A stretch of DNA of 59,678 nucleotides, the filler included. It is 5 parts of 5 records of this genome, joined end to end, with 100 filler letters (N's around TTAATTAATTAA, not from the genome) between each part and the next. Parts side by side here need not be neighbours in the genome. Positions count along the whole stretch, not along the records: positions 48,402 to 59,678 come from SRR22947727_2754; 4 more parts are not named here. One strand, written 5' to 3'. The notes under the pieces are model-generated. The model had not been told where the DNA came from and did no database searches. It was given only the letters and a program-made list of their open reading frames with translations. Made by a program: the position numbers and the translations under genes. Below, in pieces: positions 1 to 59,678 of this stretch; the stretch's first letter is position 1; the number at the start of each line of letters is the position of its first letter.

Positions 1-1
1 C

Positions 2-379
2 AGCGATGATACGGTTGAAATGACGGTTGAGAATCTCGGCCGAGCAAGCACTTCGAACGCTTCACTGCAACACTTGGATGCTTCGGGTGAAGTGGTATGG
101 AGTTCTCCAATGGTAACCGTCAATGCCTCCAATGTCACCGAGGTCTCCTTTGACCTTGAAATGAAACCCCACAGCGATGGAACGTGGGAATTGATGTATC
201 AAAAGCGGGTCATCAATGCATCTCAATGGGTCAATGAATCAATCAATGCGAGTTCCATTCAATTCGTGGAGAAGGATGAGGGCAATTTTTTGACTGGATT
301 TGGGCTTTTTAATCCGTTATCTGTCATCCTTTCACTGCTCGGTATCAGCGTGATAACGAAGCGAGAAGATGAAGTCTAA
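2..379 (+). CDS. C-terminal fragment of a secreted/surface protein with a beta-rich (CARDB/Ig-like) domain and C-terminal membrane anchor; 5'-truncated
   Basis: Frame is open from position 2; ends FLTGFG + hydrophobic helix + KR + acidic tail. Confidence 0.55.
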   Translation, partial: SDDTVEMTVENLGRASTSNASLQHLDASGEVVWSSPMVTVNASNVTEVSFDLEMKPHSDGTWELMYQKRVINASQWVNESINASSIQFVEKDEGNFLTGFGLFNPLSVILSLLGISVITKREDEV

Positions 380-508
380 ATTCGCCGCTTGGTATCACCG
401 CCCCAACAAATTGAGGCGGCAGAACAAGTCAGCCTGAGCCATTTCATAGCAGGGGGCAAGGGAAAAGGTTTGAAGTGGGGGGGTTCATTGGGCGAAGCAA
501 GTGATATC

Positions 509-2002
509 ATGCAAGTAACAGTCAGTTCAGGCAACAACATCAACGGCACGCTCGTCCTTCCACTTTTCGAAGGCGCAGAATCCGTCCCAGAGACCAACGA
601 AGGAATCCCTACAGCACTGAAGAGCCAAATCAATCGAGTTCTCGGTGATGGAGACTTCAAGGCAAAAGCCAATGCAACCATGTCCCTCATGGGCACCGAA
701 GGCGGCAAAGCAATTCTTATCGGCCTGGGCAAGGAAGACAAGGCCGACCACCACACCTACCGAAAGGCAGGAGCAACCATCGTTGCGAGCCACAAGAAAC
801 ACCACGGCAACGAAATGACCGTGTTCTTTGACACCTCTGATATCGAAGCCATGGCTTCCTTTGCTGAGGGCATGATGCTCCGTGATTACAGTTACGACCA
901 CTACAAAATGGCAGATGAGGATGATGAAAAAACTGAACTTTCAGCACGTATGAACTGCAATGAAGGTGATGCAACGGCGCTTTCTGCCGCCATTGACCGA
1001 GCAGCTTCCATCACCAGTGGCGTCCACCTTTCAAGGGACCTCGGCAACTGCCCTCCCAACGACATGTACCCGATGGCCTTCGCTGAGAAAGCGGAACTTT
1101 GGGCAAAGGAATACGACAATGTCAAGGTCCAAGTGATCGATTATGAAGCAGCAAAGCGCCACGGTATGGGCGGTTTGGTCGCCGTTGGAATGGGCTCCTC
1201 TCGAAAACCATGCATGGTCATCTTCACACTCAACGGTGACCAGAAGGGGCAGCATCCGGTTCTGGTGGGCAAGGGTATTACTTTTGACACCGGAGGTATC
1301 TCGCTCAAGCCAGGTGCAAACATGGACGAAATGAAGTACGACATGGGTGGATCAGCCACCGTCTTTGGAACAATGCAAGCCTTGGCTTCTTGTGGATACG
1401 ACAAGAAAGTTGTGGGAATTACCTGCATGGCTGAAAACATGCCTGCTGCCAATGCTCAACGCCCAGGTGACGTCATCAAGACCCTCTCTGGCAAGACCAT
1501 CGAGGTGCTCAACACCGATGCAGAAGGACGTCTTGTCCTCTCCGATGGACTGTGGAAGGCTGGCACTGACTTCGATGCGGAGTACATCATTGACTTCGCA
1601 ACCTTGACCGGTGCATGTGTCGTTGCTCTGGGACATGAAGCCACGGGATTGTGGTCCAATGACGAGGACTTCCGAACCCGCATTCACGAAGCTGGAAATG
1701 CTGTTGGTGAACTCGCTTGGCCGATGCCACTCCTTCCCGCATTTGAGAAGGAAATGACCGATTCAAAGATTGCTGATACACGCAATCTGGGTGCTGGACG
1801 GTACGGCGGAGCAAACACTGCTGCTGCCTTCCTGAAGCAATTTGTACCAGAACGTGGCGAAGGTGACGAAGCCAAGCAAATCACCTGGGCTCACATGGAC
1901 ATCGCTGGAACCTACTGGGGAGCGAAGACCAACAAGATGGTCGGTAACGGTGCCACGGGCATCCACGTTCGAACACTGGTGAAATTGATCACTGGACAGT
2001 GA
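509..2002 (+). CDS. pepA: Leucyl aminopeptidase (M17)
   Basis: Motifs VGKGITFDTGG, MKYDMGG, NTDAEGRL, ATLTGA, WAHMDIAG; ATG at 509 preferred over the upstream TTG at 389. Confidence 0.95.
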   Translation: MQVTVSSGNNINGTLVLPLFEGAESVPETNEGIPTALKSQINRVLGDGDFKAKANATMSLMGTEGGKAILIGLGKEDKADHHTYRKAGATIVASHKKHHGNEMTVFFDTSDIEAMASFAEGMMLRDYSYDHYKMADEDDEKTELSARMNCNEGDATALSAAIDRAASITSGVHLSRDLGNCPPNDMYPMAFAEKAELWAKEYDNVKVQVIDYEAAKRHGMGGLVAVGMGSSRKPCMVIFTLNGDQKGQHPVLVGKGITFDTGGISLKPGANMDEMKYDMGGSATVFGTMQALASCGYDKKVVGITCMAENMPAANAQRPGDVIKTLSGKTIEVLNTDAEGRLVLSDGLWKAGTDFDAEYIIDFATLTGACVVALGHEATGLWSNDEDFRTRIHEAGNAVGELAWPMPLLPAFEKEMTDSKIADTRNLGAGRYGGANTAAAFLKQFVPERGEGDEAKQITWAHMDIAGTYWGAKTNKMVGNGATGIHVRTLVKLITGQ

Positions 2003-2019
2003 GTTCAAACCAGCCCTTG

Positions 2020-2036
2020 CCCTCACCGTATGAGGG
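2020..2036 (+). other. Short hairpin after pepA, possible 3' end signal
   Basis: CCCTCA-ccgta-TGAGGG; no U-tract. Confidence 0.25.
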
Positions 2037-2065
2037 TCTCAATGTTGCATGGTGTCTTGATTAGG

Positions 2066-2072
2066 TTTATAT
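2066..2072 (+). promoter_or_regulatory. Archaeal TATA box of the chaperone operon
   Basis: TTTATAT in the intergenic region about 55 nt upstream of ATG 2125. Confidence 0.55.
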
Positions 2073-2124
2073 CCGGTGACAAGTAGGCCACTATACAACC
2101 GATGGTTTAGTAGTGGTGTATTTT

Positions 2125-2814
2125 ATGGCTGACGACGAATGGGAAGAGGAATTTCTCAAGCAACTGGAAGCCATGTTTACCAAGATGGGGCTTCCCTTCA
2201 ACAAAGAACAACTGCGTGGCTTTTTGAAGCAATTCCGTGACCAATTCGAAGCCATGGGCATCAATCCTGAGAAGATTGCAAAGGGAGAAGTCAACTTTAA
2301 TTTCGACATCTCTGAAATCAGTAAATTGCTTTCATCGGGGAACTCGCTTGAAGACCTTTTGAAGAATCTCGGGATGGATGTAAAAGTCGATGCTGCTCCC
2401 GTAGAGATCGACCCGAGTGCACTTGAAAGCGAAAACGATGATACCATGAAGTTGCCAACAGAAGACGTGTATCTTGACGGCTGGAACATGTCAGTCACCC
2501 TTGATTTCACCCTCAAAGGAGACATTGAAAGCGAGCAACTCGAAATCGAATTGATCAAAAATGGTTCTCAAATGGAAATCCTCCGTTCAACACAACCCCA
2601 ACCCATTGCCTTGGTCGAACTGCCCCATCCCTGTGATGATGTGGTGGATTGGACACTCAACAATGGCATATTGGATATTACACTCAAACTCACCCCTCAA
2701 GGCAAGGCCTTGGAAACGGGTGATGATGACCTCCCTGCCACTGAGGAGGTAAGCATCGACGTCGCCGACCAAGATGACGACGACGAAGATGACGGTGGCA
2801 TCCCCATCTTTTGA
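2125..2814 (+). CDS. Divergent Hsp20/alpha-crystallin-domain small heat-shock protein
   Basis: C-terminal EDVY...LVELP...[10 protein letters not shown] resembles the alpha-crystallin domain; acidic tail ending IPI (IxI-like motif); directly upstream of dnaK. Confidence 0.65.
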
Positions 2815-2828
2815 AAGGAAGTGAAAAA

Positions 2829-4712
2829 ATGAGTAAAGTGATTGGAATAGACCTAGGAACGACAAATAGCTGTGTGGCAACCATTGAGAACGGAGAACCC
2901 GTTGTCATCCCCAACGCAGAAGGCGCACGAACAACACCTTCTGTCGTGGCTTTTGCCAAAGATGGCAGCGAGCGATTGATTGGTGTCACTGCCAAGCGGC
3001 AAGCTGTCACCAATGCAGAACGCACGATGATTTCCGTCAAGCGTCACATGGGTACCAAGTGGACGACAGAAGTTGATGAGACCGAATACACGCCTCAGGA
3101 AGTTTCCGCCTTCATCTTGCAGAAGCTCAAGGCCGACGCTGAAGCCTATCTGGGTCACGAAGTCAAGCAAGCGGTCATTACATGCCCGGCCTACTTCACT
3201 GACGCTCAGCGAAAAGCCACCAAAGACGCAGGTAGAATCGCTGGCCTCGATGTTCTTCGAATCATCAACGAGCCTACCGCTGCTGCACTGGCATACGGTG
3301 TTGACAAGTCCCAAGACCAGACCATCTTGGTGTACGATTTGGGAGGCGGTACCTTTGACGTCTCGGTTTTGGAAATTTACGAAGTTGACGGCCAGCCTCA
3401 AATTGAGGTCAAGGCCACGGCTGGGAATAACAAACTTGGTGGAGACGACTTTGATGAAAAAATCATCACCTGGTTGGCTGCAGAATTCAAGAAAGACACC
3501 GGCATCGACCTCTCGAAGGACAAGACGGCCATGTCTCGCCTGAAAGAAGCCGCTGAGAAGGCAAAGATTGAGCTCTCAGGTACCCAACAAACCCAAATCA
3601 ATCTTCCCTTTATCTCAATGGTGGATGGCCAGCCTGCTCACCTTGACATTTCCCTCACTCGTGCGAAGTTTGAGGATTTGATTGCAAAACTCGTTGAGAA
3701 AACAATGGTGCCTACCCGACAAGCCATGAAGGATGCAAGTCTGAAGAAAGGCGACGTTGACAAGGTCATTCTCGTCGGCGGTTCAACCCGTGTCCCAGCA
3801 GTTCAGGAAGCCGTTGAAAAGGAAGCAGGTAAGCCTCCATACAAAGGAATCAACCCCGACGAAGCAGTCGCCCTTGGTGCTGCTCTTCAAGCCGGTATCA
3901 TCGCAGGTGACGAAGGAGTTTCAGACATCTTGCTCCTTGACGTTACGCCACTCACCCTTGGCATCGAGACCTTGGGTGGCGTCACCACCACCATGATCGA
4001 ACGAAACACCACCATCCCCGCACGACGCTCGGAAATCTACTCCACGGCGACTGACAATCAACCAGCGGTTGAGATTCACGTGTTGCAAGGAGAGCGAGAG
4101 TTTGCAAAGGACAACGTGACACTCGGTCAATTCCAACTCGTAGGTATTCCTCCTGCCCCACGTGGTGTGCCACAAATCGAAGTCACCTTTGACATCGACG
4201 CCAACGGCATCGTCAACGTCAGTGCTAAGGACATGGGAACGGGCAAGGAACAATCCATCAAGATTGAATCTGCAACCTCGTTGAGCGAAGACGAAATTCA
4301 AGGCAAGATCGCTGAAGCAGAGAAATTCGCTGAAGAAGACCAACGTCGAAAGGCCAAAGTCGAAATGCGGAACATGGCCGACCAAATCCTCTACCAGACA
4401 CGACGAACACTTGACGAGTCGGCAGACAAACTCGAAGAAAGTGATGTTGAACCCGTAAAGGCTCACCTTGACGAACTTGAGAAGATGGTCCACGATGAAG
4501 ACGGAAAACCCGTTGATATCGATGCGATGGACGATGCTGCAATCCAAGCCAAGGTCAAGGAAATCGAAGAAGCCATGCACGGCGTCTCCACCAAACTCTA
4601 CGAAGCCGCTGCCGCAGAAATGGCACAGCAAGAAAGCGGTGAAGATGGAGACATCTCGGTTGACGACGGCGTCGTTGACGCTGATTTTGAAGTCGTAGAA
4701 GACGAAGACTGA
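2829..4712 (+). CDS. dnaK: Chaperone DnaK (Hsp70)
   Basis: [46 protein letters not shown]-like GGAAGTGA upstream of ATG 2829. Confidence 0.98.
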
Positions 4713-4771
4713 GGCTCCCGCCCGTCAAGCCTGAGGGTTTGGCTTATGGAGGTGTGAACGGTGGGTTGCTC

Positions 4772-6379
4772 ATGAGCGAAGTCCCGATTCTCAAAGAGAC
4801 GACGCGCTCTACCGGGCGTGAGGCGCTTCGAAACAACATTACTGCAGCCTTGGCCTTGGCCGGTGCCGTTCGAACCACTCTGGGACCGCGTGGTCAAGAC
4901 AAATTGTTGATCGACGACCAAGGACGAACCATGGTGACCAACGACGGAGTCACGGTTCTCGAGTCTGCAAAGGTTGAGCACCCTGTTGCCCGGATGCTCA
5001 TCAACGCCTCAACCACCCAGGACCGTATTGCTCGTGACGGTACGACAAGTGCTGTTCTGCTCTCGGCTGAATTGTTGCAAAATGCTTGGGAGCTCGTCCT
5101 CCAAGGCGTTCACCCATCGGCCATTGCTCGTGGCTATCGAATGGCTGAAGACGCTTGCCGTGAACATTTTTCCAGCCTCACCCTTGAGGCGACGGTGGAA
5201 CGACAGCACCAAGCCGCTCAAACGTCACTTTCAGGAAAAATCCATGCCGCCATGCAGGACCTTCTTGCATCCTTGGCCGTTGAGGCTGGCAAGGCGGTAC
5301 TTGAGAACCAAGATGGGCAACGAAAAGCCGACCCTACACGCGTGAAAATCCTCACTCAAACAGGAGGCGCCATGACCGATTCGCGTTTGGTCACCGGCTT
5401 GGTTCTCGGAAAGCAACGCGTCAACGATGCCATGCCAAAGCACATCAAAGCAGGCAAAATAGCACTTGTTGACGGGGGACTTGAGCGAAAGGAATTGATG
5501 GGAAACGTCACATTGAACGTCACCAGTACCGGCGTGCTTGAATCCTTTCGACAAGAAGAAAAGCGATTGTTGACTCAACAAGTTCAGCAACTTATTGACC
5601 TTGGAGTCACGCTCTTTGCTTGCAAAGACGGTATCGATGACGACATGCACGGGCTCCTCTCCAAGGCGGGTATTCAGGCCTACCGAAGAGTCGCACGCTC
5701 CGACCTTGATTTGCTCGCACGTGGCTGTGGCGCTACGCTTTCCTATGATGTCAAGAGCCTCCACGAATCGGATCTTGGGGCTTTCATCAGCAGCAAGAAC
5801 GAGCGCTGGGATGGCACCATGCATTGGATTGTTCAAACCGAAGAAGGTGGGGCCACCTTCATTGCAAAGGGTTCAACTGAGGAAGCCGTTGGAGAAGTGG
5901 AACGATGTTTTGCTGACGCCTTGGGAGTCGCCTGCCAGTTGCTGGAAGAACCTGCCTTGTTGCCGGGTGGCGGTGCTACCCAAATTGCCCTCGCACGCCA
6001 CCTTCGCCGACAGGCAGAACGTATTCCGGGACGCGAACAACTCGCCATTGAGGCCTACGCCGATGCCCTGGAAGTCATTCCTCGAGTCTTAGCCGAAAAT
6101 GCCGGCCTCGACCCACTTGATACACTGCTTCAGGTGGTTGCCAAGCAAAGTACCCATGACGGTGATGATGCCCACCATATCGGCCTTGACGTTGTGGCTA
6201 AACAACCAAGCAACATGGTTGAAAGTGGCGTTCTTGAACCGCTGCGAATCACCCGTCAAGTGCTCGCTGGAGCGACTGAGGCCGCTCTTTCTGTGCTTCG
6301 TATCGACGATGTTCTTTGGGCCAAGCAAGACCCAAGCATCCCCGATGGCATCGGTATGGACGAAAACGAACTTCAGTAG
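4772..6379 (+). CDS. Group II chaperonin (thermosome) subunit, divergent
   Basis: TLGPRGQDK, TNDGVTVL, VEHPVA, DGTTS, PGGGA, ENAGLDP, LRIDDV. Confidence 0.9.
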   Translation: MSEVPILKETTRSTGREALRNNITAALALAGAVRTTLGPRGQDKLLIDDQGRTMVTNDGVTVLESAKVEHPVARMLINASTTQDRIARDGTTSAVLLSAELLQNAWELVLQGVHPSAIARGYRMAEDACREHFSSLTLEATVERQHQAAQTSLSGKIHAAMQDLLASLAVEAGKAVLENQDGQRKADPTRVKILTQTGGAMTDSRLVTGLVLGKQRVNDAMPKHIKAGKIALVDGGLERKELMGNVTLNVTSTGVLESFRQEEKRLLTQQVQQLIDLGVTLFACKDGIDDDMHGLLSKAGIQAYRRVARSDLDLLARGCGATLSYDVKSLHESDLGAFISSKNERWDGTMHWIVQTEEGGATFIAKGSTEEAVGEVERCFADALGVACQLLEEPALLPGGGATQIALARHLRRQAERIPGREQLAIEAYADALEVIPRVLAENAGLDPLDTLLQVVAKQSTHDGDDAHHIGLDVVAKQPSNMVESGVLEPLRITRQVLAGATEAALSVLRIDDVLWAKQDPSIPDGIGMDENELQ

Positions 6380-6427
6380 GATGCCCCAATCCTTGTCTTC
6401 AAATAGACCAAGACATCGCCCGACTCT

Positions 6428-7999
6428 ATGGTGAATGCTACCGATAGGCCCGTGGGCATCGACGACATCGCCATTCATTTCCCACGTTTGTACATGGACA
6501 TGCGAGACTTTGCAGATTTGCGTGGGGCAGATTATGGGAAATTGAGCAAAGGCCTTGGCTTAGAGGCCATGGCTATTCCCGACGTCCATGAAGACACTGC
6601 AACGATGGGAGCGATGGCCGTCATGCAATTGATCGACCGTAATGGCTTGGACCCCAACACCATCGGACGGATGTACCTCGGCACAGAATCCGCACTTGAT
6701 GGTGCAAAGCCAACGGCGACCTACATCATTGACATGCTCACACAGCGCTACGGTGAACGCTTTGGCTCTGATTGCTTCCAAACCTGTGACGTCGTGGACA
6801 TGACCTTTGCCTGCATCGGAGCGGTCGATGCTCTCCACACCACCCTTGATTGGGTAGCACGCTCAGATGAAATTGACGAACGTGTTGGAATTGTGGTATT
6901 TTCTGACAATGCCAAATATGCTCTTGAATCATCAGGCGAGTATACGCAGGGTGCTGGAGGTGGCGCCCTCTTGATTCGGAGAAACCCACGTCTTCTTGAA
7001 ATTCCTGATTGCATAGGGGTTTCTACCACACCCGTGCACGATTTTTTCAAGCCACGTCGCGAGGTAACGATTCGCTCCGTGATTTCAAATGTTATTCAAC
7101 TGGCTCAAGAAGCAGGTCAAACCATGAAAAAAGGACTTGTTGAGCGTATGATTCGCCATCTCCCGAAATCAACGGTTCGCAAGTTGGGCATCTTTTCGCA
7201 CGGCGAAGAGAAGGTGAGTGTTCACCGGGACGAGCCAATCTTTGACGGCCAATATTCCAATCGATGCTACCAAACTGCAGTGCGTCAAGCCTTCCATGAT
7301 TTCTCCAAGAAGGCTCAACGACGAGAGCGTATCGATCCCGTGAATGACGACCCCTTCACCGAGCAGTGGTCTCGAATCATCATGCACCTGCCCTATGCAT
7401 ACCAGGCAAAACGTATGTTTCCGGATGTCTTCCGACATGACCGACAAGACACGCCAATGTGGCAGGGCATCGAAGAGCAGCTTGGTGCTCCTCCTGAAAG
7501 TCCAGATTCTGATGACCCAGAGGCCCTTATTCAATGGGAGAGCGACATGGACGGATACCGTCGGGCCATCTCTAAGACTCCCGAATACATTGCTTTCCAC
7601 GCCAGCAGAATCGAAAAAGGGCAGCGAGCAAGCAGCCTCATCGGCAATCAATACACGGGCTCAATTTTCCTCGCACTGATGTCAACCTTCGAATCCGACC
7701 TTGAAGAAAATGCCAATCTTGACGGGGCTATGTTGGGTATGTGCGGCTATGGATCCGGTGCGAAGGCCAAGGTCTTCGAGGGCCGCGTCAGCCCTCGCTG
7801 GAGAGAAGTTGTTGCAGGATGGCACCTCTTTGAACGACTCGCAGGACGCATTGCCATTGACCAGACAACCTACGAAAACCTCCACAAGGGCGTTCAAGAA
7901 GGAAGCGTTGTTGAACCCAATGCTGAATTTGCACTCGTCGAAATTGGAGATGAAGGCGTTGATGAAGGCGCCCGCCGCTACCAGTGGATCGGTGCTTAA
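6428..7999 (+). CDS. mvaS: Hydroxymethylglutaryl-CoA synthase
   Basis: GTES (catalytic Glu), FAC (catalytic Cys), EYTQGAG, MHLPY, GNQYTGS, YGSG. Confidence 0.9.
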   Translation: MVNATDRPVGIDDIAIHFPRLYMDMRDFADLRGADYGKLSKGLGLEAMAIPDVHEDTATMGAMAVMQLIDRNGLDPNTIGRMYLGTESALDGAKPTATYIIDMLTQRYGERFGSDCFQTCDVVDMTFACIGAVDALHTTLDWVARSDEIDERVGIVVFSDNAKYALESSGEYTQGAGGGALLIRRNPRLLEIPDCIGVSTTPVHDFFKPRREVTIRSVISNVIQLAQEAGQTMKKGLVERMIRHLPKSTVRKLGIFSHGEEKVSVHRDEPIFDGQYSNRCYQTAVRQAFHDFSKKAQRRERIDPVNDDPFTEQWSRIIMHLPYAYQAKRMFPDVFRHDRQDTPMWQGIEEQLGAPPESPDSDDPEALIQWESDMDGYRRAISKTPEYIAFHASRIEKGQRASSLIGNQYTGSIFLALMSTFESDLEENANLDGAMLGMCGYGSGAKAKVFEGRVSPRWREVVAGWHLFERLAGRIAIDQTTYENLHKGVQEGSVVEPNAEFALVEIGDEGVDEGARRYQWIGA

Positions 8000-9054
8000 G
8001 CGTCAAAGTCCAGAACGACTTTGCCACAATTTCCAGACAAAGCGAGTTCAATCGCCTGTTCGAATTGAGCAATTGGCATGCGGTGAGTCAGAACCTTGTC
8101 TACATCAATGAGACCTTGCTCAAGCAGGTCATGCATCTTGTCCCAAGTGGACCACATCTTCCTTCCGTTGATGCCCTTGATGTGCAAGTATCGGAACACC
8201 ACTTCGTTCATAGGCACTGCAGGCATTGCTTGCCCGTAGACAGAGAGGACATTGACATAACCTCCCATCCTTGTGGAATGGATGGTATTTGACAGGGCGG
8301 TTGGGGAGCCTGAGAATTCACAACTGTTGTCCACACCTCGCCCTTCTGTGGCTTCAAGGATGGCGGCAACAACGTCATCGTCTTTACCCAAAACAATGTC
8401 GGCACCGAGTTCTTTTGCCAACTCCATTCGGTAGGTATTGTCCCAATCCACTGCGATAACTTGAGTCGCACCCATGGCTTTGGCTGCGTTGACAGCAAAG
8501 AGACCGATGGGGCCCAAGCCGTGAATAGCGACCGTTGAACCTTCGACAGGCCCGCCAGTCAAGGTGTGGATTGCATTGCCCAGGGGGTCTTGAATTGAGG
8601 CATGGCCTGGGTCTAAGCCCTCGGGGACATGACGTGCATTGGTAGCGGGGATGGCAAAGTAAGGGGCGAAGGCTCCATGGCCGTGTACGCCGAAAATAGA
8701 ACCGTTTTCACAAATGTGAGCATTGCCTTCTTCGCAACGCGGACACTCCCAACAGGCAAGGTGGCACTCGATGGCCACGTGGTCACCAACCGAATGCGTC
8801 GTGACACCCTCACCAAGCGCTACCACACGGCCGCTGGTTTCGTGACCGGTAATGGTCCCGAGAGGCACGTTTTCGCGACTCCACTCATCCCATTTCCAAA
8901 TGTGTAGATCCGTTCCACACACTGAGGTAGAGAGCGTTTGAATCAAGACTTCTCCCGCTGCGGGTGAGGGTACTGAATGCTCGGCGAGGGAAAACCCACC
9001 TTGCTCATCACGGGTTTTTGTCCAAGCGGTCATGGTGGATGGTAGTGACTCCAT
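7996..9054 (-). CDS. tdh: L-threonine 3-dehydrogenase (Zn-dependent MDR family)
   Basis: CGTDLHIWKWDEWS, GHE, four structural Cys, DPLGNAIHT, GLGPIG, GINGRKMWSTW, GKVVL. Confidence 0.9.
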   Translation of the reverse strand: MESLPSTMTAWTKTRDEQGGFSLAEHSVPSPAAGEVLIQTLSTSVCGTDLHIWKWDEWSRENVPLGTITGHETSGRVVALGEGVTTHSVGDHVAIECHLACWECPRCEEGNAHICENGSIFGVHGHGAFAPYFAIPATNARHVPEGLDPGHASIQDPLGNAIHTLTGGPVEGSTVAIHGLGPIGLFAVNAAKAMGATQVIAVDWDNTYRMELAKELGADIVLGKDDDVVAAILEATEGRGVDNSCEFSGSPTALSNTIHSTRMGGYVNVLSVYGQAMPAVPMNEVVFRYLHIKGINGRKMWSTWDKMHDLLEQGLIDVDKVLTHRMPIAQFEQAIELALSGNCGKVVLDFDA

Positions 9055-9200
9055 GACTCGCCCTCAACCCCCTTTTCTTCGGACACCTTTTCATCCTTCG
9101 CTCATCCAGTCTTGGCTAAAAATCACAAGATTACAGAATACGGCTTTGTTCGGTATGTTGATTAGGGGGGCGCGACGGCCTCAAAGCCCGTTGATGGTAC

Positions 9201-10823
9201 ATGAAGTACGTCGTTGTGAGCGGAGGAGTTCTTTCTGGATTAGGGAAGGGCGTCACTGCAAGCAGCATCGGAGTTCTTCTCAAAAGCGCTGGCCTGCGAG
9301 TCACATCAATCAAGATTGACCCCTACTTGAACAGCGATGCTGGGACAATGTCGCCCTTTGAACATGGGGAAGTTTTCGTCCTCGATGACGGTGGCGAAGT
9401 AGACCTCGACCTCGGCAACTATGAGCGGTTCCTCGACATCAATCTCTCAAAAGATAACAATCTCACGACGGGAAAAATCTACGCCAACGTGATTGAAGCC
9501 GAGCGCAGGGGAGATTACCTTGGCAAAACAGTTCAGGTGATCCCCCACGTTACCGACGCCATCCAAGATTGGATTGAGGATGTTGCTGCTCGTCCTGCTG
9601 ACGGCAGTGACGGCACTCCCGATGCCTGCATCATTGAACTTGGTGGAACGGTTGGCGACATTGAATCAGCACCCTATGTAGAGGCGCTCAGGCAATTCCA
9701 ATTCCGCGTCGGTCGTGAAAATGTAACCTTCGTTCACGTTTCTCTCGTCCCCGTGATGGGGCCGGTTGGTGAGCAGAAAACCAAACCTACCCAGCATACC
9801 GTCAAGGAATTGCGCGGTCTCGGTATCACCCCAGATATCCTTGTTTGCCGGTCCTCTGCCCCGCTCAATGACGAAACCCGCAACAAATTAGCAGCCTTTT
9901 GCCATGTTCAACCCAAAGCAGTCATGTCGACACACGACGTCCCCAATATCTACCATGTTCCACTGATGCTTCAAGAGCAGGGCTTGTGCGAGATTTTGGA
10001 AGTCGATTGTACTGCCACCAGCCTTCTCGAAGAATGGAAAACGATGGCACATCACCTTGATACCTTAACCGAGGAAGTCCACATTGCTATGGTCGGAAAG
10101 TACACTGATCTTTCTGATGCCTACCTTTCAGTCATCAAAAGCCTGCAGCATGCCGCCATGGCGGTTGACCGTAAACTTGTGATTGATTGGATTGAAGCCA
10201 GTCACCTCGAACCCCAATGGGACAAGGATGAGAGTGACGCAGCATGGGCGGCACTGAAGAAGACGGACGGCATCTTGGTACCCGGTGGCTTTGGCGACCG
10301 TGGTATCGAAGGAAAAATCGCTGCTGCACATCACGCACGAACCAACAACATCCCCTATCTCGGCATTTGTCTCGGCCTTCAGGTGGCGACCATTGAATTC
10401 TGTCGCAACGTCCTGGGTTTGGAGGGTGCAAATTCAACTGAATTCGAAGACAACCCTGCTCACGCTGCCGTCGTATTCATGCCTGAAATTTCGAAGACTC
10501 ACCTCGGTGGCACCATGCGTCTGGGCACCCGCCCGACGCTTTGGCAGGTTGATTCCTGTCAAATCCGAACCCTCTACGGACCAGGTGAAGCTGTGGATGA
10601 ACGGCACCGTCATCGCTACGAGGTCAATCCGGACTTGATTGAACGCATCGAAGCTGCAGGACTCGTCTATGTTGGCAAGGATGATTCGGGGCAACGTTGT
10701 GAAATCTTTGAACTCGAGGGACATCCCTACTATGTCGGTGTGCAATTCCATCCTGAATTCAAGTCTCGACCCAACCGTCCAAGTCCGCCTTTCCTCGGAC
10801 TGCTTCAGGCTGCAACCCGTTGA
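9201..10823 (+). CDS. pyrG: CTP synthase
   Basis: [50 protein letters not shown]. Confidence 0.98.
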
Positions 10824-10947
10824 CTTCCGAGTCTAGGGCAGCGAGTGATTCGACGCACTGCAAGCCCTCTGATTGGCTCAAAACGAATCAGTTGGCTTGA
10901 GCATTAGCCCTTTGATTCACATACGAGCGTAAGGGGAACCCATGTGT

Positions 10948-11226
10948 TCAGTAGTTTATTGGTCTACTTTCTAAGGGCCTCCACAGTTGGAACATGGTTC
11001 TCCTAAAAATAATTACAATTAGCGATACCCCAAAGAAGAAGATAAAAAACAACCATATTCCAGCATCCATCAAATCAAAATCTTCCCAGTAACTATCAGG
11101 AGTAAATCTAGAATTATCAGATTCCCAATAAAATTCATGTTCACAATATGGGCATGAATACGTCCCCTCCTCTGCTTCACCCAAGTCGATAATGTCACTA
11201 CATTCTGGACAACTTATCTCAACCAT
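10948..11226 (-). CDS. Small zinc-ribbon membrane protein
   Basis: CPEC...CPYC pair followed by one hydrophobic helix; start at MVEISC chosen. Confidence 0.6.
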   Translation of the reverse strand: MVEISCPECSDIIDLGEAEEGTYSCPYCEHEFYWESDNSRFTPDSYWEDFDLMDAGIWLFFIFFFGVSLIVIIFRRTMFQLWRPLESRPINY

Positions 11227-11312
11227 AATCAATGATTTCTTCATAGGTAAATAATATTTACACCGTCAATGTATTGGTAAAATTAATAATCCCTGACTTT
11301 AGGATTATCTGC

Positions 11313-11813
11313 ATGAAAGGCTGGTGGAACAGCACCCCTGACAAGGACTCCCTTCGATTCCGCAGTGAAAGGAGAGGCCCAGTTTTCGGTCTGACCCTAC
11401 TAGTGCTAGCCGCGTATTTGTTGAGCGGTTCACTGATGGAGATAATCCAATGTCCATACGAATCCTGCACCCGACAGGAGATGGTCGTTTGGAACATCGG
11501 GCCCTTGCTCGGGTCGTCGATCCTCCTCTACTCATCGGCATACCTCCTCAGCACCCATGCATTGGAAATCGACCCTTCACTGAGGGTCATCAGGGGAAGC
11601 AGTGATTTCCTTGGTCTCAGGTGGAGGGCCTACGCCCACAGCTTTGACGAGGTGATTCGTGTTCAGAGAACCACTGACGAGGATACAGGGGATAGTAGCG
11701 TAATTGTGATCAAGGCCAACAAAATCTCGAATAAGTACGTAGCAGAGTGGATTCTAGGCCATGAGAAGGAAATCGCGGACGCTATCGGTGTCCCATTTAT
11801 AGACCGGACCTAG
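11313..11813 (+). CDS. Hypothetical membrane protein (two TM helices plus soluble C-terminal domain)
   Basis: Open frame with two hydrophobic segments; no recognised motif. Confidence 0.5.
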   Translation: MKGWWNSTPDKDSLRFRSERRGPVFGLTLLVLAAYLLSGSLMEIIQCPYESCTRQEMVVWNIGPLLGSSILLYSSAYLLSTHALEIDPSLRVIRGSSDFLGLRWRAYAHSFDEVIRVQRTTDEDTGDSSVIVIKANKISNKYVAEWILGHEKEIADAIGVPFIDRT

Positions 11814-11979
11814 CAATATCTGTTACAAGGTAATTCAGACCCCTTCGATAACCCTATGATTCAACTTGAAGCAAAGGGTACCCTTTGTTTGGAAGGCTGA
11901 GCCGTCGACACTCTCGAATCAAGGTCTGTCAAATCATTGCACCAATAACGAAATAAAAGGAACATACCAACTTGTGTTT

Positions 11980-12547
11980 ATGTGGACCGATGAACAACTG
12001 GCTGCGCAAGGGTGGACGAATGAGCAGATAGCAATCTATCGGGCTGAAGAGGCATCACAAGTGGTCAAAGCCGTCACTGATGGTGTGATTCCTGAAGCCA
12101 TCAATGGTGATGTGGCACTTCCCGAGACTGCATCGCCTGTGCTCCAAGAAACCTTTGAGGCTCGGATAAAAGGAGAGATCCCGAACATCAATTCTACCTC
12201 GATTTCTGCAATCTTGTTAGTAGCCATGCTTGTGCTGGTACCATTTTCACTCTATTCGATTTCCAACGCAGAGGGTACTCAAGGCCCACCGGGCGAAATT
12301 GGGACCGCAGGTACCAATGGGAGTGATGGTTCAAGTTTCCATCTTGTGCCATCTTTGGACGGCCTACCAGCGTGCGATACATCTCTCAACAATCAAATCT
12401 TCTTCATAGCAGCCGACGCAGGGTTCCAAGTTTGCCAAAATAATGTTTGGACAGGAATCGACTTGACCGGGCAATCTGGACTCAATGGCGCAGATGGCGC
12501 CAGTGGTCAAAATGGAACTGATGGACAAGACGGGGCCGATGGCCAAA
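11980..12547 (+). CDS. Membrane-anchored collagen-like protein, 3'-truncated at contig end
   Basis: TM helix followed by G-X-Y runs (GTQGPPGEIGTAGTNGSDG; GQSGLNGADGASGQNGTDGQDGADGQ). Confidence 0.75.
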
Positions 12548-12647
12548 NNNNNNNNNNNNNNNNNNNNNNNNNNNNNNNNNNNNNNNNNNNNTTAATTAAT
12601 TAANNNNNNNNNNNNNNNNNNNNNNNNNNNNNNNNNNNNNNNNNNNN
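12548..12647. other. Artificial contig linker
   Basis: N44-TTAATTAATTAA-N44 (stops in all six frames); composition changes abruptly across it. Confidence 0.98.
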
Positions 12648-12663
12648 ACTAGGATTCTTTTAG
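12648..12663 (+). CDS. Last codons of a probable AldB-type aldehyde dehydrogenase
   Basis: CTA GGA TTC TTT TAG = LGFF*, typical AldB C-terminus; DUF779 usually follows aldB. Confidence 0.45.
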
Positions 12664-12687
12664 GATACAAAGAATAGTTTTATAATT

Positions 12688-12715
12688 AAAGGCAGAAATT
12701 TTTTCTGCCTTTTTT
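12688..12715 (+). terminator. Rho-independent terminator
   Basis: AAAGGCAGAAA-ttt-TTTCTGCCTTT with T-tract. Confidence 0.75.
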
Positions 12716-12724
12716 ATACACATT

Positions 12725-13102
12725 ATGATAACTAGAATTACATCTACAGATAAAGCCGATAAGCTCATTGATGAATTAAGAGAAGTTCATGGTGATCTTA
12801 TGTTCCATCAATCGGGTGGCTGTTGTGATGGAAGTGCGCCGATGTGCTTTCCAAAAGGTGAATTTTACCTTGGCAATTCAGATGTAGAAGTTGGTATAGT
12901 TAATAATGTCCCGTTTTATATGAGCGCGGAACAATTCGAATACTGGGAGCATACACACCTCACACTTGACGCAATTAAGGGTACAGGAGGACAGTTTTCT
13001 CTTGAACGCCCAACAGGACTTCGTTTTATTATTCGATCAAGAATCTATACGGATGAAGAATGGGATTATCTGAAAGAACATCCAGTAAAACATTGTGAGT
13101 AA
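12725..13102 (+). CDS. DUF779 family protein
   Basis: MFHQSGGCCDGSAPMC, FEYWEHT, FSLE...RFIIRSR. Confidence 0.9.
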   Translation: MITRITSTDKADKLIDELREVHGDLMFHQSGGCCDGSAPMCFPKGEFYLGNSDVEVGIVNNVPFYMSAEQFEYWEHTHLTLDAIKGTGGQFSLERPTGLRFIIRSRIYTDEEWDYLKEHPVKHCE

Positions 13103-13143
13103 ATTAGTAAAAAAAAATTATAAAGTAAGGTAAAATCTAAAAT

Positions 13144-13238
13144 GGCGGGCCTCCTCGCATTGCGATTTAGCCAACCTGGTCAGATGCGGAAGCAAGCAGC
13201 CACAACTAAGGATACAAGTGCCGGGGGTCTGGCTCGCC
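13144..13238 (+). ncRNA. ffs: Signal recognition particle RNA (4.5S)
   Basis: Terminal GGCGGGCC/GGCTCGCC pairing; domain IV CAGATGC-GGAA-GCAAGCAGC; usual position upstream of dnaX. Confidence 0.9.
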
Positions 13239-13266
13239 ATTTTTTCATTTACTAATAAGCGTTTAA

Positions 13267-14856
13267 ATGTCACATCAAGTTTTAGCAAGAAAATGGCGTC
13301 CAAAGAATTTTGATTCCCTTGTGGGTCAAGAAAATACGGTGCAAGCTTTAGTTAATGCCCTTGATCAAGAAAGACTGCATCACGCCTATTTATTTACTGG
13401 CACCAGAGGTGTTGGTAAAACAACCTTAGCAAGAATCCTAGCAAAATCACTGAATTGTGAAAAAGGTATATCTTCAAACTCATGCGGTGAATGTTCCTCA
13501 TGCCTCGCAGTAGATAAAGGTAACTTTGTTGATCTTATTGAAGTTGACGCTGCATCAAACACGAAAGTTGATGAAATGCGAGAGCTTTTAGAGAATTCGC
13601 AATATGCGCCTACTTCAGGGAGATTTAAGGTATACATTATTGATGAGGTGCATATGCTTTCTAACAGCGCATTTAACGCGATGTTAAAAACACTCGAGGA
13701 ACCGCCAGAGCATATTAAATTTATCCTAGCAACAACTGATCCAAAAAAATTACCAGTCACTGTCCTATCAAGATGTCTTCAGTTTAATTTAAAACAGATG
13801 ACAGTTGAAAAAATATCAAACCATCTTGATATGATATTGGGTGAGGAGAAAATCAAATTTGAAAAAAAAGCATTAGGCTTAATCTCAAAATCAGCAAAGG
13901 GAAGCATGCGTGATGCTTTATCAATCCTCGATCAAGCAATTGCCTATTCAGGAAATGAAATATCAGAAGAAAAAATAAGTGAAATGCTTGGTGTTGTTGA
14001 TAATAACTTTTTGACAGAAATCTTGTTTAAATTATCAGAAAATAAAGGTGACGACCTCATAGAAATTGGTTGTGGAATGAATGATAAAAATATTGCTCTT
14101 GATAGTACATTAGATGACTTAGCTTCCCTTATCCATAGAGTGTCTGTTTATCAGGTTGCGCCAAGTAATGAGCTAGAATATCAAAATAATAATGAAATAA
14201 AAAAACTCAGTGAATTATTTACCCCAGAAACACTTCAACTTCTTTACCAAATTGTAATTAATGGCAAAAAGGATATTTACTTAGCTCCTGATTTATTAAC
14301 TGGTTTCAATACGACATTATTGAGAATGTTAGCGTTTTTTCCATCTATGCAATCTGAAAAATTAGAGCCTAAATCAAAAGAAAAAAATATGATAACTTCT
14401 GATGAAGTTATTTCAGAAAAAAAAAATTCTAAAGAGCGAGTGACTGTTGATGAGAAAGATTTTCAAGAGTTTGATGGCGATTGGCATGAATTAGTAAAAA
14501 AACTAAAGCTTGGGATTGCAAATTCTTTAGCGCAAGAGTGCGAATTTAAATCTTATCAAGACTATAGCTTTGAGCTAACTCTTGACTCGAAAAAGAGTCA
14601 TCTAATGCAAAATAATTATGTTGAAAAGCTTGAAGAGTCATTAATTAACCATTTCAATAAGAAGGTCAAGGTAAAAATATTAGTTGATGAAGTTCAAACA
14701 ACGCCTGCTATAAAGTCATCAAATGAAAAATCTAAGTTATTAAAAGAAACTGAATCTGCTATGATGAAAGATGGATTTGTTAAAGATTTAATTGAGAATT
14801 TTGACGCACAAGTTGTACCAACAAGTATTGAACCATTAAACAATAAAGGAAAATAG
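13267..14856 (+). CDS. dnaX: DNA polymerase III subunit gamma/tau
   Basis: [31 protein letters not shown]. Confidence 0.97.
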
Positions 14857-14857
14857 T

Positions 14858-15166
14858 ATGGCTAAAGGTGGTATGGGTAACCTAATGAAGCAAGCACAAA
14901 TGATGCAAGCAAATCTTCAAAAAGCTCAAGCTGAGCTTGCAAATATCGATGTTCAAGGCACATCGGGGAATGGATTAATTAAAATTACTATTTCATGTAA
15001 GCATGAAATTAAGAAAGTTGATATCGACCCTTCTCTTCTTGAAGATAAAGAAATGTTAGAAGATTTGATTATGGTTGCTTTCAAAGATGCATTAAGCAAT
15101 ATCGAAAGTACCTCTTCGCAAAAAATGGGAGGCTTGGTTCCTCCGGGAATGAATTTACCTTTTTAG
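14858..15166 (+). CDS. ybaB: YbaB/EbfC nucleoid-associated protein
   Basis: MKQAQ...EDKEMLEDL...GMNLPF; lies between dnaX and recR. Confidence 0.95.
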
Positions 15167-15170
15167 TCTT

Positions 15171-15770
15171 ATGCAGACTAACAACATCCTTGAAAACCTT
15201 ATAGAGTCACTTAAATGTCTTCCAGGAGTTGGTCCAAAATCTGCGCTTCGCTTAGCCTATTATCTGCTTCAAAGAGACAGACAGGGAGCAAAAATACTTG
15301 CAAACTCAATTGAAGAATCATTAAAGAAACTAGGTCATTGTCAACTTTGTAATAATTTTACTGAAGAAGATATCTGCTCAATATGTAACTCACAAAAAAG
15401 ACTTTCGGATACACTTTGTGTTGTAGAAATGCCTACTGATTTACTAATGCTTGAACAAACGCATTCATATGAAGGTATGTATTTTGTTTTAATGGGTCGG
15501 TTATCCCCTCTTGATGGAATTGGGCCAAAAGAAATTCATATCAATAAGCTTCTTGAAAGAATAAAAAAAAGTGAGATTAACGAGGTAATCCTTGCAACAA
15601 ATTTTACGACCGAAGGGAACACAACAGCACAATATATAGCTGAACTCTTAAAAGAAACTAACATAAAGGTCACTAGAATTGCACGAGGTCTTCCTATGGG
15701 TGGTGAGATAGAATACATTGACTCTGGCACCCTAGCTCAATCTCTTGTTGAGCGAAAAAAACTAACCTAA
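15171..15770 (+). CDS. recR: Recombination mediator RecR
   Basis: LPGVGPKSA, C4 zinc finger, TOPRIM EVILATN, RIARGLP. Confidence 0.97.
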   Translation: MQTNNILENLIESLKCLPGVGPKSALRLAYYLLQRDRQGAKILANSIEESLKKLGHCQLCNNFTEEDICSICNSQKRLSDTLCVVEMPTDLLMLEQTHSYEGMYFVLMGRLSPLDGIGPKEIHINKLLERIKKSEINEVILATNFTTEGNTTAQYIAELLKETNIKVTRIARGLPMGGEIEYIDSGTLAQSLVERKKLT

Positions 15771-16415
15771 CTCTTTAATTAATTTAGGGACTTCAGAAGG
15801 ATGGTTTATTAATGCATCTGCGCCCCAGGTCTCAATATAATCGTCTTTTTTTAAGTAACCATAGCATGCAAGAATTGAATATATTTTGGCTGCCTTTGAA
15901 GAAGTTATATCTTTTTGTGCATCTCCCACATAAATTACTTCTTTTGGTAAAACACCTAAAGATTTACATGCTGAGATGAGCATATCAGGAGATGGTTTAG
16001 GATCGATTCCATCATCTCCGCATATTAAAATTTCACATCTTTCATCAAGATTGATAAATTTTAAAATAACTTCAACAAAGCAACGATGTTTATTTGTGAC
16101 TATTCCCCAGCCTATTTCTTTATTATCCAAAAAATTAACTAAATCTAAAATTCCATCAAACAAAACTGGATTGTTTAAAATATTGCCTTTATAGATATCA
16201 ATAAATTCGTCAGTCAGGGATGCATATTTATCTAATGCTTCATCAAAGCGCAAATTTAGAAAGGCCCTAATTCCATCGGATGCAACTGCACGTCCATCTT
16301 CAAAAGAAATTAAAGGCTTTTTATGCAATAAATAAAGGTCATTAGCAGATTTAACCAAATCATGAGCTGAATCAATAAATGTTCCATCTAAATCAAATAG
16401 AACTTTATTAATCAT
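15762..16415 (-). CDS. gph: Phosphoglycolate phosphatase-like HAD hydrolase
   Basis: FDLDGT, VTNK, KPSP, VGD; adjacent to ubiG. Confidence 0.8.
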   Translation of the reverse strand: MINKVLFDLDGTFIDSAHDLVKSANDLYLLHKKPLISFEDGRAVASDGIRAFLNLRFDEALDKYASLTDEFIDIYKGNILNNPVLFDGILDLVNFLDNKEIGWGIVTNKHRCFVEVILKFINLDERCEILICGDDGIDPKPSPDMLISACKSLGVLPKEVIYVGDAQKDITSSKAAKIYSILACYGYLKKDDYIETWGADALINHPSEVPKLIKELG

Positions 16416-17124
16416 TAATCAAAGATGCTTCTACAATATAGTTAACGGAGGTATCTTGAGATAATTTATACTTTTGTGTGATGGGGTTATATGTCATCCC
16501 AATAATTGAATCAAATGATAAAGAATTTGCTCTAGCCCAATCTTGCAGTTGACTAGGCTTTATAAATTTTTTGTATTCATGAGTTCCTTTTGGTAATAAA
16601 TTTAAAACATATTCAGCGCCTATAATCGCAAACAAAAATGCTTTTAAGTTCTTATTAATTGTTGAAAAGAAAATTTTTCCTCCAGGCTTAAGTAACTTTG
16701 AACATGTATTAATTATTGAGTTCGGGTCTGGGACATGTTCTAACATTTCTAAACAAGTAATGACGTCAAATTTTTCACTCGTATTTTTATAAAAATCTTC
16801 AATATTTGTATGTTTATATTGAATCTTTGTATTAGTCTCTTTAGCGTGAAGTTTTGCAATTTGAATCACCTTCTCTCCTTGGTCGATTCCTGTAACATCA
16901 GCACCCTCTATTGCGAGAGATTCAGACAGAATTCCGCCTCCGCAACCGACATCTAATATTTTTTTATTTTTTATATCGATTGAATTTTTTATAAATTCCA
17001 GTCTTAAAGGATTTATTTCATGAAGTGGCTTAAATTCACTGGTTGGATCCCACCATTTATGGGCTAACAAGTTAAATTTTTCAATCTCTTGAGTGTCTAC
17101 GTTTTTTTTATCTTTGCTTTCCAT
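16408..17124 (-). CDS. ubiG: Ubiquinone biosynthesis O-methyltransferase
   Basis: WWDPTSEFKPLHEINPLRL, LDVGCGGG, CLEMLEHVPDP, LPKGTH. Confidence 0.96.
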   Translation of the reverse strand: MESKDKKNVDTQEIEKFNLLAHKWWDPTSEFKPLHEINPLRLEFIKNSIDIKNKKILDVGCGGGILSESLAIEGADVTGIDQGEKVIQIAKLHAKETNTKIQYKHTNIEDFYKNTSEKFDVITCLEMLEHVPDPNSIINTCSKLLKPGGKIFFSTINKNLKAFLFAIIGAEYVLNLLPKGTHEYKKFIKPSQLQDWARANSLSFDSIIGMTYNPITQKYKLSQDTSVNYIVEASLIND

Positions 17125-18416
17125 GACTTTGCTATATTTTTTAATCTATCCAAATCAATATTTTCTAATTGACCTGACTTAAGTTTTATTGTTCCATTGA
17201 TCCAAACATAATCTACCCCACCTTGGTTACCATTATATAAAAGACTTGTAAGGGGGTTGTAAACTGGCTGAGAAAAGATTGAATCTAAATTAATAGCAAC
17301 AATATCAGCTTTTTTATTTGGTTCGATTGAGCCGATCATTTTACTTTTATTCATCGCCTTGGCCGCGTTATAGGTTGCCATCTTAAAGACATTTTTGCTA
17401 TCAAGTATTTCTGGCTGATGATTCAGCCCTTTGCCTAGCAAGGCTGCCAACCTAACCTCTTCAAGAACATCAAGCCTGTTATTGCTTGCAGAGCTATCCG
17501 TACCGATAGAAACATTTATGCCTAAATCCAGCATTTTTGATATATCTGCGATGCCGCTGCCCAATATAAGATTGGATGAAGGATTGTGTACTACATTAAC
17601 ATTATTCTGGTGTAACAAATTTAAATCTGATTCATCAACATGCGTACAATGTGCTGCCATTAAATTAGGTCCTAGCAGACCCAAAGATTTATATCGTTGA
17701 ATTGGGGTCGCTTTGTATTGATTAATACTATTTTCAACCTCTTCCTTTGTTTCATGCAGGTGAGTGTGTATTGTCATATTAAGTTGATCTGCATAGGTTC
17801 CGATAGTATTGAGGGTTTTATCTGAGGTTGTGTATGGTGCGTGAGGTGCCAGCGATGTTGAAATTAATCCATCACCCCGCCATTGATCTCTAAAATCGAG
17901 TCCCTTTTTTAAATAATCGTCTGGGTCAGAGGCATAATTTGTTGGAAATTCCATCACAACTAATCCAATGTTTGCTCGAATTCCCATTTCAACAGCAGCT
18001 TCTGCTGTCTGGTTTGGATAAAAATACATATCATTGAATGTTGTTGTGCCTGACTTAATCATTTCAGCTATTGCAATTAATGAGCCATCTTTTACAAAAG
18101 CTTCACTGACATATTCTTTCTCAGCAGGCCATATATAATCCTCTAACCATGATTTTAATGGAACGTCGTTAGCGAAACCTTTTAAAAGTGACATTGCTGC
18201 ATGTGTGTGGTTATTAATGAATCCAGGCATGATGATATGCTCAGATAGAGCAAATACCTCGTTAGCTTCATACCCATCAAAAACATTTTTAGTAGGAAGA
18301 ATATCTAAAATTTCATCTTCTAATATTACAATTGAATGATCTTCTAAAAGTGTATTATTTTTATCAGCTGTAAAAATCCAAGATGCAGAAATAATTGAAT
18401 TGACTTTTTTAATCAT
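17097..18416 (-). CDS. TRZ/ATZ-family amidohydrolase (MTA/SAH deaminase-like)
   Basis: PGFINNHTH, APHAPYT, HLHET, GTDSSASNN; usual neighbour of ubiG. Confidence 0.88.
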   Translation of the reverse strand: MIKKVNSIISASWIFTADKNNTLLEDHSIVILEDEILDILPTKNVFDGYEANEVFALSEHIIMPGFINNHTHAAMSLLKGFANDVPLKSWLEDYIWPAEKEYVSEAFVKDGSLIAIAEMIKSGTTTFNDMYFYPNQTAEAAVEMGIRANIGLVVMEFPTNYASDPDDYLKKGLDFRDQWRGDGLISTSLAPHAPYTTSDKTLNTIGTYADQLNMTIHTHLHETKEEVENSINQYKATPIQRYKSLGLLGPNLMAAHCTHVDESDLNLLHQNNVNVVHNPSSNLILGSGIADISKMLDLGINVSIGTDSSASNNRLDVLEEVRLAALLGKGLNHQPEILDSKNVFKMATYNAAKAMNKSKMIGSIEPNKKADIVAINLDSIFSQPVYNPLTSLLYNGNQGGVDYVWINGTIKLKSGQLENIDLDRLKNIAKSWKAKIKKT

Positions 18417-18430
18417 AGATTAAAAACATG

Positions 18431-19765
<1,335 letters not shown>

Positions 19766-20725
19766 TTAAGTTAGAAGGTTGTTGATAATAAACCTTAAAT
19801 CAATTGAAAATCCAGTTGCTGGTCTAAGTTGCATATCTGACTTGTTCATATTGTCATAGCGGCCACCTTGAGCAACTGCTGTATTGAATCCTTGCGCATA
19901 TGCAGAATAAACAATACCTGTATGATATTGATAACCTCTAATATCAGAAAAATCAAAACTTATTTCAACATTAAATTTCTTCAAAGCCTTACAAATATTC
20001 GTTAGCGACTCAGCAATCTCATCTGCAACACCCTGATCAGGTAAGAAATTTTTAAGCTTTTTAAGTATGGATTCATCACCATAAAAATCTGGAAGAGAAG
20101 TAAGCTTGTTTATTATCTCAATCTCATTTTTTTTAGAAAGAATATTTTCTATTTCAGCTTTATCTTTTAGCATCATTGCATTACCAAGCTTCGAACTTTC
20201 GTTCGGTGATAAATCAATTTTGTTCTTTAATGAGTTGAAGACATCAAGATGATTAATATCAAGAACGATATCTTTAATATCGAGAACTTTTAACGATTCA
20301 ATAAGCAATTTTTGAATTTCTAAGTCTGCATTTATAGTTGGGTCACCAAAGTATTCTGCCCCCACCTGCAATAATTCTCGGGGCTGCTTACTTGAAGGGT
20401 TGGCTCTTAATACAGGGCCGGCATAACATAATTTATTAATACCGGTAGTTTTCATTTGTGTATCGATTCTGAATGCTTGTGTAGTTAAGTCAGAACTTAT
20501 TCCCATCATTTTTCCTGTCATCTGATCCACAACTTTATAAGTTTCAAGATCAAGATCTTTACCATAAGCATTAAGGGAGTCAGAAAACTCTAGCATAGAT
20601 GGAAAGATCAGCTGGTACCCATTTTTAAGAAACAGGTCTATAAGCAATCTTTTTTTTGACTCTATAACGAGAGCTTTTTTTGGAAAAATATCTTCTGCAT
20701 TTTCTGGAAGAAGCCATTGGTTCAT
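19766..20725 (-). CDS. hisZ: ATP phosphoribosyltransferase regulatory subunit
   Basis: MNQWLLPE, DLTTQ, QVGAE, GYQYHTG, GGRYD, ATGFS; upstream of purA. Confidence 0.9.
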   Translation of the reverse strand: MNQWLLPENAEDIFPKKALVIESKKRLLIDLFLKNGYQLIFPSMLEFSDSLNAYGKDLDLETYKVVDQMTGKMMGISSDLTTQAFRIDTQMKTTGINKLCYAGPVLRANPSSKQPRELLQVGAEYFGDPTINADLEIQKLLIESLKVLDIKDIVLDINHLDVFNSLKNKIDLSPNESSKLGNAMMLKDKAEIENILSKKNEIEIINKLTSLPDFYGDESILKKLKNFLPDQGVADEIAESLTNICKALKKFNVEISFDFSDIRGYQYHTGIVYSAYAQGFNTAVAQGGRYDNMNKSDMQLRPATGFSIDLRFIINNLLT

Positions 20726-20726
20726 T

Positions 20727-20915
20727 TTAGTAGATCCCAATAAATATTATTATTATGCCAATAATCACCGACAAAAGTCCATAGAACTTTATTTGACCAT
20801 TTTTTTGATTTGTTATTCTAGTAAAGGCATCTTTCCATGCTTGCGTAAAGAATAAAGGAAATATTCCCTCAATAACCAGGACTAGACCTATGGCTAAAAC
20901 GATAGAATCGTTCAA
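20727..20915 (-). CDS. DUF2065 (YjeT-like) small membrane protein
   Basis: LVLVIEG..P...W motif; between hflC and hisZ. Confidence 0.85.
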   Translation of the reverse strand: MNDSIVLAIGLVLVIEGIFPLFFTQAWKDAFTRITNQKNGQIKFYGLLSVIIGIIIIFIGIY

Positions 20916-21785
20916 TTACTTGCTATTAGGGCTTTTTAAGAATTTAAAGAAATCAGAATTCGGATCAAGCACTAAGATATCGTCCTTACCTCTGAAACTT
21001 TTTCTGTAAGCTTCCAGGCTTCTAAAAAAATCATAAAAATCTTGGTTTTTAGAAAACGCTTCCGCATAAATTTTTGCTGCGGTGGCATCGCCCTCACCCT
21101 TGATCTTTTGCGCATTTTTATAGGCTTCTGTAATGATAATATCTCTTTCTTTTTCTGCAACAGCCCTAATCTTTTCTGAATCTGCAAAACCCTGAGATCT
21201 TAATTCATTAGCAACTGACTTTCTTTCAGCATTCATTCTTTGATAAACAGATTGACTAACCTCTTCGGGGAGGTCAACACGTCTTAATCTCACATCTAAG
21301 ATTTCGACACCAATTAATCGAGATTCCTTGTCTGCTCTTTCTTGTAAAATGCCCATAATTTCTGACCTTTGGCCAGAAACTACTTCTTGAATTGTTCTTT
21401 TACCAAATTCAGCTCGAAGACCGTCGTTAACAGTTTGAGTTATTCTTCGCTCTGCTTGTCTTTCATCTCCATTGACTGATACATAGTACTTTGAGGGATC
21501 AATTATTTTCCATTTGATATAAGAATCCACCAATACATTTTTTTTCTCACTGGTAATAAATCTATCAGGTTGATCAGATTCATAAGTTAAAATTCTTTTA
21601 TCGAAAAACCTCACATTTTCAACAATTGGTGTTTTAAAATAAAGACCCGGATCTGATTTAACCGCGACAATTTCTCCAAGCCTGAAGACTAATGCATATT
21701 GTCTTTGGTCAACCGTGAAAGTTGATAAGCTTAATAAGATTAATAAAGCGATGAATGAAACAAGTATTCTTGAAAGTTTTCCCAT
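20916..21785 (-). CDS. hflC: FtsH modulator HflC
   Basis: SPFH domain, FITSEKKNVLVDS, RMNAER, RSLEAY. Confidence 0.96.
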   Translation of the reverse strand: MGKLSRILVSFIALLILLSLSTFTVDQRQYALVFRLGEIVAVKSDPGLYFKTPIVENVRFFDKRILTYESDQPDRFITSEKKNVLVDSYIKWKIIDPSKYYVSVNGDERQAERRITQTVNDGLRAEFGKRTIQEVVSGQRSEIMGILQERADKESRLIGVEILDVRLRRVDLPEEVSQSVYQRMNAERKSVANELRSQGFADSEKIRAVAEKERDIIITEAYKNAQKIKGEGDATAAKIYAEAFSKNQDFYDFFRSLEAYRKSFRGKDDILVLDPNSDFFKFLKSPNSK

Positions 21786-21790
21786 AATAT

Positions 21791-23041
21791 TTACCTTATA
21801 TCTCTTTCACGCGCCCTAAATGCACCTCTGGAGCGATCTGTTAATGAATTAATCACATCTGATGCGGATACATCAGGGTTTGTTTGATTTGATGCTTTGT
21901 TTAAATCAACTTGGCTATCTTCAGTTTTACTTGAATTTTGAATGATTTTATCAAGTGGAAGATAGATTAAGCTATTTGAGCCTTTCTGATCAATAATAAT
22001 TTTACTTACTGTTGACATGATTTGCTCTTGGGTTTCTAGAAACAATCTTTTTTTCGTCACTTCAGGAGCCCTAGTGTATTCAGTTAAAATTTGATCAAAA
22101 CGACTCGCATTACCCAATGCTTCATTTTCTATAGATATCTTATAACCGTTCGCTTCAGCGGTTAATCTTGATGCAGTACCCCTTGCTTTAGGCACTATGT
22201 CATTTGCATAAGCTTGACCTTCATTTTTTTGCCTCTCAAGGTCTTGTTTAGCTTTGACGGCGTCGTCAAAGGCTGCTTGAACTTGTTGCGGTGGTTGTGC
22301 ATTTTGCATTGTTACGCTGGTAATATTAATTCCCGTTTGGTAAAGATCAAGTATTGATTGCATCAAAGCTTTTGTTTTTATGGCAATTTCTTCTCTTCCT
22401 TCATATAAAACAAAATCCATTTCGCTTTTACCGACAACCTCTCTAATCGCCGTTTCTGCAGCACCTCTAACTGATCCTTCTACTGAGCGATTATTGAAAA
22501 GAAAGTCTTCGACAGATTTTAAATTATATTGAACAGCGAATTGCAGATCAATAATGTTTTCATCACCCGTTAGCATCAATGATTCTTTGAGTTGTTGCGT
22601 TGCTCCCTCACCAAGCGAACGATATCCTACTTCTATAGTACGTACTTGCTCTTGGTTAACAATTTCTACAGTTTCTATTGGATAAGGAATATGCCATCTA
22701 GGGCCCGGCATTGTAACAGCGGTGTTCTCACCAAACGTGAGTACAATTCCTCTTGAACCTTGATCAACAATATAAAACCCCGTTGCCATCCACACTAAAA
22801 AAACTACGATAATAATGGGTAAAGGCTTTACCATAAAAGAATCACCTGAACCGCCCGTTGGAGGTTGAGATCCATTGCCATTATTAGAATTCTTTGGTTT
22901 AAGTTTAAAGACATTGTTCACTTTTGATTTAAGGTCTTTAAAAAGCTCATCTAAATCAGGTGGCCCATCATTGTTAGCGCTCTTAATTACTTTTGAAATT
23001 TTGTTCCCTACAAATCCGAATAATTTAAGCATATTTTCCAT
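21791..23041 (-). CDS. hflK: FtsH modulator HflK
   Basis: GPPDLDE, MLTGDENI, VQAAFDDAVKA, YLPLDK. Confidence 0.96.
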   Translation of the reverse strand: MENMLKLFGFVGNKISKVIKSANNDGPPDLDELFKDLKSKVNNVFKLKPKNSNNGNGSQPPTGGSGDSFMVKPLPIIIVVFLVWMATGFYIVDQGSRGIVLTFGENTAVTMPGPRWHIPYPIETVEIVNQEQVRTIEVGYRSLGEGATQQLKESLMLTGDENIIDLQFAVQYNLKSVEDFLFNNRSVEGSVRGAAETAIREVVGKSEMDFVLYEGREEIAIKTKALMQSILDLYQTGINITSVTMQNAQPPQQVQAAFDDAVKAKQDLERQKNEGQAYANDIVPKARGTASRLTAEANGYKISIENEALGNASRFDQILTEYTRAPEVTKKRLFLETQEQIMSTVSKIIIDQKGSNSLIYLPLDKIIQNSSKTEDSQVDLNKASNQTNPDVSASDVINSLTDRSRGAFRARERDIR

Positions 23042-24146
23042 TTCTTTGATTGATAAAGTCTAGACTTCTTTCGACAATTGCTTTCTTTAAAAATTCAACT
23101 CCATCACCCTTGATGGCTGATAATTGAATTCGGTTGATTTTACCATACTCGTCTCTATCATATCCAGCATTAAGCTTAATTTTATCTATTTGGTTTAAAA
23201 CTAAAACTTGTTGTATATTATTGGCACCAATTTCTTCCAAAATTTTATCTACCTGCGTTATTTGGTCACTTTTATTGGGATTACTAATATCAACAATATG
23301 AAGCAGTAAATCAGCGTCTGAAGCTTCCTCTAAGGTTGATTTGAATGCTTCAATTAAAGTAGTGGGGAGTTGTTTTATGAATCCAACTGTATCAGAAATA
23401 ACAAGGTCATGCCCATGCTCAATAAACAATTTTCTTGAGGTTGTATCCAATGTCGCAAATAATTTGTTTTCAGCTAATATTTTTTCACTCGTTAAATAAT
23501 TAAAAAGAGTTGATTTTCCTGCGTTTGTATAGCCTACAATCGCAATGGTAAAAACTTTTGATCTTCTTCGTGCATTCCTTTGATTTGCTCTCTGCCTCTC
23601 TAGCTTAGATAACTTAATCTTTAGTTGTTTAATTCTTTGCCCCAACATTCTTCTATCAAGCTCAATTTGCTTTTCGCCAGGACCACCCCTGACACCAATC
23701 CCTCCTTTTTGTCTCTCAAGGTGACTCCAGCCTTTTGTGAGTCTTGAGGCAAGATGATTTAAGTGTGCCAACTCAACTTGCATTTTACCTTCGTGACTCT
23801 TGGCACGCATTGCAAATATAAACAAAATCAATGCTGTTCTATCATAAACACGCATAGAGGTTATTTTTTCGATATTTCTTTCCTGAGATGGTGTTAGCTC
23901 ATGATTAAAAATGATGGTCGTAATCTTTTCAGAAGTATTAATTAGTAAGAGCTCTTTTAACTTTCCTGAGCCTATAAAAAATTTAGCATCGGGAAGTTTT
24001 CTTTGACTTTCAACTAGTTCTGCAATTTTAAAACCTGCACTTGTTGCGAGCAGTTTAAATTCATTCGTATTTTCTTTATGATCTATATCATCAATATTCA
24101 GACTTACCAAAATTGCATTCTCACCATTCTTTGGTCTATCAAACAT
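23025..24146 (-). CDS. hflX: GTPase HflX
   Basis: GPGEKQIELDRR, GYTNAGKST, LFATLD, DTVGF. Confidence 0.96.
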   Translation of the reverse strand: MFDRPKNGENAILVSLNIDDIDHKENTNEFKLLATSAGFKIAELVESQRKLPDAKFFIGSGKLKELLLINTSEKITTIIFNHELTPSQERNIEKITSMRVYDRTALILFIFAMRAKSHEGKMQVELAHLNHLASRLTKGWSHLERQKGGIGVRGGPGEKQIELDRRMLGQRIKQLKIKLSKLERQRANQRNARRRSKVFTIAIVGYTNAGKSTLFNYLTSEKILAENKLFATLDTTSRKLFIEHGHDLVISDTVGFIKQLPTTLIEAFKSTLEEASDADLLLHIVDISNPNKSDQITQVDKILEEIGANNIQQVLVLNQIDKIKLNAGYDRDEYGKINRIQLSAIKGDGVEFLKKAIVERSLDFINQRNGKYA

Positions 24147-24155
24147 CCTTATTAA

Positions 24156-24359
24156 TTAAGCTAGACTTACTTTCTTGGTGGGTACAATTGTTGAGATTGA
24201 ATGTTTATAAATTAGTTGTGGTGCTTGTCCATTTAACACAATGACAAATTGATCAAAGGAATGAATATTCCCTTGTAATTTAATACCATTCAAAAGATAA
24301 ATGGATACAGAAATATTTTCTTCTATTAATTTATTTAAAAAATTGTCTTGTAGTTGCAT
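24156..24359 (-). CDS. hfq: RNA chaperone Hfq (minimal, 67 aa)
   Basis: [31 protein letters not shown]; upstream of hflX. Confidence 0.93.
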
Positions 24360-24367
24360 ATATTTTT

Positions 24368-25127
24368 TTAAAGACAGTCGCTAAGTCTTTCCTTAACCTC
24401 ATCAATTCCTAGGATAAATATTATACTCCCTATATTTGGCGTATTTAAATTTCCAGCCAGCCTTACCCTCAGTGGCATCGCAATTTCTGGAAACTTTAGA
24501 TTATTATTTTTTACAAATAATTTTATAACTTGATTAATTTCATCCTCTTCCCACTTTGAATTTTGCAATTCACCAATTAGAGCTTTTATATTTTTTTTAC
24601 TATTAGAGTTTATAAATTTAGCTTCTAATTCTTCATCTCGATCTGGTTTTTTTAAAAAATAAATAATGTCTTCAAATAACTTATTTAAATTTGTTTCTCT
24701 ATCTCTATATAAATTAATTGCTTTAGCAATTAATTCGTTATTATCCATGGGTAAATTCATTTTTTTATAAATTTGGACTGCCATCTCTGTTAGTTTGTTT
24801 ATATCCATTGATTTTATATACTCACCATTGAGCCAATCAAGTTTTGCTTTATCGAACTGTGCTGATGAAGAAGTTACATGCTCAAAATCAAACCAGTTAC
24901 AAAAGTCTTCCATGGAAAATTTTTCATCATCTCCGTGTGACCACCCTAGCCTGGAAAGGTAGTTATTTAGTGTCTCAGGTAGGTATCCCTCCTCCTTATA
25001 TTGCATCACATTGACTGAACCGTGTCTTTTTGAAAGCTTTTGTCCATCGGGTCCGTGAATCATCGACAAATGTGCATAATTTGGTATGGGTGCATTTAAT
25101 GCATTAAGTAAGTTTATTTGCTTAGGG
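24368..25127 (-). CDS. gltX: Glutamate--tRNA ligase, 5'-truncated at contig end
   Basis: Frame open to the linker; [27 protein letters not shown]. Confidence 0.93.
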
Positions 25128-25227
25128 NNNNNNNNNNNNNNNNNNNNNNNNNNNNNNNNNNNNNNNNNNNNTTAATTAATTAANNNNNNNNNNNNNNNNN
25201 NNNNNNNNNNNNNNNNNNNNNNNNNNN
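25128..25227. other. Artificial contig linker
   Basis: N44-TTAATTAATTAA-N44. Confidence 0.98.
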
Positions 25228-25294
25228 GCCCGCCCAGGCAGGCGCTGCCCTCATTTCATGGTGAAATGGTGTTTTGCAGAGATCTTAGGGAGAG

Positions 25295-25371
25295 TGGTCG
25301 GGGCGGCGAGATTCGAACTCACGACCCCCTGTACCCAAAACAGGTGCGCTACCAGACTGCGCCACGCCCCG
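25295..25371 (-). tRNA. tRNA-Pro(TGG)
   Basis: Reverse complement CGGGGCGTGGCGCAGTCTGGTAGCGCACCTGT-TTTGGGT-ACAGG...GTTCGAATC...CGCCCCGACCA; cloverleaf with encoded CCA. Confidence 0.96.
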
Positions 25372-25418
25372 ACACTGCGGCTTCTTTAGGCAATTGGATT
25401 GAGAAAGAAAAGGGGTTT

Positions 25419-25889
25419 TCACACACAGCCGGGGGTTTTTTCGTCTCCGGCCAATCTCGCATGGCTCAAAACCGTATCCGGACCCATTTTCAGAGCTGAG
25501 GCCAGCCCAGCGTTGATCTCCAAAACATATTGCGCCGGCCCGGTGCTGCGCAATGGTGTCTCATCTCCGGGAATCGCATCTGCTCGAATATTGACCAGGC
25601 GACCGGCGGAATCAAAAAATAATATATCCAAGCCGATCAGCGTGTTTTTCATCCAAAAAGACAGGATGCGTTCGCGCTCATAGACAAACAGCATGGCGGA
25701 AAACTTGGCAAGCTGCGGCCTGTTCATCAAGCCGCGCGCCCGCTCAGCCTCATCATCCATCACTTCGACTTGAAATTTAGCGCTGCCCCAAGGGCCTGAC
25801 AGGTGGACGTGACCTTCGTTGCAATCCGCGGCGCCGATGCTGCCCATGAAACAGACAAACGCAGCGAGAATTACACTGTATCGGATCAT
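25419..25889 (-). CDS. DUF192 family exported protein
   Basis: Signal peptide, RARGLM, FWMKNT..LDILF, VLEINAG. Confidence 0.92.
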   Translation of the reverse strand: MIRYSVILAAFVCFMGSIGAADCNEGHVHLSGPWGSAKFQVEVMDDEAERARGLMNRPQLAKFSAMLFVYERERILSFWMKNTLIGLDILFFDSAGRLVNIRADAIPGDETPLRSTGPAQYVLEINAGLASALKMGPDTVLSHARLAGDEKTPGCV

Positions 25890-26416
25890 TCTACCTGCGC
25901 CGCCTCCCAGCTTAGGATCGCCACGGCCATCAGGCCCCGCTCACCCTCAACAACTCTCAGGGCCACCCCTTCACCTGCAACCAAACCCGAAAGGCCAAAG
26001 CGGCGCAAGACATCTATATGCACAAATATGTCGGCCGACTTTCCGAAGACATTGGCAAACCCGAAGCCCTTGGCCTTATCAAACCATTTGATCCGCCCCG
26101 GCTGCAGCTCAATCTCTGACAGGGCCACGTCATCCAGCGCGTCCATTTCTCCATAGCCAAACGTGTTAAATAACCTGGGAGAGGCAACGGATAAGACCTC
26201 AGAAGCTTGGATGCCGCGATCGGAGCGATGGGCAATGACTTTGATCTCAACGCCGTCGGCAATCGAACTTTGCCCAAAATTGCGCAGCACATTGGCATGC
26301 AACAAAATATCCATATCTATTTCATCGGAAACGATGAAACCAAAGCCTTTTACGGGATCAAACCACTTAATTGTTCCGGTAAGCGTCAAACCGCCATCAA
26401 CAGTGTCTCGGGACAT
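25886..26416 (-). CDS. Tandem cold-shock-domain protein
   Basis: Two KWF...KGFGF RNP1 motifs with DILLH/DIFVH. Confidence 0.92.
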   Translation of the reverse strand: MSRDTVDGGLTLTGTIKWFDPVKGFGFIVSDEIDMDILLHANVLRNFGQSSIADGVEIKVIAHRSDRGIQASEVLSVASPRLFNTFGYGEMDALDDVALSEIELQPGRIKWFDKAKGFGFANVFGKSADIFVHIDVLRRFGLSGLVAGEGVALRVVEGERGLMAVAILSWEAAQVE

Positions 26417-26631
26417 GTTTATCTTTCAGTAATTAAATTAAACAATTTCAAATATCTAATACTTAACGCATTCTATCGTAAATTAATTTAGAGCCGCGCT
26501 CAACCACATATGCACTGCAGCAGCGCAAAATTTCGCGCGCAAATACCCTATATGCGCTTGAACTGGCGCTTCTGGTCTTATGGGCAACACGCGATGATCG
26601 CCATCTTATGCCGCCCACACATCAATACGGC

Positions 26632-27237
26632 CTAAGGGTAAAGACGTTGTACGTCCCATGCCGCCTCTGGCGTTGATCGTGTCCATCGGAAGCGGTCATG
26701 TAAACGCGCCTCCCCATCGGCCCAAAATTCTAACTCAACAGGCGTGATGCGAATCCCACCCCAAAAACCTGGCCGCGTGACAGAATCGCCCTGCTCTGCG
26801 CGCACCGCTTCCACGCGGTCCATCAAAACTTGCCGCGACTCGAGCGGTTGCGACTGGACCGAGGTCACAGCGCCGATCCGTGATAGAGGCGACCGGCTCA
26901 TGAAATAATCATCCGCCAGCGGGCCATCTTCCCGCTCCACAAAGCCGCGACACCGGATTTGTCGGCGCAGAGATTTCCAGTGGATGACAAAGGCCGCACG
27001 GCCGGCTTCAAAGGCCTCTTGGGCCTTTGTGCTCTCGTAATTGGTATAAAAGACAAAACCGCCATCTTCGATAGATTTGAGCAATACAATCCGCGCATTG
27101 GGCATGCCGTTCCTGTCAACTGTCGACAGTGCCATAGCGTTGGGATCATTCAACTCCCCGGCCTCTGCGGCGCTCATCCAATCGCGCGCCAATGCAAAGG
27201 GATCGTTGCCTTCGAAAATTCCAGTTCTTTTTTCCAT
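26632..27237 (-). CDS. pdxH: Pyridoxine/pyridoxamine 5'-phosphate oxidase
   Basis: [24 protein letters not shown]...RLHDR, RLYP; start at MEKRTG avoids overlap with fabI. Confidence 0.95.
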
Positions 27238-27319
27238 GTCAGAAGTAGCCTTTGGGTTGATGCACAGGGGGTGTTCGCTTAGACCATTCATAATATAATT
27301 TTCGATGGGGGAAAGTCCA

Positions 27320-28108
27320 ATGGGGCTGATGACCGGAAAACGTGGCCTGATCATGGGCCTGGCCAATGATAAATCGATTGCCTGGGGCATCGCTGAGGCT
27401 TTGCAGGCCGAGGGTGCGCAGATCGGTGTGACCTATGTCGGGGACGCGATGAAAAAGCGCGTTTTGCCACTGGCCGAACAGCTCAACGCGACCATCGTCG
27501 CAGAATGTGACGCCGGGGACCCGGCCTCTATCGCCGCTTTGATGAAGCAAGCAAAAGAGGCATGGGGCCAGATAGACTTTATCGTGCACGCCATTGGTTT
27601 TTCAGATAAATCCGAGTTGCGCGGGCAATACATCAATACATCGCGGGACAATTTCCTAATGACGATGGATATTTCCGCCTATTCCTTCACCGCCATTTTG
27701 CAAGCGGCGCAAGGGTTATTGGCGCCCGGCGCATCCTGCCTGACCATGACCTATTACGGCGCGGAAAAAGTTATGCCCAATTACAATGTTATGGGCGTGG
27801 CGAAGGCAGCTTTGGAAGCCTCGGTGCGCTATTTGGCCGAGGACTTGGGGCGCTACAATATCCGCGTCAACGCGATCTCAGCGGGAACCATCAAAACCCT
27901 AGCCGCCTCCGGCATCGGCGATTTTCGCGAGATTATGAAATGGAATGAAACCAACAGCCCGTTGCGCCGCACTGTGACCCAGGCGGAAGTCGGAAAATCG
28001 GCTCTTTATCTGCTGTCAGACCTCGGATCTGGTGTGACGGGAGAAATCTTGCATGTGGATGCCGGCTATCATGTCATCGGAATGAAGGGTCTCGAGCTGC
28101 CTGAATAG
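27320..28108 (+). CDS. fabI: Enoyl-ACP reductase
   Basis: [39 protein letters not shown]. Confidence 0.96.
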
Positions 28109-28141
28109 CAGGTAAAGCGATTTTTAAGGTAAGGAAACATC

Positions 28142-28645
28142 ATGTCAGATCGTCTACCACATGAAAAAGGCTTCCATGTCAGCTGGGATCAAATGCACCG
28201 AGATTCGCGGGCATTGGCCTGGCGTCTCGATGGCAAAGGCCCCGAAGATGGCGGATGGCGCGCGATTGTGGCGATTACACGCGGCGGCATGGCCCCTGCG
28301 ATGATTGTGGCGCGGGAATTGGACGTGCGCAATGTCGATACGGTCAGCGTGAAAAGTTATCACCATCAAGAACGCGCCGATGCCGTGATCCTCAAGGCAC
28401 CAGATGCAGAATTAATGGGCGATGGGACGGGTATTTTGGTCATTGATGATTTGGTTGACAGTGGGAAAACTCTGGAGCTGGTACGCTCAAAATATCCTAA
28501 GGCCCATTTCGCCACGGTCTATGCCAAACCGCAAGGCCGCCCTATGGTGGATACATTCATTACCGAAGTCAGCCAAGACACTTGGATCTTCTTTCCTTGG
28601 GATATGGCGTTGCAATATGTCCAACCTTATCGTGGGACCGATTGA
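28142..28645 (+). CDS. gpt: Xanthine/guanine phosphoribosyltransferase
   Basis: [24 protein letters not shown]. Confidence 0.94.
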
Positions 28646-28693
28646 CCACCAAGGCTCAAGAGGGGCTCCATAACTGTACAGAGAGGTCAGCCG

Positions 28694-29629
28694 ATGCGCC
28701 GCGACATCATTATTGACACGGATCCCGGCCAAGATGATGCGGTGGCAATCTTGCTGGCCTTGGCGTCTGAGGAACTTAACGTTCTGGGACTGACCTGCGT
28801 TGCGGGCAATGTCCCTTTGGAGCGCACCAGCTACAACGCGCGGCAGGTCTGCGAATTGGCAGGTCGCGCCGATGTGCCAGTGTTTGCCGGCTGTGACCGC
28901 CCGATGGGTCGCGGTTTGGTCACGGCAGAACATGTCCATGGCGACAGCGGATTGGATGGGGCGCCGCTCCCCGCGCCGGTGATGGAATTGCAAAGCACCC
29001 ACGCGGTAGATTTTATCATCAGCGCACTGCGCACAGCGCCGCCAAAGACCATCACACTCTGCCCCCTTGGCCCGCTGACCAATATCGCCACCGCCCTGCA
29101 ACGGGCGCCTGATATCGCCGAGCGCATCGCACAGGTTGTCTTGATGGGCGGGGCTTATTTTGAGGTTGGCAATATCACGCCCGCGGCTGAATTTAACATC
29201 TATGTTGACCCCGAAGCGGCGCAGCTGGTGTTTCGATCCGGTGTGGATTTGGTCGCAGCGCCTCTGGATGTGACGCATAAAGCTCTGACCACGCCAGCCT
29301 GGAGCGCCGCATTGCGGGCCAAAAACCATCCAGTCTGCGACGTGGTGGCCGGCTGGACAGAGTTCTTTGAGCGGTTTGATTCCGAGAAATATGGCTCCGA
29401 AGGCGCGCCGCTGCACGACCCATGCGTCATTGCCTATTTGATCGCGCCCGAGCTCTTCTCAGGGCGGAGGATCAATGTGGAAATTGAAATCCAATCCGAG
29501 TTGACCCGTGGCATGACAGTTGCCGATTGGTGGCGCGTCACGGATCGCCCGGCCAATGCGCTGTTTTTAGGCAATATTGATGCGACAGGCTATTTTGATC
29601 TCATCACTCAGCGCTTGGCGCGTTTGTGA
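28694..29629 (+). CDS. Nucleoside hydrolase (IU-NH/Rih family)
   Basis: DTDPGQDD, GPLTN, AEFNIYVDPEAA, LHDP. Confidence 0.94.
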   Translation: MRRDIIIDTDPGQDDAVAILLALASEELNVLGLTCVAGNVPLERTSYNARQVCELAGRADVPVFAGCDRPMGRGLVTAEHVHGDSGLDGAPLPAPVMELQSTHAVDFIISALRTAPPKTITLCPLGPLTNIATALQRAPDIAERIAQVVLMGGAYFEVGNITPAAEFNIYVDPEAAQLVFRSGVDLVAAPLDVTHKALTTPAWSAALRAKNHPVCDVVAGWTEFFERFDSEKYGSEGAPLHDPCVIAYLIAPELFSGRRINVEIEIQSELTRGMTVADWWRVTDRPANALFLGNIDATGYFDLITQRLARL

Positions 29630-31017
29630 TGCGGGCCAATTGGGACAATAGCTACGCAGCCCTGCCGCCGCAAATGTTCACCCGGCAAGCGCCTGTGCCG
29701 GTTGCGGACCCTCAGGGTTTGATGCTCAATACCGAACACGCCGAAGAACTTAGCATCAATTTTGATGAGGATTGGCCAGCGTTTATGGCGGGCAATCAAA
29801 TTCCTAAGGGCGCAGACCCGATAGCGCAGGCCTATGCCGGCCATCAATTTGGCCATTGGAACCCTCAGCTCGGCGATGGGCGCGCGGTTCTGCTCGGCGA
29901 GGTGATCGGGCCGCAAGGGCGCTTTGATGTTCAACTCAAAGGCGCCGGACGCACCGCCTGGTCGCGCAATGGCGATGGGCGGGCCTGGTATGGGCCGGTC
30001 TTGCGTGAATATTTGATCTCAGAAGCTATGCATGCACTCGGCATTCCCACCACCCGCGCCCTGGCGGCCGTGGCCACCGGCGAGACCATTCTGCGCGAGC
30101 AAGGCCCCCTGCCCGGCGCAATCATATGCAGAACGGCCTCAAGCCATATTCGGGTCGGTACATTTCAATATTTCGCCGCCCGCAATGATACCCAGGCGCT
30201 GGAAGCGCTCTTACAGCAAGCCCGGGCGCGCCACTATGGCGCGTCACAAACGGTCGAGCAATTTTTGAGCGCCGCCGTGGCCGCGCAAGCGCGCCTCATC
30301 GCGCAATGGATGGGCGTGGGCTTTATTCACGGCGTGATGAACACAGACAACAGCCATGTGGGAGGGATCACAATTGATTATGGCCCCTGTGCTTTTATGG
30401 ATGATTTTGTGCCGATGAAGACCTTCAGCTCCATTGATCGGCAGGGCCGCTATGCCTATAACAATCAGCCAAATTTGGCCGCTTGGAATATGGCTCAATT
30501 GGCGACGGCTTTGCTGCCCCTCACAGAGGATCGCGACGCCGCCGTCACCCGCTTTACCGAAATTGTGCAGGGCTTTGGCGACATATTCGACACTGAATAT
30601 GCAGCAGTTTTTGCCCGTAAGATCGGTTTGACACCAAACCAAGAGACGGGTGCGCTGATTGATGGTTTGCTCAAAATCATGGCCGATATCGGCGCAGATT
30701 TGACGCTGAGTTTCCGATCTTTGGCCCTGGGGGACGCTCATGCGCATTTGGGCGCACATCCTGATTTTACCGATTGGCACGCCCGTTGGCAGGCGGCTGG
30801 ACCGGCGCAGGCTGCGTTGGCGCAGGTTAACCCGGCCATCATCCCACGCAATCATCTGGTGGAAGCCATGATCGCTGATGCGGTTGCCGGTGACATGCAG
30901 CTGTTTCACGCGCTGCATACGGCCCTTAAGACGCCATATGCGCCCTGTGACACTGCAAGGTTCATCGCCGCCCCGAGCCCACAAGAGGCTGTAACACAAA
31001 CTTTTTGCGGCACCTAA
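29626..31017 (+). CDS. ydiU: YdiU/SelO protein adenylyltransferase
   Basis: YAGHQFG, LGDGRA, QLKGAG, GDGRA, HGVMNTDN, IDYGPC, TFCGT. Confidence 0.94.
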   Translation: MMRANWDNSYAALPPQMFTRQAPVPVADPQGLMLNTEHAEELSINFDEDWPAFMAGNQIPKGADPIAQAYAGHQFGHWNPQLGDGRAVLLGEVIGPQGRFDVQLKGAGRTAWSRNGDGRAWYGPVLREYLISEAMHALGIPTTRALAAVATGETILREQGPLPGAIICRTASSHIRVGTFQYFAARNDTQALEALLQQARARHYGASQTVEQFLSAAVAAQARLIAQWMGVGFIHGVMNTDNSHVGGITIDYGPCAFMDDFVPMKTFSSIDRQGRYAYNNQPNLAAWNMAQLATALLPLTEDRDAAVTRFTEIVQGFGDIFDTEYAAVFARKIGLTPNQETGALIDGLLKIMADIGADLTLSFRSLALGDAHAHLGAHPDFTDWHARWQAAGPAQAALAQVNPAIIPRNHLVEAMIADAVAGDMQLFHALHTALKTPYAPCDTARFIAAPSPQEAVTQTFCGT

Positions 31018-31063
31018 CGCGGCGCAGTGTAGAAAATTATCGCCCTCTATGCCATAAGCAGAT

Positions 31064-32209
31064 GTGACCTTTTTGCAAATCACCTCCGCCCTTATTGTTC
31101 TGGCCGACACATTTGCCGCGATCAATGCCATTTTTTTCCGCCTGCCCTCAGCAATTGGTATCTTAATCGTCTCGCTCCTGGCCTCTCTTGGGCTCCTCGG
31201 CCTTGATGCACTCTGGCCCGGTTTGCACCTGACCGCAGAGCTTCAACGGATGGTCGTCGCGTTTGATTTTTCAGATGCTTTACTTGAAGGGATGCTGGGC
31301 CTGCTTTTGTTTGCCGGTGCCCTGCATGTGAAATTTTCCGATCTCAAGGCCCATTGGGGTATTGTTATGCTCATGGCGACCATGGGGGTTTGCCTTTCGA
31401 CACTGGTTGCGGGGGTTGGATTTAGCTGGATCACCGGCGCTCCGCTGCTGATCGCTCTGGTCTTCGGCGCGCTGATTTCTCCAACCGATCCTGTGGCTGT
31501 CTTGGGAGTCTTGCGGGCGGCGAAGCTGCCCAAGTCGCTTGAGACCAAGATTGCCGGCGATAGCCTGTTTAATGACGGCGTTGGCTATGTGGTGTTTTTG
31601 GTTTTAGTGGGCCTGGCCTTTCCGGCCGCGGGTGCCCATGGTGCCAGCTTTGGCGATGCCGCCCTCTTGTTTTTCCGCGAAGCCTTTGGCGGGGCTGTTT
31701 TGGGTCTTGCTCTCGGTTGGGGCACCTATCGGGTGATGTGTGAGATTAATGACTATTCTGTCGAAGTCCTGCTGACGCTTGCGCTCGCCTTTGGCGGCTA
31801 TCAATTGGCGCTTTGGCTGCATGTCTCAGCCCCGATCATGGCCGTCTGCGCCGGGCTTTTGATCAGCGATGAGATGACGGCCCATGCCATGACGCAAAAA
31901 ACTCGGGACTATGTGGATGCGTTTTGGAAATTGCTCGATGAAATTTTGAATGCGATCCTCTTTCTCATGATCGGCTTAGAGGTCTTTGCCATCGCCTTCT
32001 CCATCGGCGCAATCACCGCAGGCCTGCTTGCAATCGGCCTGTCGCTTTTGGCCCGTTGGTGCGCGTTCATTGTGCCCATCATGGTTCTGCGCCCCTTTCG
32101 CGACTTCTCCCAGGGCATTGTGCCGATCATGACCTTGAAACAAGTGGAACGTGGTCACTGGAGCAATGAAGCGCCCACAGCACCAACTCAGCATCACCTG
32201 CGGCCTCTG
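31064..32209 (+). CDS. CPA1/NhaP-type Na+/H+ antiporter, truncated with an anomalous 3' end
   Basis: Many TM helices, SPTDPVAV, SLFNDG. Confidence 0.88.
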
Positions 32210-32309
32210 NNNNNNNNNNNNNNNNNNNNNNNNNNNNNNNNNNNNNNNNNNNNTTAATTAATTAANNNNNNNNNNNNNNNNNNNNNNNNNNNNNNNNNNN
32301 NNNNNNNNN
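32210..32309. other. Artificial contig linker
   Basis: N44-TTAATTAATTAA-N44. Confidence 0.98.
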
Positions 32310-32339
32310 CATTCATTCCATATACTCTTTTTTGATTAA
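32310..32339. repeat. Left arm of 30-bp inverted repeat
   Basis: CATTCATTCCATATACTCTTTTTTGATTAA is the exact reverse complement of 48272-48301. Confidence 0.93.
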
Positions 32340-32756
32340 ACAATTAGAGAGGGCTTCAAAATGAGAATTGGGCAAAAAAGGCAAATCAGTGGACTCAAGC
32401 CGGCCAACAGAAAACTCGGAAGATAGAAAAGAAGATTGTGTGGATGGGTCATAAATAAAAAACAAAGACAACTGGTTACTTACCCAGCAAAAACCCTTAC
32501 GAAAATATTGGGTTTTGAAAGAGGCAAAAGTTCCATTAGATGGAAAAAGACTTCGAATCTGCTGGTCACGCAACTTAAAGTTACCAAGATACGAAAATAT
32601 ATTAAATCGAGGATTAGAAGGATCAAGATAACAATATCTTGTGAAGAGTGGATTGAAACTGTGGTAAATGACGAAAAAAGCATTTTGAGCAGAAGATAGA
32701 TGATCTAACAGGGTAAAGAGTTTCGTAAACCGAGAGAAAAGAAATCGTGCCATCAA
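32313..32756 (-). CDS. Hypothetical protein; 3' end lies in the inverted repeat and may be chimeric
   Basis: Open frame co-directional with pseI and with the same F/S/L-rich bias. Confidence 0.35.
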   Translation of the reverse strand: MMARFLFSRFTKLFTLLDHLSSAQNAFFVIYHSFNPLFTRYCYLDPSNPRFNIFSYLGNFKLRDQQIRSLFPSNGTFASFKTQYFRKGFCWVSNQLSLFFIYDPSTQSSFLSSEFSVGRLESTDLPFLPNSHFEALSNCLIKKEYME

Positions 32757-32782
32757 AACGAAGCAGTAAAGAGGGAAGATAT

Positions 32783-33853
32783 CTACTGTGGACTAAAAAT
32801 ATCGGAAGTGAGAATAGGATGTCCAACTTGAATATCATAAGTTGCTTTTGAACCTAAAAGGGTACATAGAGAGATGCCAGATTCAGAATGAGAAGGGCGA
32901 TACGTGCCAATATTATCAAGTGTCAAAAGTTCACCCTTAGAGATACAGCGTTTTGCATAAACGGAACGTGAAAAGTTTAATGAAGGCTTTGTAGCCGACA
33001 AATCAGCTGACATAGATAAATTGAGATTATCTAACATAGGATTTAAACAAAGTTCATGAATAGAACTAATCTGATAAGCCATTTCCGAAGGCTCTAAAGA
33101 GAAACTACAATCAGGACCACCGTCATCCCTAGAAAGAGTTAAGTGTTTTTCAAAAATTCTCGCACCGAGAATATAGGACAAAACAATATTTGAGGAATCG
33201 ATGGAGTGATCAGACAAACCAATATTTTGGACATAATTCTTTGCTATAAAAAACTTATAAATATCTAAATCAGAAACAGAGCAGGGATAGTTGCTTATAC
33301 AGTTTAAAAGACCCCACATCAAATGACTGCAATTATTCTGGATAAGAAAATTGGAGATCCAGTTTAACTCAGTATTACTAGAAAAGCCTAGCGAAGCTAT
33401 AAAGGGTGTGGAAGTATTGACGATCTCGTAAAATAGCTCGGGAGAATGGATCTCAGCTGATGCAATTTTAAAAAAATCAAAATCATTCTCATAGAGAAAT
33501 AAGAGGTCTTTTGCGGAAAAGGGTGAACTAAATATCGGAATATTTTGTTGGGCTGCGAAATCTCTAATTCTTAAAGACCAATCTAAGGGAACCTCAAGAC
33601 TTTTATATAGGTCCCAATAGGAACGTCCCTTCCATACACCGGAAGTAATCAAATGACGGGAACGAGTAACCTCAAGACATAGGGAGTCGGCAGTAAAAGT
33701 TTGAATTTTTACAGCATGAGCACCGGAAGCCTTGGCTTCAAGTACGAGCTTCTTATAACGATCAAAATCACCGAGATGATTATTAGATATTTCTGCAATA
33801 AAGAGAAAACGATCACGCTTTAAGATTTCATCGAATAAATCACGAGTGTCCAT
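32783..33853 (-). CDS. pseI: Nonulosonic acid synthase (NeuB family, PseI-like) with C-terminal SAF domain
   Basis: IAEISNNHLG, AVKIQT, WKGRSYWDLY, FSSPF, KIASAE, GLSDHS, EKHLTLSRDDGGPD. Confidence 0.82.
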   Translation of the reverse strand: MDTRDLFDEILKRDRFLFIAEISNNHLGDFDRYKKLVLEAKASGAHAVKIQTFTADSLCLEVTRSRHLITSGVWKGRSYWDLYKSLEVPLDWSLRIRDFAAQQNIPIFSSPFSAKDLLFLYENDFDFFKIASAEIHSPELFYEIVNTSTPFIASLGFSSNTELNWISNFLIQNNCSHLMWGLLNCISNYPCSVSDLDIYKFFIAKNYVQNIGLSDHSIDSSNIVLSYILGARIFEKHLTLSRDDGGPDCSFSLEPSEMAYQISSIHELCLNPMLDNLNLSMSADLSATKPSLNFSRSVYAKRCISKGELLTLDNIGTYRPSHSESGISLCTLLGSKATYDIQVGHPILTSDIFSPQ

Positions 33854-33885
33854 CAGATCAAATGGAAAAATTGGACCTAGGTGAC

Positions 33886-34797
33886 TTAGTATACATCATT
33901 ATCTCCGTCTCTAATGATGTAATTTGTCAGAGAAGATGTATGTTTTCCAATAATAGGATCGACTGAATTATGAAGGCATAATCGATCTAATAGTTCAGAC
34001 TCCTGCGAGAGGTTGAATATGCAATCAACGACTAAATTATGGGTATGAGCATATTGACAAGCATTAGACAATACGCTGAGGCCTGAATCAATATCAGTGT
34101 AATCGAGATAGAGTATATGGAGTTTATTTGCGGGGAGATAGTGAGAGGCCAAAGCAATCGCTTGTGAATAACTGGACTCTTGACATACAATAGAAAAATA
34201 ATTCCTGTCAAGTGAATTATAGCTGTATCTTTGATGAAAAAATGAGTGTGGAGGCAATGGAGTGCAAGGACTAACAAGAGAACTACTGCGCACCTGAGAA
34301 ACAAAAGAGTACAGAGAATTAGTAAAACTCAAGCGAGTTCTAACTGATGTGTTGACAAAGTCTTGTACTGAGAAAGTAAAGCGACAGAAATTGGTAAGAG
34401 AATTGAATTTACATCTGCGGTAAGGAATCCTGGCAACTTGATTAGGAAAGCCAATGGAGGGCTGTGAGGAAAAACCAAGCAAAGTATTTATCAAATATAT
34501 ACTAAGGGGCTTATCAGATACACCAGGAAGAACAAACAAATTATTAAATAAAGCATATTTATGGGTACTCCAGTGATGTGCATTCAGACCACCCACTACG
34601 AAATTATTAGAATTGATTAAAAGGGCAGAGAGAGTAGAAAAAGTAAAAATCCAACGAAGTCTATCTTCAAAGTTATTACGATTAAACGCAGTAGACCAAG
34701 AATTAATGTATGAATCAAATAATCTCTTCGTATCAGTAAGTTCTGAAGATTCTAATACTACTATTTGCAAATCATCAACCTTAGAAATCCAGTTCAT
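33886..34797 (-). CDS. Probable divergent GNAT-fold acyltransferase
   Basis: GFPN motif and C-terminal GDNDVY resemble glycan-cluster GNATs. Confidence 0.45.
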   Translation of the reverse strand: MNWISKVDDLQIVVLESSELTDTKRLFDSYINSWSTAFNRNNFEDRLRWIFTFSTLSALLINSNNFVVGGLNAHHWSTHKYALFNNLFVLPGVSDKPLSIYLINTLLGFSSQPSIGFPNQVARIPYRRCKFNSLTNFCRFTFSVQDFVNTSVRTRLSFTNSLYSFVSQVRSSSLVSPCTPLPPHSFFHQRYSYNSLDRNYFSIVCQESSYSQAIALASHYLPANKLHILYLDYTDIDSGLSVLSNACQYAHTHNLVVDCIFNLSQESELLDRLCLHNSVDPIIGKHTSSLTNYIIRDGDNDVY

Positions 34798-34799
34798 TG

Positions 34800-35495
34800 C
34801 TACTTAAGCCGTTGTGCATAAAGAACAGAACCAGACGCACAGTCGGGCAAAGAAAGCGCAGAAACAATTAATTGACAAACAGATGAAACTTCTAATATCT
34901 TAGGGTTCGATTGCATACTAATAAGAGAATCTATTTGGGAATTAGAAAGTTGCGATGTCATTGGAGTGGCGAAATAAGACGGTGCAATAGTGAAGAAACG
35001 AATGCCTAACTTATTCAAGTCAGCATTGAAATTCTGTGCGACCTTCGAAAGAGCAGATTTAGAAGATGAATAACCCAACTCACCAGGAATATTAATATCA
35101 GCTGCAATACTGGAAATAAAAATAACAGCGCCACGAGCACGCGCAAGTGCACGAGTACACCGACTAGTCAAAAAAGCGGGGGCAATAGTATTGACTAGAA
35201 ACATTTCATTCAATTTATCAACCGAAATCTTACTAGATGGCATAGTATGCATGACCCCAGCACAATGAATTAAAGCTAAAATCGACTTATAAACTGAAAG
35301 AGAATCTACTAGATTAGTCAAGTCCTCTAGACTACGAAAATCACAAGAAATAAAATCATCTTGACTACGCAATGTAGACGGTTGAGTACGACAAACACAA
35401 ACAATTTTAGGATATTGATTTGTAGAGACTAGATAATTGTAAAGGTACAGACCTAACCCCGAGGATGCACCAGTAATGACAATGTTAGCTATCAT
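34800..35495 (-). CDS. Short-chain dehydrogenase/reductase
   Basis: TGASSGLG, HCAG, SS, YSSSK. Confidence 0.9.
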   Translation of the reverse strand: MIANIVITGASSGLGLYLYNYLVSTNQYPKIVCVCRTQPSTLRSQDDFISCDFRSLEDLTNLVDSLSVYKSILALIHCAGVMHTMPSSKISVDKLNEMFLVNTIAPAFLTSRCTRALARARGAVIFISSIAADINIPGELGYSSSKSALSKVAQNFNADLNKLGIRFFTIAPSYFATPMTSQLSNSQIDSLISMQSNPKILEVSSVCQLIVSALSLPDCASGSVLYAQRLK

Positions 35496-35526
35496 AAAAA
35501 AACAAATAAACTTCGAGGCAAAATCA

Positions 35527-36579
35527 TTAGTTCTGAAATAGGTCCGAGAAGTGTGAATCCTTTAATTGAATGATTAGCACATCACGTGTGCTACCAGGCA
35601 ATAATGGGAGACCACGATGAAAACCGCTGGTATCTTCAACTATTATAGTGCCCTGCTTTCCCACCATGGTCTGGAGGGAATTAGGAGAATACAACTTAGA
35701 TAGTGTCTCCTCATTGGTACGAAAATAAGTAGGTATTCTCTCCAAAGTGGGGAATGATGATGGAAATGGTAGATGAGAACCGCTGTAAAATTGATGGGCA
35801 CCGGAGGAATTATCAACGTCGGAAAGATAGATAAATATCTTCAAAAATTTAAAGGCATCTACGTCGAAATGAAACTCCTGGGCAGCGTTACTGATTTCAT
35901 CACTTGAAGCATTAGATTTACCCTTAGAAAACCAGCCAGTAGTGTGTACCATAAAGGGTCGAGAACGAAAATATGAGGAAGCAAGTGAGCAAATAAAATT
36001 ACTATAAATAAACTCAGTTAATAAGCGGCTAGTACTAAGAAGGGTCTTAGAATAAAAAAATCTAAGTGCATCACTGTTGTTCAAGCATTGTTGTCTTGTA
36101 GAGGGGTCAGAGCAACGTATTTGACCAGGCAGTTCAGGTTTAAGATCGTTATATGTAATGGTTTTTTTCAAAGTATGAACTATATTATCCGGTATTACGA
36201 CATCAAATTTATAGAATCCATTTTTAACGACAGATTTAAGACAATAGGAAAACTCAGGCAGCAACATTTCATCAAATATATTGACTTCTGCACGACGACG
36301 GATAGCAGTATTAATGTAATTAGCAAGATCATTGCATGATAATCCTTGATTCAGAGGAGTTAAATGCCAGTACTCGAAAAATTTTTTATTTGAGTCAATC
36401 CAGGCGCGCCGTATAACCTCGTGAACACTCGTATGTTGAGATGACAACTCTCCGCGCGAAAAACGAATAAATCTCTGAACTGATGGGATAGAAGAAATGG
36501 ATGAATCTTGTAAATAGGAGACAAAATTATTGATCAGGAAATATTGAAAGTCGGGAGTATAAGTAATTAAGGACGACAC
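35527..36579 (-). CDS. PhyH-like Fe(II)/2-oxoglutarate dioxygenase
   Basis: FHFD (HxD), FIYLSDV, GSH, GTIIVEDTSGFHRG. Confidence 0.75.
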   Translation of the reverse strand: MSSLITYTPDFQYFLINNFVSYLQDSSISSIPSVQRFIRFSRGELSSQHTSVHEVIRRAWIDSNKKFFEYWHLTPLNQGLSCNDLANYINTAIRRRAEVNIFDEMLLPEFSYCLKSVVKNGFYKFDVVIPDNIVHTLKKTITYNDLKPELPGQIRCSDPSTRQQCLNNSDALRFFYSKTLLSTSRLLTEFIYSNFICSLASSYFRSRPFMVHTTGWFSKGKSNASSDEISNAAQEFHFDVDAFKFLKIFIYLSDVDNSSGAHQFYSGSHLPFPSSFPTLERIPTYFRTNEETLSKLYSPNSLQTMVGKQGTIIVEDTSGFHRGLPLLPGSTRDVLIIQLKDSHFSDLFQN

Positions 36580-36659
36580 GATCGATGCATTATGCTAATA
36601 TGTAAATTATAGCATTTGAAAACATCAGTGCCAACTTCTACTTTTACAAGAGGGACAAT

Positions 36660-37976
36660 ATGTTTCAAGTTCAAATAGTTTACAGCGCCTGTTGTGTAAT
36701 TAAAACGCAGGATGTAAAAATCTTATGTGACCCATGGTTTACACAAGGAATACATGGAGGGACTTGGTTCCATAATCCATTATTAGAAGACCCGATTGAT
36801 ATAATTGGTGAATGTGACTATATTTATATCTCACACATACATGAAGATCACTACGACAAAGAATTTCTTTCAATATACTGCAATTATCTGCGATCGAAAA
36901 ACAAAAGACCGAAAATTATAATTGCAGAAAGAAGCAATCGAAACTTCCTAGAGGCAAAAATTAAAAGAGATAATTTTGGAGAGGAAATATGCATTATTGA
37001 CCAAATGAAGATTGGAGATACAACGGTAATTCTTCGTGAGTACAAAAGCGGCATTGAAGGAGAAATAGATAGCTGCATCTACATTGAAAATAGAGGACAA
37101 TCTCTATTAAATATCAATGATATTAGCTTTAAGGAAGAGTATATGAAAAGTACAGTAAATGGCATAGAAATATCCAATCTCAGCTGCCTACTAACAAAGC
37201 AAGCAGGTGCTAGCCCATATCCACAAATGTATTTTGATGGTGAAGAATTAAAAATCAAGCATCAGGAAAAAGTTAACTACAACAAACAACTATTTAAAGA
37301 GACAGTCAATTTCTTTGATCCTGAGGTGGTAATACCTTTTGCAGGTGATTATGTATTGGGTGGTGGTATAGGCCACCTGAATGAATTTAGAGGAATGTAC
37401 GATACAGTTGAAACTCGACAGATAGACGAACGATCAATTCCAATAGACATTGAAAGTGGTACAGAATGCTATGACATAGAAAATAAGAAAGCATCCAAGA
37501 TCAAAACATTGAAAACTAATCAGTACGAAGGATATGCAAGTAGACTTTCAATTGTCAATGAAACTCGCAGAAAAGAATGGTACCCAGAATTAACAGACGT
37601 GAGTATTAAGGATGATCTGATTGAAATTTTGAAAGAGATTTTAAACATTTGGTACAAAAAAAATCAAACAACTGACAAATTTGATTATTACTTTTTTCAG
37701 CAAATGGATGATGTAAAGGGAATGAAGATCGGAATTAATAAGTATATTCCTTCTATCGAACAGATCGAACATACATACGATGAAGTTAAAAGCAATAAGT
37801 CGAAAGATGATGATTATGTCTGCATCTTCATTGATAGTAGATTATTTTTAGCATGCACGAAACGGGATGCACACTGGAATAATGTCTTTGGCGGCAGCCA
37901 GTGTATAATAAGAAGACATGGTAATTCTGATTTATGTAGGATAATGGAAGCTAAGCTTTGGTTCCTTCACATTTAG
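36660..37976 (+). CDS. MBL-fold metalloprotein, CMP-Neu5Ac hydroxylase (CMAH)-like, no Rieske domain
   Basis: CDPW, YIYISHIHEDH, GASPYPQ, PFAG. Confidence 0.75.
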   Translation: MFQVQIVYSACCVIKTQDVKILCDPWFTQGIHGGTWFHNPLLEDPIDIIGECDYIYISHIHEDHYDKEFLSIYCNYLRSKNKRPKIIIAERSNRNFLEAKIKRDNFGEEICIIDQMKIGDTTVILREYKSGIEGEIDSCIYIENRGQSLLNINDISFKEEYMKSTVNGIEISNLSCLLTKQAGASPYPQMYFDGEELKIKHQEKVNYNKQLFKETVNFFDPEVVIPFAGDYVLGGGIGHLNEFRGMYDTVETRQIDERSIPIDIESGTECYDIENKKASKIKTLKTNQYEGYASRLSIVNETRRKEWYPELTDVSIKDDLIEILKEILNIWYKKNQTTDKFDYYFFQQMDDVKGMKIGINKYIPSIEQIEHTYDEVKSNKSKDDDYVCIFIDSRLFLACTKRDAHWNNVFGGSQCIIRRHGNSDLCRIMEAKLWFLHI

Positions 37977-37981
37977 TCAAT

Positions 37982-39502
37982 ATGAAAACATTTCAAAAAG
38001 TTAAAAACGATAGAAAATATTTTGACGTTAATTCAAATATTAATACTGTTAACAGAAGCTCATTAATAGTGCCGGTAATCAAAAATACACAGGTAGATGT
38101 TAGTTTTCTGAATCACTATCTTATCAAACGAGGTATCGAGTCTGTACTATTCAAAATAACACCTTATACAAGCTGTAGCAAAAACACTTACTCTCTGAGC
38201 TTTGAGATTAAGGATCCGATAGTATATTCCTACAATTTAACAGAAATATTTAGTGATATCAAGGACATCTCAGCATTCGAATGTGAATTCATATCAATCA
38301 AAAATATTGGTGTTCCTTACCCTGCAGTCATTATAAACCACATATCAGATTGCTCACATAATATTGTACATTCATACTCTAGACAATTAAATTCAACACA
38401 AGAAGAGTCGCATACACAAGAATTTCTAACACCTGAGACAAATTTTGACTACATAAATAATGATGACTTTGAAACATTTTTTGTATTTCAAAATGGTGTC
38501 TACACTAATAAATTAACCGAATTAGAAGTTCTTGTGACCGATAGTGGTAATGTCTCTACAGGCATAATTAGGGTTGAAAACTCAAAACCATTTAATTCAT
38601 ACATGTTTGGATTATCAGACATCATTAGTAGCAATAAGTTACCAGAATCCAAGAATATTGGGGGGAGAAAAATAACAGTCCATCAACCGCAACAGAGGAT
38701 GTTTTATGGCAGATTATTAGCAGGTATACGATCAAAAGAGAATGCTAATATATTTTCAGCAAATCATTCTTATTACGACACGTCTCATGTCGAAGAGTAT
38801 GTAGACACTAAGACAGCGAAAAGAGCATATCCGTTTATTCCGAGAAAGAAGATTGCATTATTATTTTATCCATCAATGTCGCCATCAAGAGGAAGGATTA
38901 AAGTGAGAGTATATGAGGAGAATAAACTTCAACCCATTAGTATCTACGATGAACTTAAATATATGAGCAATGATATTATTTATATTGATGTTTCAAAATT
39001 ATTAGCCGAAAATGATATACGAAATCCAGTAATTTGCGAGGTCGAATACGTTTCAGAAAGTCTGACTGGTTATAAGGTTCCAGCCAGAATTAACCATCAA
39101 CTTATATATTCTGATTGTGAATCACCATTAGCCGCATCAATTAATGTCTCACTACACCATGAGAATTCAATACCAATAACTAAGAAGAATTATATGACTT
39201 GGATTCAAATTTTGAATAACAATGAATATGAGACATATTTAGCTATTTGCGACAGTTATATTGAGAACGAAAATGAAATAACACCAATTGTATTAGAATT
39301 TTACAGTGAAAAAGGATTAATAGAAACAAAGTCAATGAGTATAGATTCAAGAAAAGCATTAAATATAGATACTAATTTTATTGATCAAAATTTTGGTAAG
39401 TATATATGGGTAACCTGTAAGTCATCTTCACCTTATATTAATATGTATACAGTACACACAAATATCAACTCACATCACACCTCTGGAGAGCACAGCTTCT
39501 AA
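37982..39502 (+). CDS. Hypothetical protein (about 506 aa)
   Basis: Long ORF in the operon; starts 5 nt after the preceding stop. Confidence 0.7.
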   Translation: MKTFQKVKNDRKYFDVNSNINTVNRSSLIVPVIKNTQVDVSFLNHYLIKRGIESVLFKITPYTSCSKNTYSLSFEIKDPIVYSYNLTEIFSDIKDISAFECEFISIKNIGVPYPAVIINHISDCSHNIVHSYSRQLNSTQEESHTQEFLTPETNFDYINNDDFETFFVFQNGVYTNKLTELEVLVTDSGNVSTGIIRVENSKPFNSYMFGLSDIISSNKLPESKNIGGRKITVHQPQQRMFYGRLLAGIRSKENANIFSANHSYYDTSHVEEYVDTKTAKRAYPFIPRKKIALLFYPSMSPSRGRIKVRVYEENKLQPISIYDELKYMSNDIIYIDVSKLLAENDIRNPVICEVEYVSESLTGYKVPARINHQLIYSDCESPLAASINVSLHHENSIPITKKNYMTWIQILNNNEYETYLAICDSYIENENEITPIVLEFYSEKGLIETKSMSIDSRKALNIDTNFIDQNFGKYIWVTCKSSSPYINMYTVHTNINSHHTSGEHSF

Positions 39503-39513
39503 ATAAGGATTAT

Positions 39514-41016
39514 ATGAATATTCTTTTACATCTTCACCCTCAGGGAGCTTATATTGCACGAGCAATTAACTTTGTTGCTACAAATTATCCTAATTCAAAA
39601 CTGCTGCCTGTCAACTTTCCCTCATTTTTAGAGGGTATGAATACACAGTTCAGCAATTATCTACTCCAGAAAAGTGCTCAAAAGATTTGTATACAAAAAA
39701 ACAAAGAAAATATAACCTGGGACCCTCAGCTACTATTTAAATATAAGAATATTGAATGGAAAGTCAATCAAGATCAGATTAGTTCAAATGCTTTTCTTAA
39801 ATCTTCGAAATGCGACTCATTTATTACTAAAAGCATTATCGATACTGCAAGTAGAAACTTATTATTTTCATCTGAAGACTACTTCAGAAACTTAGATATA
39901 AGAGATCAGTACAATAGTCATCTAAGAAAATGCCATGACAAAATATTCACAGAAGCACTTAAGTTAATATACAAACAGAAAGTAGACTTAATCATCGTCT
40001 CGCATATGAATTATATATATTATACAGCAATGCTTTTGGCAGCATATTTTGCTAATATACCTGTACTTTTACTGCATGGGGGTTATAATGAAACCATATT
40101 ATTTAAGAGTAATATTATAAAGTTTACAAGCCCTAGTGACGTAAGAAAAGACGTATTAGACAAATATTTAAGAGATGTAGACACTAATGTAGAAAATACA
40201 AACAAAAGAATAGCTTTATATGATAGCTATAGAAGCATTAGCGATATGGCTCAAGTAATCTACGAATTACAGCAAAAAAATGTAATTGATCCACAGAATA
40301 GACTCGCTTTGGTAAATCATCAAGTGATATCAGAAATTTGCTTCCACTTTGAACCAAAAGATAAAACTCAAATCAACAAAACAAGATATGATATTTTAGA
40401 GTTAGTATTACGCTCTCTAATCTCTAAAAACGTGAGCGTAATACTGAGAACACACCCCGCATCAAGAGATTATCCTGGCGAGATTGAGATAGTTGAAAAT
40501 TTACTTGCCAAAATCAATTCCCCACTTATTAAACTTTCTACAGAGAAAGAAACACACAATATTGAAGAAGAATTTTTAAGTAAAAATTTATACCCAGAGA
40601 TATACTCTCTAGGAGGGTCGGCTACATGTGAGTTGATTTCTCAAGGTATACATTCATACTCAATAGGTGAGTGCCAAATGCCAGATAGTTGTCAGCAATT
40701 CGTTGTTCCCGTTGTATCGGAGATCGAAGCAGAGCTTGATCGATGCTACAGAAATCACTCAACCAAGCCAAATAGACTACAAATGAATGAAGCAGCATCA
40801 TTTCTTAAACTAGCAAAGCTTACTTATCATAGAAGGACAAAATTCAATGCTGACCTTGAAAGAGCAGACACTTTTTTTCATTTTGGAAATATAAAAGACC
40901 ATGAGTATACCTTGCTGAGGTTTCTACAAGACTCTATAGATTCTAAATTAACATCAGAATATTCATGTCATTCAACACTTTGCAATAGCACGAACCTCTA
41001 CTTCAATGAAAAATAG
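39514..41016 (+). CDS. Putative capsule-biosynthesis/GT-B-like glycosyltransferase
   Basis: LRTHP followed by GSATCE, a pattern typical of KpsS/nonulosonyl-transferase-like proteins. Confidence 0.5.
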   Translation: MNILLHLHPQGAYIARAINFVATNYPNSKLLPVNFPSFLEGMNTQFSNYLLQKSAQKICIQKNKENITWDPQLLFKYKNIEWKVNQDQISSNAFLKSSKCDSFITKSIIDTASRNLLFSSEDYFRNLDIRDQYNSHLRKCHDKIFTEALKLIYKQKVDLIIVSHMNYIYYTAMLLAAYFANIPVLLLHGGYNETILFKSNIIKFTSPSDVRKDVLDKYLRDVDTNVENTNKRIALYDSYRSISDMAQVIYELQQKNVIDPQNRLALVNHQVISEICFHFEPKDKTQINKTRYDILELVLRSLISKNVSVILRTHPASRDYPGEIEIVENLLAKINSPLIKLSTEKETHNIEEEFLSKNLYPEIYSLGGSATCELISQGIHSYSIGECQMPDSCQQFVVPVVSEIEAELDRCYRNHSTKPNRLQMNEAASFLKLAKLTYHRRTKFNADLERADTFFHFGNIKDHEYTLLRFLQDSIDSKLTSEYSCHSTLCNSTNLYFNEK

Positions 41017-41929
41017 TATCTATAGCAAGAATGAGTTCCGAATACTAGTAGAAAATTGTCTGATGGATGCACAAGAGTATTTTAATATACCTCATGATAA
41101 TAATTTATACCTGCTTTTAAGAGCCGCCTACGTTCAAAGCATGGGAAAGTCTGCATTGTATATTAATGAGCTAATATCAAGGAAAAGACCCATTGCAAGC
41201 TACAATATGCCTGACAATACTCCAGGCTTATTTAATAAAAGATCTATACAAAATATTGAAATTCAACTCAAGAATACCTCTGGATATGCAACGTACAGAA
41301 GACCAAATCTCTCGAATGAATGTCATGAACTAAGTGAATACTTAGATACATTACCGGTACCGGAAAATAGCAATAGAATAATTATAGCTAATTGGGAAGT
41401 TCTCCGTCAGTTCAAGATTGTTGAAAAAATACGAAGAGACAAATCTATAAAAACAATAGTCGACAGATATTTAAACTGTTGCTCAATAGTAAATAGTATT
41501 GTCGCATGGAAAACCATACAAAATGATAATGGTAGACTCAATATGTCAAAAGATGCAATGCATTTCCATTTTGATTCTGATCACAATAGATTCATGAAGG
41601 TTTTCGTTTATCTAGACGCAGTAGACAATACCTGTGGTCCTCATATTTACGTCCCGAACAGTAATGCGATTAATAGGCATAGACTACCTGCCTCTCTACA
41701 TAGAGATGGTAGATATAACTCTCTTGAAATTATAAACAGTGGTTTATGTCCCCAATACATACCAGGAGAAACGGGTACTATTATCTTTGCTGATACTCAT
41801 AACTTGCACAGAGGTTCTCCACTGAGGTTAGGAAGATCAAGATATGTTTTATCGATACAGTATGTCGATTCTGTGGCTGGCGCGACTCCAACGCACAATC
41901 CAGTAGATATATTAGAGATGAACGTTTAA
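41006..41929 (+). CDS. PhyH-like Fe(II)/2-oxoglutarate dioxygenase
   Basis: FHFDSD (HxD), VFVYLDAV, GPHIYVP, GTIIFADTHNLHRG. Confidence 0.78.
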   Translation: MKNSIYSKNEFRILVENCLMDAQEYFNIPHDNNLYLLLRAAYVQSMGKSALYINELISRKRPIASYNMPDNTPGLFNKRSIQNIEIQLKNTSGYATYRRPNLSNECHELSEYLDTLPVPENSNRIIIANWEVLRQFKIVEKIRRDKSIKTIVDRYLNCCSIVNSIVAWKTIQNDNGRLNMSKDAMHFHFDSDHNRFMKVFVYLDAVDNTCGPHIYVPNSNAINRHRLPASLHRDGRYNSLEIINSGLCPQYIPGETGTIIFADTHNLHRGSPLRLGRSRYVLSIQYVDSVAGATPTHNPVDILEMNV

Positions 41930-41939
41930 TCTACGACCT

Positions 41940-43997
41940 TTGGTGCATAATCAGAAAACAACTTCAAAGGAAAAGGTTGCAGCTATTTTACAGGCAAGAA
42001 CGGGGTCAAAAAGATTTCCAGGAAAAGTCCTAGCCAAGATCGGCGATAGTAATCTTGTGAGGATAATCGTAGAGAGAATTAAGAACTCTAAATTAGTTGA
42101 CGAAATAATTTTGGCTACAACTACAAATTCTGATGACGATATTCTTCAATCCATAGGAAACTCACTTGGTATAAACGTTTGCCGAGGAAGTAATGAAGAT
42201 GTACTCTCTCGGTTTGTTAAAGCATCCACGCAGACTGATGCCAATACATTTGTACGAATTACATGTGATTGTCCACTTGTAGATCCCGAAATGATTGATC
42301 ATATGCTTGAAATTTTCTGCGCTGAAGATATTGATTACATGTCTAATTGTTTTCCTGCAACATTTCCAGATGGTTTAGACATAGAGATATTTACGAGAGA
42401 CTCGCTAATAAAAGCATCGGAAGAATGCATCGATCAGAAAATGCGTGAGCATGTAACTCCATGGATGAGGTCGAGCGAATCTATAAGAAGACAAGACTAC
42501 AATAACCATTCAGATTGGTCTAATTTGCGATGGACAGTCGACGAACCTGTAGATCTTGAAGTAATCCAGATGATATTCAAACATTTCAGCAACAGGATTA
42601 ATATAGGATGGAAAGAAGTTTATAACTTATACACTCAAAAGCCTGAAATATTTTCCTTAAATATGGGTATAAAGCGAAACCAAGGTTTTACAGATACTCA
42701 AGGTCAAAAGTTGTGGGCGCGAGCAAACAGAGTGATTCCTGGGGGAAATAGCTTACTTTCAAAGAAGCCGGAGTTATTTTTACCAGATAAATGGCCGCCG
42801 TATTTTCATAAAGCGACTGGATGCGAAATTGAAGATATCGACGGTAAAGTATACAGAGACATGTCAACGATGGGAGTTGGCACTAATATTCTAGGTTACT
42901 GCAATACATTGGTTGACAACGAAGTCAAGCGTATTATTGAACTTGGAAATATGAGTTCACTGAACTGCCAAGAGGAAGTCCTCCTTGCAGAGAAGTTAGT
43001 AGAGCTACATCCATGGTCAGATATGGCTCGCTTTGCACGTACAGGAGGAGAGGCGAATGCAATGGCAATTCGAATTGCGAGGGCAGCGACTGGATATGAC
43101 AAGGTTGCCATCTGTGGTTATCACGGATGGCACGACTGGTACCTAGCAAGCAACCTTGAAGACTCATCAAAGCTTGAAGAGCACTTACTCCCAGGACTTA
43201 AACCAATTGGAGTTCCAAAGGCACTATCTGGATTAACATTGCCCTTTAGCTATAATAACTTAAAACAACTCAAAGATATAATTAAGTCTCATAAGTTGGC
43301 TGCAGTAAAAATGGAAGTGGAAAGATCCAATCCACCCAAACCTGGATTTTTAGAGGGCGTCAGAAAGCTATGTGACACTCACAACATAGTTTTAATATTT
43401 GATGAATGTACTTCGGGATTTCGTGAAACACTTGGAGGTCTTCATAAAAAATATAATGTTGACCCTGATATTGCTATTTTTGGGAAAGCACTTGGAAATG
43501 GATACGCAATCACGTCTGTAATCGGCAGAGCAGATATTATGAGTGAATCCAACAATAGCTTCATCAGCAGCACATTCTGGACTGAGAGAATCGGGCCGAC
43601 AGCAGCGCTTAAAACTTTAGAGGTAATGAAGTCAGAAGAGAGCTGGAAGACTATAACCAATACAGGTAGAACAATTAAATCAGCATGGCAAAAACTAGCT
43701 GAAGAAAATGATCTACCAATAGTTATCAAGGGCCTCGATGCTCTGGGAAGTTTTTACTTTGACACAGAACATATGGCCAAATATAAATCATTCATTACGC
43801 AAGAGATGCTAAAAAAGGGATTCCTTGCGTCAACCACAATATACACATCTATAGCGCATACTGAGGCGATAGTCAATTCTTACCTTGATGCATTAAGTGA
43901 TATTTTTTCAATTATTGGAAGCTGTAAAGGAACAAGCAAGATTGACACACTACTTGAAGGGCCTATATGCCAAAGTGGATTTAAAAGATTGAACTAG
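41940..43997 (+). CDS. SpsF-type cytidylyltransferase fused to a class-III (GSA-mutase-like) aminotransferase
   Basis: QARTGSKRFPGKVL, RITCDCP, REHVTP, WTVDE; then FARTGGEA, GYHGWHDW, DECTSGFR, FGKALGNG. Confidence 0.9.
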   Translation: MVHNQKTTSKEKVAAILQARTGSKRFPGKVLAKIGDSNLVRIIVERIKNSKLVDEIILATTTNSDDDILQSIGNSLGINVCRGSNEDVLSRFVKASTQTDANTFVRITCDCPLVDPEMIDHMLEIFCAEDIDYMSNCFPATFPDGLDIEIFTRDSLIKASEECIDQKMREHVTPWMRSSESIRRQDYNNHSDWSNLRWTVDEPVDLEVIQMIFKHFSNRINIGWKEVYNLYTQKPEIFSLNMGIKRNQGFTDTQGQKLWARANRVIPGGNSLLSKKPELFLPDKWPPYFHKATGCEIEDIDGKVYRDMSTMGVGTNILGYCNTLVDNEVKRIIELGNMSSLNCQEEVLLAEKLVELHPWSDMARFARTGGEANAMAIRIARAATGYDKVAICGYHGWHDWYLASNLEDSSKLEEHLLPGLKPIGVPKALSGLTLPFSYNNLKQLKDIIKSHKLAAVKMEVERSNPPKPGFLEGVRKLCDTHNIVLIFDECTSGFRETLGGLHKKYNVDPDIAIFGKALGNGYAITSVIGRADIMSESNNSFISSTFWTERIGPTAALKTLEVMKSEESWKTITNTGRTIKSAWQKLAEENDLPIVIKGLDALGSFYFDTEHMAKYKSFITQEMLKKGFLASTTIYTSIAHTEAIVNSYLDALSDIFSIIGSCKGTSKIDTLLEGPICQSGFKRLN

Positions 43998-44080
43998 TCA
44001 AAACAGGTGCACATTGTTGAATATTTAAGAATTATCGAATAGGCAGATATGTTAAAATTATAATATCAGGACTGAAGCTC

Positions 44081-44773
44081 GTGAAAAAATCGATTCTCGT
44101 AGTTGCTGCTCATCCTGATGATGAAATTTTAGGCTGCGGAGGGATAATTGCAAAACATTCTGAAAAAAAAGACGATGTACATGTTTTAATCGCAGCTGAG
44201 GGACACTCAGCTCGCAGCAAGCGCGAAAGAAATAGCGAGGACTTGGATAAACTGAATCATCTAAAAATATGTGCAAAGAATGCAAATCGACTTCTCGGCG
44301 CAAAGAGTCTTGAGTTTCTTGAGTTACCAGACAATAGATTAGATAGCCTAGACAGACTTGACTTAATCCAGAAACTAGAAACAGTAGTAATTACCTTTAA
44401 TCCTGATATCGTCTATGTCCATCATTTGGGTGACTTGAATATTGATCATAGGCGACTGCATGAAGCTGTACTTACTGCGTGCAGGCCTACTCCAGGTCAA
44501 TCAGTCAGGCAAATTCTTAGCTACGAAATTATGAGCAGTACCGAATGGCAAACTCCTAATAGTGGTCTTTACTTCATTCCAAATTGGTATGAAGACATCT
44601 CAGATCAATGGCAGAAGAAGAAAGATGCGCTTAAAGTTTATGAGTCGGAAATGAGAGAATGGCCCCACTCACGATCTATTAAATCACTTGAGGTATTAGC
44701 GGAACATAGAGGTTCACAAGTTGGATTACAAAAGGCAGAGGCATTCATGCTTATCCGTCAAATAGTACAATGA
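44081..44773 (+). CDS. PIG-L family N-deacetylase
   Basis: AAHPDDE, DLNIDH, HSRS, AEAF. Confidence 0.92.
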   Translation: MKKSILVVAAHPDDEILGCGGIIAKHSEKKDDVHVLIAAEGHSARSKRERNSEDLDKLNHLKICAKNANRLLGAKSLEFLELPDNRLDSLDRLDLIQKLETVVITFNPDIVYVHHLGDLNIDHRRLHEAVLTACRPTPGQSVRQILSYEIMSSTEWQTPNSGLYFIPNWYEDISDQWQKKKDALKVYESEMREWPHSRSIKSLEVLAEHRGSQVGLQKAEAFMLIRQIVQ

Positions 44774-46356
44774 GAGCAATATTTCGTTGTGACTCATCTT
44801 CTTTAATTGGTAGTGGTCATGTTATTAGGTGCAGAACTTTAGCAAGACAACTTAGGAAGGAAGGAATAGAAAGTTATTTTGTATGCAGAAATCATTTCGG
44901 AAATTTAAATCGATTAGTAAATGAAGAATTTACTCTTTATGAACTTGCGACTTCAAAGGGGGATAGTAAATATAATGACGAAAGAAAAGATATAAATTTC
45001 AGCTATATTGAATGGCTAGGGTGCAACCAAGAAACAGATGCACTAGATTCTTTTGATGCAATCAAACATCTTAAAGCTGATCAGGGAGACTGGATAATTA
45101 TTGATCATTATGGAATAAATAGTATATGGCAAAATCATTTCTTGGATCTATTCAACAAGGGAAGGCCCAGGATATGCATTATCGATGATCTTGCAAACCG
45201 GCAACACAATGCCTCTATGGTGATAGATCAAAGTTATACAGGCAATCCACAACAAAATCCATATGAAGAACTTACCCCGAAATCATGCCTAAGCCTCCTG
45301 GGTCCAGCTTATGCCTTACTAGATAACAGTTTTGCACTACAAAAGAAAAAAGTTCGCGAAAGGAAAGAGGTAAGCCGAGTTTTGGTTTACTTTGGTAGCG
45401 TAGACAAGTTTAGATTGACTGATTGTGTTCTTAATGTTTTTAATAATAAATATCTTAAGGACATCGCAATAGATGTAGTGCTTCCAGACAGTAATGCCAA
45501 TTTCAAAGAGGTAGAAATTATGTGCAATGAAAGACCTAATACTTGCCTCCATTCATTTCTTCCTAATTTAGCTGAACTAATGTCCTCGGCTGATCTCTCT
45601 ATTGGCGCAGTTGGATCTACAACATGGGAAAGAATTTGCCTAGAACTACCTACTGTTGCTATTACTGTAGCCGACAACCAATTAAAAATAGCACAAGAGC
45701 TGAATAAAAAGGGTTATATATTTCTTATTGGAAATGCTTGTATAGAATCAATTGATCAGATTGCTAGCAAATTACAAGGCTTTTTAAAGCACCCTTTTAA
45801 ATTAAAAATAGGGCAAGAATTGACTGATGGCTCTGGTACTAAATTAGTCACACTGGCATTAAATGCAAAAATTAATAGTATATCTGTTAGATCTGTAAAA
45901 AATACTGATGAAGGTATTCTCTTTCGGTGGGCAAACGAAAGTGCAGTACGAAAAAACAGTTTTAATCCAAAAGAAATATCAGTTAATGAACATCAAGACT
46001 GGTTTTTAAGAAGTCTTGATGATGCCAATAGGCTCCAATTGATAGCTGAAATAAATGGATGTAGAGTTGGGCAAATTCGTTTTGATAAAAGCAAATATGG
46101 AGAAATTGCAATAGATTGCTGGACAGTAAGTATAGATATATCATTGGACAAAGCTGTTCGTGGCAAGGGGCTTTCGAGCAAGATTGTTCTCCAGGGCATT
46201 GAACATGCAAAAACTATATGGGAAGAAAATTTATTTTTCTTAGCTTCCGTTCTCAATACTAACGGGGCAAGCAATGGTTGCTTTAAGAATTCCGGCTTTA
46301 AAGTGGTAGAGCCAAGCATCGAAGGCGTAACACGTTGGTATAAGCTTGTAAAATAA
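44770..46356 (+). CDS. pseG: UDP-sugar hydrolase PseG fused to a C-terminal GNAT (PseH-like) domain
   Basis: IGSGHVIRC, IDHY, IDDLANR, GSTTWER, ADNQ; GNAT WAN..VR, GQIRFD, RGKG. Confidence 0.88.
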   Translation: MRAIFRCDSSSLIGSGHVIRCRTLARQLRKEGIESYFVCRNHFGNLNRLVNEEFTLYELATSKGDSKYNDERKDINFSYIEWLGCNQETDALDSFDAIKHLKADQGDWIIIDHYGINSIWQNHFLDLFNKGRPRICIIDDLANRQHNASMVIDQSYTGNPQQNPYEELTPKSCLSLLGPAYALLDNSFALQKKKVRERKEVSRVLVYFGSVDKFRLTDCVLNVFNNKYLKDIAIDVVLPDSNANFKEVEIMCNERPNTCLHSFLPNLAELMSSADLSIGAVGSTTWERICLELPTVAITVADNQLKIAQELNKKGYIFLIGNACIESIDQIASKLQGFLKHPFKLKIGQELTDGSGTKLVTLALNAKINSISVRSVKNTDEGILFRWANESAVRKNSFNPKEISVNEHQDWFLRSLDDANRLQLIAEINGCRVGQIRFDKSKYGEIAIDCWTVSIDISLDKAVRGKGLSSKIVLQGIEHAKTIWEENLFFLASVLNTNGASNGCFKNSGFKVVEPSIEGVTRWYKLVK

Positions 46357-46438
46357 CCTTGGTGTAGGGGTGAGGGCTATCGAAGAAACCTTAGATACTC
46401 AAAGTCTCTTATGTCAAAATATGAAGGTTTAAAAAATT

Positions 46439-47128
46439 ATGATTAAGTCAGCTTATCAAACTATACGGTCAAAGGATTTTTCGTTGGATGAGCGTCGATA
46501 CCAATTTGGTTTACGCGAAATATATACCCTTAGAAATTTGATCAACTGGTATTATCCCGATAGCATTAAAAAATTTCTCCAATATAATAAATCCAACGAT
46601 AAGGCCCAAATTTTAGACATTGGTTGTGCTGACAAGTATCTTCAACGTCCTATAGAAAAAAAGCTTAACTCTCATTATGTGGGCATTGATTATTCTGACT
46701 GTAATATTGAGAATGAAAAGCTACCCTTCGCGGATAATACGTTTGATATGATTATCTGTCTTTCATTAATTGAGCATATATCCGATCCTGCCTTATTTTT
46801 AGAAGAGATTAAAAGAGTCGGAAAAAATAATTGTCTTATTTACTTATTAACTCCTAATTGGCGTTTTTGTGTACGTGATTTTTATGATGACCCGACACAT
46901 GTAAGAGCATACAGCGACAAGTCTTTATCAATGCTCTTAAGATTGAGTGGCTTTATATGCATTAAAGTTTTTCCCAGCTTGAGATGTAAACCTCAATTTT
47001 ATTATGAAAATCCTCTCAAATTCCAGATTGCCAATATGATTCCCTTCCTTAATATAAAGAATAAATTCATACCATCTGTTCTCAAAGGAAAAGCCAGAGG
47101 AGTAATAGCTATTGCTCTTAACAAATAG
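46439..47128 (+). CDS. Class I SAM-dependent methyltransferase
   Basis: ILDIGC, LPFADNTFD, LIEH, TPNW, DDPTH. Confidence 0.9.
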   Translation: MIKSAYQTIRSKDFSLDERRYQFGLREIYTLRNLINWYYPDSIKKFLQYNKSNDKAQILDIGCADKYLQRPIEKKLNSHYVGIDYSDCNIENEKLPFADNTFDMIICLSLIEHISDPALFLEEIKRVGKNNCLIYLLTPNWRFCVRDFYDDPTHVRAYSDKSLSMLLRLSGFICIKVFPSLRCKPQFYYENPLKFQIANMIPFLNIKNKFIPSVLKGKARGVIAIALNK

Positions 47129-47157
47129 GATTATTTTATGTACATTCTTCAAAGATC

Positions 47158-48301
47158 ATGAGTACTCAAATATTAATTGTCGAATTCTGGAATGTATGTC
47201 CTCATCTTGAAACAGCTGCTGAAATCGGATTATGCGAAAGCTTGAAATCAAATAAGGTTGACTTTCACTTTCTAGGAAATGCAGTCCCATTTAACGAATG
47301 CTATTTACGAGAGGAACAAAAAGTACCTCGAGAAATAAAATTAGGACATTTAACTTCAGATCTCATTAACTGGAAATTCGTAACTATAAATGAGTTAAAA
47401 TTAACCCATCATGAAAACTTCTTTTCATTCAATTCGATACCAGACCTCAAGAGATTTACATATGATGGATTCCCAGTTGGATTATATGTATATTGCAATC
47501 TTTGTGATCTGACAAAACTAGCTGATCCAGAATTAGAAAGAAATCACCAACTTGTTCATCTACTAATTAACTCATATTTATATACCTACAAATACGTCGA
47601 CGAATTATTGAAACGGTCACAATACAATAAAGTCATTACCTTTAATGGACGCCATATTAATCATGCGGCCGTCAAAGATGCTGCCAAAAACAATAACATA
47701 AAGATGTCATATCATGAAAGAGGTGGGGACAATAGTAAATATTGGTATGAATCAGAAAGAACACATAATGTACATTCTTTTCAAAGAATTTTGAAAGAAA
47801 AAGTCAAATACTTTGAAGATCACGAAGAAGAAGAGTCCATCTCATTGTTTAAGTCTTCCACATTGGCCTCAAAAGTAGAACTTCTAAGAAATGCTAGGGG
47901 ATTTGATTGGGTCAAAGAAGGTAAATCGCCGAAGCTTAAAATTGCTTATTTAGCCTCTTCTGTTGATGAATTCGAGTACTTCCTTTCAGAGCCACACTTA
48001 AGCCCTGGTGGTATTTGGCGCGACCAAAGAAGCGCCATCATTGACCTAATTTCAATGATAGAAACTCTAGGAATAGATGCGCACTTAACGGTAAGATTAC
48101 ACCCTTATGAAGCCAATAAACCTGTCCAAGCACAACAGCTGTGGAAAATACTTCAAAATAAAGACAACATCACAATGCTTATGCCTGACTCTAAAATTAC
48201 ATCCTACGATGTCGCAAAAGAGGCAGACATGATATTCGTTTTTCACTCTAGTATTGCACCAGACCTATTGATTAATCAAAAAAGAGTATATGGAATGAAT
48301 G
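47158..48301 (+). CDS. Putative capsule-biosynthesis/GT-B-like protein, 3'-truncated
   Basis: PHLET, FNGR, HERG, SSVDEF, VRLHP, SY, SS motifs. Confidence 0.65.
48272..48301. repeat. Right arm of 30-bp inverted repeat
   Basis: TTAATCAAAAAAGAGTATATGGAATGAATG. Confidence 0.93.
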
Positions 48302-48401
48302 NNNNNNNNNNNNNNNNNNNNNNNNNNNNNNNNNNNNNNNNNNNNTTAATTAATTAANNNNNNNNNNNNNNNNNNNNNNNNNNNNNNNNNNNNNNNNNNN
48401 N
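48302..48401. other. Artificial contig linker
   Basis: N44-TTAATTAATTAA-N44. Confidence 0.98.
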
Positions 48402-48402
48402 A

Positions 48403-48422
48403 GCCCGGTGTTGCCACCGGGC
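48403..48422. terminator. GC-rich hairpin, possible terminator cut by the contig edge
   Basis: GCCCGGTG-ttgc-CACCGGGC. Confidence 0.45.
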
Positions 48423-48531
48423 AAAGTGTTTGGCTTGGCGGTTGGGGTATGCAGAGGCCTTTAGTAAGAAAACTCACAGTCACGCCCGAAAAACGGCGCC
48501 AAGACGAAGCGAATCGCGCTAGGGTGCTGAA

Positions 48532-49620
48532 ATGATGTTTTCCTTGCCTGATCCAGATGTGCTCTATAACGCACTTGTCGCCCGCAGTGACGCCTATGAG
48601 GGACGCGCCTATGTCGGCGTGACCTCAACCGGCATTTTTTGCCGCCTCAACTGCCCGGCCCCCAATCCCAAACCGGAAAACTGCACGTTTTTCGAGAACC
48701 CCGGCGATTGTATCGCTGCGGGATTTAGGCCTTGTAAACGCTGCCACCCGCTGGCGCCTGTGGCACGATTGGATCCGCTTGTGGATCAGATGCTGAAAGC
48801 CTTTGACGCAGATCCGATGCGTCGCTGGAGCGAGACCTGCGTCGCGTCGATGGGGTTTGACCCCTCTACCGTACGGCGCGCCTTCAAGCGCCATTTTGGC
48901 ATGACCTTTTTGGAAATGGCCCGTCACCGCCGATTGCGCCACTCTGCCGAGGTCTTGGCCAAGGGCGATAAGGTCGTCGAGGCCCAGCTGAGCGCAGGAT
49001 TTGAATCGCCCAGCGCATTTCGCGCCGCTTTCGCAAAGCTCATGGGACGAGCCCCAGGGGAATTTGCCGAAAATGACCTGTTGCGGGCCAGTTGGATCGA
49101 CACACCCATTGGCGCGATGGTGACCATCTGTGATGCCACACAAGTGCATTTGTTGGAATTTCCCGAACGCAAGGGCCTGGCCCGCGAGGTGCAGCAGCTG
49201 TTTCAATATTCCAAAGGGCAATTGAGTTTTGGTCGCTTTGCCTTGACCGATCAGGTGCAGGAGCAGCTGACAGAATTTTTTGAGGGGCGGCGGCCGAAAT
49301 TCGATCTGCCTCTGGCCTTGCACGGCACAGATTTTTCCAAAACTGTCTGGCGGGCTTTGCAAGACATCCCAGCCGGACAAACCCGATCCTATGCGCAATT
49401 GGCGCAATCTATAGCGCGACCCACGGCCATGCGTGCCGTTGCTCGCGCCAATGGGGCCAATCAAATCGCAATTGTATTGCCCTGCCACCGCGTCATTGGC
49501 GCTGACGGCACTCTGACAGGCTATGCTGGCGGGCTGTGGCGCAAGCAAAAATTAATAGAGCTAGAACGCGCCTATGCGGCGGCGAGCTCAAGCCTCAACG
49601 CGCGTCTCGCGTCCAGCTGA
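48532..49620 (+). CDS. ada: Bifunctional Ada regulator / methylated-DNA--protein-cysteine methyltransferase
   Basis: GIFCRLNC, GFRPCKRC Zn site, AraC-type HTH, PCHRV active site. Confidence 0.94.
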   Translation: MMFSLPDPDVLYNALVARSDAYEGRAYVGVTSTGIFCRLNCPAPNPKPENCTFFENPGDCIAAGFRPCKRCHPLAPVARLDPLVDQMLKAFDADPMRRWSETCVASMGFDPSTVRRAFKRHFGMTFLEMARHRRLRHSAEVLAKGDKVVEAQLSAGFESPSAFRAAFAKLMGRAPGEFAENDLLRASWIDTPIGAMVTICDATQVHLLEFPERKGLAREVQQLFQYSKGQLSFGRFALTDQVQEQLTEFFEGRRPKFDLPLALHGTDFSKTVWRALQDIPAGQTRSYAQLAQSIARPTAMRAVARANGANQIAIVLPCHRVIGADGTLTGYAGGLWRKQKLIELERAYAAASSSLNARLASS

Positions 49621-50568
49621 GGTCGGCACAATCCAAACCTCATCCATGGGCCATTGGCTTTCATCCTTTTGCGCAAACCGCTTGATGACTTCGATCTGAA
49701 ATTCGATCCAGCCCATCCGGTGCACAGGCCCGGCCTGCGCCTCGATCTTGGCATTGAGTTGCCGCAACTTCCAAAAGGGCACAGAGGGAAATACATGATG
49801 CGCTGTATGATAGGGCATCTGCCAGCACAGCCAGCGCATCAGCGCATTGGTCCGCGTGGAGCGCGTGTTCTTTAATATATCATCCTCATGGCTGAGGCCC
49901 AAATGTTCGATCGTATTTTGCAACTGATGCACAGGTTTGGTCAAAAGCATCGGCAAAAGCCAAAAGCTCATCGCCGCCCATGAATTCAAAGTAACAGAGC
50001 CCAAGAGGATCACCGCATAGAGCGCCACATGAACCCGGCTCTCAAGAACGATCTTGGCCTCTTCTTCGGCGCGGATAAACGGCTCAATAATCACCCCCCG
50101 CGCGCGGCGGATCACACCAAAGATGCGATTGCGCCAATACGTAACGCCGGACAGCCACAAGAGATAGGTCACAAGCGTATAGGGCGCGCGCACCAATTCG
50201 CCGTCTTTTTCCCAATCTTGCGTGTGGGTATGATGTGCGAAATGCATGACTTGATCGTAATCTCGTGGAAAGATCATCACAAAGCCAATCAACCGGCCAA
50301 AGAGCACATTTATCCGGCGGGTCGCAAAAACGGTCGCATGGCTCAGCTCATGCTGGGCGGCATAGAGGAAATTGAGCAAAACACCCAAGACAAAGCCTGT
50401 CAGCCAGACCCATGCAGTGCCCAAAGCCAAGCTGTGCAAGTAACCCGCGCAGACGATTGCCCCCAGATGGCTGGCCATTTGCGCAGCCCCCCAAAGGTTT
50501 GAGCGTGTATTAAGCGCCTTGAGTTCGGCTGGGGTGACCAGTTTACGGCGTGAAAACGACGCGTCCAT
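49588..50568 (-). CDS. Fatty acid desaturase-family membrane di-iron enzyme
   Basis: His boxes HELSH, HFAHH, EH, HTAHH. Confidence 0.88.
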   Translation of the reverse strand: MDASFSRRKLVTPAELKALNTRSNLWGAAQMASHLGAIVCAGYLHSLALGTAWVWLTGFVLGVLLNFLYAAQHELSHATVFATRRINVLFGRLIGFVMIFPRDYDQVMHFAHHTHTQDWEKDGELVRAPYTLVTYLLWLSGVTYWRNRIFGVIRRARGVIIEPFIRAEEEAKIVLESRVHVALYAVILLGSVTLNSWAAMSFWLLPMLLTKPVHQLQNTIEHLGLSHEDDILKNTRSTRTNALMRWLCWQMPYHTAHHVFPSVPFWKLRQLNAKIEAQAGPVHRMGWIEFQIEVIKRFAQKDESQWPMDEVWIVPTSAGRETRVEA

Positions 50569-50660
50569 AATTTACCTCATCCATCAGTTGAAACGCAGCC
50601 TAGTGAGCGCTCCAAAGCCTGTCCAGGCTTTTGAGCCGGCGCGTCTTTGGCCCGCACACT

Positions 50661-52538
50661 CTAGCCTGCACGTTCCCAAGACCAGATAAAGCCACCAAGC
50701 ACTTGGTTCACCGCCTCATCTTCAGCGCTGCCACGCACTTGCGCCACAAGCCCGCGTTGTTTGTCCTCAATCACTGTCTGCACCTCCGCAGGCACGCCTG
50801 CCTCTGACAGCGCCGCATTATAAATGCGGGTGATTGCAGATTTGCGCAGCGCAGGTTTGAAGACCTTTCCCACCGCCGTTTTCGGCAGCTCTGGCATGAT
50901 CTCAATATATTTTGGTTGCGCAGCCCGTTCTGCCACGCGTTCACTGGCAAAAGCCACGAGCTCCTCAGCGCTGACCTGTGCACCTGCAACCAGCTCCACA
51001 TAGGCACAGGGAATTTCCCCCGAATGCGCATCAGGCTGGCCAATTGCGCCGACAAATCCGACGGCCTCATGGCCCGCTAAAGCTTCCTCGATCAGGGCCG
51101 GATCAATGTTATGCCCACCGCGAATAATAAGATCTTTGGCGCGGCCGGTGATCCACAGGTAGCCATCCGCGTCCATCCGCCCCAAATCCCCAGTGCGCAG
51201 GTAGCTCGCGAAATGATAGAGATTTTTGTTCTTGGCCGCTTCCGTATAGGTGTGACCTGCAAAGACCCCCGGATTATCAACGCAGATTTCTCCAATCTCA
51301 TCGACATCGCATTCCTGAGGTCCCTTGGGCCCATCACGCAGAATTTTAACGGAGGTATGCGGCAAGGGCAGCCCAACGGACCCAACTTTTTTGAGACCTT
51401 GATCAGGGTTGCAAGAGACCAAACAAGTCACCTCAGTCAAACCATACCCCTCGACAACCTCAACCCCTGTTGCCGCCTCAAAGCGCTTGAACAGTTCAAT
51501 TGGCAATGGTGAAGAGCCAGAAAACGCCGTTCGCAGCGACGAGATATCCGCATTCACCGGGCGCTGCATCAGCGCTGACAGCGCGGTCGGGACGGTGATC
51601 ATAAAAGTCACATTCCACCGCTCTATGAGTTTCCAGAAATTATCAAACACCCCCTCGCCCCGATAGCCTTGCGGCGTGGGAAAGACCACATGGGCGCCAG
51701 AGCTGATCATGGCCATCAATATCACATGACAGGCAAAAACGTGAAACAGCGGCAGAGGACAAATGATTGTGTCCTGGGCCTCAAACAGCATTCGATCCCC
51801 AAGCCAGCCATTATAGACAATGCCGGAATATTTATGTTGCGCAACCTTCGGCATACCCGTTGTGCCACCCGTGTGAAAATAGGCAGCGACACGATCTTCA
51901 GTTGCATCTTGAAAATCAAGTATGCGGTTCTGCTTTGCCAGCTCTGCGTTGAAATCCATGACCTGCGCCGCATGGGTGACGGAGACTTTCGGACGAATGA
52001 GCGGCACGATCCAAGATTTCGGCGGTGTCAGGTAGCGGTTGAGATCCACTTCCAACACAGTCTGCACATTCGGCGCCTGCGCCACCGCATCGGCTGCCAG
52101 CTGTGGCAAATCCGTTTTTGGGAACCCGCGCAGGGTGACCAAGACCTTCGCATTGGTCTCGCGCAGGATCGCAGAAATTTGATCTGGTTCCAGCAAAGGG
52201 TTGATTGGATTGGCAATGCCCGCAATGCTTCCCCCCACAAGGGTCAAGGCCGCCTCGTTACAGATGGGCAACAGATAAGCCACGACGTCATTTTCACCCA
52301 CACCCAAGCGGCGGAATAGATTGGCGGCCTGCACCGATTTATCTCGAAACTCTTGCCAGCTCAGCGTTTCCGCCTTGTCCGCCTGCCCCGAGGTGATCTG
52401 AAAGCTCACACCGGGGCGGGCACCATGACGCGCGGCCACCCGGTCGATAAACTCATACATCGTTTTGGGAACATCACGCTCTGCCCAGGGCATTTCGTTT
52501 TCAACTGCGTCCCGATCAGCTTTAGTTGCAAATCCCAT
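50661..52538 (-). CDS. Acyl-CoA synthetase (AMP-binding)
   Basis: HTGGTTGMPK, GYGLTE, TGD, GRAKDLIIRGG, PKTAVGK. Confidence 0.93.
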   Translation of the reverse strand: MGFATKADRDAVENEMPWAERDVPKTMYEFIDRVAARHGARPGVSFQITSGQADKAETLSWQEFRDKSVQAANLFRRLGVGENDVVAYLLPICNEAALTLVGGSIAGIANPINPLLEPDQISAILRETNAKVLVTLRGFPKTDLPQLAADAVAQAPNVQTVLEVDLNRYLTPPKSWIVPLIRPKVSVTHAAQVMDFNAELAKQNRILDFQDATEDRVAAYFHTGGTTGMPKVAQHKYSGIVYNGWLGDRMLFEAQDTIICPLPLFHVFACHVILMAMISSGAHVVFPTPQGYRGEGVFDNFWKLIERWNVTFMITVPTALSALMQRPVNADISSLRTAFSGSSPLPIELFKRFEAATGVEVVEGYGLTEVTCLVSCNPDQGLKKVGSVGLPLPHTSVKILRDGPKGPQECDVDEIGEICVDNPGVFAGHTYTEAAKNKNLYHFASYLRTGDLGRMDADGYLWITGRAKDLIIRGGHNIDPALIEEALAGHEAVGFVGAIGQPDAHSGEIPCAYVELVAGAQVSAEELVAFASERVAERAAQPKYIEIMPELPKTAVGKVFKPALRKSAITRIYNAALSEAGVPAEVQTVIEDKQRGLVAQVRGSAEDEAVNQVLGGFIWSWERAG

Positions 52539-52642
52539 AAGCATCTCCCAAACTCACGCGCGCCAATCCGCACGCCATGATGGAGGATGCTAAATATTGA
52601 TCAATTTCGCAAGGAATTTGCGCGCTTGGGCGCAGATTGCCT

Positions 52643-54433
52643 CTAGGCACCATCTGTTTGAGAAAACTGCAATTTGGCCAGGCGCGCGTAGAGCCCGCCT
52701 TCTGCGACCAAACTGGCATGCGTGCCCTGCGCTATAATTTGGCCCTGATCCATCACCAGAATGCGATCGGCATTTTTGACCGTCGCCAAACGATGCGCCA
52801 CCACCAAGGTGGTGCGATGTTTTGACAGCGCCTCAAATGCTTTTTGTACCAAAGCCTCACTCTCGCCATCCAGAGCCGAGGTGGCCTCATCCAGCAAGAG
52901 CACCGGCGCATCGCGCAGAATTGCGCGGGCAATGGCAATCCGTTGCTTCTGCCCGCCAGAAAGCATCACGCCGCGCTCGCCGACATAGCTGTCATAGCCA
53001 TCAGGCAGCGCACGAATAAAATCATCTGCCGCCGCCGCCTTGGCCGCCGCAATCACCTCATCGCGGCTGGCACTTGGGCGGCCAAATAAGATATTGTCAT
53101 AGGCGGAACTGGCAAAAACAACCGAATCTTGCGGAACAAGCGCCATGAATTGGCGAAAATCACTGCGCCGCATCTGAGGCAAAGCCACACCGCCAAAGGT
53201 GATATGGCCGGCTTGCGGATCAAAAAACCGCTGCACCAGCTGAATAATCGTGGACTTGCCAGCTCCAGAAGGTCCCACCAGGGCCACCGTTTCACCGGGA
53301 TTGATCGTAAAATTCACCCCATTGAGCGCCGGCTGGTCTGGCCGGCTTGGAAAAGCAAACTTTACATCCTCAAACACCAAGGCCCCCGGTTTCGCCGGGA
53401 TCGGCTCCTGTGGATCGGCAATCGAATCCTCCGCCTCCAACAGCTCAACCAGACGTTCCGTCGCCCCGGCCGCCCGCTGCAGCTCGGACCAAAGCTCTGA
53501 CAGGGCCGCCGTTGAGCTGGCAACAATGGCAGCGTAGATGACGAATTGCACCAATTGTCCGGCAGTGGTTGCCCCACTGCGCACGTCAATGGCACCAATC
53601 CACAAAACCCCCATCACGCCGCTAAATGCCACAAAGATAATGATCATCGTTATCAGCGCGCGCGTTTTGATCCTTGCGCGGGCGCTGTCATAGGCTTTCT
53701 CGGTGACATTTGAGAACTCTGTCGAGCTGCGGGCCTCATGGGTAAAGGCTTGTACGGTTTGTGCCGACAAAAGCGATTCCGACGCCTTCCCAGAGGAGGC
53801 CGCAATCCAGTCCTGGTTTTGTCGCGACAAGCCGCGCAATTTGCGCCCTAATGCCAAAATCGGCCCTAAAATGAGAGGCACGATCAAGAGCACCAAACCG
53901 GTCAGCTTTGGAGAGGTCCAGAGCATCATAATCAATCCACCAGACATCATCAGCATATTGCGCAGCATCCAGCTGGCAGAGGACCCGATGACCGAAAGGA
54001 TCAACGTCGTGTCGGTTGTGATACGGCTGAGAACTTCGCCAGTCATCAATTTCTCAAAATAGGCCGGTGACATGCCAATCATGCGGTCAAAAATGGCCTT
54101 GCGCAAATCTGCGACCACGCGCTCGCCAAGACGTGTCACCACATAATAGCGCAGGCCTGTGCCCAGAGCGAAGATCGCGGCCACTGCAATGGCGCCCATG
54201 AAATATTGATTGAGTAGGGACACATCCCCAACCGAAAATCCGTCAATCACCCGGCGGGCCGCAACCGGCAAAATCAATGACACGCTGGCCGTGATGGTGA
54301 GGGCCGCCAGTGCCAATACAACCCAAATTTTGTAAGGGGCAAAATAGGGAAGCAGAGCTTGTAACACGCCAACTCGTTTTGAGGCTGCGCGCTCTTCGCT
54401 CACCTCTGCCGCTGAATTTGGTGTCTGTGCCAT
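52643..54433 (-). CDS. ABC exporter, fused TMD-NBD (MsbA/ABCB-like)
   Basis: TM region, GPSGAGKS, LSGGQKQR, LLLDEATSALD, AHRL. Confidence 0.95.
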   Translation of the reverse strand: MAQTPNSAAEVSEERAASKRVGVLQALLPYFAPYKIWVVLALAALTITASVSLILPVAARRVIDGFSVGDVSLLNQYFMGAIAVAAIFALGTGLRYYVVTRLGERVVADLRKAIFDRMIGMSPAYFEKLMTGEVLSRITTDTTLILSVIGSSASWMLRNMLMMSGGLIMMLWTSPKLTGLVLLIVPLILGPILALGRKLRGLSRQNQDWIAASSGKASESLLSAQTVQAFTHEARSSTEFSNVTEKAYDSARARIKTRALITMIIIFVAFSGVMGVLWIGAIDVRSGATTAGQLVQFVIYAAIVASSTAALSELWSELQRAAGATERLVELLEAEDSIADPQEPIPAKPGALVFEDVKFAFPSRPDQPALNGVNFTINPGETVALVGPSGAGKSTIIQLVQRFFDPQAGHITFGGVALPQMRRSDFRQFMALVPQDSVVFASSAYDNILFGRPSASRDEVIAAAKAAAADDFIRALPDGYDSYVGERGVMLSGGQKQRIAIARAILRDAPVLLLDEATSALDGESEALVQKAFEALSKHRTTLVVAHRLATVKNADRILVMDQGQIIAQGTHASLVAEGGLYARLAKLQFSQTDGA

Positions 54434-54870
54434 GCCCGCCCCTTAAACTCGTCCACACGATGTATCCGGCTGTAGGGCAACCAACAAGAGGGCGCGTTCA
54501 ATAAAATCAGAGTGTCGCACATTCGATGACCGCAGATAGGCGGGCGGATCATAAGCCGGCGGGCGCGTGCGCTATTGCGGCGCGATCCCTCCGAAAACAC
54601 GCTTTCGCGCGATCAAAACACGTCAAAGTTTAAACCAATCACTAACAGGTTTAATTTAAAGGCTAATAGATCACTAAATTGTCTATTGATAACAATAAAA
54701 AGCGCATTTTCTACACTTTTGAAGACCCATTATAGCCAACTGTCCAATTGAGACACAGGGCCGGAAAGATTTACCCTTTGTTAGCATATTGAAACCTATT
54801 TGAGCAGCGAAGTCTCTCAATTCTTCCCACGACTTCATCTAAAACGACATAGATATTTAAGGACACCACA

Positions 54871-55371
54871 ATGACATATGCAATGAAACTCGCTGCACCA
54901 CTTTTCTTGGCAACATTGACAACTGCGCAGGTCGCGCAGGCTGGCAGTGCAACTGGCACAATGAATGTCTCTGGCAACGTTCAAGGCTCCTGCACCGTTT
55001 CTGCTGTTGCGCTGAATTTTGGCGCCACTACACCGGGTTCAGCAACAGACGCAGAGGGCAGCATCGGCGCCGCCTGCACAACCGGAACAACCTACACAAT
55101 CACCATTGATGGTGGCAGCTCTTTGGTTGATACCAACCGGCGTTTGGCTGAGGCCGAAAGCGAAAACTATCTGGAGTATATCATCGCGTTTGATGAATCG
55201 CGGGCCGTCGACAGCTACATCCCAGCAAATGGTGCCTTGGTCAGCAATGCCGTAGCGGCAAGCAGCGAAGCCGTGAACTACTCAGTCTACGGCCGCGTTC
55301 TGGCTGAAGAAAACAGCGCAGGTGTGGTTGGCACTTACTCCGACACATTGGGCATCACCATCACATACTAA
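54871..55371 (+). CDS. Spore-coat-U (SCPU) domain major pilin, CsuA/B-like
   Basis: Signal peptide, CTV...LNFG, CT.GT.YTI, VYGR, GTYSDT...TITY. Confidence 0.88.
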   Translation: MTYAMKLAAPLFLATLTTAQVAQAGSATGTMNVSGNVQGSCTVSAVALNFGATTPGSATDAEGSIGAACTTGTTYTITIDGGSSLVDTNRRLAEAESENYLEYIIAFDESRAVDSYIPANGALVSNAVAASSEAVNYSVYGRVLAEENSAGVVGTYSDTLGITITY

Positions 55372-55391
55372 TCCGACCGATTAGATCCCTT

Positions 55392-55430
55392 GAGTTGGGC
55401 CCTGGAGATTCCATTCACAGGGCCCAGTTC
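55392..55430 (+). terminator. Stem-loop after the major pilin (terminator or mRNA-stabilising element)
   Basis: GAGTTGGGCCCTG...CAGGGCCCAGTTC stem with G-U pairs; no strong U-tract. Confidence 0.55.
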
Positions 55431-55590
55431 AGTCCACCGTTACTGGCCAGAAATCTCTCTGCTTATTTGATTTTTCATATACAATTTTAATGCCTTACCT
55501 CGGTTTTAAGCAATGATTTAATACTCTTTAAGTATAGCGATACCTATCACTTATCGGCCCCAAACGGGCCACATTTTTAGGAGACCTCCT

Positions 55591-56313
55591 ATGACTGGCT
55601 TTCTGCGCATAGTTTATTCCGCTTTCACCATTGTTTTTCTAGCGACCACCCTTCAAGCCAATTCCACGATTGTTCCCGTCATTGTTGACGTGGAAGCCTC
55701 GGGCCGCGGAGTTGTGGAAATCACAAACCTGCGAACCCAGCCCACGCTTTATAACATCGAAGTCTTGAAATGGGCGGTGGTTGACGGGGTCGACGAATAT
55801 GAAGACACAAGATTATTCATCGTCAGCCCACCAAGTTTCAAACTCCACCCCGGATAATCGAAAAAAGTACGCCTCGGGTTTCGCGGCAAGCGCGGCACCC
55901 CATCGGAACAGACCTTTCGTCTTATCGTCGCGGAAGTCCCCTCGGAGGTGAAGAAAGCTGCGGAAGGCACATCGACCCTCGATGTGACCCTGCGCCATGT
56001 CTTGCCAGTCTATGTTGCGCCGCAAACCCCCGGCGGGCCGAAATTGAGCTGGACCATCACAACCCAAGGCGACACCGCCACCCTACGGGCCACCAACTCA
56101 GGCAACCAGCGGGCCACCGTGGTGAGCGTTGGTCTGCATCCGAACCCCAACTAAGAAAACACGCCCGTTTATGCCAACAACAGCTTGGCACACGTTTTGG
56201 CGGGATCGTGGCGTGAATGGCAAGTGAAGTTGCCGGAAGGTATTCTGCCAGGCAAAGCGGTCTACAAACTGACGGGCTTGAACCAAACCTATCAGCTCGC
56301 CAATCATGAATAG
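55591..56313 (+). pseudogene. PapD/CsuC-like pilus chaperone with two in-frame TAA stops
   Basis: One frame reads VSPPSFKLHPG*SKKVRL...FRLIVAEVP...LPVYVAP...NSGN...PN*EN...VLAGSWREW; TAA at 55855 and 56152, TAG at 56311. Confidence 0.85.
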
Positions 56314-56319
56314 GGCAGC

Positions 56320-59126
56320 GTGGCCGGTATTAAAACATATGTACGCTTATTCTCAATCTCTTGCGGGATCTGGCTTGCACCCCTGGCGCAGGCCAGCACG
56401 ACCGCACCATCAGCCGTCGTGCGAAATGGCATCCCGCAGAACAAAGTGGATGCCATAACCGCGCTGGCCCAGGCCCTCTTAGTGGCCCCTGAGCACTTAA
56501 TGGCGGTGATCGCCTTTGAAACCGATGGCAGTTTTGACCATCGGTTTCGAAATCCAGTGAATGAAACCCTCGGGTTGATCCAATTCACCCCAGAACTGGC
56601 CCAGCGATTGGGCACGAGCCAGGAAGATCTGGGCAAGGCCAGCTTTGAGCAGCACTTACATTATATCGGTCAGCTGCTCGAAGGCCGCGCTCAAAGCAAC
56701 CGCGCGGCGCCGCTCAGCTTGGCCGATATCTGCATCGCACTCATTGCGCCCGATCATATCGACGGGACAGAAACAACACCTGTCTTTACCAAAGACAACA
56801 CCCCGAAATCCTATACCCGCTATACGCCACTGGATATCGACGAGGATGGGCGCATCACCCGATCCGAAATTGACCAAAAACTGCGTGCCTATTGGATTGA
56901 TCTGGCCGATCGCGCCGACCTCGTGCCAGATTTTTTCGACCTCTACCTCAACGGGGAGAAACTTCCATTCTTCTTCTTTTTTGAGTTTCACAATGGCCAA
57001 GCCTATATTGACCCAGAAGATTTTGCCCAGCTTGGCCTGGCGGTCACCCCGCCCTTGGCGCGCCTGTTTGATCTCGACTATGTGGCTCTCGATCAAATTG
57101 GCGGTTTGAGCCTTCACTTCAGCGGCGATGCCACCCGTGCCTATTTCACCGCTCAACCTCAGCTTTTCGGCTCCAGCGCAAAGCGCGGCGCCGGTGGCGC
57201 GCCGCCTGTCATGGCCGAGCCCATCCCCAGCATGCTCCTGCGCTACGACATTACGAGCCAACTGTCCGGCACCGGCGCTTTGGCAGCACAGGCCTCCGGT
57301 CTGTTTGAATATTCAAACGCACATCTACAGGCGCAAGCCAACGCCCGCATACAAGCTGATAGCGAAGGCGGGGTGGAGCTCGACCTATTTGGCATCCAAG
57401 GCCGCTACCACCGGCCCAAACAAAATGCCCTCTGGCGGTTTGGCGAACAGGCGGGATTTTCAGGACCTGGCCTCAATGGTGCCGGATTCACCGGAGTAAG
57501 CTATGTCAGCGACTTTGGCTTCACGCCCAATCACAGCCATTTCAACACGATGTCTTTCGAGGGCGCAACTGGCTTGCCGGGTGATGTTGAATTTTACATC
57601 GGGGAGGCAAAAATAGGAGAAACCATCTCCGTAGACCGCGGCGGATTTCGCCTGGAAGACATCCCCTCAATTGACGGCAACGGCACGGTCTCCATTGTCC
57701 TGACGGATAAATTTGGTCGAAAAACCACGCAAAGCATTCCCTATTTCAACATGCCCGGCATATATAGAAAGGGCGCCTATGAGTTCCAATACGGTCTCGG
57801 CCTTATATCGCGCGGCCGCGGCATCTATCGCGGGCTCTATGGCTCGAGCGTACAGCGCTATGGTCTCACCGACCGGATTACCGCATCGGGGTCTGTCGCC
57901 TTTTGGCCAGGGGGCGCTCTGCTCGGCGGCGGCGCACAACATGCCTGGCGCGAAAAAACGATGGTCAACGCGACAGCCGCCGCCAATGCCAGCGCCAGCG
58001 GGTTGGGCCTGCAAGTGAAGGCCAATCTCTCACCCGCCACGCGGCCAGAAACCTTCAACTGGGGGGCGCAGCTGACCTTCCAAAACCACGCCTGGCGACA
58101 AGTCGGCCAGGGGCCGGAGGATGCGCCCAATTTCCAAGCCGCTATCCGCGGATTTCTCGCGCTGAACTTAACGGAGAAGGACACGCTCTCCACCTCGCTC
58201 ATGGTACAAAAGAAATGGGACACCGGTCTCGTGACGGCTTTCTCCACCCAATGGACTCGCACCTTAAATGAAAAATGGACCCTGTCGGCTCGCGCCGCCG
58301 CCCGGAGCGCAAAACTGGATCTATCCCTCTTGGTCAGCCGAACCTTCGGCAAAAAACGGGTCACGACTGCCAACTCGGCCATCAGTGAAAACGGCTCACA
58401 TTGGATGTTAATTTCTCAAAGTTTAGCCAAAGCGAGTCGGGGCTTTCTCAAACCTACAGCGGCAGCATCGACCAAACAGGTCCGGTCCGCCTTGACGCCA
58501 AATTCGAAAAACCAAGCCGCACGGCCAATCATCAACTTAGGTTCAGCTACAGCACATCTGCCACCTCTGGATATTACGCCCGTCGCGGTGTGCTAGGCCG
58601 CGCGAATGGAACATTTTTCGCAGCGCCAAAACTGGGACAACAATATGCGGTGGTGACCACCGGCGAAGCATCCGACATCCCCGTCTACCTGCAAAGTCAG
58701 GAAGTGACCAAAACCGATCGCAACGGCAATGCCATTGTACCAAACCTGCGGCGCGGCAAGGCCAATAAAATAAGCATCTCTCCAGAAGAAATTCCGTTTG
58801 AATATGACATCACAAATACGATGGTTACGGTCTACCCCTATCCCTTTGGCGCCTCCTTTATCAACCTCTCAACCCGCCTGCGGCGCTCGGCAATCGTGCA
58901 ACTTCGGGATGCCTCTGGCAGGGCCTTGCCAGCCGGAAGTGAGGTCACATTCGAGGGCGCAGAATATCCCTCCTATGTCATAGATTTCGGGGAAGTATTT
59001 TTTGAAGATTTGCCAGCCTCTACCACTTTGAATGTCACAATGGGAGAAGAAACCTGTGAAACAGCCATTAAATTTCCACCAAGCGATGACCTGCAACCCA
59101 CGCTCGGCCCGTTCACCTGCCGCTAA
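56320..59126 (+). pseudogene. Chaperone-usher outer-membrane usher (CsuD/FimD-like) with N-terminal lysozyme-like domain; one frameshift near 58389-58401
   Basis: Signal peptide; usher motifs LLRYD, GGFRLEDIP, VLTDKFGR, RYGLTDRIT; -1 frame continues with TKTDRNG, VPNL, G.ALPAGS and C-terminal C...C. Confidence 0.85.
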
Positions 59127-59577
59127 CGCCGCGGCCGCCCTACGGCTGGGCTGCATTTTGCTTGGCTTGACGGGCGGCCCCGCCGCGGCCGGCGAAGTGT
59201 TTTGCGCGATTGCTTCGTCAAGTTTGAATTTCGGTTCTGTCTCAGCCTCTGCGGGTCGATATTTCGACAGCTATGGGCTGGTGAAACTAGACTGTGAAAA
59301 CCTCAGCCAGCAGCAGCAGAACGCGCAGGTACAACTGCGCATTACTCCCGGCCCGCTCTGCCCCATAGCGGAATATCAGACCGCAGATGGCGCGGGCCTG
59401 GTATTGGCAGCTGATGCAGCAGAGCCGCAGGCCCTGGCGCCGCTGTCCTTGAAGCCGCAAGAAAAACTCAGGCTTGAACTCACGTTTCCCGCACAGTTGA
59501 GGCTGGGTCCGCAAACTCGCGCCGGTGTTCTTGAATTTCAATGCGACTTTGATGTGACCCTCGAGCCCGCACCCTAA
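59086..59577 (+). CDS. SCPU-domain minor pilin/tip subunit
   Basis: Hydrophobic leader ending PAAA, CAIASSSLNFG, LDC; last gene of the operon; start uncertain. Confidence 0.6.
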   Translation: MTCNPRSARSPAANAAAALRLGCILLGLTGGPAAAGEVFCAIASSSLNFGSVSASAGRYFDSYGLVKLDCENLSQQQQNAQVQLRITPGPLCPIAEYQTADGAGLVLAADAAEPQALAPLSLKPQEKLRLELTFPAQLRLGPQTRAGVLEFQCDFDVTLEPAP

Positions 59578-59648
59578 GATCCAAAGCACGTAACAACGCA
59601 ATTTCCATTATACGTTTGTATTTATTGATGGAAAAAATTGGGTAATTT

Positions 59649-59678
59649 TGGAGCGGGTAGCGGGAATCGAACCCGCAC
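59649..59678 (-). tRNA. tRNA-Gly, 3' half only (window edge; anticodon not visible)
   Basis: Reverse complement GTGCGGGTTCGATTCCCGCTACCCGCTCCA: T-arm, Gly-type acceptor, U73 and CCA. Confidence 0.8.

Follow-up and report, generated by a model that had tools for sequence, protein, structure and literature searches.

The textbook case of an appendage built wholly at the outer membrane, with no remodelling of the cell wall, is the chaperone-usher pilus. Why, then, would an usher carry a domain that resembles wall-cutting enzymes, and is that domain a genuine part of the usher? The locus that raises these questions lies near the end of a 59,678-nucleotide stretch of DNA (the window), made of five joined parts. 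It is an operon of four genes for a chaperone-usher pilus of the archaic (Csu/SCPU) type, in which the usher is encoded together with a PapD-like chaperone and a pilus subunit. Its features are as follows.

54871..55371, plus strand: SCPU (spore coat protein U) type pilus subunit gene (82.1 bits with Pfam SCPU PF05229, whose cut-off is 22.4).
55591..56313, plus strand: PapD-like periplasmic chaperone, a pseudogene in the window by comparison with the intact orthologue in the nearest genome (G001).
56320..56397, plus strand: GTG start and Sec-type signal peptide, residues 1-26, read from the sequence (predicted cleavage between ...APLAQA and S).
56398..56907, plus strand: lytic-transglycosylase-like domain, residues 27-196 (AlphaFold2 model, Foldseek, family alignment, and dN/dS).
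56908..56931, plus strand: short linker, residues 197-204, from the last transglycosylase helix to the first strand of the usher N-terminal domain.
56932..59126, plus strand: usher body (N-terminal domain, barrel, and PapC_C; Pfam Usher and PapC_C), broken by a 1-base deletion.
59032..59577, plus strand: fourth gene of the operon, whose product may be a second pilus subunit or a tip protein (from the ORF list; start uncertain).

The subunit (ORF 54871-55371) belongs to PF05229, the SCPU family, and SCPU-type subunits are typical of archaic (sigma, Csu-like) chaperone-usher pili. The intact chaperone in G001 has 240 aa and scores 53.8 bits with PapD_N. The ORF of the fourth gene overlaps the 3′ end of the usher, and a Pfam search with its product matched no family. 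This gene follows the usher in all 15 metagenome loci examined, and the gene order is kept in 12 of the 15, which are those whose contigs reach all three neighbouring genes. There are no tRNA genes next to the operon (positions 50000-59678), so we make no claim of a genomic island.

The fused reading frame extends from 56320 to 58596 on the plus strand. It opens with a GTG codon and the signal peptide MAGIKTYVRLFSISCGIWLAPLAQA, and no stop separates the transglycosylase domain from FFDLYLNGE, with which the usher N-terminal domain begins. In the transglycosylase model, the final helix ends at model residue 169 (protein residue 195). Non-fused relatives have the motif equivalent to FFDLYLNG, LYLEVFVNG, directly after their signal peptide. 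The transglycosylase module sits exactly between the signal peptide and the chaperone-docking N-terminal domain of the usher. The usher has no second signal peptide after the transglycosylase domain, and thus needs the leader of the fusion for export; eight intact loci conserve this leader and its GTG start. The downstream piece of the window usher matches Usher (PF00577) at 40.7 bits, and an intact 935-aa fused relative (P0001) does so at 58.6 bits (cut-off 27.1); the upstream ORF by itself reaches just 18.9 bits, under that cut-off. For PapC_C (PF13953, cut-off 27), the window scores 40.1 bits and P0001 scores 37.3 bits. A preliminary description of this DNA had located the signal peptide, the Glu codon at 56518, GLIQF at 56572, the EF-hand at 56833-56868, and the usher junction, all of which we find in place. 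It had given the module about 150 aa, and we find about 170 residues (27-196).

What kind of domain was inserted? The preliminary description had proposed a lysozyme-like or lytic-transglycosylase fold, and structure prediction bears this out. The AlphaFold2 model of the domain has a pLDDT of 92.3 and a pTM of 0.87, and its best Foldseek match is 9udh (E-value 1.4e-7, TM-score 0.78 on the target). Next come phiKZ gp144 (3bkh), MltE, and Slt, and MltF and g-type lysozymes are matched as well, with TM-scores to these family 1 enzymes of only 0.40-0.60; the leading matches are all lytic transglycosylases or g-type lysozymes. In sequence searches, the 207-residue N-terminus matches PDB 9udh, annotated as a "lytic transglycosidase", at an E-value of 4.7e-9 and PHROG families at 1.6e-21 and 8.4e-20; with a profile built from 82 relatives, the E-value for 9udh is 2e-71. 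These E-values indicate that the similarity of the N-terminus to lytic transglycosylases is far beyond chance. Pfam and NCBIfam do not recognise the window domain, and Pfam SLT (PF01464) gives no match to it even at E-values up to 10. A distant usher with the same domain (P0022, below) scores 19.4 bits with Pfam SLT, below the cut-off of 21.3, and some relatives of the domain pass, among them L006 with 28.2 bits.

The Glu-Ser/Thr motif (E67-T68) and the GLxQ motif (G85-L86-I87-Q88) are both present. Glu67, the putative catalytic residue, lies within AFET (codon gaa, 56518-56520), and GLIQF is encoded at 56572-56586. Across the 82-sequence alignment, Glu67 is kept in 80 sequences, the following Thr/Ser and the GL of GLxQ in all 82, and the Gln in 81. 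Domain relatives occur in combination with PG_binding_1, M23, VanY, and CHAP domains. Outside the ushers the family is largely phage-borne, with relatives in wall-attacking tail and ejection proteins of phages. A scan of genome contigs gave only two standalone relatives (31% identity), from a Castellaniella prophage and a Devosia MAG. An HMM built from an alignment of the family (A4) would annotate about 1,800 representative clusters in a family that has a solved structure, 9udh, but no Pfam or NCBIfam model.

Near the C-terminus of the domain is an EF-hand loop, DIDEDGRITRSE (56833-56868, residues 172-183). It fits the canonical 12-residue loop (Asp1, Asp/Asn3, Asp5, Gly6, Ile/Val8, Glu12) in a PROSITE-style pattern. 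The 82-relative profile matches calmodulin-type EF-hands at E-values of 2e-5 to 6e-3, and the model has a short helix, a loop, and a long exit helix at this place. The EF-hand positions are kept in 73 to 82 of the 82 relatives, and the loop is a feature of the whole domain family. The pattern fit and this conservation agree with the earlier reading of a canonical EF-hand. It probably binds Ca2+ as a structural ion.

The fusion is not confined to the window. The preliminary description had asked whether intact relatives encode the domain as a separate gene and whether the same architecture occurs elsewhere. Intact relatives encode the fused form: an uninterrupted GTG-start ORF of 935 codons is present in 8 of 17 full-length copies, and these eight come from independent metagenome contigs with the same in-frame junction. 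The intact 935-aa proteins are 80-100% identical over the first 215 residues, and the whole four-gene operon is unbroken in five loci (L009, L011, L012, L015, and L017). The same domain stands at the same position in two distant ushers that are only 28-34% identical: P0022, of 981 aa, and P0024, of 930 aa, both with Usher and PapC_C. The domain is therefore genuinely joined to the usher, as first described. In a tree, the fused domains cluster, together with one standalone protein (support 0.963). Within the close clade, dN/dS is 0.09-0.15 for the transglycosylase module and 0.11-0.12 for the remainder of the usher, values which indicate that purifying selection acts on the domain as it does elsewhere in the protein.

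No separately encoded domain was found among close relatives. Nine short matches (79-98% identity) that resembled standalone proteins are fragments of the fused gene, since four of the five inspected end in frameshifted sequence or cross the junction into the usher N-terminal domain. Proteins of 873-875 residues that start at Met61 (P0005, P0006, P0007, and P0011) were considered as a leaderless form and rejected. The DNA of L007 contains an uninterrupted GTG-start frame with a signal peptide, so Met61 starts are start-codon miscalls; in L008, the Met61 start is caused by a frameshift near codon 28-30.

The arrangement is rare in sampled genomes. The operon is present in one of 41 relatives' genomes, and the fusion in one of 401 sampled genomes of the family and one of 401 of the class. 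Among the 11 genomes of the family sample with a related usher, nine have plain ushers of about 720-850 residues that lack the module. Entries of the same protein cluster carry the database label Planktomarina, an abundant group of coastal bacterioplankton.

Judged from its sequence, the window operon is an inactive pseudogene with three lesions, which the preliminary description had not recognised. The chaperone gene has two nonsense codons, TAA at 55855-55857 (AAA in G001) and TAA at 56152-56154 (CAA in G001). In the usher gene, a GGG run at 58392/58393 has lost one base, and from there the usher continues in another frame to 59126. G001 has a different nonsense codon in its usher. Inactivated copies occur in the window, G001, G021, and several metagenome contigs, and this repeated inactivation implies that the operon is dispensable. 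Intact alleles are found in assembled contigs of public seawater runs (two metagenomic and two metatranscriptomic). Contigs of all four runs have A at 55855 and C at 56152, the intact chaperone alleles, and those of all three runs that cover 58392/58393 have the extra G. Run X16 has a gap in its cover at 58228-58351, from which we draw no conclusion. Contigs from the RNA libraries carry intact alleles, and their presence there is not proof of transcription. The operon is thus polymorphic, with intact and broken alleles, which bears on surface attachment versus a free-living lifestyle.

What would the module do for the usher? The most likely function is local cleavage of peptidoglycan beside the usher, or anchoring to it. 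The best explanation, which we rate as somewhat probable, is an usher with a built-in EF-hand transglycosylase module whose cleavage or binding of the wall aids pilus assembly. According to this model, the usher gained a phage-type lytic transglycosylase module of about 170 residues with a built-in EF-hand. The Sec system would export the fused protein and the barrel would insert in the outer membrane. The module would stay in the periplasm on its linker of about eight residues, and we propose that it faces the peptidoglycan, as it would form the part of the usher that reaches furthest inwards. There it may bind glycan strands, and lineages that keep Glu67 and GLIQF may cleave them locally. 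Such cleavage would open or thin the wall under the usher, making room for the periplasmic domains and incoming chaperone-subunit complexes. The module may also hold the usher to the sacculus. The preliminary description had proposed a self-installing usher whose domain opens or binds peptidoglycan, possibly modulated by Ca2+; the self-installing role, the muralytic activity, and the Ca2+ modulation are inferred. To our knowledge, no dedicated peptidoglycan enzyme takes part in building the chaperone-usher pili of model organisms, so the need for one is not obvious.

The alternative that survives best, although we consider it rather unlikely, is that the module acts mainly as a non-catalytic peptidoglycan-binding anchor. 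It may resist pull on the usher or pilus, or position the usher, in a manner analogous to the AMIN domains of PilQ secretins, and cleavage would be incidental. P0024 has His at the position of the putative catalytic Glu and GLFGF for GLIQF, yet the EF-hand and the residues that define the fold are retained. Thus at least one lineage with the fusion probably does not cleave, and catalysis is not universal. In addition, a related usher from another genus (G441/L038) bears at this N-terminal position an AMIN-like domain instead of a transglycosylase, a weak but consistent observation. Its N-terminus matches an ORF with Pfam AMIN, Amidase_3, and LysM domains at an E-value of 2.3e-5 and the AMIN region of AmiC (4bin) at 0.0063; the Pfam AMIN match is sub-threshold (0.043), and the Atlas score is 0.90-0.91. 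The P0024 variant and the AMIN-like usher favour an anchoring component. However, P0024 is a single sequence, and the model of the G441 N-terminus, from a two-row alignment, is poor (pLDDT 55.4) and has no meaningful Foldseek match. A family-wide search with this N-terminus found no second example. Moreover, the window clade and P0022 strictly keep the catalytic-type Glu, the following Thr/Ser, and GLIQ, and the Glu is nearly invariant in the wider family, which is not expected of a pure binding module.

It is very improbable that the domain is instead a cargo or weapon, for example one released after export onto the cell's own septal wall or onto neighbouring cells. The wall-attacking phage relatives would fit such a role, but the domain is N-terminal to the usher on its short linker with no evident processing site, and the usher N-terminus is periplasmic in FimD and PapC structures. 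There is also no sign of an immunity gene in the operon, either among the window ORFs or in the metagenome loci. The idea that the fusion arose by accident, through decay or in assembly (a deletion, a sequencing error, or a functionless captured fragment of a prophage lysin) could draw on the pseudogenes in the window and G001, the many fragmentary database entries, and the phage-borne family, but it is already contradicted by the shared junction of the intact ORFs, the divergent ushers that share the fusion, the low dN/dS across the domain, the reliance on the fused leader, and the frameshifted fragments that read through the junction, and we give it next to no credence.

It is plausible, though short of probable, that an archaic usher clade of marine Rhodobacterales repeatedly gained peptidoglycan-directed N-terminal modules because pilus assembly there needs the usher to cut or grip the wall. 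With similar caution, we would count three divergent lineages with a phage-derived EF-hand lytic transglycosylase and another genus with the AMIN-like domain as such gains. If true, the chaperone-usher pathway, usually considered to do without peptidoglycan remodelling, would have its first built-in function dedicated to that task. Through the conserved and selected fusion of a wall-cutting domain, a possible constraint of the cell wall on the usher can be tested directly and with simple genetics. The preliminary description knew of no transglycosylase dedicated to chaperone-usher pili or fused to an usher. Our full-text literature search likewise found no description of the usher-transglycosylase arrangement, nor of a dedicated peptidoglycan-enzyme partner for this pathway. 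An usher with a phage-type wall-cutting domain is apparently a conserved arrangement not described before for these pili.

Several known systems resemble parts of the locus. The closest to the domain is 9udh, a bacteriophage lytic transglycosidase of 164 aa. It belongs to the same sequence family and fold and shares FET, GLIQF, and an EF-hand-like DLNKDNAITKYE, but is a free-standing phage protein, whereas the window domain forms the N-terminal part of an usher in the outer membrane; a literature search with the structure code found no paper on it. Family 1 lytic transglycosylases and GH23 enzymes (phiKZ gp144, MltE, Slt, MltF, and goose-type lysozyme) have in common with the domain the lysozyme-like helical fold and the Glu-Ser/Thr and GLxQ motifs. 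The window domain differs from them in its lack of a Pfam SLT match and in the EF-hand loop near its C-terminus. A precedent for that loop is E. coli Slt35/MltB, in which a structural Ca2+ EF-hand lies inside a lytic transglycosylase, though one of another family and not fused to a transport component.

As an operon, the locus resembles archaic Csu-type systems such as Acinetobacter CsuA/B-A-B-C-D-E, with a SCPU-type subunit, a PapD-like chaperone, and a PapC_C usher encoded together; it differs in having four genes and an usher with an extra N-terminal module. The PilQ secretin, the outer-membrane channel of type IV pili, also has wall-binding domains on its periplasmic N-terminus, as the fused usher is proposed to have, but its AMIN domains are non-enzymatic. 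FlgJ, EtgA, VirB1, and T6SS-associated enzymes are dedicated peptidoglycan enzymes of envelope-spanning machines, and share with the locus the idea that the machine for a surface appendage brings its own localised enzyme to cut the wall. Those enzymes are separate proteins that serve wall-crossing machines, whereas the enzyme-like domain of the fused usher is joined covalently to the outer-membrane pore of a chaperone-usher pilus.

The operon in the window has four genes, read as ORFs on the + strand in the same direction, and its usher carries an extra N-terminal module that we predict to be related to lytic transglycosylases. The genes and the motifs of the usher are as follows.

54871-55371, +, SCPU-type pilus subunit (Pfam, 82.1 bits)
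55591-56313, +, PapD-like chaperone
56320-58596, +, long usher, 758 codons read from a GTG start at 56320
58401-59126, +, true continuation of the usher in another frame (Pfam; last part of the Usher domain at 40.7 bits, PapC_C at 40.1 bits)
start of the usher frame from 56320, +, leader ending in APLAQA
56518, +, Glu codon of AFET
56572, +, GLIQF
56833-56868, +, EF-hand loop DIDEDGRITRSE
59032-59577, +, last ORF, no family match

The preliminary description had named these motifs, and reading of the sequence places all of them where it put them. After the EF-hand loop the frame continues without a break to FFDLYLNGE. A tract of five Phe codons with a T-rich end (LPFFFFFE, 56962-56985, residues 215-222) stands at the beginning of the usher N-terminal domain; a database fragment, P0013, shifts frame precisely at this tract.

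Usher residues 1-207 have no Pfam or NCBIfam match, even at permissive thresholds. In a sequence search they match the phage 'lytic transglycosidase' in PDB entry 9udh (E 4.7e-9), the part of a cyanophage internal protein that cuts the wall (9k2v) and PHROG families (1.6e-21 and 8.4e-20), one of which is annotated as baseplate hub. Exhaustive searching of 1.84 billion representatives with HMMER returned 1,811 relatives with E up to 1e-3. Ten relatives longer than 500 residues with the module near the N-terminus were scanned for domain partners, which are PG_binding_1, M23, VanY, CHAP or LysM; several of the ten have Pfam SLT matches that are weak to significant, and a standalone Devosia homologue is above the SLT cut-off. 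The AlphaFold2 model of the module is confident (pLDDT 92.3, pTM 0.87), and its best PDB matches are lytic transglycosylases or goose-type lysozymes throughout: 9udh (E 1.4e-7, TM 0.78 on the target), phiKZ gp144, MltE, Slt and MltF. The profile of A4, an alignment of 82 sequences drawn from the 1,811 relatives, matches 9udh at 2e-71, and its positions 148-180 match dozens of calmodulin-type EF-hands.

Conservation of module residues in the columns of alignment A4
Glu67, 80/82
Thr/Ser68, 82/82
Gly85-Leu86, 82/82
Gln88, 81/82
EF-hand Asp172, 82/82
EF-hand Asp/Asn174, 78/82
EF-hand Asp176, 73/82
EF-hand Gly177, 78/82
EF-hand Ile/Val179, 81/82
EF-hand Glu/Asp183, 82/82

Based on these matches, the model and the conservation, the module is predicted to be a divergent lytic transglycosylase of the SLT/GH23-like type, from a mostly phage-borne family, and the EF-hand is a trait of that entire family. 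Standalone EF-hand members of 200-230 residues are encoded in Castellaniella sp. S9 (L005, 5815-6507) and a Devosia MAG (L006, 5920-6525), both with a hydrophobic N-terminal segment. The ORFs around the Castellaniella gene resemble phage head and tail genes, judging translations by eye, and its product could be an enzyme for lysis or ejection; the Devosia gene has ordinary chromosomal surroundings.

The motifs of the module are those of a family 1 lytic transglycosylase, and it would lie at the periplasmic end of the usher, adjoining the chaperone-docking domain. We somewhat favor the interpretation that it cleaves or thins the wall locally under the usher and that Ca2+ serves as a structural ion. 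The chief alternative, that the module anchors the usher to the wall without catalysis, seems less likely, and the two functions are compatible with each other. Anchoring is favored by P0024, a fused usher on a long branch of the domain tree, in which His replaces the Glu and GLFGF replaces GLIQF while the EF-hand is retained. It is also favored by a related usher in genome G441, from another genus of the same family, which has an AMIN-like region, not a transglycosylase, at the equivalent N-terminal position; this AMIN assignment is below threshold (0.043 with Pfam AMIN; 0.0063 with the AmiC AMIN region of 4bin; E 2.3e-5 with L054, an AMIN-Amidase_3-LysM ORF). The G441 usher frame (L038, G441:C164, 1-2943, +) has at least 980 residues and runs off the contig start, leaving its N-terminus outside the contig.

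Six lines of evidence indicate that the fusion of module and usher, as first described, is real. A word-indexed search of long proteins turned up 935-residue proteins that are intact and have Usher and PapC_C domains (P0001, P0003 and P0004; 100%, 82% and 80% identity over the first 215 residues). A metagenome scan returned 28 loci; counting the window and G001, the nearest genome, there are 17 full-gene copies. Eight are uninterrupted from the GTG (L007, L009-L013, L015, L017), five of them (L009, L011, L012, L015, L017) break-free across all four operon genes. The other nine are broken (window, G001, L008, L018, L020, L021, L023, L024, L026), and assembly errors may account for some of the breaks in low-coverage contigs. 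Outside the close clade, the top two matches of the exhaustive search, P0022 (981 aa) and P0024 (930 aa), are Usher and PapC_C proteins with 28% and 34% identity to P0001 along their length and the module in the identical position. The fused copies and one standalone 167-residue protein form one group in a FastTree of the domain (support 0.963), which fits a single ancient fusion. Between three intact lineages dN/dS (Nei-Gojobori) lies at 0.09-0.15 in the module, against 0.11-0.12 in the rest of the usher. The intact ORFs, the two distant proteins and these ratios effectively exclude a decay or assembly artefact.

Four database proteins of 873-875 residues that start at Met61, inside the module (P0005, P0006, P0007, P0011), are start-codon miscalls and not leaderless forms, since L007 (1916-4720) has an unbroken GTG-start frame beginning 60 codons upstream, signal peptide included. 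Such miscalls conceal the leader and part of the transglycosylase domain.

The window copy is inactive. It is 98.9% identical to G001 over 5.7 kb, and the two copies were damaged independently of each other. Several genomes have lost the operon's function independently, with lesions as follows.

window 55855, chaperone, AAA-to-TAA
window 56152, chaperone, CAA-to-TAA
window 58392, usher, one G missing from a GGG run
G001 (L003, 8033), usher codon 645, TGG-to-TAG
G021 (L002), most of the usher lost
metagenome contigs L020, L021, L024 and L026, shared frame change near usher codon 650

A third genome of the genus, G021, has operon remnants only, with most of the usher gone. Contigs from four runs (two DNA, two metatranscriptome) all have intact letters at both window chaperone sites, the three covering runs have the extra G at 58392, and run contigs match the window at the G001 nonsense site. 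The operon shows a polymorphism in presence or absence of function in a pelagic bacterium, other populations of which keep four intact genes. Metatranscriptome assemblies from two studies (X14, X16) contain long contigs of 2.8 kb and 5.2 kb at window 55500-59200 that cover the chaperone and run into the beginning of the fused usher, with word depths of ~130. These RNA-library contigs, in which DNA carry-over is possible, suggest expression in seawater; because the runs are kept as contigs, transcription is suggested and not proven.

The usher was found in 1 of 41 related genomes. For the fusion, samples of 401 genomes each from the class and from the family gave one genome apiece; these are samples, and the counts mean not found among those searched, not absence. 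Fused proteins are already public, with the module unannotated: the clusters, whose source names are Planktomarina temperata or Planktomarina sp. in the close clade and, for P0024, Frigidibacter sp. SD6-1, are called only 'fimbria/pilus outer membrane usher protein' throughout.

Full-text literature searches combining usher with transglycosylase or peptidoglycan terms returned no account of such a fusion, judging by titles and the starts of abstracts. An usher with a built-in, putatively wall-directed enzyme-like domain thus appears undescribed; it is relevant to pilus and cell-wall specialists, and the idea is open to direct test. In ushers of the same bacterial family that lack the fusion, the signal peptide is followed almost at once by the strand LYLEVFVNG, equivalent to FFDLYLNG of the fused usher, whose usher part has no separate leader of its own. 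Given this layout and the end of the last module helix at residue 195 of the AlphaFold2 model, the insertion point of the module is exactly the boundary of leader and usher N-terminal domain, with a linker of ~8 residues.
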